Positions 1-64,000 of a DNA stretch of 64,000 bases are shown here, piece after piece. The stretch spans positions 1,612,001-1,676,000 of the forward strand of contig OU015568.1 of assembly GCA_907165135.1 (NCBI GenBank), written 5' to 3'. Source of the DNA: Oikopleura dioica (Eukaryota; Animalia; Chordata). The position numbers and the translations under genes were made by a program. The notes under the pieces are model-generated. The model had not been told where the DNA came from, ran no database searches, and saw nothing but the letters and a program-made list of their open reading frames with translations. Numbering within the stretch: the first letter of the stretch is position 1; every line of letters starts with the position of its first letter.

Positions 1-421
1 TGTTATTCTATCAATGATAGACTATCATGGTCGTCAGAAAATGAATTTGATAGAACTTCAACTTAACGCCAACGATGACTTGAGGAATTCGAGTAACTTT
101 TTGAAAAAACCTTGTTTCAGCTAATTTTGGTTGGCGATCCCCTTATCTGTTTAATTAACTTGTTGATTTAGGCAGCCAAATTTCAAAGATACCATCTTGT
201 CCATCTGCTCCATAAGGAGTTATTAGCTCCACGTCGTCTCAAAGTGCAAAGGTTATCACCAGCGCATGCAACTTTTTTTTCTAGCGCGGAGTCTTTCTAG
301 GTGGCGAGTTTGAGGTGGAGCGCAAAATTACGCGGCGGCGCACACCAGCGCCAGGTACGATAAACGCACCGTCGATTGCAGCAGGAAAGTTCATTCACTC
401 GCTTTTACGATTTGAAATAAA

Positions 422-3407
422 ATGGTAAAAAGAGATTTTGTTAAATTACTTCTCCCGGCTGTTGTGGCTGCGGAAGTTGACTTTTTTGCTCCTGATACGA
501 GAGGATACAAAGAACTTGCAGATGCTGTCGTAAGTACTTGGGAAAATGTCGTTTTGAGAAATACATTTTTCCATCCTAAAATTGACATATCGTGCCGAAT
601 CCTTACTTTTTATCTAAGTCTTTTTTTATTTATATTTTTTGTATAATAATTTTTCTTTCAATAAAAATAATTTTACCCCATTGAGAAAGTACCCTCTAAA
701 CCTCACCTGAGAGCATCAAAATCTAAGCCCCAGTTGTTGCCTGCATCATTAAGGTCCTTCATGAGGATTCTTTTTTGTTCAGAAAATGATCAAATAAACT
801 CACCTGCTTAATTCCATTCTCTTAGGTTGGTTGTGAAGAGGGGCAAGGATCAATTACTCGAGCTGATACAGATGGCCTCGCTGAATACATCAGTGGTCAC
901 AAGAATCTCAGTAGAAAACCATACCTGATTCTCTTGAATAACAAGGATCAGCCAGACTGGTACAACTCCGATCTCACCAAAAAGAAGGGCAAGAAGCCGA
1001 AGAAAGCACCAGCTGTTTGCGCCAAAACCGCTGAAGTCTGCGAAGGAACAGGAGAACTTAAGGACAGCTACGAACGATACAAATTCTATCCAGCACCGCC
1101 GACAGAAGAATTCGAATCATCGAAAAACTACACTGCCGCTCGAGAAAGTTGTCAAGAACTCGGAGACAGCTGGGATCTCATGATAATCAATACGAAACGA
1201 GAGTGGGAATTCCTCAAAGAAGTGATGGACGATTCTTGCTGGGCCCATGAAGCCTGGTGGGTCGGATTTAAAGAGTACGGCACAGTTTCTCCAGGTGTTC
1301 GAGGATCACTCGAAACCGTCTTTGGCAAGACCCCAGAGTGGGAGCCGAAGTGGGAGACAGATGAGCCAAATGACGCGCAAGGAGCAGAAGAATGCATCAG
1401 ATACAGACTTGGAGACTTCAACGACGCTCCATGCTCAAAGTACTGGTCGGGCGTCAAGCGCGATCGAATCGGAATGGGATACATTTGTGAACAACACAAC
1501 TATATCGAGGATTGCGAACCAGTTTCGGTCGAAGCTGCAGCAATCGAAAACTACTCGATCCACGAACCAGCCACTCCCGCTGAGGGTAAAAACTGGGCCG
1601 ACGCCCGAGCTTTTTGCCAGGCAAAGGGAGCCAATTGGGACCTGTTTGTGCCAAACACTGAGGCCGAATTCGACCTTCTAGTCCAAGCAACCCAGTGCTC
1701 ATGGAGTCGATTCTGGCTTGGCGCTACTTACACCGCTAATACAGATGAAGTCGCCGTCGACGATGGAGAGTATTTTGCAGTTGATGGATCCGCCGCTGAG
1801 CAGATTTTCCGCCGATGGGACACTCACACCAACTGGGAGTCCCCAGATCCAAACAACAAGCCTGGCGTCACTGAATGCATCAGAATGCGAGGAAACTTGA
1901 TGAACGACCAAAACTGCGAAACTTCCGGAAAAGACATCGGACACGGTTGGATTTGCGAGAAAACTATTCCTGAAGACCCTTGCGAACCAACGATGGGCCT
2001 TGTTGGTGATCGATATGCTATTCTCAACTCTCTTGGCGATGCAAGAAACAAGCGAGTTGCATGTTCCTCAATCGGTGATGGATGGACTGAGTTCGACGGA
2101 GAATCTGATTACGTAACTGCTCTCCTCGCCGCAAACGGATACGCTGATTCCACTCCTGCTGCGGTTTGTGAACGAGCCGTTCCATGCGCTAACGATGATG
2201 GTGCTAGCTTCAACGTCGTCGATGATAAGGACTTGAAAGTCGTCGGACTCGGTAACTACAACAAAGCCTCTGCGGCAGCTGTTTGTGAGAGCTACGGACA
2301 AGGATGGAGCTTGGCCATCATCAATGATGAGAAAGAATCAAGATCAATCAACAAGAAACTTGGCGGTTGCTACAGCTATTGGACCGGCATGACTCATAGT
2401 GGAGAGACGCTCTATGATGAAGTCAGCTCCATGATCGGTAACTTTTTGCTGGCAATTTCAGTTTTTAATTTTGTTCAGGTTTTGCACCTTGGGCACCTAT
2501 CAACACTCAGAAAATCTGCGGAAACGCATGCGTTACCATGCGAGGTGGAGAATACTACTCTGCCGACTGCGATGTTGAGGTTGAATCTGCTGTCATTTGT
2601 GAATACACCCCAATTCCTGAGCCAAAAGAAAGTGAAGATTGCCTCCCATGCAAGGTAATTGAGCATTTTTTTTCACGCACTCATTCTTTCTCCAGCACAA
2701 CTCCTTGATTCTCCCATGGAATACGCTACCAAGCGGATGTGCGAAGCCAAAATCATGCGCCGAAAGCGCTCGACTTCAAATCGTTGATCAGTGGAAGGAA
2801 AGGGCCTGATTTACAAAAGAAATTTTAAAAAATTTTCATTTCGAAATTTCGGTAAAAATTAAGTGTTATAAAATGACAGCCCGAAAAAGATTGGTAATGG
2901 CAAGAGTCGACCTGTCCGATACGGATTCGTCGGTCTTATCAAGGTCCCACAAGCTGTTATTGATAGCAAAACTTCCTTCTCCGTGCTTATCCGATTCTCT
3001 GATCGGGTCAACCACGGTCACTTCCAGCTCTGGAACATGAACTTCTGGAACTTCTACAACGGCGGATATGAAATTCTCATCCACAGGTAAGATAATACTT
3101 CTCAGAACACAGCTTTACCGAATTTAGTAAACACTGGAATACCGATCTTCACGACAAATACTCTGTCGCCTTCGTCGCCGAAGGATTGAATGTCAACGAC
3201 CTTCCCGAACTCGTCTTCTGGACTGGTCATCAAAGAAAACACCAATGCTTCCAGCCCTCTATGCACATCACCAGAACAGGCCAACAAGCTCAGCTCATTG
3301 AAGGCAACTTCGAAAACCGAGAACTCGATGAGGACTCTCTCGTTTCCCGAATCCGATTCAACAAGAAAAAGAAGAGCATCAACTACAAGGGAAAACCGAG
3401 AAATTAA
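422..3407 (+). CDS. Secreted multi-C-type-lectin-domain protein with an uncharacterised C-terminal domain (multi-exon)
   Basis: Exon 1 422-529 (signal-like MVKRDFVKLLLPAVVAA) has a GTAAGT donor and joins in phase at TCTTAG|827. ORF 934..2658 has two clear CTLDs (ARESCQELGDSWDLMII..WWVG..EPND..ECI..FNDAPC; ARAFCQAKGANWDL..FWLG) and degenerate further ones. Later exons read ..GHFQLWNMNFWNFYNGGYEILIHSKHWNTDL..FVAEGL..; stop at 3407. Confidence 0.75.
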
Positions 3408-3711
3408 AATTGAAAATTTTGATTTCATTTTTACGAAATTTGCCAAAAAGTTTGTAAAAATCCTGTTTATAGTTTCGTCCTAAAGTTCATGAATCATGTT
3501 TCTAGCTGTACATAGTATACATATAAACTCAAAATCATCGAAACCCCTCTGTTAAGTTCAAATGAATGTACAATCAAACCAACCAGTCAAAAAGAGGCAC
3601 GATCTGAGCCCTCGAGGATGAATATTGCTTCTCATGAGCGCCATAAGAAAAAACTAACGTTAAAATCTACCGTGGCCAAGACTTAAAAACGAGAATTCTA
3701 GAGAAAAAACG

Positions 3712-4629
3712 ATGAAAATATTTCTGCCGACTCTAGTCGCTGGAGAGATTGAATTTTTGAGCAGATGCTCTGGAGAGCTGAAAAATAGCTACGGTCGCTA
3801 CAAATTCTTCTCGAAAGCGAAAAATTTCGAACAAGCAAAAGAAAAATGCATGAGTCTAGGGGAGGGCTGGAACTTGATGATCATCAACACGAAACGAGAG
3901 CTAACGTATCTCAAAGAAGTTCTGGTCGATTCTTGCTGGGAAAATAAAGCATTCTTGTTGGGATGGAAAGAGTTTGACACGATTGCTCCTGGGTCACGTG
4001 GGCGACTTGAAACGGTCTTCGGAAAGGAGCCAGAATGGGAGCCGAAATGGGATCGTGGTGAGCCGAATGAAGAAGGCCAGGAATGTGTGATTTATGAAAG
4101 TGGAAAATTTCATGATTCTTTTTGCGCTGAAAATTATGCTTTTGCCTGCGAGCAGCATAATTTCATCGAGTTTTGCGAGCCTGAAGCTATTGATCCTTCG
4201 GATTTTGAAAACTATTCAATCTACGCGCCAGAAAATCTTGAAGACGGGAGAAACTGGAACGATGCCCGAGATTACTGCATTTCAAAAGGAGCTGGCTGGG
4301 ATCTGGCTGTGCCGAACTCAGAAGAAGAGTTCGATCTTCTTGTCAAGGGAACGAATTGCTCAAACAAGCGATTTTGGCTTGGCGCGAAATATACCGCGAA
4401 TACGGATGAAATTGCAGTCGATGATGGAGTCTATGAAGCAGTAGATGGATCGACCGAAAAAGAGATTTTTAGAAGATGGGATACTCACACCAATTGGCTT
4501 TCCTCGCCGCCGCATAATAGACCTGGGGAAACAGAATGTCTCAGAATGCGGGGTAATTTGATGAACACCAAAGATTGCGAGACCGATGGAAACAAGCTTC
4601 CTCATGGCTGGATTTGTGAAAGAAACTAA
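3712..4629 (+). CDS. Secreted protein with two C-type lectin domains; truncated paralog of the upstream gene
   Basis: Single 305-aa ORF with signal-like MKIFLPTLVAG. Shares blocks with CTLD1-2 of the upstream gene (LETVFGK.PEWEPKW, FWLGA.YTANTDE.AVDDG, FRRWDTHTNW, C.RMRGNLMN). Confidence 0.85.
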   Translation: MKIFLPTLVAGEIEFLSRCSGELKNSYGRYKFFSKAKNFEQAKEKCMSLGEGWNLMIINTKRELTYLKEVLVDSCWENKAFLLGWKEFDTIAPGSRGRLETVFGKEPEWEPKWDRGEPNEEGQECVIYESGKFHDSFCAENYAFACEQHNFIEFCEPEAIDPSDFENYSIYAPENLEDGRNWNDARDYCISKGAGWDLAVPNSEEEFDLLVKGTNCSNKRFWLGAKYTANTDEIAVDDGVYEAVDGSTEKEIFRRWDTHTNWLSSPPHNRPGETECLRMRGNLMNTKDCETDGNKLPHGWICERN

Positions 4630-5787
4630 CTTCATTTACCTAATCTTCTTTTTTATTAATTCGTCCTTAAAAAACCAATAAACGGCTGAAAATAGCGATC
4701 GACATTTATTCAATGGAAAAGTACAAAGAGAACTTTGAAGCATGTTATAGATAATTTTACCACCAACAAATATTGAACGATTTATATCGTTGTTTTTGCC
4801 TCTTGAAAATCGAATTTTTTGCTTCAAGATCATTTTCGTGGTCATTTGCTTTAGTTTTCTCGTAAGCGCGGTAAAGTAAATTATTTACAAAGCGACTTTG
4901 TCCAAAATAATCTGGTTTGAGGGAGGCGACGACATGGAAGAGGACTGAAAATTTCATTTTGATGAATGAATATGATATCGAGCCATTTATATGAAGCGAA
5001 TTTTAATATATTCAATGAGAAGAATCATTGATTTATAGAATCATCGAGCCATTGCTAATGAAAATTTCGAAATTAAAATAATCAGCCTTGTACTTATACG
5101 GCTATCTTTTAATATTGGCGTCATATCTGAGGATGCTAAGAAAAAATCCTGCATAAATTTTCCTCGATAAGTGCTAATTCTAATTTTAGTAGAAAAATGA
5201 CAGTAAATATTTCGAAAGTAAAATTTTTCTCCTGAGAAAGCCCCTGAAGCAATCAATTCAATCCTTTCGGCTCCTCATCAAGCTTTCCAAAATAACTCAA
5301 CAGAAGACGTTTCTGCGCTAGAATGAGTCTCACGGACTCTTTGCGCGTCATAAATCAAGCTTCGAAGTAGATCCATCGCACAGGAAGAGAATCTCTGCAG
5401 GAGACAGATCCCTCTTTTTGTTTCAAATGCTTCTTTCCAAAATATATGGATGAAGAAAGACTGAAAAGACTTAGAGCAGTGAGTATTCAGAGCTATTGCG
5501 AGAGACATCACTGGGATAGAAGACTAACAGGAATTTGGTTTTGAAACGACGCTGTTTTCAAAGCGAAAAGAACAAAAAATCAGCAAGAAACCATCAACTA
5601 AGCCACTGGAAATTTAAAAGCCGAGTACGAAAGGAATCTTCTCACCATTCCGAGCGTTTTTCACGACCCGTTTGTAAGGCCTTCTATTTGTTGGCTCCTT
5701 ACGAGGTATCACTCAATTTGCATTAAAACCTTGATCCCAGATTTCTAGCGTTTGTTTCCTGATTTCTATCTGTGCTTTGTTTTCCAG

Positions 5788-6119
5788 CCTGCAACTTTGG
5801 TCTCCAAACGAGACAAGAAAGATCGTCATTTCTTTTGAAAGAGATGATGACTCGACAAAGAAGAACATCTGGCTGTATCCTTATCTTATCGCTCTGCCAA
5901 TAGGACTCGGGTCTTTTCTAGCAAATACAATGTAAAGAAAAATACGAAAAGACCCATGGAAAAGTCTCGCTTGGAGTCTTTCTTTTCAGCATCATAATCT
6001 TCATCCGGGCGCTGAAGATGAGATCCTTTATTCAAGGCAAAATCCAGTACTACAATGCAATGATCAAAGTTGGCGAAGAATATCGTCCGTTTGGAGAAGA
6101 GATGAATCTCAAAATTTAA
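5788..6119 (+). CDS. Partial gene for a small single-pass membrane protein (5' end unresolved)
   Basis: Two exons joined by a GT-AG intron read LQLWSPNETRK..WLYPYLIALPIGLGSFLANTIIIIFIRALKMR..EEMNLKI*, with one hydrophobic segment followed by basic residues. Confidence 0.35.
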
Positions 6120-7183
6120 CCTAAAAAAACAAATAAAATTTCACGACACTTATAAATTTAGCCAAAGTCCTTGTCACTTCTTACAAGCCATAAAATAGTC
6201 AAAAAAAAAGCTTGAGAAAGGTGAATTTTATTAACTTCCGCGCGTAAAAGATTTGACGGCGTGGGGACCGGGACATGAACTTGGGGATTAAACTAAGCAG
6301 CTCTCGCTTTTTTTCAATCACAAAAGAAGCTGAATCAAGTGGGAGAAGTTTCTCCTCGACTTTCTTTCTTTGTCCATTTTCAGAGCTTTTAGGAGAGAAT
6401 TATGGAGAAAGATTGGTAAGCGAAATCATTTTTAAACAATGAAAAATGAGTTTACAGAATATAACGCTACGAGACATCCGAGTCGACTCATTTTACGCTT
6501 CAATAATTCTCTGAGAGTTTCGCATATTATTATCATCATTCATAATTTCGCGCTCTCAGACTTACAATTAAAAAACTACTTTACCAAGTCGAGAAATATT
6601 CGGCTTTGAGACAGGTGGAAGAACATAAAACCTCGTTTTTCAGAAAATCCGCCGCCAAGATCGATTACCCGTCTTTTCTTTCTTTGAAGGACTTTGACGA
6701 CAGCCTGGAGCAAAATCGATCTCAGAATTTTTCAAAATACTGGAAGATATAAAAAAAAATAAATACGAAAAAGAGAAGAGAATATCAGTAAAAAGATGAG
6801 CAATTTGAAGTATTCAATCGACGATTTGAAATCTCAACTAGGTAAGCTCTAGAATCAAACACTCATAATGTCTATTTTATAAGATTCTGGGATGGTAGAC
6901 ATCAAAAATTACCTCTTTGGAGTTCTAATTTGCTGCTCCCTCATTACGGGTAGAAAAAGATTCCCCAAAACCATCAAAAAGAATGTTTTAGTAACCTTAT
7001 TTCTCTCAGCAGCCTTTCAAGTCTACAGAACCCGAGCAAATAGAAAACGACGGAGAAGATATCGAGAACTGCGAAAAGCCTATTCGAAGCGTGAAAATTC
7101 AATTTGTACAGAACTTGGACACAATTAAAGATAACTTCTACGATTTTATTCACAATGATTTGTCAGTTGTCAAGAATTAAGAA

Positions 7184-10100
7184 TTATTTTTTCATTTCAA
7201 GCTTCGTAATCGCCTGAAGATGAACTTCGTCCGGGCCATCGGCCAGGCGTAGAGCTCGCGCCCAAGTCATCATTCCAGAGAATGGGAGGTCGTGATTCAT
7301 TCCTGCGGCTCCGTGAGCTTGAATGGCATGATCGATCACAGTTTGCGCGACGTTTGGAGCGATGACTTTGATCATCGCAATTTCCTGAAAATTTTGTTCC
7401 TGCCCCATTATTCAAAATCCTTGTTTTACCTTTGCCGCAACTTTAGCTCCAACAGTGTCCATCTTATGCGCTGCCAAAAGAGTCATAAGCCGGGCTTGGT
7501 CAGTTTGAACTCTGCTCATGCCAACTCGCTCCTTCCAAACTCCCTGCTCGGACAGCGGCTTGCCAAAGGCCACACGACTCTTTAGCCGTTCTTTCATCAA
7601 GTCAATTGATCGCTCGCAATGTCCAATAAGTCGCATACAATGGTGAATTCTACCGGGCCCAAGACGACCTGGAAATTGTTCAAATCTTATTTCTGAAAAT
7701 ATCTCACCTTGAGCGATCATAAATCCAGCTCCTTCGCCAACAAGAAGGTTCTCTGCTGGAACCCTGACGTTGTCGAAGTTCAGCTCTGCATGTCCCCCTG
7801 GAGCATCGTAGTGACCATAAGTTGTCAGCGGTCGAACGATTTCAAGACCAGGAGAATCCATTGGCACAAGAATCATGCTTTGTTGAACATGCCTGAAAAT
7901 TTAAGAAAATGTTCATTTTGATGCATCATTTACCGTTTTGCATTGAAGTCCGTTTTGCCCATGAAAATGCACAGCTTGCAATGTGGATGCAAAGCCATCG
8001 TTGTCCACCATTTTCTTCCATTCAAGACATATTCATCGCCAGCCTTTACGATGCTGCTTTCAATATTCGTCGCATCAGAAGATGCCACTGCTGGCTCTGT
8101 CATTCCAAAACAGCTGCGAATCTCACCATTGAGAAGAGGCTCGAGCCATTTTTCCTTGTGTTCTTCTTCTCCGTATTTGATAAGGACTTCCATGTTCCCT
8201 GTGTCAGGAGGAGAGCAATTGAAAGGTTCTGAACCAAAAAGGGTTCGCCCCATTTCTTCTGCCATAAAAGCATATTCGAGATTTGTCAATCCCTTGCCAT
8301 ATCGCATGTCTTCGTCGATATTGAAAGGAATGAACAAATTCCAGAGACCAGCAGCTTTGGCCTTTGATTTGAGCTCTTCCATGATTGTTGGTTGAGTCCA
8401 TCTGAGTTTGTCGTCGAATTCTTGAGCGCCAAGCTCGTGTTCTTTCGGTAGAATTTCTTCGTGGACGAACTCGCGGACATCGTTGTACACTCGCTTGGCG
8501 AATGGTCGGAGCTCGTCTGGACTGGTTATCAGACGTTCGCTAGATCTACGAAGCTCTTCTTGGACGGTGGTTTTGTTTTCAATTGATCGATCCATAAAAT
8601 GCGTTCCCATTCCAGAGATGAGGTGAACCAGCGGACCGAAAGTCATTCCTAGCTCTTTATTGCTCGCGTTTCCCTGCAGAGCTCGTTTGTAAACACCTTA
8701 AGGAAAACCAATGTGAAGGACATTTAAGGAAACTCAAACCTTGACAGATAGCGGCCAATCGGAAGAAACAAAAAGCCAGATAGTAATCAAGGTCAAAATC
8801 AACCTTCAGCCCTCGAACTTTTTTGTAATAATCGACAATTTCATCCACCGTTGGAATCATCTCTTCCTCCAAATCAAGATCTGAAACGCCAGAAAGACCC
8901 TGCCCTGTTGATGGAAGATGATGTTGCATGCACATGTAGGCCAAATCAGCCAGCGGGTCCCCAAGGGTAGAGAGCTCCCAATCAAGAACACCGATGACAC
9001 GATTTTCGGAAGGATGAAAGATGCAGTTGTCCATTCGGAAATCGCCGTGCACGACGGAAAGTGGAAGTTGTTGTCGAGGGACATTTTCACCCAGCCATTC
9101 GGCTAGGTTCTCCATTGATTCGATTTCCTCGGTTTCCGCTGCACGATATTGTTTAGTCCATGTCTTCACTGTTCTGGCAAGATAACCCTTATCTTTCCCG
9201 TACCCCTTCAGTCCGATTTCTAGAGGATTTACGTCATGAACAGCTGCTAGTGCTTCGATAACAGCCTTGTAGCAATCTTTTCGCTGTTCTTTTGGAACTT
9301 CGGCCAAACCAGCGTCCTTGAACAATCGACCTTTCGAGAAATCCATGATGTAGAACGGAGTTCCGAGAATCGATTCATCTTCAACGAGACATCGCATAGT
9401 CGGTACAGGAACACCTGCTTTCCCCAATGCGCTCATGACTTTGTATTCTCGCTCGACAGCGTGTGCCCCCTTCAAAAGCTTTCCTAGGGAACAGAAATGG
9501 TAAATGAAATCAAAGAAGATTTACCAGGAGGTTTCTTCCTCAAAACAAGCTCTTCGCCTGCGTATTTGATGTAATACGTCGGGTTCGATTGACCATGATC
9601 AAATTGCCGAAGAATTAGCTCATCCGCTTCAAGATCAAGCTTTTCTTTCAAAAGTTGTCTCAACTTTGCTTCATCGAGTTCCAATCCAGGTCGAAGCGGA
9701 GTCGTTGTTGATGGCCAGCCAACCAGGTCTCGCCCAATTATTTCTGACAGCTCATGAATTGCTTTTTGCGGCTTTCCAGTTTCTACCTTTATCGTCTGGA
9801 TACCCAATGCTTTCGCTACTTTGAGGTTCTTACCAATATCGTCGAGAAAGACGAGATCTTCAGGTGCCATTTCCATTTCAGAAATTATCTTTTCGTAAAT
9901 ATCCCTGTTGGGTTTTCGGGTCCCGAGCTTGGCAGATTCGACAACGACGTCAAAAAGGTCCTCTTTCATGATGAAACTCCGACCATCGTCGTTTTTCCAG
10001 TTGTTTGTCAAGATACCGATTTTGTAATCCAAGCTTTTCAAGGTCTGAATAGCTTCAATCGCATCAGGAATCGGTTCAGAAATCTTCGACTCCAAGAACT

Positions 10101-10487
10101 CCACAAAGCCCGTAACATCTACCTTCTGCCCGGTAAATTCGGAAAGTTCCTTCCCAAAAGCAGCTTCGAATTCTTTCGGGAGAAGTTCTCCTCTTTCGAA
10201 GGCGCTGAAAGCAGATTCATCGCCATTTTTGATGAGACATTTGACGATGGTGTTCTTCTTCAAATTGATCTTCTTTTCGAAATCTTTGATGATCGGAGTT
10301 GGGGATGGAATAACGACGCCTCCGAGGTCGAAAACGACGCCCTAGAAAGTTCATTTTCAAAGCAATTTAATGTAGAAATTATTCATGAACAAAATCAGCC
10401 CAAGAATAGCCCAATAAATTCAGCACTAACCTTGGTAGCAGCCCTTAGCCCCGACGCCCAAAAGTGGCTTCTCGCCGCCCTCAACAT
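7184..10487 (-). CDS. ACAD10: Acyl-CoA dehydrogenase family member 10 (HAD + APH-like kinase + ACAD), with mitochondrial presequence
   Basis: Exon 1 [19 protein letters not shown] (ATG 10487). HAD motif [10 protein letters not shown] and KPNRDIY..FLDD. Kinase-like [23 protein letters not shown] core [54 protein letters not shown]. Confidence 0.92.
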
Positions 10488-11284
10488 TTTCTCTTTCCTG
10501 GCGGTGCTAAGTTTTTCAGGACTTGGAAAATATTTGCATCGAACTTTCGTCTCCTGGAAAATTCTGCAAAAGAATGAAAGCTATCCAATCTTTAAATTTG
10601 GCGCAATTTTCGAATTATAGACTGAGAGAAAAGTAAATTTACATAACACACCTCTATTTTTTTCTCAATTTGTCAAATTTATTATATAAGTTCTGAAAAG
10701 ATTTCTTCGATGAAGAATTTTTCCAATAACAAAATAAAAAAAATAGAAAGAAATAAATAAAATCAAGTCTTCCAGCAAATTGTTTTCCAGCAAAATAAGC
10801 TCCTCCAGCGCGCAGCGGAGGACATTCTCACGCTTCGAATAATTTTCCGCCCACAGGCTGACTCACCGCTCTCCACCTCCTGACGCGAAAAGCGCGCTTT
10901 CCGAGACAAAATTGACAAAAATTTGAAAACATTGATTCGCTCTGAGATTTCGAGACGAATAAAAAATAAGAGACTAATCGGACGAAAATAGAGTAAAGAA
11001 AATGAGCGACGAGGAAAGTGGTTAAAAATCTCATAAATTTGGAAATTTATATTTTATGCTATAATTTTGTGTTGAGTAGTAAAATTTGAATAAGATGGTT
11101 AACTTGTAAAGCGGCTGCGTGGCTTTTAATTCCAGATAATCATGATTTATTGGTATCAAAAATACTGTGGCCCACTGTAATGACCTCTGGTCGACCCTAG
11201 ATCCATTTTATCCCAATCTGCAGATGTTTATTCTGTTTCTCTCTTTAATTTTTAAAACCACGGAAAAAGACGTTTGACGAATTC

Positions 11285-12203
11285 ATGGACCATGTCAAAC
11301 AAGGCGCCATCGAAGTGGGCACTGACATCTGGCACTCGGCCTCCACCTTCTTCACCGGTCTTCTCTCTGAATCTTCAGAATCGAGCAGCAGCAGCTACGA
11401 TTACTACGATCCAAACCAGGGGCTCTCGGTTATAATCAATGGCAACTACGCCTCCATAATCGACCAGAACGGAAACAAAATTCCGATGACTGTCGTTGGC
11501 GAAAATATGTACAGACTTAACGACCGCACGAATTTGGTCATTACGTAAGTTCTTGAAGTTATACGATTAAAATGTCGAGAAACCGTTCGCGATTTTGAGA
11601 AAAAAAGTTTAGTAGATGATCCCCGCGCGGCTTTTTTTATATTTGACTTGAAGCCGCAATCGGCTTCTCGAGTTATTGAAAAGTAGAGACGTCAGGTCTA
11701 ATATTGATCCTATTATTTTTCTTTTTAGAAACGGCGGGCTAGCAGTTGTCTCCGTTGATGGAACAAAAATCGGCTACGAAATCGACGATTACGACTACCA
11801 GTACGAACTCAATGGAGGAGCATCTCCATTCATGATCTACGGACTTCTCTTCAGCTGCCTCATTTCTTTGATGATTCTTTTCGCAAGTGAGTGATTTTAA
11901 GATCTTTGAGAGCTTCCGCCTATCGTCATCTGGCCAATTTTTGGCTCTGCACGGCTTCTCGATCCTATTTTCTGTTCCTCATTCTATACCTTAGTCATGG
12001 TAAAACGCCGTCGAATGATGATCCACCGTCGCTACTTGCTTGCTCGTAACTCACTTGCCACCGCCGCCGATTTCGCTGTTGTCGATTCAGAAATCCCCTC
12101 CGTCAACAGCGATAAAGCCAAGAAAAACGTCAACGACGCCCCGCCCTCCTACGAAACGGTCACTGAGCAAGACAAAATGCTTCCCAAATATGAAGACGTT
12201 TAG
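11285..12203 (+). CDS. Membrane protein with cytoplasmic PPxY/LPxY motifs
   Basis: Three spliced ORF segments. Hydrophobic FMIYGLLFSCLISLMILFA is followed by a basic stretch and the tail APPSYETV..LPKYEDV*. The 5' end is uncertain. Confidence 0.55.
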
Positions 12204-12380
12204 CTTTTCCTTCCTGTTTTCTCCTCCCATTTTTTCATGATGTCACTGACTCGTACTTTATTTCGCTCAAAGTCGAGTTAAACCAATTGCTTACACATAT
12301 AAATCCCCCTCTGAGCTCGGCAACCTGTGTAAAAAACCCGAGTCAGGGTCTGAAAGATCTTTAGAAAGACTGCCGAGCGC

Positions 12381-13201
12381 CAGGGGTGACCATTTGGGCA
12401 AAAACGCTTTTGGGCGGGCATTTGGTCGGCTCAACGCCTGAAAATAGGCTGGGCAACATGGGATACGTCGGGCATTTGGGCATTTTCTGGGCAGTTGGGC
12501 ACCATTGGGCAGCTGGGCAAATGCCCACCGGGGAAAATCACGAATGTGGGCGTTTTCCTGCCCGCTTATTGGTCGTTAAGCTCGCAAAGAAAAAAAAGAT
12601 ATAAGGAGAAGGTTCTGCAAGGGTGTGTGAAGTGGACCTCAATGGTTAGCTGTCTACCTTTGACCTCCTGATCCTTTTATGAAATTATCCACCCCGTTAA
12701 CTCGACTTTTTTGCGGAGATGGTTCTGCAAGGGTCTGTGAAGTGCACCTTGAAGGTTAGCTGTCTACGGTAGACTCTACCCTTGACCTCCAGATCCTTTT
12801 TATCCCTTATTTTTGAACCCCTTGTTCGAGACGGTTATGCAAGAGTGTGTGAAGTGGACCTTTATGGTTAGCTGTCTATTCTTGACAACCGGACGGAACT
12901 TTTACATAATTATTTTTTCGACCCCTTTTAAATATTTTCCAAACCTTTCAAGATCCTTTTTTTGCTTAAAATTCGTTCAATCACTTCAACTGAAACAAAT
13001 TATTAAAAGAAAAGTAAAAAAGTAAAGTTTTAAGAAGCCTGAAATGCCGGGAAAATTTTTGCCCGAAAAATTGCCCAATCGCCCGGCATTCTGGGCACAT
13101 TGGACTGGTCGGGCATTTGGTCGGCCCGGGTCTTGATTTTTGGTATTGGGCGGGCAATTGGTCGGCCCGACGATAATTTTTTGCCCAAATGGTCACCCCT
13201 G
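12381..13201. mobile_element. Non-autonomous hAT-type element (821 bp)
   Basis: TIR CAGGGGTGACCATTTGGGCAAAAA / TTTTTGCCCAAATGGTCACCCCTG. Perfect 8-bp TSD CCGAGCGC (12373-12380, 13202-13209). Subterminal GGGCA motifs and three internal ~110-bp repeats (12611, 12721, 12833). No transposase ORF. Confidence 0.9.
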
Positions 13202-13704
13202 CCGAGCGCCTATCCTAATAATGTAGCCGCAAAGTGGCTTCTCAAAATCACCACTCAAATCTGATTTGATTGGTAATTTGTATAAATTCTTGAGAACGCG
13301 ACTTTTCTAGAGGTCTTTCAGACTTTCTCTCATGTTTTCTACGTAGGCAGGCGAGCCAAGATCCCCTGGGAAGTTGGCAGCTCCAACTCTTCAGTGATAC
13401 AGCTTTCTTTTCTTTGTCACTGCAGGCCCATTTCGCCGATCTTTTAAACCGGCTTATCCCTTTCTTGTATTCTCAATGTCTCTGAATGAACCTCTCCCGA
13501 ACCTGAAAACGACTGAAAAGTATTGTATCTTTTTTTCTTTATCCTCTAATCGACTATTCAATTATTGCTCCTCTTTATCTGTAAATGCTCTTCAATTCAC
13601 TCTTTCTCTTTCAATTCTACTCAAAATACAACAAAAATATTCCTGAAAAAACACCCGTAAATTAGTCCTTACTTGCAGGATATAAAGTAATTACCCTAAC
13701 CATT

Positions 13705-13796
13705 GAGAAGCCGCTTGCGGCTTCGACCATACAATAAACTACTCCCGCTCAGCGTGGCTTATTCTTCGTTTCACCCAAAGCCGCAAGCGGCTTCTC
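13705..13796. repeat. 92-bp cassette bounded by inverted palindromic ends
   Basis: GAGAAGCCGCTTGCGGCTT (13705) and its exact reverse complement AAGCCGCAAGCGGCTTCTC (13778-13796). Confidence 0.85.
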
Positions 13797-13903
13797 GAGA
13801 AGCATGAGTTCTAGATATGCTTGTTTTCAAATTTAGAAACAAATTTAGCTTAAAGATTTGAAATAAAATCAAGTAGAACTTTTCTTTTGCCAGCTGATTA
13901 GCG

Positions 13904-14410
13904 ATGGTATGTAATGGGTTCATGATCAATAAGAATCGAGCTCCGATGCAACGAGAGAATCATTCATCGGACGAAGAAGACGAGGATTGGAATCCAATGC
14001 CGATAGTTGATGCTCCGGAGGAGTTAGAAGACGAGGGTTGGAATCAACTACCGATAGTTGATGCCCCGGAAGAGATAGAAGACGAGGAAGAAGTAGCTGC
14101 TGTTCAAATTGAATTTGTGCCGGTGCCACAAGCAGATTTTCCGATGTATGAAGAAGTCATGTCCCGCGTTGGTCTTTTCCCGCTAGTGTCCAATGATGGT
14201 GAAGAAAAAATACAACAGCTTCGCCGAGAGATTGACAACCTTATTCAAGAGGGACTTCTCGACTTTACGATGAGCCCAATCTTCGGCCGGACGCTTCATG
14301 AAATTGCAATAACTTTGCGATTTTTCTTCATCCAGAAGTTATACGGTCGAGATCTGGCGATCAACGTTTTAGTCGAAAGAGCTGGTGGTTTTCAAGAAAG
14401 GTCCGGTTAA
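13904..14410 (+). CDS. Orphan acidic protein with a 17-aa internal duplication
   Basis: Intronless 168-aa ORF. The 51-bp repeat EDWNPMPIVDAPEELED / EGWNQLPIVDAPEEIED keeps the frame. No family recognised. Confidence 0.45.
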   Translation: MVCNGFMINKNRAPMQRENHSSDEEDEDWNPMPIVDAPEELEDEGWNQLPIVDAPEEIEDEEEVAAVQIEFVPVPQADFPMYEEVMSRVGLFPLVSNDGEEKIQQLRREIDNLIQEGLLDFTMSPIFGRTLHEIAITLRFFFIQKLYGRDLAINVLVERAGGFQERSG

Positions 14411-14442
14411 AAATTGATCTTTGACCGAATAAAACCAAAATT

Positions 14443-14536
14443 GAGAAGCCGCTTGCGGCTTCTATTAAAGATGGAAGAGTGGCGCTCTACTCGTCTTTAT
14501 CTTTTCTTTTGAGCTCAAAGCCGCAAGCGGCTTCTT
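14443..14536. repeat. 94-bp cassette with the same palindromic ends and an unrelated interior
   Basis: GAGAAGCCGCTTGCGGCTT (14443-14461) and AAGCCGCAAGCGGCTTCTT (14518-14536). Confidence 0.85.
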
Positions 14537-14874
14537 GATGTACTCTAATATAAAATACTTGACACATTTTTGACCGTTAAAAGTGCCAGAGAATTCATCA
14601 GATTCATCACCGAACTACACAATGTAGGAACAGACTACGATCAACGCAATTATATTATGATGATGATCGAACGACGAGACCGTTCTGACGAAATGCCTGA
14701 CTTTGATCCTCATGCTGAAATTGCCAATTTGGCGTGAACGAAAACGAAAAGATAAGAAAAAAACTTATTTTGACTGCCCGTATTGAAACTGTATTCGAAC
14801 GAATTACTGTTACTTTAGTGCAGTCTGTAATCCATTTATCGGAAAAAAGAATTTTTGAAAATAGAATCTTCAGA

Positions 14875-15594
14875 ATGGGCAATTCAAAGTCGACTCCCTC
14901 GGAGCAAGTTATCTTCTCTCCGAGCGAAGTGTACGTCATTCTATACGAGAATGGCGTGACAAACAACACCATCATCAATCGATCAATCAACGCTTCGACG
15001 GCAGTGAGCAGCAATACAGAAGTCCCGGCAATCGCATCAATCGTCTTCAAGGGCACGGAATTTGTGTACGACAAGACAATCAAGGAATTCGCAGAGCCAG
15101 GGAGCATCAAGCCTAATATTCGGGAACGTTTCAATCTTGCCCAAGAATTCGATGAAAGTTTCAATGATTTGTCGACTGAAGAATGGTTCAGAATAATTGA
15201 CCAATTGGAAGATGACTTCAAGTAAGAATATGAAAGCATTTATTCTATACTTATACATATCGTCTTTTCGATGAATCAACATTGAATACACCTCTAGTCT
15301 CTTTTTCACCCCTTCTTTAGTCATTCAACTTACGACTGGTGTACTCACAACTCGCTACATTTCGTCCAACGAGCCTGCGAATTCTTCAATGTCGATATTC
15401 GAGCTCGACAGGATTTTCGGAGGATGCTAGAAGACATGTTCAGAGTCGAGCATAAATTCATCCAGGGATTCTATAATATGGCTGGTACAGCTCTGTATGC
15501 TGCTGGAACTGCACTTGGCATGGCTAACCCTGCGAATCCCATTGCTCCGGGTCTTCTTCAAGGAAGGGGTTCTACCTTACAGACCCTAAACTAA
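14875..15594 (+). CDS. DeSI/PPPDE-like protein, apparently catalytically dead, with N-myristoylation motif (2 exons)
   Basis: ATG after TTCAG|A. Intron 15222-15320 (GTAAGA..TTTAG) joins in phase. Protein MGNSKST..EVYVILY..IASIVFKGTEFVY..IRERFNLA..IIDQLEDDFNHSTYDWCTHNSLHFVQRACEFF.. follows the PPPDE motif order, by eye only. Confidence 0.62.
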
Positions 15595-16294
15595 AAATCA
15601 AGCTGAATTCTTATTTGAAAAGCTCCCACAAAGCCTCACGGATGATTGCGCCCAACAATCCTCTTCATCGACCACTTCAATGACCCAAAAATGTCTTCAT
15701 GAATAAATTTCGCACCTGATTTAATACCCTGTCCAATAATTCAGCCCCTGCCTTCCCACTTCTCACTGAAAAATAAATCCACAAAAGTTCCATTTTTTAT
15801 GCTTGGTTTTGTTCCAAAAGATCGGCCATTTTGGGAAGTTCCTTGGAAGTTATTTGTAACGGGCTTTTTGTTACTTGTTTATCTTTACATTTGGTCGATT
15901 TTCTTGGCGATCATCAGGTCGATTGTTCAAGAGAAGTTGTTTTTGAGAAGGAGGAAACGAGCTCTTCAGGACATGAGAATCGCGGCTCCGAAAACATATT
16001 TCATCATTTTGATAAAAATTAATAAGTTCTCATAGTTCACATGGGGTTTTTACTGTTGACAGCTTTTCTAAAGAGAAGTTATTTAACAAACTTACTTATT
16101 TTACCAAGTATACACCAGGGTTGAGTTTTTATTTATTGAATTCATGTTAGGGAGCTTACTTTGAGATTAAAGATCCTTCTTTGATAATTTCTCCTTTCAA
16201 ATTTTTGAGCCACAGGCAGATCTTGGAACAATTCCTTGGAACACGAGCTCACCAGCATCTAACTGTTGTCTTTTTTCACTAGAATTTTTGTGCG

Positions 16295-17943
16295 ATGCTC
16301 GCTGCGGCAGATTCTATCGACGACGACCTACCAATCGAAAATTCTGAAAGTGATCCAGTTCCAGACCCAGTTGATTCTTTGTCGGAAAAAGTGATGGAGC
16401 AAGCACTTGAGGGAAAGCTAGAGATTCAGATCACCGACGCCGTGTCAGAAAAAGAGACGATCAAGTTCAAGATTCAAGTCAAGAGCGACCTTCAGAGTTA
16501 TACAGAATCGAGAGGACGCGAATTCAAAGTTGAGAGAACGCATCACGAGTTTTCTTGGCTGCACAGTTCTTTGAGTGAGAATCAGATGTACGCAGGGTAT
16601 CTCATCCCGCCAAAGCCACAGAAACCCGACTTTTCCTCACCGAGCAAACAGCTTCACGACATTTCTGAAAAAGAAGAAAAGCTTCCTAAAGAAGATATCG
16701 CTTTTCTCAAGGTTAGCCCTTTCCTTACTCATCCTCCTTCCAAAAAACCCTCTTTACCTCCATTTAGACCGACCTAGAAGACAAGTACCTCGCCCAGTTC
16801 AAAAAAGCAGTCTCAACACATGAAATCTTCCTCAACAGAATCTGCCAGCATAAAATTCTCAGGTTTGCTTCATTATTTTTCCTTTTTCTCAATCCTTTTC
16901 TTTAGAAACGATCATGATTTACGAATCTTCCTAACTTTCGATGGCGAATTGAACGTCAGAAGTAAAAACACGAAAGAGCGGCTAACTGGTTGGCTGAGAA
17001 AGGGCGAAATGGCAATTCAAGCTGCTTTCAACGACCGTGTCAAAGATCCTGATCCATTTTTCGAGAAGAACAGAGTTTTTATCAACGAATACGAGCTAAG
17101 AATCGACAATGGAAAGAGGAAATCAAAAGAAGTTACGAAAGAATATGGATTGATCAGCAAAGAACTCATGGCGATCATGGTCGAAGTTAAAAGAATGGCG
17201 GCGTCAGAGGCCAAAAAGTAAGAAATTATTACTAGCAACAAGAAGCTGCTAACAGCTTCGAGACTACCAAGTTGGGATTATCACAAAAATTTTAGCCCTG
17301 AAGCTCGAAAAATCGCTTTGGAGAGATGTCTGAATATCGTCTGCCGTGATCTTCCAAAAATTCAAAAGTGGGAAGGCAGAATGGGCTCAGACACGGAACT
17401 GAAGCTGGTTGATTTGATGCGATATTATGTCGCGGAAACAGAGTCTGTCAAAGAACTTCTAATTCGGTAAGCAGCAACTCTGTAATCTCAGCCGAAGACA
17501 ATTTTAGTCGGCAGCAGAGTCTTGACGATCTCGATCGGAAAAATCGAGATCTTGAGGCGGCGAAGATCAAGAATAAGAATGTACAGCACTTTGAAGCTCG
17601 AAAAACAGTAAGCACAATGTTGATTTCACCTCTTACTAGAATTAAGGCTGCTGTGGAGCATAAAGATAAACTAGCATCAGCGGGGAAAGAAGAACTCGTC
17701 AGATTTGAGAAAAATCGTGAAGAAGCTTTTGTCAAAAATCTTGAAGAACATGCAGCACTGCAGCTCAAACACTCACGCCAAAAAGTCAATGTCTTGGAAA
17801 ATATGATCAAGGTAACTTTATATTTCTATCTAATACACTGGTTGTTCTGTGCCGACGAATAATGTCTAGCATCTTTTTTCATTTTTTCTGTTGAAATAAA
17901 AACGAATTTTAAGGCACTGGAGGCAGCAGAAGGCGAACTCTAG
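16295..17943 (+). CDS. SNX6: Sorting nexin 5/6/32 family (PX-BAR)
   Basis: PX: IQITDAVSEKETIKFKIQVKS..RTHHEFSWLH..YAGYLIPPKPQKPDF. Then YLAQFKKAVSTHEIFL.R and DHDLRIFL. BAR exons (KLVDLMRYY, RFEKNR..FVKNLEEHAALQLKHS). Stop at 17943. Confidence 0.88.
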
Positions 17944-19894
17944 TTTCTTCAAGTCCATTTCTTCTCGCTTCTTGCCGCATTGAACGATTGAAATCAGCTT
18001 CTTATCATCCTTCTTCCATTCTCGCCTTTCTTTACCCTTCGAAATCAAGGAAGACAACCAATTATTCCAAATTCACGAAAAACTTCAAAAAACTTCGCCA
18101 CGATCAACATCACGAGCCAAAAAACTGTACTCCAGTGCAATAAACATTTCTTTCATTTTGCCTAATCATCGAAGATACACGGACACCTTCTTTCGAAACC
18201 AGCATCATTGAAAATTATCAGCGTCATTGTGTACTCTGCTCTCTACGATTGATAGATTTTAAAAACCGTTATTCATTCTGCTTCGCCATTTCTGTATAAA
18301 CTCCGAATAAAGACATAAATTTATTTACCGCCAATGCATCAAATCGGCCAAAATTACCATTTGAGAGGTCTAATCTAATTATTGTTGCATTGAACTTATT
18401 TTTTGCATCATCAGACTTGCATGAATATGGGAAGACATAGACAGAAGGCATGATTCAGGTTTCTATACGGGTTGCCGAGATCAGAACCTCTGATTCAGAA
18501 GCTTGCAGTGTAAGGATCGTGATACTCTTCGTTTCGGGCAATTTTTACGCCTGGGTAAGCAAACTTATTTGAAGTCCTTGAACGTCGAATATTCACGTTC
18601 CATACATTCTACATCTATTCAAAAATACGATAGCGAGGATTCGAACTTTTGTAAAGAAATCGCTTTTGACCGCAGAAGAGTATCAGCTAGAAAGTCAAAG
18701 AGAGTGGGATAAAACTGTTCTTGAAAGTGGATTACACAGATCTTTAAACTAATTAGGATGCTTTTATATACAAAGAAATTTCTTCGGAGCGCTCTCTATC
18801 CCCACGAGCAACACCGTATAAAATGCCCATTGTCGTTTCTCCACTATTCAAATACTGAAAACACGGGTCATTACTTTACCCCTTGTACATCCTGTCATTT
18901 GTCAGCTCAGAACTTACCGACCTTTGATTTTTCGCTGAATGAGAGGATTTTACTTCGTCTTAGCGACGCTAGGAATTGTTTATTGCGCCGAAAATTATCG
19001 GTACTTTCCAGGTAACAATCAGCCTTTCTATAGTTTGCAAATATTTTGGTCAACAAACAATTTGATAGTTAAAGAGTACAGATAGTTTTCATCAGAGTGA
19101 ACATAGGGATGTGACTACATCGCCGATTTCCTTATTAATAATAACTTTTTATTATTAAAAAGTTAACGGTATTATTCGTCATCATTAGACCATTTTGTTC
19201 TTAAGAACTACTACTAAAGTCTTTTTCAAACGAAAACAGAACTTCCAAATAGACGATTTTCAATCAAAAACCAGAAAATCTCATTTTTATGAAATTGTCT
19301 AGATTTTCCATATAAGCGACTGAATTCGTTTATAAAATCAGATTAGAGAAAATTAGTTGATTGACAAGGATTTTTCATGGATATTTTTTATGACGACAAA
19401 TATCACACTAATAAATATAAATTTCGTTTACATTATTAAAGAAAAGGTCATCCGTATTTATAACATTTGTCATTTTATCGAGAATATTTTCTGAAAGTCT
19501 ATCTTGAGAAAGCCGTATCTGTTCTGGAATTATTCCAAGCAGTAAAATCGGAAGTAAGTCGGTAATACAAAGTAATCTTCTATCAAATATGCTTCTCGCA
19601 TACGCCTTTGCTGAGTATTGGCTCAGCAGGCAGAGAACAAGAGGCCGCTGTTTCCTGGATTGATTCCACCGTGTCTCAAGAATAATGAGCAGCTTACCGC
19701 TCGCAATACCCAAGTTCAAATAGATCCATTATGGCTTTCATATTTGATCTATTTGACATCTCGTAACGGATTTATTATGGCTGCGATAATCAGCAGATGG
19801 CCTTTTCAGTAGAATAAAAAATATTTTATAATAAACTTAAAAGCTCTATACGAAAAACAACCCTCATCGGAGGATGTAAAAAAAATTTTCTTAG

Positions 19895-22324
19895 ACAGAA
19901 ATGAAAACATCCAATGCACCGAAAAATGGACAGAACCGCTTCGCCGAGAAATGGGCCGTGCTATGAATGCCCTGTTCAGAGGCGTTCAACAACAAAATCA
20001 TCCCTGTATTCCTGAAATGTCGAATCTTCACTGCAAAGACTTGGGAATGGTGACCGGAAAACGAGGGAGAGAAAAAATGGTGCAGCAGTGCATAACGCAA
20101 GTCAAAACGCATCCTACGTACAAAGGAGTTTATGATGTTCGTGACTATGACCCCACCGAAGAACGAGGCGGTGTCAAGTGTTACTTTTTATTCAAGCTCA
20201 AGTAAGTTCTCGAGTAGGACGTAGACTTCGCGACTCCATTTTTCTTTATATTATTTTTCAGAACGTATCGACGAAAGAATGGCATCAAACGATCTCGACT
20301 TTTGACCAAACACATTCTGAACAAATGTCAACGAAAAGACCGTTACAGGCGACATTTCTGGTCTGTCTGGGGAAGATGGGGTCAGTGCTCGCAATCATGC
20401 GGCAATGCTGTAAAAATGCGAACGTAAGCAATCTTTTTGTCAAGTTCTTCTCTGAATAGAAACGGCACTCTTTTATGTGCGAGCAAGTTGAACATACCTC
20501 TTTAGCCGAACTTGCTCAAGCGGAGATGGCGGGTGCAGAGGAAACGAGTTTGAACAAAAGAAGTGTCCTTACTCACCTTGTCCAACTGTCAGGTACAATA
20601 AAAGCTGTGGATTAGTCGAAAATCTGAATGCCATTGACGCCCCGTTCTCAGGGAATCAGACTCATCAAGTCGGAAAGCTTTAAATCTGAGAGGGGAGACC
20701 TACCGGACAGCGATTTCAGATTGACCTCTTTTTTCATTCGTCATTTTTGATTCTGGTCGTTGATTTATTATTTGAAGGCCGACAGTTCCAGCATATCAAT
20801 ACGTGACGACATGGACATCTTGGACCGAATGGACCAGCTGCTCTAGAAAATGTGGAAAGGGCGTTCAAACTCGCACTCGAAAATGCCTCGGTGCTAAATG
20901 CCCTGGCTTGTCGAAAATCTCAAGGTCTTGTGTGGGAAGATCTTGCAATCAGAATCATTTCTCGGGTTCTAGCTCATCGTCTCGGTATCCAAAGTTAGTA
21001 AATATAAAGGCTTATAAAGCATATTTAATATTCCTTTAGTGATGATAGCCAGTGGTTCTCCTATTCTAGCGCCGAGCGCAAAAGGTGAGCGAAAATTCCA
21101 AGGAGGAACTCTTAATATGACTAATCGATACTAACCTTTACTAACACAACTTACAGTACTACCACTTCCTCCCCTCGTCATGTGACCTCAAACCCGAACT
21201 TCAGTAACTGCGGAGCGCTGGAATCCTGTGGACACGGCGTGTGCAAACGAAATTGGTACGGCGCGCAGGAGAGGTCAATACAGCTGCTTTTATTCTTATT
21301 TCCCCCTTCTGAATTGTCTTCTTGTTGAATTTGTAGCTTTTAGCAAGGGGCTTCCGTAGGCTTATTCAAAAGTTCAAAATATGAAAGACAATTTTGACCG
21401 ATCATCAAGTACTGTGATTGCTACCCTGGCACGGAGATTCTTGGAAATGGCTATTGTCAACTAATAAAGTCGGTCACTCAGAAGCCAACAACAAAACCGC
21501 CTCTAACCACCATCAAAACTTTGAAACCTGAATATGGTAAATCAATATTTAATTCATTCCTACTTTCATGTTAGCGAAAATTCCTCGAGTATCATCCGAT
21601 TGTTCGACAAATTCTTTCCTCGACTCTTTCAACAGAATCCTTTCAAGGGATGAGTGCCTGAGAATGCTCCACAAACGTAGGTTCTTCAAATTCTCCTCCC
21701 ATTCATTTTTCTTCTAAGAAAACTATCCAAAGAACACTTCCGACTGCGTCAACTACAATTACTACAGCGGCCTTGTTCTCTTGTCAAAGTCGAATTGCCT
21801 AGCTGCTTTGGATGGAATCGAAAATTATGCCATTTCGCACAGAAGAAAAGTCTTTCACAAAGGTAGAGTTGTATGATCTCTTCGTTGATTTCATCGTTTT
21901 TCTTTTCAGATCCAGTTGACTTGTCGGATTGCAAGAGATACGATTTCTATCTGAATAGGGTGTTGCTATCTGAATCTGAATGTGAAGAATATGTTCAAGC
22001 TCATACAAAAGAAATGTGTAAGTTTAAAACTGTATTCAGGAGACTGTTATATGAAAAACGAAAAAGTCCTCCCACACCGGGAATCGAACCCGGGCCGTCG
22101 GAGTGAAAATCCGAAATCCTAACCCCTAGACCATGTGGGACTGGAGATAGGGCTAAGCTAAATCAGACAGTATCGATCAAAAATTTCTAGCGTATATTCC
22201 GAGAAGCAAAGATGAATGTTACGAATTCGAATTTTACACCGACGAAGGCTACATTTTCTCAACGGATGAGTGTCTCGCAATGGTGAACAACAGAAAACTA
22301 GCTGAACGATTTGCCAAAGACTAA
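19895..22324 (+). CDS. Protein with thrombospondin type-1 repeats, an EGF-like module and four novel Cys-pair repeats (5' end unresolved)
   Basis: WSVWGRWGQCSQSCGNAVKMRT|RTCSSG..C; TWTSWTEWTSCSRKCGKGVQTRTRKC; CGHGVC..YCDCYPG..GNGYC. Thr/Pro-rich linker, then four repeat exons ending ..RFAKD* at 22324. Confidence 0.65.
22069..22140 (-). tRNA. trnE-TTC: tRNA-Glu (TTC)
   Basis: TCCCACATGGTCTAGGGGTTAGGATTTCGGATTTTCACTCCGACGGCCCGGGTTCGATTCCCGGTGTGGGAG. Full cloverleaf, anticodon stem TCGGA/TCCGA around TTC, followed by a T-run terminator. Confidence 0.97.
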
Positions 22325-22876
22325 GAAATGTCCATTCTGCAGCATTATTATTTGAAGAACAGCATAGTCATTTGACTTGAATCTTGTTTCAAAGTTCAGA
22401 AATTATTTCCTGATCAGTTCTTTCTCGATTCAGAGAGTCATAAAAATTCATATTTCAAACTTTGAACAATATTTTTTAGAAGACAACTCTTTACGAAAAA
22501 TAGCCTTCGATCATTTTTAATCATGATCATTGCTAATTTTAACAAGCCGAAGTGCCACCAAAAAGAATTACGGTGAAATACGTATTTCACTAGGATGATG
22601 AATTAATGTAAGCGAAGAGCGTTGAATTCAAGGAATACAGACTTTTAATGGAGCTTCGAGAAAGAAGCTTGTTTTAACGATAAGTTCTCGGAGGATTATT
22701 TTATTTTTCACTGAGCTCTCGTTAAAAAAATCATTATTGATACAGGTAATTTGCGGCTACATTAGCGGATTAATCTCTTTTGCCCCTCAAGGACTCGGTA
22801 AGTAGTATACGATCAGGTTTAATTTATTTCCGCTTTATTTTTTCTCAGCCTTATTTTGACTTCTTTATTTACAAGT

Positions 22877-23650
22877 TCAGCAGGATCCAATTCGATTTCT
22901 CAGGACTTCCCACCTTCCAGCCGCGTGTGTATCCGATTCGCGATAACAAGTGGCAGCAGTATTTGGCTGTGCCATTTTTCTCTTTCCTTCCTTATCGCAA
23001 AGTGCCATGCAAACAACCTTCTTCCCCTTTTTCTTTGATCGGCAAAATTTTCCATCGAAGCTGTCCAACGGATCCTCCGATGCGGCACATGGATCGTCGC
23101 TGTTTCTAGCGCTGCAGGGGCAAATCATTATCCAAGCGAAAATCTCGTCTGTTGAACTGATTGATTTTCTCGTCATGAATTGAAGATTCAGTTCAATAAG
23201 AGTATTGCCATATCCAAACGATGATTCTTTCTGAAAAAAATACAGTAAGCTTTTTTCCCTCAGCTGCTGGTTATCGAAATGAAAAATAAGCCTATTCAAA
23301 AGAAGATAGCAGGTCCTTGCGCTAAGGGCCGCCTGACCTACCGGAAGAGATATTTTATAGATAAAGCTCTCTCCTTCTTCCTTCCAGTAAGCTACTTTTC
23401 TTTCAGTAAAGTCCACTTTTTCTCTGAACGCGATGTATAAGTTGTCTTCGCTTGTGAACCAATAACCATCAAAAACTTCATTCAAATCAACTTTAATTTT
23501 CGCATCGAAGCAACTTCCACAAGACTCGTTTTTCGAAGCCCCAATCCAAGTATTTTTCGTCAAATAAGCACAGTATCTCGATCTGTTTGAACACTTTCTC
23601 GAATCTGCAATTACAGAGGAAAAAAGCGCTAGAATTCTCCAGACACACAT
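22877..23650 (-). CDS. Putative secreted Cys-rich protein (the ORF probably reads through short introns)
   Basis: Signal-like MCVWRILALFSSVIA and Cys clusters at both ends. No family recognised. Confidence 0.4.
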   Translation of the reverse strand: MCVWRILALFSSVIADSRKCSNRSRYCAYLTKNTWIGASKNESCGSCFDAKIKVDLNEVFDGYWFTSEDNLYIAFREKVDFTERKVAYWKEEGESFIYKISLPVGQAALSARTCYLLLNRLIFHFDNQQLREKSLLYFFQKESSFGYGNTLIELNLQFMTRKSISSTDEIFAWIMICPCSARNSDDPCAASEDPLDSFDGKFCRSKKKGKKVVCMALCDKEGKRKMAQPNTAATCYRESDTHAAGRWEVLRNRIGSC

Positions 23651-23838
23651 TTTAGACAGGATAATTCTCTATTTTATCGGCTCCGAACGCTTTTGAAAAA
23701 AGGTTTGACATTTTCGTGACAAGCTCTGAGGGCGCGCAAGGGTACTATCAACTTGACACATTGCTGAATAAATATAAAATAGCTGCTTACGGGAAGCATT
23801 TTGGGAAATTATAAAATGGATTTTTTAACAAAAGTTAA

Positions 23839-24361
23839 CCTTACGCCGCCAAGTGTGCCATATATGGCACCGAGATTTAAAAACGCCTGTAACTTATTTT
23901 TAACTTGGAGTAGAAGTTTCGCCGACCCCCCTTTATACCCCTACTTTTCGCTCAACTTTCACGTGGTAGACCTTTGGTTTGGTTAGCTTCGCTACAAATT
24001 CGTCAGAATAGCGAATTTAGCTTCGCTACTCGTGTGCCATATATGGCACAAGAATGTATTGCGATGTGCCAAATATGGCACATTTGGCGGCGGTGGGACT
24101 TTTTTTCGCCGAAAATGCATTGTAAGAAATTCTCCCTTATAAGAGGAACATTAACATTGCCGAGATCAATAAGATGTCATTTGATGTCATATAATGTCAA
24201 ATGTCTTACATTTGTAATGTTGGCATAAAATTTTATTTTTTCTACATCTACAGCCGGCTTTTCGACACATGTGCCATATTTGGCACATAGAATACACTGC
24301 AATGTGCCATATATGGCACATTTGGCGGCGGGGGGTGAATTTCGGGTTTGGCGGCGTAAGG
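23839..24361. mobile_element. Non-autonomous TTAA-specific (piggyBac-like) MITE, 523 bp
   Basis: TTAA|CCTTACGCCGCCAA ... TTGGCGGCGTAAGG|TTAA (TSD 23835-23838, 24362-24365). Five copies of the near-palindrome TGTGCCA(T/A)AT(A/T)TGGCAC. Confidence 0.85.
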
Positions 24362-24579
24362 TTAACAATTATGCTTTCATATTTATTAAGAAACATATTC
24401 GGAGAAGATATTTTAATTATCATACATATCATATACATATCATATTGTATGTCGATCTCAATCTTCTTTTTCGTGAATAAATCGTTGGAAGGGATAAGCC
24501 GAAAGAGCAGCTAAAAATATAATTTGTTGGATTGTTTGCCCAATACTTTTATAAATGAAGTGGTCTGATGAAAAAACGA

Positions 24580-35914: not shown

Positions 35915-38016
35915 CGACTGTTTGCCTACTGACAGGGATTCTATTCTTCCTCAAGGATTCAAAACTCAAGAAGCTTCTTCTTCAAGATAAAGTCGTCGTC
36001 ATTACAGGTTCGTGCACAGAATCTGTATTCAGATGGATATTTTCAGTATTTCAGAATTGCTAGCTTCAGTTTTCAATCGCTTATAAGTTCATAAAGCACG
36101 CGTTTCTGATTCAAAAGCGGAACATGTACCTTGGTTACTAATCTGTTTATATGATTATAAAGAGCAGTTTTAATAACATTCGTTTATTTAACGAAAAACA
36201 AGGCTACACATTATTGTTAACTCGTGATTGTTTATGGCCACGTTTTTTTTACACACGTTTTAGCTTCGATTTCTTCATCTTTTAGTAATCAAATCATCAA
36301 AATCGTAATAGGATTATTAATCGATTACAAATTGAAATTTGCTGACAATAACTCATTTCTTTTTCTAGGAGGAACACAAGGACTAGGGCTAGCGATCGCG
36401 AAAGAATGTGTCAAGCGAAAAGCGAAAGTTGTTCTTATTTCCAGAAGAACTATCGACCCACTATCAGAAGAAGGATTGAAGGACGGCTGTGTGGAGAGTT
36501 TGAGGTAATGAAAAATTATTATTAATTCACTATCGCTATTTTATGAATTTAAGTTCATGAAAGCATTCTAGCGCCGATGTGACGAATCCATCCGACTTGG
36601 AAAAAGCGTTTTCTACAATCATCAGCAACAGCGAATTCGGAAAGATTGATGTACTCATCGCTTCTGGTAAGCTTTTCTGAAGCTAAATGTACAGTCTTAC
36701 TTTCATGACTAAACCCTTTCGAACTCTTACTCGCAAACTAGAAATTAAATACTAAGGCGGCTTAGAGACTATCTTGCTTTTCTAGTAATTCTACCCGTTT
36801 CAAAAGTAAGAAGGGATAGATTTTGAAAAGTTTGTTAGAATAACTTAAGTTTTTAAAGCTATTTTTAAGCTGGACTCAGCCGCTCAGCGCGAACCGAAGA
36901 CCTGCCGTTTCAACAGATTCAATCGCAAATTGACGTCAACACTCTAGGTATTTTTAAACTCCAAAACACAAAGCGAACAGGGTACTTTTTCGAGCTCCAA
37001 ATAAAACTGAATTTAATCGAATCCGAAACTTAATTAAACGAACAGCCTTTAGTTTTTGTAGAAAAGTGTTTTGAAAGCTTCTTTGTTTCGTAAACCCTTC
37101 AAAAAACGAGTTCATTTTCTGCAGTTTGCTGGAACTCGCGTTAGTGTTTATGTTTTTTTTCTGCGTCACAGAAATATTTTGCTTGCAATCATACACTTTT
37201 CGGCGTTCCAGTTTGGTTGTTCGAGGGTCACCCGTACTAAGCGCATATATGTTCATTCCAGAAACAACCGAATTCCAGCTCCCCTAACTCTCTAAGCCGA
37301 AGGGAGTTAGCCTTAGATGATTTTCTTTAGGTGTGATGAATGCTGTCCGAGCTGCACTGCCAATACTCAAATCCCAAAACACGAACTCTCGAATCGCCAT
37401 CATCAGCTCCGTCGCCGGCCAAATCGGGCTCTGGGGAATGTCTGCTTATTGTGCCAGTAAATTTGCGCTCAGAGGATTCGCTGATGCTCTTGGTATGGAA
37501 TTGGAAGGCTCAAACACTGCTGTTACGATCATTTATCCGCCGGACATGAATACTCCTGGCTTGGCGACGGAGAATTTGACCAAACCTGAAGTTGTCAAGC
37601 AAAAGGGTCGACAAGGCATTTTTGTGAACTTGAACAGCGGAAACCGCTTGCGGCTTTCAAAACTAAATGATTCTTAATTCGCGGCTATCTTAGATATATT
37701 GAAATAGAAGCTTCTTTTTTACAACCTTTCGATCCCGATTTAGGCTATTTCTGCTCTTGCTGATGAAGTAGAACCAGATAGCATCGTTCCCGGAATCGTC
37801 AATGCCGTGGAAAACGGACAAACGGACCATTCAATCGGAATCGACGGCTGGTTTGCCACGCGAGTAACTGCTGGACTAGGACCGACGAATTCGTTTTTGA
37901 ATCTTTTCTTTGAAGTCTTTTTCGGCGGAGTGATGCGGCTCATCGCCCTCGTGTATAGAAAAGTCATCAGATATACGATCAACAAGTGCGAAAGAGAACT
38001 GGAAAAGAAGAGGTAG
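35915..38016 (+). CDS. KDSR: 3-ketodihydrosphingosine reductase (SDR family); start codon not resolved
   Basis: VVVITG|GTQGLGLAIA; IISSVAGQIGLWGMSAYCASKFALRGFADAL.ME (YxxxK); YPPDMNTPG; GIDGWF..TAGLGP..; C-terminal hydrophobic helix as in KDSR/FVT1. Confidence 0.85.
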
Positions 38017-40879
38017 AAAAAGTGCATGGAAAACGCTTAATTCTTCAATTTTTATAAAGCCGATTGCTTCAATAATCCAGCATTGAGCCTCAACTTTAAT
38101 TCTCAATTCCGATCGGTCTAACAAGAACGGTTTTTCTTGTTGTTCAAAATATTCTATTACACAAATTTTTGAGATTTCTTCGTACCTTAGCAATCTGTGT
38201 AGAGATACCGGCTCAAGTATTCTACACAGGTTGCTGATCTCTACTTCAAATTGCTAAAATAATGATCAACTTCTTAGCAAAATTCATCAACCCGCTGAAA
38301 AAACTGACTTCTGACTCAGAAAGACTGAGTACAATTCTTATTCATTCCGCGAATCAAATAATAGTACTTCTTGCACTCCACCTGTCTAATTGCCAATCGC
38401 CTTATTTCGTAAGAAACAGTACTTCTGCTTCAGTAATCAATATTATGCCCTTTGCTTCACTATTATTATCACACTTTGCTTTTATTTCTGCTTTTTCTAT
38501 TCTTTTTTACTAATGCTGCTGCCCTATCCTGTCCACTTGTTTAGACTTCAAACTCGGGGGAGTCATTTATTCTCTTGAAAAGTTAATCAACGAATATTAA
38601 TTTAATTTGCACCACATTGAAACAATAATATGAATTACGTTTTTTCTTGTTTTAGAAACTGACCAAAACAATTATAACAACTATCATGAAATAAAGTTCA
38701 TTCCGTATTTAATTCATGTGCGTTTTCTATCATTAAGAAATTGAATATAGTCGGGAAAGCTGCATGCAGTTTCAAGGAAACAACAAGACAGCCGTGCACT
38801 GCGCGGCTTTATAGGTTTTTCAGCTCGAAGCCGCAAGCGGCTTCTCGATGTACTGAATTTAGAGATATCTAGCGACCTAAACCCAGAAGCCTGAAACCGG
38901 AGTCATTCTCATGAATCGTGATTCCTGTTCGTGAAAAACTGACCCTGATTATAGTTCACTCAGGTCCTGAGTAAAAAAAAACGCAGGAAAAAACAAGTGT
39001 TTTATTTCATTTTTATTCTCGAACGTATTTCAGTAAGAATACAGTAATGATAAAATGAGGATATGAATTTCAAATAGCGCCAGTCAAAGAATAACGAATA
39101 TACAGGCAAACGAGGTCAGAGAGTAAAAGTAGCAGTTGAGTTAGGAATCAAATTTCTTGTAACGCGGCGACGATTTCTTCATTTGAAAGCCCAGTTTGTT
39201 TCAATCGCTAGAAAAATGGGTTTAAAATTGAATTTTACTAAAAGAGTGTCTTACCATGATGATCATAATTTGAAGTTTGGACAAGTTTAGTTCCTCGGAA
39301 AGCTTCTCTGCGATATTTCCTCCATTGATGATGTTTTTCAACTGCTGAGAAAACATTATGTATTTTCTGACTTTTGTTAATAGTTGTGTTTCTAAGCAAT
39401 ATGATGATAAGGGTTAATTCGCGCGAATTCTTATAGTAGCGCGAGCGCGCGCTCAGAGGCGCCCCCGGAGTCGTCGCGATCAATTTTGCGTCGCTAGCAC
39501 AAAATCTTTCTTTTCGATAGATTTTTGGAGAAAACAAACAACAATTGAATCATCGAATGAAAATTTCAAGTTGGATTTCCAGAATTTTCGGTGGCAACAT
39601 AAATCATCTTATTGTACCTTGTAAAACTAATACAGTCAATGTTTGCATGCTACAACTGTAGTCGAAGAAGACTTTAAACTAATATTGACCTTCAAGCAAC
39701 AATAATATGGCTTTTTTTGAAAATCTCGTCCCATTGTCGCCCAAAGCCTCCTTTTTTACCGAATTATTACGGATTCATTCATGGAGAAAAAATTGTCTTT
39801 TACATAAATCGAGAGACAAAAGTTCAATCAGGTCCGTCTTGGTAAATGCAAATATTCGTTTAGCTTCTTGCGCAAATGTTCTGTCATCGGGGCAATTAGA
39901 AATATTTTATTTCGGGAAAGAGTTCAGGTCAAAGTGAGCTTCGAAAGAGATTTGAAGAGAATTTGAACCCTTTTTCCCATTTTTGAAATGGGAACGGGTG
40001 AAGATAGCGAAATGAAAGTAGGGACTGTTAATTATGCTTTTGATGGTGGCGAGAACAGGAATTGGATTGAACTGGTTATTTTCTTCAAGAGTGAACTTTT
40101 TTGATTGAAATCTACGGTACTCTGGAATAAGTCTGAATAAGGCTCTTCCCTTCCGCTTCTCGATCGATTAATCATTAAAACCGGAGGTTCATTACTAGAG
40201 AAATTGAATAAAATGATCCTTACCATGTTTTAAAATAGCTCAAAAGGGCGTAAAACGGAAGGAACAAAGTATCCTGAAAACATGAAAACGAGCAGAATTT
40301 AGCGATGCAGCAAAAAATATTTTACTCAACAATAACTAAACTTGCAAACAATATAACTTTTCTTGATACCATAAGAATCGATTTATAAGAAGAAGAACTT
40401 TCCTCTTCCTATTTTGATTAATCAAACGTCATCAATGTCATCGCAAATCATTAATGGGCGCTAATTAGGCCCGGTTAGATTGGCTGGGCTCATATTTTTT
40501 CAAGTCTCGATGAATGTGAGACTTGAGCCCAGTCTATTGTAATTTAACGAAAATCGATGGGCCCGGCAGCACGGGATTGGGCTCCGTATCTTGCTCCTCT
40601 CTTATTAATCAACTGACAAATTTGAAATACATTTCTTTCAAAGTTTTTCCCGCCCCAAGCCAAAGCGCGGCCAATTTTGAGGTTTTAACAAGTTTATTGC
40701 TTGACTTCTTTTTTATTACAATAAAGAGAGATGCGCTTTGAAGAAATTTCCTAAATGAAACATGAAAGTCAGGGATTTAAAACAAAAAAATATTTTTAAT
40801 CGGGGAATTACTTTTTTCGAATGAAAAATGTTAATTGTCATTTATTTGATTGTCTTACGATTTTATTTTTCGTTCTTGT

Positions 40880-43800
40880 TAAAAAATCCCCTCCTGAAGC
40901 TTCCCAAATCTCCAACCGAGATGACGAGGGTCTAATATCGAGACTGGATGATTTACCGGAAACGGACGCACCCGGACCCTCCAGTTTAAGAAACAATAAT
41001 CGAGACCTGAATCCTATCCAAAATATAAGCGAGAAGAATGAGACTTCTTTTGGAATCGAAGGAGCAGCAGGAACTTCTAAGCGACGGTAAGCGCTTTTCT
41101 TCTTCTAGAATTTTCTGATGAAAGTTTATCAGTGATTTTTTAGTCAAAAGAATAGTCAGTCAGAGTTTTCAATGAATACTAAACGTTATTCACAATGAAT
41201 ATTCTTAGAGAAAAGTAAGCAGATAAAATAGCAATTCCTTGACACAAAATTTCTAGCGGTGTTCAACTCGATTGGAAAGACCTGACTGTAACTGGCACAC
41301 AGAACAAGCAGGCAAAGACAATTCTACACAATGTCAGCGGCAGCGCTAAGCCAGGAACACTCATGGCAATCATGGGCTCGTCTGGCGCTGGAAAAAGTAC
41401 GTTGATGAACACGCTGACGAGAAGAAACATCAACGGATTGACCATCACCGGAAAAGTGGAAGTGAGCGGAGTGAGTTTGGGAGAAGACATAAGCCACATC
41501 TCGGCGTATATTCAACAGAACGATGTTTTCATAGGAGCATTGACGGTCGAAGAGCATTTGAGATTTCATGCGCGCCTCAAGCTTTCGAAGAAATCGAAGA
41601 GTTTTCAGGAAGACAAGATTAAAGAAGTTATCAGGTACTGACCTAGTTTTGTGCGACCCAAAAGTGTCCATCGAATGTCGGTCCGCTTAAACTCCGCTCG
41701 TCAGTTTTTCGGGAATAATTTGAATCTCTACAATCGCCTCTGATTCAAAGCCCCTTTTTCAGAATCATGGGCCTGCAAAAATGCGCGAAGACCGTCATCG
41801 GCACCCCGGGACTGTCGAAAACGATCTCCGGCGGTGAAATGAAGCGACTTTCAATTGCGTCGGAGATTCTGGTCGATCCGCCGATCATTTTCGCCGACGA
41901 ACCTACTTCTGGGCTGGATTCATACTTAGCGAGTGCGGTCTGTCAAACATTGAAAGATCTGGCGAGGAACGGAACGACTGTTTTGTGCACGATTCATCAG
42001 CCGAGCTCGGAGATTTTCGACATTTTTGACTCTCTTCTGCTCCTTTCTATGGGGCGATGCGTCTACTTGGGGCCAAAGAACGAAGCAAAGACTTTTTTCC
42101 AGTCTATCGGCAACCCATGTCGCGAGAACTACAACCCAGCTGACCATTACATCTGGGAAACGAGCGTTCTTGAAGGGAAGGAAGAAGAATCGAAAACGAA
42201 GATACTCAAGATCTGGGAAAACTTCAATTCGAGCAATTACAGGCGACAAATTGAAGGAGGCCAGGTTGAATCAATCAAATCTGATCCTCTTGTTGCGGAT
42301 GTGACGAAAGAAGCAAAGGCGAACAAGGCCAATTGGTTCGTGTCTTTTTACATGTTGCTTTGGCGAGCGCTGATTTCGCAGTACAGGGACAAATCGACCG
42401 CTGGAATGAAGTTTGGACAGAACATTGGAACTGCGATTATTGTTGGACTAGTCTACTTGAGAATTCCATGGAGTAAGTGACTAGTTTGATGATTTTAGGG
42501 TAATCTGAGGGGCTTCCAGCCAATCAGAAGCAACTTTGCTTTTCGAAATACCTTTTCTTTCTATTACCAACAATTTCAGATGCTAACGATAACCCTTACG
42601 ATCAAACCGACGTCTTCAACATCAACGGTGCTATCTTCTCTGCCGTCTGTTCTTTCTCCTTCGCCTACCTCTTTCTCGTCGTCTTCTCGTTTCCGAGAAT
42701 GAAAGTCGTTCTTCGACGAGAATACTACGACGGGCTCTATCCACTCTTCATCGCATTCCTGACTGAAAGCGCTGCCGGACTGCCATTTCTATTCGCCATG
42801 CCATTCATATTTCGTAAGTAGGGCGACTCAACTGTCTATTAATTGTAAATCCAATACTAATTAGTATCGAAAATTCGAGGAACTGCGGGGATCGTCCAGG
42901 TTGATACCAGGATTAATAAACTCGTCAATATCTGATACTGACAATATTTTGACACGAGTGTTCGTTGATCGTTTTTCCTAGATTTATTAAGGGCTTTTCT
43001 TGTTAAACAATTTTTATCGTAAACAGTACCATTAAACATTAAGACAGGCCAAAAATTGAAGGAAATGATCATGTTCGTTTATTTATAGGAATACCAGGCT
43101 AAAGGCAGTTTTTAACCCAGTTACAGGATGTATTTTCAAGTGTGCAGTCTACTTTTTTAAACAGATTTTTTAGTTGGGATTCAGTATTGTATGATTGGAT
43201 TGTTTCCAAGCTGGAGTGCGTTCTGGGCGATGTACTTGACTTGTATTATGATTGCTCTTTCTGCTACAGGTACGGAATTCACTATTAGGTCCGCTGCTAA
43301 AGTTTTCTTCAAGGATATGGCTACATGATTTCCGCAATCGCTCCGACCATTGAAGCTGCAAATGCGATCGCTCCTCCACTGATGGTTCCGCTTTTGCTCT
43401 TTGGAGGATTTTTCCTTCAATCGGACTCGGTTCCGCCATGGTTCATCTGGCTCAAGTACATTTCTTGGTTCTACTACGGCGCGGAGAATTTGTACGTTGC
43501 ACAATGGAGAGATGGAGGATTCTGTGGATTGAGTAGACAGACAAACATTCTTGCAGTAAGTTTCGGTACAAACCTCAATTCATTTCGAGAATCTGAAAAT
43601 CCCGTTATTGCGAATTTGCCCGTTATAATTGTGGCCCCCCTTTTTATGACACAAAATTTAATAAACGCCCGTAACTCATTTTTTTAGGAGTTTTCTTCGG
43701 GTTCGAGTTCTGGTACGAGTTTGGGTTCGTACTCGGGTTCAAACTTTGGCTCAGAGTCTGCTCTTGGTTTCGGTTCTAGATAATGCCCGCGTTTAGCCCA

Positions 43801-44257
43801 TAAAATAGCCTCCAGGGGGCAGTAAAGGGGATGTGCCATATATGACATATTATCGTCGGTGCATACATACGTCTATCGAAGACATAAATCGACGTAAATC
43901 AAATAATTTTCTTCATTAAAAATGTCTAATGGTTTCTAAACTGTGTTTAACTGTGATTTCAGGGTTTCTTCCGAGCTGCTGCCCAAAATGCAAGCGAATG
44001 TGCCCCAACATCTTTCAACGATTGCTGCGAATATCAAATAAAAGACCCACTGATCTCTTTTGTCGACGGAAGCTATGTACTGGAAACATACAGTTACAAG
44101 GTAAATCCATTAAAAAATTCTCAATGTGGTTCATCCTTTATTTTAACAGGAGGAGCACTGGTGGAGAAACATCGGATGTCTTGTTGGTCTTGCTGTTGGC
44201 TTCAGACTCTTAGCTTATTGTATTCTAGCTTTTAAATTCCGCGCTTCAAATCGCTAA
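40880..44257 (+). CDS. ABCG half-transporter, white/scarlet-like (5' end approximate)
   Basis: Walker A GSSGAGKSTLMN; AYIQQNDVF; ISGGEMKRLSIASEIL..FADEPTSGLDSY; CTIHQPSSE; YNPAD. TM domain with REYYDGLY and PPLMVPLLLFGGFFLQSDSVPPWFIWLKYISWFYYG. Stop at 44257. Confidence 0.9.
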
Positions 44258-44357
44258 TCGACTGTAACTTACGATGCCTTGTTTATTCACTGAAAATTTA
44301 AATAAAAATGAAGAATCCTCAATTATACATTTTGATTTATTGAAGAAATAAGGTGTT

Positions 44358-46506
<2,149 letters not shown>

Positions 46507-46984
46507 TTTCTTTCTTTCTTCAAGTTCCCTCTCTTCGATTAATACAAAAGCTCGTCTTGGAAAGAAAACAATAAAAAAGGTTTATGCTACTAGAAACAAA
46601 GCGTATTTTTGAGGTCAAGGTTTTTGGGCGTGTCAATAAGGAGCGTGCAAGGTGAGTCACATTTTGAAACAAGGGTGATAGAAATGCAAATGTTTGATTC
46701 TATCTAACGACAAAAGAACTCTTCCTCCGAAGAAACCCTTGAACCCTTAAATAAAACAATAGGAGAAAGTTGAAAATTCAGCAGTCCAAAATCCGTCTGC
46801 CAGAAGTCGCCATATAAATTTAATGTTATCGGGAGAAACATGACCGATTCAATTCCATTAAAACATGCCTCCTGTGGTTCTCCATTCTTCGCCTTTGCTT
46901 CATCGCTAGATGGCGAAACGCATATAAAAACGAAGAAGATACCTGACTGATTACTCAAGCAAAAGAAAAAGAAACAAGAAAAAC

Positions 46985-47205
46985 ATGAAAATTTTCAAAA
47001 CACTCAGCTTTACTGCTTTATTTGCTTCTTCTCACGCCGGTCCTCTTCAACTGTAAGTAACCAGGATTTATAGTTCTGTAATTCAGCTGTACCTTTTTCA
47101 AGGAGAAGCGAAAAACTCGGATATAGCGACGGAGGACTCATTTCAATCAACGGTTTTATGGATCAGTTCCGAAATGGAAACTATGGAGTCAAATTTGGCA
47201 AGTGA
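46985..47205 (+). CDS. Small secreted peptide precursor with a C-terminal amidation signal (2 exons; absent from the ORF track)
   Basis: Intron 47053-47102 (GTAAGT..TTCAAG). The spliced product is MKIFKTLSFTALFASSHAGPLQLRSEKLGYSDGGLISINGFMDQFRNGNYGVKFGK*. AATAAA lies downstream near 47265. Confidence 0.65.
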
Positions 47206-47365
47206 TTTACAACTCCAAACGTAATATAAAAGTATTTATCTGTGGTATGAATAATAACGAATGCAATAAAAAATCCATCATGAATTCGGTTGTTTTTTTT
47301 TATTATATAAAAATTTTGCCTAACAGCGAGTTATAAAAAAGTATCACAAGTGAAAAGGCTGATTC

Positions 47366-49164
47366 TCAGACCGCTTCAAAGAGCTCGATCTTCTGAACTG
47401 GCAACCATTTCTTCTTCTCGTATTGTTTCCATCCTTCAAGTGGAAGTTCGTGGGTCGACTTTGATTTGCAATAAACCCAACATGCTATAAATAAACCACA
47501 TGAGGAATAAAAGATAATGAATGAGTACCGTTCGAGCCCGTATCGGGCGAGATTTTCCACTTGTTTTTGTCGAAGAATAAAAAGATGTCTTGTCCTTTTT
47601 TCGACCTCTTGTAAACAGGCAGGCCATCAGAAGTAACATCGAAGAGTTTATATGAGCCTTGGATCATCTTGCTCTTCCACTTCGAGTAAAACTCCCCATG
47701 AAGCCGAATTTTTGTCAACCAGCCATCTAATTTCATTGACATCAATAATTGATCTCAATTCAAAACTTACCATTTTGAAGGATTTCGTTTTCGGGATCCT
47801 CTGTATCGGCTTCGGAAGGTCGTTTGAGCTTGAATTCAGATAGAGTCATCTCATCGCTCTCATTGCGTCTTTTAACGACCCGAGGTATTTCATTTTTATC
47901 TGCTTTGGATAATGAAAAGTTCTTCTTGATTGTTGAAGCTTCGAACTGACCGGGCTCCATTTTCTTCCGCGGAACTGATTGATCTCGGCGAATCGTCGTA
48001 ACGCCTTAATAAATTTTGCTACCGCTTGAGCCCTACTTCTATTAATTTACCAGAAAACTCAACGTCTTCTTTTTCACCCGGATTTTCAAATGAAACATTG
48101 GAATCATTTCTCAAAGTATTGTCGCGAGAATAGAGGCTCTGCGATAGCCGGCTTCGATCTACGGAAATCTTCCTAGCTTTCCTTGACTTTCGGAAATCTG
48201 ATCGTCGAGATAAAGTGTGGTTGAAACTGTTGTTGTACGATTGCTGCCGATTGAAGGATGTTTCCGGCTGAAAAAAAGGAGTCAGGAAAGGGGACCAAAC
48301 AGAGGATTTACCCGGTTGATTGATGTTTCCCTTTCGTCCTGAGCATCATTCTCGTCTTCTTTTTTGACATCGTTTTGGTCATTCTTTGATTCTTGGCCAT
48401 TGGTATAAATTGGCTCGTAATTTTCATATTTCTTCTTTAGCTCCAACAAACGAGCTCGATTCGCGAGGAACAGAATAATCTGCGCATCTGATCGACCTCG
48501 AGCGTGGAAAGGAAGGTCTTCATACAATTGCTGTCTATCAATTTGTTTCTAGAATCAAATCAGCTCCAATCTCACGACTAAATTACCTTTGGTTTCAGAT
48601 GATTTGGCTTGAGCCTGTTCAAAAATGCCATGTTCATTCGATATCTTTCAATTTGCTCTTGCGTTCTCCAAGTTTCATGCTTTCTCTCACTGTACTCTCC
48701 GGGAATGTAAATGTCGCCCGCCTTTCGTTTGTAATCATCATCTTCATCATCCGACATGACATTGTCTTCTGGGCCAAGTTCTTGTCCGACAGTGTTTTTC
48801 AAACTTTTTCCTTTCATCAGTTTCTGAAGAATCGTATTGTCCAATCTCATCCCTTTCTGGGGAGCTCCTGGAGCAACAGGCACCCCTCCCCCGCCGTTTC
48901 CGCTTGTTTGTTTCAACGCCAAGGTTTCTGTTTTTCCAAAACTAGATTCCTGTCCCCTCCATTTGTTCAACGCCGCATCGAGATCTTTTTTGTCCCCGTC
49001 AATTTTAACCGGCTGCCATCCTGCACCTTCTGTTTCATAAACACGAGGCTGGATGAAAACGGGCCCGGATGGGCGGTAGTCTTCGTCGTCTGAAGAATCG
49101 GTTGCCGTTGTATACTCCGAATCAGACAGACTTGATAGTTTTTTCTTAGATATTTTTCTTGCAT
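47366..49164 (-). CDS. Uncharacterised multi-exon gene(s): charged low-complexity region and a small C-terminal beta-rich domain
   Basis: Long open segments 48578-49090, 48282-48527, 47760-47990, and 47485-47745 (GSYKLFDVTSDGLPVYKRS..IFLFFDKNKWKI). The joins are not all resolved. Confidence 0.4.
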
Positions 49165-49854
49165 TTATGCTTACCTGATAAAAGCAGTAGGGCCCGGTGG
49201 GATAAAATCCGTCATTTTCAAATTATTTTTATTCTCTTGAGTCACCTTTGTTAGGGACTATTCTGGATACGAGCCCGACCTGATTGGGGGTAGTAAAATA
49301 TCAAGCCCCAAAGCATCATAAAAACCTACCACAACAAGAAATTAACCAGGTAAGATGGTAATATTGAAAATAGTAAGTGTATTTATAGTATAAATTTTAT
49401 ACCCTTACACAGGGTGCTGAAAGTAATATTGAAGACCATAAGTTTTTGCGAATCTCTTTTGGTAAATAATTACATGAAAGTTGGGGCTGACACTCATAAA
49501 TAACATAAATCTATTGTATTGATTAAAAGAAAAACCTTATTTTTACCGCCCATGTTCTTGGGCTTCGTTTCTTAACAAGAGGTAAACAGGGGATTACTAC
49601 CGTTGATACGATTCTATTCTATCAACTGTGTACCTGTGTGGATATAATATCAAGGATATTGAATTCAATCACAAAGCCTATCTTCCAAGCGCTGTATATG
49701 TATCCTCATCCAGCTGATCCAGCCCCGGTTGATCGGTTCGTGTTTCCATAGGCTGCAGAAAACGAAAGAGAGAGAGAGAGGAAAGAGCTAATGCTGAATT
49801 CTCTGGAGAAATTAATTTCTAAGAAGTCTTACGGTCAAGGCTCTTACTTTATTC

Positions 49855-50259
49855 GTGGTTATATTTGATACCCATGAAATATATGTGGAGACCAGAAATA
49901 GAAATGTCGTTATGATCGAGTTATGCATCAGCATTGTCGTTTTGCTGATGGTTTTCTTCTTTATCGGAGCAATGTATCTTTTTCTCCAATATTTTTTCAA
50001 AGAACAACGACTTCGATTCCAAGATTTTTTGCGATACCAGTATCAAGAGGTAACGAACAGCAAAGATTTTCACACAATTTTGGATTCAGAAATATGCGAA
50101 TATTACTGCAAGAGTTTCAATTCCGCAAAGCCGCAAAAGAATCATCGACATTCTTTTGTCTTTACTGTATTTTACGATCCCAAAAGGGTCTTTGAGCAAG
50201 TCGTCATCAGAAAAAGAGCTCTTGCTGCCCAAATGAACTTAATTGAAAGATTAGTTTAA
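49855..50259 (+). CDS. Possible small single-pass membrane protein
   Basis: ORF with an N-terminal hydrophobic helix ELCISIVVLLMVFFFIGAMYLFLQYFF. No other support. Confidence 0.3.
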   Translation: MVIFDTHEIYVETRNRNVVMIELCISIVVLLMVFFFIGAMYLFLQYFFKEQRLRFQDFLRYQYQEVTNSKDFHTILDSEICEYYCKSFNSAKPQKNHRHSFVFTVFYDPKRVFEQVVIRKRALAAQMNLIERLV

Positions 50260-50338
50260 TAAACAGCAACATTCTACTTTTTAATTTATTTATCTTGGTC
50301 ATAAGAATATTGGCTAATTCATTCATTCTTTCTTGAGA

Positions 50339-52155
50339 CTAAATATTGGCGAGAACTGACAGGATGAGTGGCTGGACATCATCTTCCAGCACTTCTTTCA
50401 GGGCAGCTTCAATTTTCGCAATTTCTAAGTCGTGAGATCTGTATTTGCGGTTAAAACAAAGTTTGCTATTTGTTACTCACATTTCCTCCCCAACATACGC
50501 ATTCATTTCATCGATTTGCTCGATCGCTAGCCTGACTTTTTCTTTGAAAGCCTCGGTGGACATTCCATCACTCTCATCATACCCTCCATCGGGTTCATGT
50601 AGTCCTTGTTCTGTAAAACAAAGCTCAGTATACGAAACCAAGAACAGTGTGATTACCTTTGATAAGAGCCTCAATAATTGAGGCTCAATTCGCTGTTGAA
50701 GAGTTGGGCCATATTTGACGAGTGGTCGTCATTTGCCCAAGTCGTCATTTGCCCAAGTCGTCATCTGCCCAAGATCGTCATCTGCCCAACTTGGGCAAAT
50801 GACGACCTGGGTGAATGACGATGTAATTGAATTCAAAATTTAAGAAAAATGAAGCAAGATGAAAGTCTAACTGACAACTTGCAAAAAAAGTACTCGCAGG
50901 ATGTTGGCGTTTTATCGGGGCGCACTGGTTATGTCGCCGAATGTCGCCGAATGTCGCCGAATGTCGCCGAATGTCGCTGAATGTCGCCGAATGTCGCCGA
51001 ATGTCGCCACTTATTTTCGAAAAAATAGGAATTATGAAAGAAAAATTGTTTTTTTGCACAAATATTCAAAACAAACTTGTTCTAGAACCGAAAAAGGGGA
51101 AATTGTAGGAGGCGCGGCAATAGAAGTGTGTCCAGCCCGACCAGTGAGTTTCCTACCACAAATTGCGCGGAGCGCTTCCTTGTCTCGAAATTATGCCAAA
51201 ACAGTTCTAGAACAAGTTTGTTTTGAAATTTCTTGGTTAAAAACCAGTTTTCTTTCCAAAAATCCTGGTTTTAAAAAATAGGTGGCGACATTCGGCGACA
51301 TTCGGCGACATTCGGCGACATTCAGCGACATTCGGCGACATTCGGCGACATTCGGCGACATAACCAGTGTCGACCGTTTTATCAGTTCAAATTCGACAGT
51401 TTTTGTTGAGAAAACAATCTCATCTGCTATAATCTGGGACTTTAGCACCGTATCGAAAAGCAAGGTGTAATGAGTTTTCGCCAACGCGTATCCCCCTTTG
51501 CTGACTCTTAGCGCCGGAAAATGGTGCTAAAGTCGGTTTTGTGTTTAGTCTGAACTTTGGATGAAATTTTGTTTGAATTGATTGAATTTAAATATTGAAG
51601 TGGAACCGAAGGTACTCGGGCTGAGTAACCCGGCAGCCTAGTCTCGGCTCACATTTGAACTTGAGTGATAACTTTTGAAAAAGTAGAGAAAAGCTAAGAA
51701 TCTCCTCCGGTAGCTTGCTCCAAGTTTGGATCATACTGTATGGTACAGTATTCAGGAGATTTTTAAGAAGGACTTTCTCTCAGTCTTTTTCTGATCGAAG
51801 CCTAATCGAGTAAGTCTTTGCTATTAAAATATATCGACCGGACTTCCGGACTTTTATAGTGATGAGTCCGTTCCTGTGAAACATAGAAAAGCTTTTTTCA
51901 AATTAAAATTCAATTACCGTAACTAGACTACCGTACTACCCGGTACACATCGTCTTTCACCCAAGATCGTCATTTGCCCAAGGTGGGCAGATGACGACCG
52001 GGGCAGATGACGACTTGGGCAGATGACGACTTGGGCAAATGACGACCACTCATATTTGACAATGGCCGTTTCAACAGATTGTTTCAATTGATCAATTGCG
52101 TCCTAGACTTTATGAAAACGGAACGGATTATACGAATACCTACCGCGATTGTCAT
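50339..52155 (-). CDS. Small helical protein gene interrupted by a MULE-like element
   Basis: MTIA|(41-nt GT-AG intron)|DAIDQLKQSVETAIVKY[element]GPTLQQRIEPQLLRLLSK..EQGLHEPDGG..VGEE|ISHDLEIAK..LANI*. The frame junction near 50613-50660 is unresolved. Confidence 0.45.
50720..52051. mobile_element. Non-autonomous Mutator (MULE)-like element, 1332 bp
   Basis: ~105-bp TIRs starting GAGTGGTCGTCATTTGCCCAAG, built from GTCGTCAT(T/C)TGCCCAA units. Perfect 9-bp TSD ATATTTGAC (50711-50719, 52052-52060). Confidence 0.9.
50923..51369. repeat. Nested inverted repeat with 10-bp tandem arrays inside the MULE-like element
   Basis: CACTGGTT(ATGTCGCCGA)~7 on the left and (TCGGCGACAT)~7 AACCAGTG on the right. 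Inner arms AAAACAAACTTGTTCTAGAAC / GTTCTAGAACAAGTTTGTTTT. Confidence 0.85.
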
Positions 52156-52353
52156 TTTTCTCTTTTGATATTTTTTGCCCTATTGATGTTAAAAAATGAA
52201 TTGTTTCCGCTTTGAGAAATTGTCTTTCATGAAGGAATTTCGGGAATGATGCTTATGTCATTATCTTCGTTGATTTTATGCATGCGAAAGAACCAGCTGT
52301 TTTCTGTCTGTTGAGAAATGGCTTGATGTTTTTCAGAAGAAAAAGAAGCAGCC

Positions 52354-53027
52354 ATGAAACTTTTTAGCATTTTTCTTTCCGGAATTCTCGCCGATCGACA
52401 ATGCGGAGATTACGCCTGCATTGAGGCGATGGAAACTGTAGGCTGCCTCGACACCTGCTACGAAGATGGCGACTGTTTCGGGACTCAAATGTATTGTTGC
52501 GGAAAATTAGCGGCCAACGATTGGGACGATCTGTTCAAGTTCCAGTCAGTTGTCCGAGCGGCTGGAGAAGCAATGCGAATCGATCATAATATTCTTGGAG
52601 CGATTATTTCTAGAGAGTCAAGAGCTGGAAGAAAGCTTGAGAGCTGGAATGGAGAGTATGGATGGGGAAAGTGCAGTGGCGGAAGTTGCTATGGATGGGG
52701 ACTAATGCAGGTGGATCGAAGATTTCATGAACCAAAAGGTGATTTCTAGAGATTTTTCGAATTAACGACAATCATTTTCTAGGCGCTTGGGATTCTCAAG
52801 AACACTTGGAGCAAGCCGCTCAAATTCTCATCGATCAAATCAACTGCATTTCCCGAAAATTCGACCGATGGACTCTTCCAATGAAAACCAAGGGTGGCAT
52901 TTGTGCCTACAGTGCTGGATGCGCTCACGTCCAGAATTATGACGGCATGGACATCGGAGCTGACGGAAATGATTATGCGAATGATTCTGTTTGCCGAGGG
53001 CAGTGGTTTAAAAACAGAGGATTTTGA
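52354..53027 (+). CDS. LYG: Goose-type lysozyme, secreted (2 exons)
   Basis: Signal peptide; GAIISRESRAG (catalytic Glu); GWGLMQVDRRFH.PKG|AWDSQEHLEQAAQIL; GGICAY; NDYAND..RGQWFK. Confidence 0.92.
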
Positions 53028-53099
53028 GTCTCCTGCGAATAAATTTGAATTGAAATTAGAAACAATTTTTTCTTGTTCCCGAATTAAGCTTTGCAATTA

Positions 53100-53484
53100 C
53101 AGTGAAAACCCAAAATTTGCCCACCCAAAATTTGGCCGCTTTTTGTCTAAAACTAGCTTTTTTGGAACCTGAAATCAACCCAAAATTTGGCCGCTTTTTC
53201 AAAAATAGAAAATTTTTCACCAGAATTGGGACCTAATGAGGCTATTTCTGATAATTTTTAGGTTTTTAAAGCGTTTTAATGACTAAATTCTCATGAGAAT
53301 GTCTTCAAACAAGCAAAAATTTGAATAAAATTCATCAAAAATAACAAAATCATGCCGATTTTCGAAAATTTTGAATCTTTGCTTTTTGAAGGGGAAACTT
53401 GGCTACCCGTCAAAAAACCCAAAATTTGGCCGCTTTTTTCGGGAATTTACATCTGAAAACCAGCCAATTTTTGGGTTTTTACTG
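53100..53484. mobile_element. Tc1/mariner-type MITE (385 bp)
   Basis: TA|CAGTGAAAACCCAAAATTT ... AATTTTTGGGTTTTTACTG|TA (about 17/19 match). Three internal CCCAAAATTTGGCCGCTTTT copies. Confidence 0.7.
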
Positions 53485-53523
53485 TATGAACAGCAGCTTA
53501 GATTCTGAACTTCTGAAGACAAT

Positions 53524-54474
53524 CTATCTGAGAGTATTTGGATTCATCCATCCCCTCCAAGTCGGATCGTGGCCACCGTTAAAGTCAGCAGCATCCTCGC
53601 CGTCGATCTTGACAAGAGCGCAAATGTAAGCCATCGATTTGATGAACTCATCAAAGCTGATCTTATCATCATGATTCTTGTCAAGCTCGTTCACAAGCTC
53701 TTCGAGCTTCTCCTGGGATGAGAACACCTCGGGAAGTTCTTAAAATCGTTTAAAAGAGAACTTTAAGGTCGTTACCTTGTCCCATCATTAGGGTTCGCGC
53801 CCAAAAATCAAGTGCCCGAAATACTTATTCTATCTTTCTGAATTTTAGATATATGATAGATAAGGGCAAATAAAGTATAAATTGTTTTAAAATTTATCAA
53901 AATTTAAGAGGGTTGAAGAGAAAATAAGCCCCAAAAATGCCAAAAAATGGGTTGACCATGTTAGTCAGCCCAAAATTAAAAATTTCAAAAAATGGTATGA
54001 TCAGTAGAGGTTTCTGATCATTTTTTGATAAAAAAATTTTGGGAAGCATCTACGGTTTCCCTAGAATTTACAAAAAACTGCCTTTTTTTGGCAATGTTTT
54101 TCTGTTACGTGATCATGCGCGCGCACGCGTAACCGCGCGTGATGGGGGTGGCCACGTAAAATTCCAATCAATTTTGCCGGAAAATTTTAATTCTTCTTTT
54201 TTAACATAATTAATAAATAACTAATAATTAAAATAATAAAACTATAATAAATATGAGCTCATAATACTTTTATTAATCATAAATAATTATAAATTGAAAA
54301 ATTTTCTCTTTTTATCTTTGAGAAACCTAAAAGATCCTCTAGATTTTTAAAAGATCACCTTACGTCGTGGGCCATCATTGCTTTCAATTCTTCCTTGTCG
54401 AGCATCTTGTCTTCTCCAGCATGCTCGTTGAAGATGCCAATAATGGACTTCATCAAGTCCACGATTTTTGTCAT
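53524..54474 (-). CDS. S100-like two-EF-hand calcium-binding protein
   Basis: Exon MTKIVDLMKSIIGIFNEHAGEDKMLDKEELKAMM (S100 pseudo-EF-hand-like). Last exon has ELVNELDKNHDDKISFDEFIKSM (canonical EF loop). The junction between them is unresolved. Confidence 0.72.
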
Positions 54475-54670
54475 TTCTCAGCCTTTTTAAAAATTATTTC
54501 TATCTCAAATGAATTCAAAAAAAATAGAGGCTTGACTTATTTCCGCCAAGAAAAAAAGCAATAAAATACAAAAAATAGACTTTACTCATGCCCTCATATG
54601 ACGTTTTCAGTATTTATTAAAATTACATGTATTAAAAAATGCAGCAAAAATGAATAAGAATAAAAAACAG

Positions 54671-55568
54671 TTAAACGAATATACATCCGTTTTTCTCGAT
54701 AAAGAAAGATTTCACTTTTCTCGCGGATCTGATGATTTGTCGATAAACTTTTCCTCGACCACTGCAAGCATAGTTTCTAGCCCAAGAATTGATGGCAGGG
54801 TTGACTTGACCATTGAGGGTGCAGACGTCGCTTTTGTCGAAAACACTGACATCAGCTGCTTCTTCCTCGAATCCGTTTTCGACGTAGCAAGCTTGGCCAG
54901 TTTGAGCTGAGCGCATTTTGGCGAAAGTTATATTCATTCGGTTGATGTAGCGTTGCGCGAATTTTTCGTCAGTAAGAGAGTCGAAAATTCGCTAAATAAT
55001 AATAAGTCATTTTTTTCTTCGGCTTTCGATTTACCTGAGCATGCCCTTCGATGATTTGGAGTCGATCTGGTTCTGTGAGTTCGAACTGAAAACCTTCTCC
55101 CACAATCGAACCGTCAGTAGAAAACACGATTACAGCAGAACCGCCTTCGATGAAAAGAGTAGGGAAGCCCTCGTTGGAAGGATTGGGACGATCTGGTGTA
55201 TATTTGTCTCCTTCTTTCTTGTGATCTTCCGATTCTCATCGGCGTCGAGAAGAGTCGTTCTCTCCGCAGAAATGTCGTTCATAGCCGTTTCCATCGATGA
55301 CAGCAACGGAGTCGTAGGCGCAGACAGAGTTGTTCTCGAGTGAGAAGGAGAGTGGGACAATGTTGAAGCCTAGGACGTCGCCAAGCTCGATGTTCCAAAC
55401 GCAGTCGAGGTAGTTGTAGTAGTAGCCGCGATCGAAACCTGGGGATGTGATGGTTTGGGACTCAGTGATTGTTCCACCACACTCGCTATCGTAGATGGAG
55501 CTTGAGGAGCTCGAGGAAGAGCTGTGGTCAGCAGCGGCAGCGGCAAGAATGACGTTAAAAAGCTTCAT
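54671..55568 (-). pseudogene. Secreted CUB-domain protein with an in-frame TGA (null allele, readthrough or sequence error)
   Basis: CGGTI..ITSPGF..YYNYLDCVWNI..F.LE..CAYDSV..FCG. TGA at 55236-55238. The same frame continues to the CUB C-terminal strands (VFSTDGSIVGEGFQFEL) and an intact last exon. Confidence 0.75.
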
Positions 55569-56212
55569 TTTTTAAATCTATTTTAGAGTTAATTCTCTTT
55601 TGATGAAAAATGAAAAATTGAACGCTTTATAATTTATAAATTATAAAGCCATCTTATCGCCCTCAACAACAAGGGCCGTTCAAAATCGCGAACTTGTGTG
55701 TTGGGATCATTCAAAAAATAAGCGCGATAAGGAAGTATCAAGCATATCTGGAAGTTATCATGTCCTCTTGTGCTCTAGTTGTTCTCGGTTCCATCAATTT
55801 AGAAGAGCATTTTTGAACAAAAAAAAACATTTTTTTTAATTCTAATAATTAATTCTAAGTTTATATTGCGAGAACGCCATTCATGTTTTGTTAACCTCAA
55901 GCAGAGCACAAAAATTACAGACTGCGCATTGTTATAAATAAATTACGAAAGATAATTGCTCATTTGTCTCCCCGAACAAGAAATTTTCGCCATTTCATAA
56001 CAAAAGAGAGCAAAAAATGAAGTCGAGGAAAATTTCAAGAGGTTTTTTGATCATACCCATGATCTCTCTTCTAGTTAGCTTCTTGCTTGCTGGCTGTTTT
56101 TCAATCAAAGCTCCGCGATCAAAATGCCCCGATCAACCAGGTCTAGGGTTGGCAAATTGAAGACGAATCAAAAGACGGCATTTCTTCCGACAGCCAATCA
56201 AAATCGCGAAAT

Positions 56213-56593
56213 TTGCCGACCCTCTTTAAAGATGACGAGTATTGCTTCGATGATGGAACCTATTACATGCTTTATGAAATCGTCGATTGCCTGAACATCT
56301 TCTCTGGAATCGTGTCACTAATAACCTTCGACCTTGGTGATAAACCAAGCATAATCTTCGGCTGTGTTCTTGCCTCAATCTCACTCGCGTTCAACGGTCT
56401 CCGAGCAGTAGATTTGCTCAAAAACGATCACGTGAAGACAAATAGGTCGCAGACTCTTGGCGACTTTCACAAGAATATTCTCAAGGGCGATTTGATTTCC
56501 TGGACGTATTTGACAATTATTTGGATCGCTTTCGGGACGTTCTCAGATTTGCTCCTAGAAAATTTTTCCTGCAAATTATTTCGAGAGCAATAA
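56213..56593 (+). CDS. Putative multipass membrane protein (partial)
   Basis: ORF with three hydrophobic segments. Flanking exons not resolved. Confidence 0.3.
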   Translation: MPTLFKDDEYCFDDGTYYMLYEIVDCLNIFSGIVSLITFDLGDKPSIIFGCVLASISLAFNGLRAVDLLKNDHVKTNRSQTLGDFHKNILKGDLISWTYLTIIWIAFGTFSDLLLENFSCKLFREQ

Positions 56594-56793
56594 TTAGTTT
56601 TCATTCAACAATGGATTTTGATTCTTCGCAAGGACTCGTTTCCCAGAACACGGGACCACAAAAATCGACAAGGATTTCGACGAAAAAGAAGCAGTATTTC
56701 TTATACGCCTGTTTCGAAGAAAAATAAATAAGATTACGGGATATCTTTTGTATTTAATAAATATGATTTTTCAACAGATTAAGATTTTAATGA

Positions 56794-57975
56794 TTATAAT
56801 TGAAGCTCGATGTTTGGAAGAGCAAGGGCAGTTGTTGGAGTTTTCGGCATTTTTGCACAGTAATGTTCTTCTATTTTTATAGGATCGATCAATTTCGACT
56901 TCTTTCGTAAAATTCCTAAAGAAAATTGACTAAAAATAAGGTCGATCCTCGCTTACCTGTAATATGAACATCCTGAAATCTGAAATTCTCCGTCTGCAAC
57001 GCAGTTTTAAAGAGCAACGAAGAAGTTATCTTCGACAAGATATAATTTCCGTTCGCGCAATATGGCGGAAAATATTCTTGCTCAAATTCATCTGTCGGTA
57101 CCATCCATCGTCCTTCTCGACGAACTCGTGGCTTTTGAACTGGATTCGAGCACCAGATCGAGCCATTTTGAAGCTTTTGATTTTCAAGCATGCTTTCTAG
57201 GGCTGTGATGTTCACGTCGAGGTCATCTTCGACCATCAGATAATACGGAACCGGGCAGCTTTCTCGGGCGAATCTGGTTCCGCCAAGAACTTTGATTGTT
57301 TTGTTCCCACTGTTTTCAACGACTGAAAAGTTTTATGCAATACTACAGGCTTAGAATCGCCAAACCATTGAGAACTATTCCATCTTGATGTCTCTCGACT
57401 TCTTTTTGCATTTCTTTGTACGCCGGTATTTGGCGCGTATCGTAACCAGCAGGAATACCGAGAAGAAAGACTCGCTCGATTTGATCTGTTGAAGTCCAAT
57501 TTGTTCGAATATTAGCTCGGCGCTGGACACGGCGAATGTTACTGTTGATGATGACGAGCATTCGAGTTGATTCGGAGCAGTGCAGGTTGTTTGTATTTGA
57601 AATGTTCTTTTGAAGGATAAATGAAAATTGACACACTACGGCTTAGACTGTTACAGAGTCTTCATCAGAAACATAATTACATTCTTTGTCGATCCTTTCC
57701 TGCATCAACCCAACAGCTTCCAGTTGTTTATTCGCCGTCGATTCAATATACTGTTCTGGCAACACATACAAATCCGCATTTTCATCAAAAATATACTCGT
57801 AGCTGCTATCAAACTCTTTCTCTGCCTCTCTCGCCATCGTAACAAGAGCATCTTTGTACAAAGTCGAGCAGCAGATCAAAATCCAGATCACGGAAGTCGT
57901 GATAAAGACCTTATTCTCAAGCTGCCGTCGTCTTGAGATTTTGATCTCTTCATCTGTGAAAAATCGCTGGTCCAT
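56794..57975 (-). CDS. Glycosyltransferase family 31 (beta-1,3-galactosyl/GlcNAc-transferase-like), type II membrane
   Basis: N-terminal TM; RRANIRTNW; VFLLG; E..HQD; YLMVEDD (DxD-like); PRVRREGRWMVP..EYFPPYCANGNYILS; FQDVHITG. Confidence 0.82.
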
Positions 57976-58218
57976 TTTTATTTCATAGTTTTGGTTTTTT
58001 GACTCCCGCGCAGGAAATTCGCGAGCCGGCCCCAGGCGAATAGAAGAAAGGTTGAAAAAAAGAGAGCCAGAAATTCAAAATAAGCTTCCTCCTTTTTTTC
58101 CTTTCCAGATGGTTTCATAGTCCCCCTCAAGTCGCGAGGAAGTTTTCGCGACACAAAAGAAGCTCTCTCTCTTTTGTCCATTTCAGATGAAACCAAAACA
58201 ATAAAAAACCACGAGAAA

Positions 58219-58434
58219 ATGCCAAAAAGCGAAGATATGGACGACTTTACTTATCGCTTCTACCACTACATGATTTGTTACGAACGATACGATAATCATG
58301 AGCATCTCAACTTTGCCCTGGCTTCTTGTGGACACAAACTTTGCTACTCGTGTCTCCAGAATTTGCACCAGTGCACCTGCCCATTCTGTAGAAAGGAGTT
58401 CACTGTCGATGATATTATTCTTCTAAGAAATTGA
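58219..58434 (+). CDS. Small RING-HC-like protein with a degenerate first ligand
   Basis: YMIC..ASCGHKLCYSC..CPFCR; seven of eight ligands are present. Confidence 0.6.
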   Translation: MPKSEDMDDFTYRFYHYMICYERYDNHEHLNFALASCGHKLCYSCLQNLHQCTCPFCRKEFTVDDIILLRN

Positions 58435-58873
58435 CGATTGTCGAAGAAAATTGTTTTGATAAAATGAAACTTTACGACGTCAATTTTAAGTTAAAGACTC
58501 TTGGTACCTAGTATCTAGTATTGAAAACTTAAATTTGTATAAAATGCAATTTTTCTTACCATCTTTCCAGCTACCACGCTGGTATCACTAACATACAATT
58601 TTAAAATGAAATCCATCATATTGGTGATATAGTCTACTGAACTTTCTATCAAACAAATGCGCGATAAATTATTTCTGCCTAAATAAAATGACAAAAAGCG
58701 TTTGCTTAATCTGTTCGTTGTGAAAATCGTTTTGTTCAAATTTGACAGCAAGCCTTCAGTAAGTTGACCTTCAACTAAGCATGATAATTGCTCATCCTGC
58801 ATCAATAAAATGAGCAAATGCAAAAAGCTTTAAAAGCAATTTGTTCATTTTGCACAGTTTGTGAGTTAAAAGA

Positions 58874-59219
58874 ATGAGATTCAGAGAATTGCTGCTGCTC
58901 TGCTCCTACATAACTTCTTCTCCCTTGCTTTCCGAGGAGCAACCTGGTAGGATAATTCAAAATAGCATGAAAATAAAGCTTGAAGACTTGACGAACTTGC
59001 CTGCTGAAGATCAATCTACAAAGTCGAACAAAGATAAACTAAAAGAAGAGTTGAAAAAGTGGGATGCGGATATGATCTTCTCAAATGCCTTAGAGTCATT
59101 TATGAGGATAGGACTCAACAAAACAAACTTCTATATAAAATTATTTTGTTGAATCCTTTGAAAAAGAAGTAGAGAGTTCAACGAGGCATTTTTCGCCTTC
59201 TTTCATTGAGAAAGATTGA
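58874..59219 (+). CDS. Small secreted peptide-precursor-like protein, paralog 1
   Basis: Signal-like MRFRELLLLCSYITSS; conserved LKKWDADMIFSNALESFMR. Probable GA-AG intron 59112-59166 leads to EVESSTRHFSPSFIEKD*. Confidence 0.55.
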
Positions 59220-59448
59220 CAACTGTATTTAAAAAATTGTCTTGCGAAATTGTCTATTCTCATCGAGTTCAAAATAGAATAAACCAACATGAATATAATG
59301 ACTAAATTGCCGAATCCTTTTTTGTCTAGAATTAACCAGAATCGGCAGGTTTATCTCCGACAACGCATGATAAAATATCGCGGATAATTGTTCACCCAGT
59401 CTCCTATAAATACAGTAAGAAGAAAGAGCATTTTCAAATTAAGAAGAA

Positions 59449-59995
59449 ATGCGTTTCAGAGAATTACTGTTCTTCTGCTCCTTGATGACTTGTTACCCTT
59501 TGCTTTCCAAGAGGCAACCAAAGGTTGAGGGTTTGATCAACAAGCCTGCTGAAAGTGAGACAACAAAGTTGAAAGATGAAAATTTGAAGAAGTGGGAGGA
59601 TGAGCTGCTTTTCTCAAATGCCCTTGATTCATTTTTGAGGAACGGATTCAATGCTCGGATCGGCAACCTATGAAAAAACCCTGAGTCGGGGCGGCTTAGT
59701 TAAAGTTACCGACTCAAGGAATAGTTTTAACGAGAGAACTTTTCATTTTTCCTGACTCGAGTGTTCCACACAGGTTGTCAAGCCAACTTCGACTGAATTG
59801 TTGCATAATTCTAGTGTTGAATTCTCTGAAAAAGAAGTCCAGAGTTCAACGAGACATTTCTCGCGTATTTTCATTGAGGAAGATATATTCAACATTGGCA
59901 GAGACAAAAAAAAATACACTAAAAACCAGCGAAATTATTTGTTCTCATTTCAATGTCGAAATAAACAGGCACTTGGCCATCAGCATTTCGAATGA
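59449..59995 (+). CDS. Small secreted peptide-precursor-like protein, paralog 2
   Basis: MRFRELLFFCSLMTCYPLLSKR..LKKWEDELLFSNALDSFLRN. Probable GA-AG intron 59645-59834 leads to EVQSSTRHFSRIFIEE. The 3' end is uncertain. Confidence 0.55.
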
Positions 59996-60519
59996 ATTCT
60001 CTCGTATCAGCGGTTGATGAGCCCAGCATGCGACCATGTAGATCAAATCGTCTCGCTCAGTGAGATAGTTGAGTTTGCCACAGAGATGTATCCATAAATC
60101 TGACTGTCTGATGATTTGTTTTCCAATGGCTAGGATTTCTTCAGAAATCTTCTCGCAGAAATCTTGATTGATGAGACCCTTTGATTTTGGCATGAGCGAG
60201 AAGGCTTTGGGAAGACTAGCCCACTTTTGACGGATTCAGATTTGAAAATTTTAGATCCCAAATCGAGCGAAAGTTCGAATCCCCTTTCCTTTTGACTGTT
60301 GCTTTCTTTCAATGTCAAGCCGATCGAATTTGCACTTTCCGCTAATTCCAACAAATTTGCTAATTTCTTATTCAGTGTCTTGTCAAATTCTTCTATCGGA
60401 TTGTCCATCTTTCTATTCGCAACAGATTCCACCAGCTCCTTTCCTTGTTTCCACACTCCCTTGTACTTTTTCAACAGTTTATGAACACTGGCCGCATATT
60501 TTGACGCCTGCAATTCCAT
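59945..60519 (-). CDS. CINP-like protein (CDK2-interacting protein family), 2 exons
   Basis: N-terminal helical segment AASVHKLLKKYKGVWKQGKELVESVANRK and C-terminal RDDLIYMVACWAHQPLI, resembling the CINP ..YLSMWLHQPY motif. ATG follows TTTCAG|A. Confidence 0.5.
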
Positions 60520-60756
60520 TCTGAAAAGTAATAACGATCAACAACACTTTTTTCAAGCAAAAAAATCACTAAGAATCGATAAAGGCTGTAAAATGAGCGC
60601 TCTGATAACGATAAATTCGGCCGTCTGAGTCAGGGTTTAGGAAAATATTGAACTAGCTTTGTAGAGAAGCCGCGTTTGTAAATCGACAATAAAATCAAAA
60701 AAGTTAAAGAGTGCCACTATCAGGAAAATATGAAGCAGAAGGCCGAGTATTTAATG

Positions 60757-61405
60757 TCAGTGCCACTCGATTTCATCCGGCCGAACAGGGCGCTTCAACG
60801 GCTCAGTCGTCTCCTTATTGACATCTTTTGACATCGACTTCCGCATATCGTACGCGTCTTCTTCCAGTCCATCTTTCGACGACGCCCCGTAATAATTGAG
60901 AACTCGTCGATACGTAGTGTAGCCCAAGTTTTTGTAGAGCTCGTGGGCTGCTGTATTCGTCTGGCGGACGAAAAGATCTAAAATGATTGTATGAGATCGA
61001 ATAAACAAACTGATAAACATTGAGAGTAACTTACCAACGAACCAAGTATTTTTCTTTTCCGAAACCTCTTCCAAAAGGTTCATCAATTTTCTAGCAAGGC
61101 CGAGTCGCCGATATGTAGGCTGCACCGTAAGAGCAGTGACATGACCGTGCCATTGCTTCATCGAATCTTTTCCCTAGAAAGTACGTTCACCAACTCATTC
61201 CAGACACAAAGTTCAGTACCTCAGACTTTCCCATTATGTAACCCTGAATGTCACCATTGGGAGCCAACGCAGTGAAATAGTATTCAGGCCATTTGGCTTG
61301 ATAGTGGAGGTAAAACGGCAATCCGTACGTTTCTGTAAGTGGATCCAAATTGACCTTGTTGAATTTGAAAAGATCAAAGCAAGAAAACGGCCTTATTTCA
61401 GTCAT
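60757..61405 (-). CDS. NAA20: N-alpha-acetyltransferase 20 (NatB catalytic subunit)
   Basis: DLFKFNKVNLDPLTETY..WPEY..GYIMGKSE|..WHGHVTALTV.PTYRRLGLA..FV|DLFVR..LGY..YRRVLNYY..EDAYDMRK. Confidence 0.95.
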
Positions 61406-61596
61406 TCTGAAGACATAAGAAATAAGAAAAATATTTATTCAGGAATTTTGCGCGGCTTTTCTTCAAAGCTCTTTCAAAACCCAAGTAAGGGACTTTACAG
61501 TTCGCAAAAGAGTAAAAACTTTGTTCTGTGTATTAGTATTTTTGGAATATCAAAGTAACTGCTGAAGTAAAGTGTCAAAAGGGGACAGTCAAGGTC

Positions 61597-62430
61597 TCAA
61601 AGTCCGCAAGCTTCTGTTCCGCAAGTTCCAGAGCCCTCGCCATCTTCGACTGTTTCGTCGATTTTCAAGGCGTCGAGGATTTTCTGCGGCTCGCAATGGT
61701 CCCCTGCTGATTTTTGCTTGAACTCCATGAGCACGTTTTTTCCTTCTTTGTCGACGATGATGACTCCTCCTGTAGCGAGCTTGTCTCCAGCGAAGTTTCC
61801 GGTGATGCCTTGAGCTTCGGCTTTTGCGTTCATTTCTTTTACTTGTTTGTCAAAGAAGACGCCCATAACTAGAATTTTTGTAAGTCAGATTGTAAGTCGG
61901 ATATCTTTACCATTGATAGGATTGTAGCGCTTGAAACCAATTGTCGAGTAGCACTCCTTCTTTTCGTCAATAAAAACTTCTCCTGGCCAGTAACCATTCG
62001 AAGTGAATTCTTCGTGGCCGAGGAATTCCGGAGATATCACAACGAAGTTCGCACTAGAAAAGCACAATCAGAAAATAATATTTTTCAAAGAAAATCGAGA
62101 AGCGGATTGAGGCTTTGAGAAAAGAGCTCAAAGCCGCAGTCAGAGCGGCTTTTTCCCCTGTTTGACTCGAAACCGCAAGGGGCTCCTTGACTGAACCTGA
62201 AATTACAGAAGAATACAAAAGATAAAATTGATAGACTTACACTTTCGTAACAGACTCGTAAATTCGACTGTAGTCCTTCACTTGATATCGGCAAAGCGGA
62301 CATCCGAAGCGTCGAATGAAGAAGAAAACGGTCGGTTTTTCTGAAAAAAAAAAATTTCTCTAGAATCATAAAACCTTCTTTATTTACCTCCAATAAACGA
62401 GCTCAGTTCAACCTTTTCTCTGTTCGCCAG
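61597..62430 (-). CDS. PRXL2B: Peroxiredoxin-like 2B / prostamide-PGF synthase family (start approximate)
   Basis: FFIRRFGCPLCRYQ (CxxC); IGFKRYN; AKAEAQGITGNFAGDKLATGGVIIVDKEG..FKQKSAGDH. Confidence 0.8.
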
Positions 62431-63300
62431 GCGGGTGACGCTCAATTTAAGTAAATTTTGCAAAAAGCTCATTTTTTTCTCAAAATCGTGTTTTTTGGTC
62501 GAAAAACTTGATTTCCGTCGTTTTTTATCGTTTCATTGCATCTCACTGACGTAACTTCTCGAGGTCAACAAAGGTCATACCTTCTATCGATCATTCTAGA
62601 AAGAAAAAAGTTCAAAAAAATTATTTTTTGAGACGAAAGGAGAGCACCAGAAAAGGGAAAATTCTCAAGTCTGAGGTCAAGTCTGAAAGGAGCAATTTCT
62701 TGGCCTCAGGATAGAGCCAATCAGTGAGCGCTGAAACAGAGTCGGAGGGAAAATTAAAAACGCGAAAAAGGAAGTTTTGGAGAAAATGACTTACAATTCC
62801 GGAAAAGGAAGAAAGAGCAGAATTCCGAGGAAAAGACCAGCACAGTTTGGGAAAAGGGTTAATTTTAAAGAAACAATTATCTTTTATCATTTAGAACTAG
62901 AGCACTAGAAATTGGTTTATGCACTGGAATCTCCTACAGTTGATAACTTATTTAGAATCAAGGAGTCTTTTCTGATAGGTCAAAAGAAATAGAGCTATTT
63001 CGACGGATCAGAAGCCGCCCTTCTGATTTATAAATGATGCCCAAGTGTAAAAATTCATAAAGATGACTTTTGGGTTGACTTCGAACAAATTTGTTAGACC
63101 CTTCTAACAGTATTCCACAGTCAAAAGTCAGAATCCACGAAGAAAAGATCGCTGAAGGCTTCGCGGCAAGTGACTCACAATTTTGTTGTTTTAGTGACCA
63201 TGCTTCCAATGCAAATGTACGCAGTTTGCTTCTCTCCTTTCCGCATTTACTTTTCTAATATTTACCTCCTTTTCGCTGTGTTTTTGACTATTTTTTGCAG

Positions 63301-63840
63301 GGGCTGAATTTGACGCAAAATGGAAGAGTCCCAGTGAGCGTGGAGAGATTGGAGAATGATCCCTGGCTTCAAGAAGAGCAAGTCCAGCCTGTTTTGAAAT
63401 ACAGCTCAGAACTAGAGGTAAGATGATCAGAAAATAATAAGGGCGGCTTCTCAATTGCTCAGAGAAGAATATAATATGAAGTCAGTTTGTTCTTGGGTAA
63501 CTCCTGATCGTTTATTGTTCAGGGTATCCTTCGCGAAAATCGCCAACGAATGCGCCACATCATCTCGCGAATTCCCCGCCCAAAAGTCGAAGTCCCTCCA
63601 AGTAATAAACTCTCAAGCCGACAATGCACCACCCTCGCAGTCTGGCAACCTCCACCTATCATTCCTCAAATGCCTGCGCCTGAATCACTTCTTCAAATCA
63701 GCACTCAAGAATCTTCGAATTATCAGACCAACAATTTTTCGTCAAGAGAAAGCAGCCCAGAAGCCTCATTTGAAGATCTTCACTTTGAAATCACCGAACG
63801 AGGGGACAATTTCTCCCCAGAAAGAATGGATACTGACTAA
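63301..63840 (+). CDS. 3' exons of an uncharacterised gene with a Ser/Pro/Glu-rich tail
   Basis: TTTGCAG|GLNLTQ..SSELE|GTAAGA..TTCAG|GILRENRQRMRHII..RMDTD* joins in phase 0. Confidence 0.35.
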
Positions 63841-64000
63841 ATATCTTTCAAAATGACTTTCCAAATCAAAAATGCGACTTTCTTCGTACCAAAATTCTGG
63901 TTTAACCATTAATCAACTAAATCTCCCTCCTTTTAGATAAAAAAATGACGAATGATATAACTGAAGACGTCCAAATCCAAGCCCTTCGATTCTACGACAA

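Follow-up and report, generated by a model that had tools for sequence, protein, structure and literature searches.

A candidate two-exon mini-gene of Oikopleura dioica that may encode a secreted, C-terminally amidated peptide

Does a short piece of intergenic DNA on chromosome 1 of Oikopleura dioica, at 46985-47205 of the window (the whole 64,000-nt stretch analysed, to which all positions refer), hold a real gene, and what would that gene make? Peptide signalling in larvaceans is almost unexplored, and our literature search turned up no work on neuropeptides or amidated peptides in O. dioica. The initial annotation described at this locus a hidden precursor of 56 residues in two exons separated by a 50-nt intron. 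We analysed the candidate exon by exon, and both the coordinates and the reading proved exact (Table 1). The length follows from frame arithmetic (22 residues, one split Leu and 33 residues), and the C-terminus reads ...FR-NGNYGVKF-GK-TGA as proposed, with the stop ending at 47205. The splice junction at 47052/47103 corresponds to chr1 1,659,052/1,659,103. The transcription start was placed from the position of the TATA box.

Table 1. Features of the candidate gene, in window coordinates
Feature	Position	Strand	Description
TATAAA, candidate core promoter	46923..46928	+	62 nt 5' of the ATG
Short A-rich 5' leader, predicted	46955..46984	+	start context AAAAAC-ATG-A, A at -3
Exon 1, coding part	46985..47052	+	22 codons + CT; phase-2 boundary
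Signal-peptide-like segment	46985..47038	+	18 residues; the start is rich in Lys and leads into a hydrophobic core, with Ser-His-Ala before Gly-Pro
Intron	47053..47102	+	50 nt; GTAAGT donor; 3' end TTTTTCAAG
Exon 2	47103..47205	+	Leu codon completed, then 33 codons, TGA stop
Proposed octapeptide NGNYGVKF	47173..47196	+	preceding Arg at 47170-47172; cleavage there putative
Gly-Lys-stop	47197..47205	+	would signal C-terminal amidation, provided that the protein reaches the regulated secretory pathway
AATAAA poly(A) signal	47265..47270	+	60 nt 3' of the stop

The intron matches the genome in length (50 nt, against a median of 49 bp in O. dioica OKI2018_I69; PMC8008620). Its GTAAGT donor belongs to the strongest class, and its AAG acceptor is preceded by a T-rich tract with pyrimidines at nine of ten positions. 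In a small, heuristically collected set of introns, A is as common as C or T at acceptor position -3 (10 of 34 introns, and 4 of the 12 with strong donors); A at this position is no handicap for the candidate acceptor in O. dioica. The adjoining AADAT gene has a probable AAG acceptor as well. The candidate acceptor is a tandem AAG/GAG, in which use of the second AG would cost a single Arg codon and keep the frame. The upstream CAG acceptor, which the initial annotation had named as a route to a different short product, would lead to one: it would give a 33-nt intron and a TAG stop after 13 codons.

The sequence Phe-Gly-Lys-TGA occupies 47194-47205, and the reading of its Gly-Lys-stop as an amidation signal holds, with no plausible splice alternative that removes it. 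Among all late GT donors, which were enumerated exhaustively, each is weak and none opens a credible third exon. The donor that overlaps the stop codon (47202, GTGATT) requires an intron of at least 125 nt, and every candidate third exon runs antisense through the convergent gene. Models with a third exon and no Gly-Lys-stop were rejected for these reasons, and the Gly-Lys-stop therefore stands.

Two minus-strand genes flank the candidate, which is alone in the 860 bp that separate them. Its left neighbour is an AADAT-like aminotransferase (PF00155 on the largest exon), whose first codon, at 46506, was fixed by alignment to the full-length Oikopleura-like orthologue P0004; no AADAT coding exon was found further upstream of 46506, so that the gap is otherwise empty. 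P0004 itself has 418 aa on a contig of 1,319 nt and must therefore derive from spliced RNA. The second AADAT intron (46238-46143, minus strand) keeps the frame of P0004 only if it is read as non-canonical, GG...AG, about 96 nt long and ending in an AAG acceptor, which fits the 11% of introns that are non-canonical in OKI2018_I69 (PMC8008620). The right neighbour is a multi-exon orphan gene that runs on the minus strand from an ATG at 49214 to a stop at 47366. Its exons are acidic and Lys-rich, and none of four exon ORFs has a Pfam match. This gene and the candidate converge tail to tail, with 160 bp between their stop codons. Scans of 46400-47500 against Rfam and for repeats found no ncRNA and no transposon. 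Elsewhere in the window, an ATG-started exon at 52354-52749 (plus strand) encodes a clear signal peptide and a stretch rich in Cys, without a Pfam match at E<=1; it also carries a GLMQVD-type motif, reminiscent of goose-type lysozyme or lytic transglycosylases.

The OKI2018_I69 assembly comprises 64.3 Mbp in 19 scaffolds, the longest of 17.1 Mbp, and carries one gene per 3.7 kb (PMC8008620). At that density a gap of 860 bp is ordinary, and it could consist of non-coding intergenic or promoter DNA upstream of AADAT, in which AT-rich sequence brought the signals of a gene together by accident. The geometry of the signals argues otherwise: the TATA box stands at -62, the intron has the median length, the poly(A) signal stands at +60, and the candidate would end just before the 3' end of the convergent gene and that gene's own poly(A) signal.

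How often would such a structure arise by chance? We scanned both strands of the window for ATG-started two-exon frames of 45-150 residues with GT(A/G)AG donors, introns of 40-70 nt and pyrimidine-rich, non-GAG acceptors; 40 windows simulated with a first-order Markov model (Markov-1) served as the null. Two-exon ORFs with good sites are common even in simulated DNA (mean 10.1 per window, versus 26 in the real window), as an accidental origin would predict. A crude signal-peptide-like start reduces these numbers to a mean of 0.43 and to 2, respectively, and with a Gly-Lys/Arg-stop end in addition, only the candidate is left in the real window and nothing in the 40 simulated ones. Ends of the type Gly, one or two Lys/Arg, stop close about 0.5% of chance two-exon ORFs. 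Multiplication of the separate rates yields about 0.002 cases per window that combine splice sites, a signal-peptide-like start and such an end, or a few per genome. This rate by itself is not decisive, given a screen of about 1000 windows, which allows a few accidental cases of this kind.

TATAAA and AATAAA are signals beyond the original observation and were checked as predictions of the gene hypothesis. Across 264 kb of the O. dioica genome, TATAAA is found 40-85 nt upstream of 2.6% of ATGs, AATAAA has a base rate of 9.6% at ATGs, and the two occur jointly at 0.5%. They are correlated in AT-rich DNA, which makes their coincidence easier to obtain by accident; nevertheless, the joint expectation of all features comes to only about 1e-5 to 1e-4 per window. 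The full filter (splice sites, signal-peptide-like start, TATA box and poly(A) signal) retains two models in the 264 kb and none in the control, the same 264 kb reversed without complementing, and this too speaks against a chance frame. The other model that passes the filter is an 85-residue, Cys-rich secreted mini-protein in two exons on the minus strand (chr1:2200001-2210000, at 5713-6021; L037). Its TATAAA and AATAAA are rightly placed, and it looks genuine. Codon usage does not discriminate between coding and chance for the candidate: with +1.3 bits it ranks at the 26th percentile when set against real coding segments, and among the highest 13% when set against short open frames, a neutral result that leaves room for an accidental ORF.

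Relatives of the candidate were sought in several collections. Searches of the O. dioica genome itself with the DNA and with the exon-2 peptide matched only the locus and thus revealed no paralogue. In a word-index protein search with the natural 43-aa open frame at 47074-47202, no protein of 24-75 aa shared three 5-mers. A 305-residue ORF of the window is present in the same collection with NCBI as its source, so that the public annotation of this genome was covered by the search; by this measure the candidate is absent from the OKI2018_I69 annotation, in which a longer model containing the exon is still possible. That annotation was made by AUGUSTUS with RNA-seq hints (PMC8008620). The candidate exons gave no match in Pfam (E<=1), NCBIfam or PDB sequences, and the ESM Atlas returned nothing beyond noise (best score 0.87, to phage hypotheticals).

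A HMMER search with the neighbouring AADAT exon recovered Oikopleura-like AADAT proteins (P0001-P0005) at 65-90% identity on ENA, Logan and JGI contigs of up to 2.7 kb, which means that these collections contain sequence from other larvacean lineages or species. Because JGI holds such AADAT-bearing contigs, its contigs were scanned with degenerate patterns for the end of the candidate. The last ten residues, NGNYGVKFGK, had 0 matches. The last eight, NYGVKFGK, had 18, none with a stop behind it or a similar sequence before it, and we attribute these to chance. The lack of relatives in every collection searched (own genome, word index, Pfam, NCBIfam, PDB, Atlas and JGI patterns) and the absence from an RNA-seq-guided annotation are what a chance ORF would show. 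Weighing these points against the joint rarity and the placement of the signals, we consider it probable that a real gene exists at this locus; a chance ORF is a possible explanation, though not the one we favour.

If the gene is real, is its product secreted and amidated? By a crude heuristic the N-terminus looks like a signal peptide: Lys is found at positions 2 and 5, the first 18 residues contain no acidic residue, and the best 9-residue hydropathy is about 1.6. By this measure the core is only moderately hydrophobic, and the step from Ser-His-Ala to Gly-Pro is a plausible signal-peptidase site. The candidate exons encode no dibasic site. A moderate core and monobasic sites alone weigh against an amidated-peptide precursor. 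For cleavage at a monobasic site, a further basic residue at P4, P6 or P8 is usually required. At the Phe-Arg/Asn site these positions hold Asp, Phe and Asn, none of them basic; Arg-Ser-Glu-Lys/Leu alone among the basic sites has such a residue, an Arg at P4, and cleavage there would yield a Phe-amide of 29 residues. The initial annotation had proposed NGNYGVKFamide or an N-extended form as the product. The octapeptide fared poorly because its Arg lacks the usual upstream basic residue, and we regard this specific product as very unlikely; an N-extended Phe-amide of 29-36 residues is at least as likely. Within that range, the uncleaved 36-residue propeptide and the 29-residue amide appear equally possible.

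A precursor that ends in Gly-Lys is classically processed by a carboxypeptidase and then by an amidating monooxygenase. In the O. dioica genome, PF03712 (Cu2_monoox_C, of PHM/DBH type, with PHM and DBH-like paralogues not separated) is found at 3 loci and PF01483 (the proprotein-convertase P-domain) at at least 6 loci; judged by these domains, the genome encodes processing machinery of this type (PHM-like and proprotein-convertase-like).

The same gene signals would be seen if the locus encoded a small secreted protein other than an amidated signalling peptide, such as a constitutively secreted epithelial, house-associated or defence peptide, with a Gly-Lys end that is incidental or amidated for stability only. 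The missing dibasic cleavage sites fit such a protein, as does the composition counted from the translation, which is rich in Gly, Asn and aromatic residues, free of Cys and unlike any hormone family. However, an incidental end of this type is expected in only about 0.5% of random ORFs, a net charge of about +1 to +2 without amphipathic design makes a poor antimicrobial candidate, and the Cys residues or repeats typical of structural proteins are missing. We consider this alternative unlikely.

The reading we prefer, with a probability of about 0.4, is a real gene with a secreted, C-terminally amidated peptide product. According to this reading, transcription of an unannotated two-exon O. dioica mini-gene would begin about 30 nt past the TATA box (46923), splicing would remove the intron of 50 nt and the mRNA would end beyond the AATAAA at 47265. 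Translation would produce a 56-residue prepropeptide, whose first 18 residues would route it to the ER and be cut off after Ser-His-Ala. A carboxypeptidase would then take off the terminal Lys, and peptidylglycine alpha-amidating monooxygenase would turn the exposed Gly into a Phe-amide. The mature N-terminus could be that of the whole 36-residue propeptide, of the 29-residue form after Arg-Ser-Glu-Lys or, with the least support, of the octapeptide after Phe-Arg. What we show is the anatomy of the locus and its rarity by chance; we infer that the locus is transcribed, that its product is secreted, processed and amidated, and that it may have a signalling role. The candidate is a plausible orphan peptide precursor.

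A real gene at this locus would mean that a chordate whose genome is drastically reduced has one more orphan amidated peptide, and would indicate that RNA-seq-guided annotation overlooks genes this small. The combination of signal peptide, median intron, TATA box and poly(A) signal selects only two models in 264 kb, which makes genome-wide use of the filter possible. The impact would be modest, as a tunicate that evolves so fast can be expected to have orphan peptides. A more far-reaching version, in which the candidate is a larvacean-specific, uncatalogued amidated signalling peptide with a new ...YGVKF-amide pharmacophore that acts on an orphan O. dioica GPCR and comes from a gene that, at about 310 nt between the TATA-predicted start and the poly(A) site, would rank among the smallest animal hormone genes, seems to us rather improbable.

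How does the candidate compare with known peptide families? As initially surmised, none fits: the word-index search, Pfam, PDB and NCBIfam all gave no match. CGRP has 37 residues and a C-terminal ...G-x-K-(x)-F-amide, and its family is defined by an N-terminal Cys-Cys ring. The 36-residue propeptide of the candidate resembles CGRP in length and in its C-terminal end, but its exons encode no Cys and hence no N-terminal disulfide ring. Kinship with calcitonin, CGRP and amylin (CGRP/DH31-like) was rejected on this ground and on the lack of a Pfam match at E<=1 and of a matching PDB chain; we treat the resemblance to the CGRP C-terminus as chance. With RFamide and FMRFamide-like peptides the candidate shares a basic residue followed by Phe-amide, derived from a Gly-basic signal, yet its C-terminus would be Lys-Phe-NH2 rather than Arg-Phe-NH2, its precursor contains only one copy and none of the family models gave a match. 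The RFamide signature is thus missing, as the initial annotation had it, and so is the tachykinin FxGLM-NH2 motif.

The closest parallels come from Ciona, where tunicate lineage-specific neuropeptides without relatives elsewhere are documented (PMC6475428), and the orphan status of the candidate is for that reason no argument against it. O. dioica is reported to have GPCRs that presumably belong to the LF-receptor clade (PMC6475428). The candidate has no sequence similarity to Ciona Ci-LF, Ci-YFV/L or Ci-NTLP. What it shares with them is the type: small secreted tunicate precursors without relatives outside the lineage, in which the aromatic residue at the C-terminus is important. Leu-Phe is the ending of Ci-LF peptides, which are present in multiple copies between basic sites, whereas the candidate ends in Val-Lys-Phe-Gly-Lys and has one copy; peptidomics revealed the Ciona peptides, which lie between clear cleavage sites, whereas the candidate is known from its sequence and has monobasic sites only. 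If real, the candidate would be an orphan among the small precursors of amidated secretory peptides, a kind that is well known.
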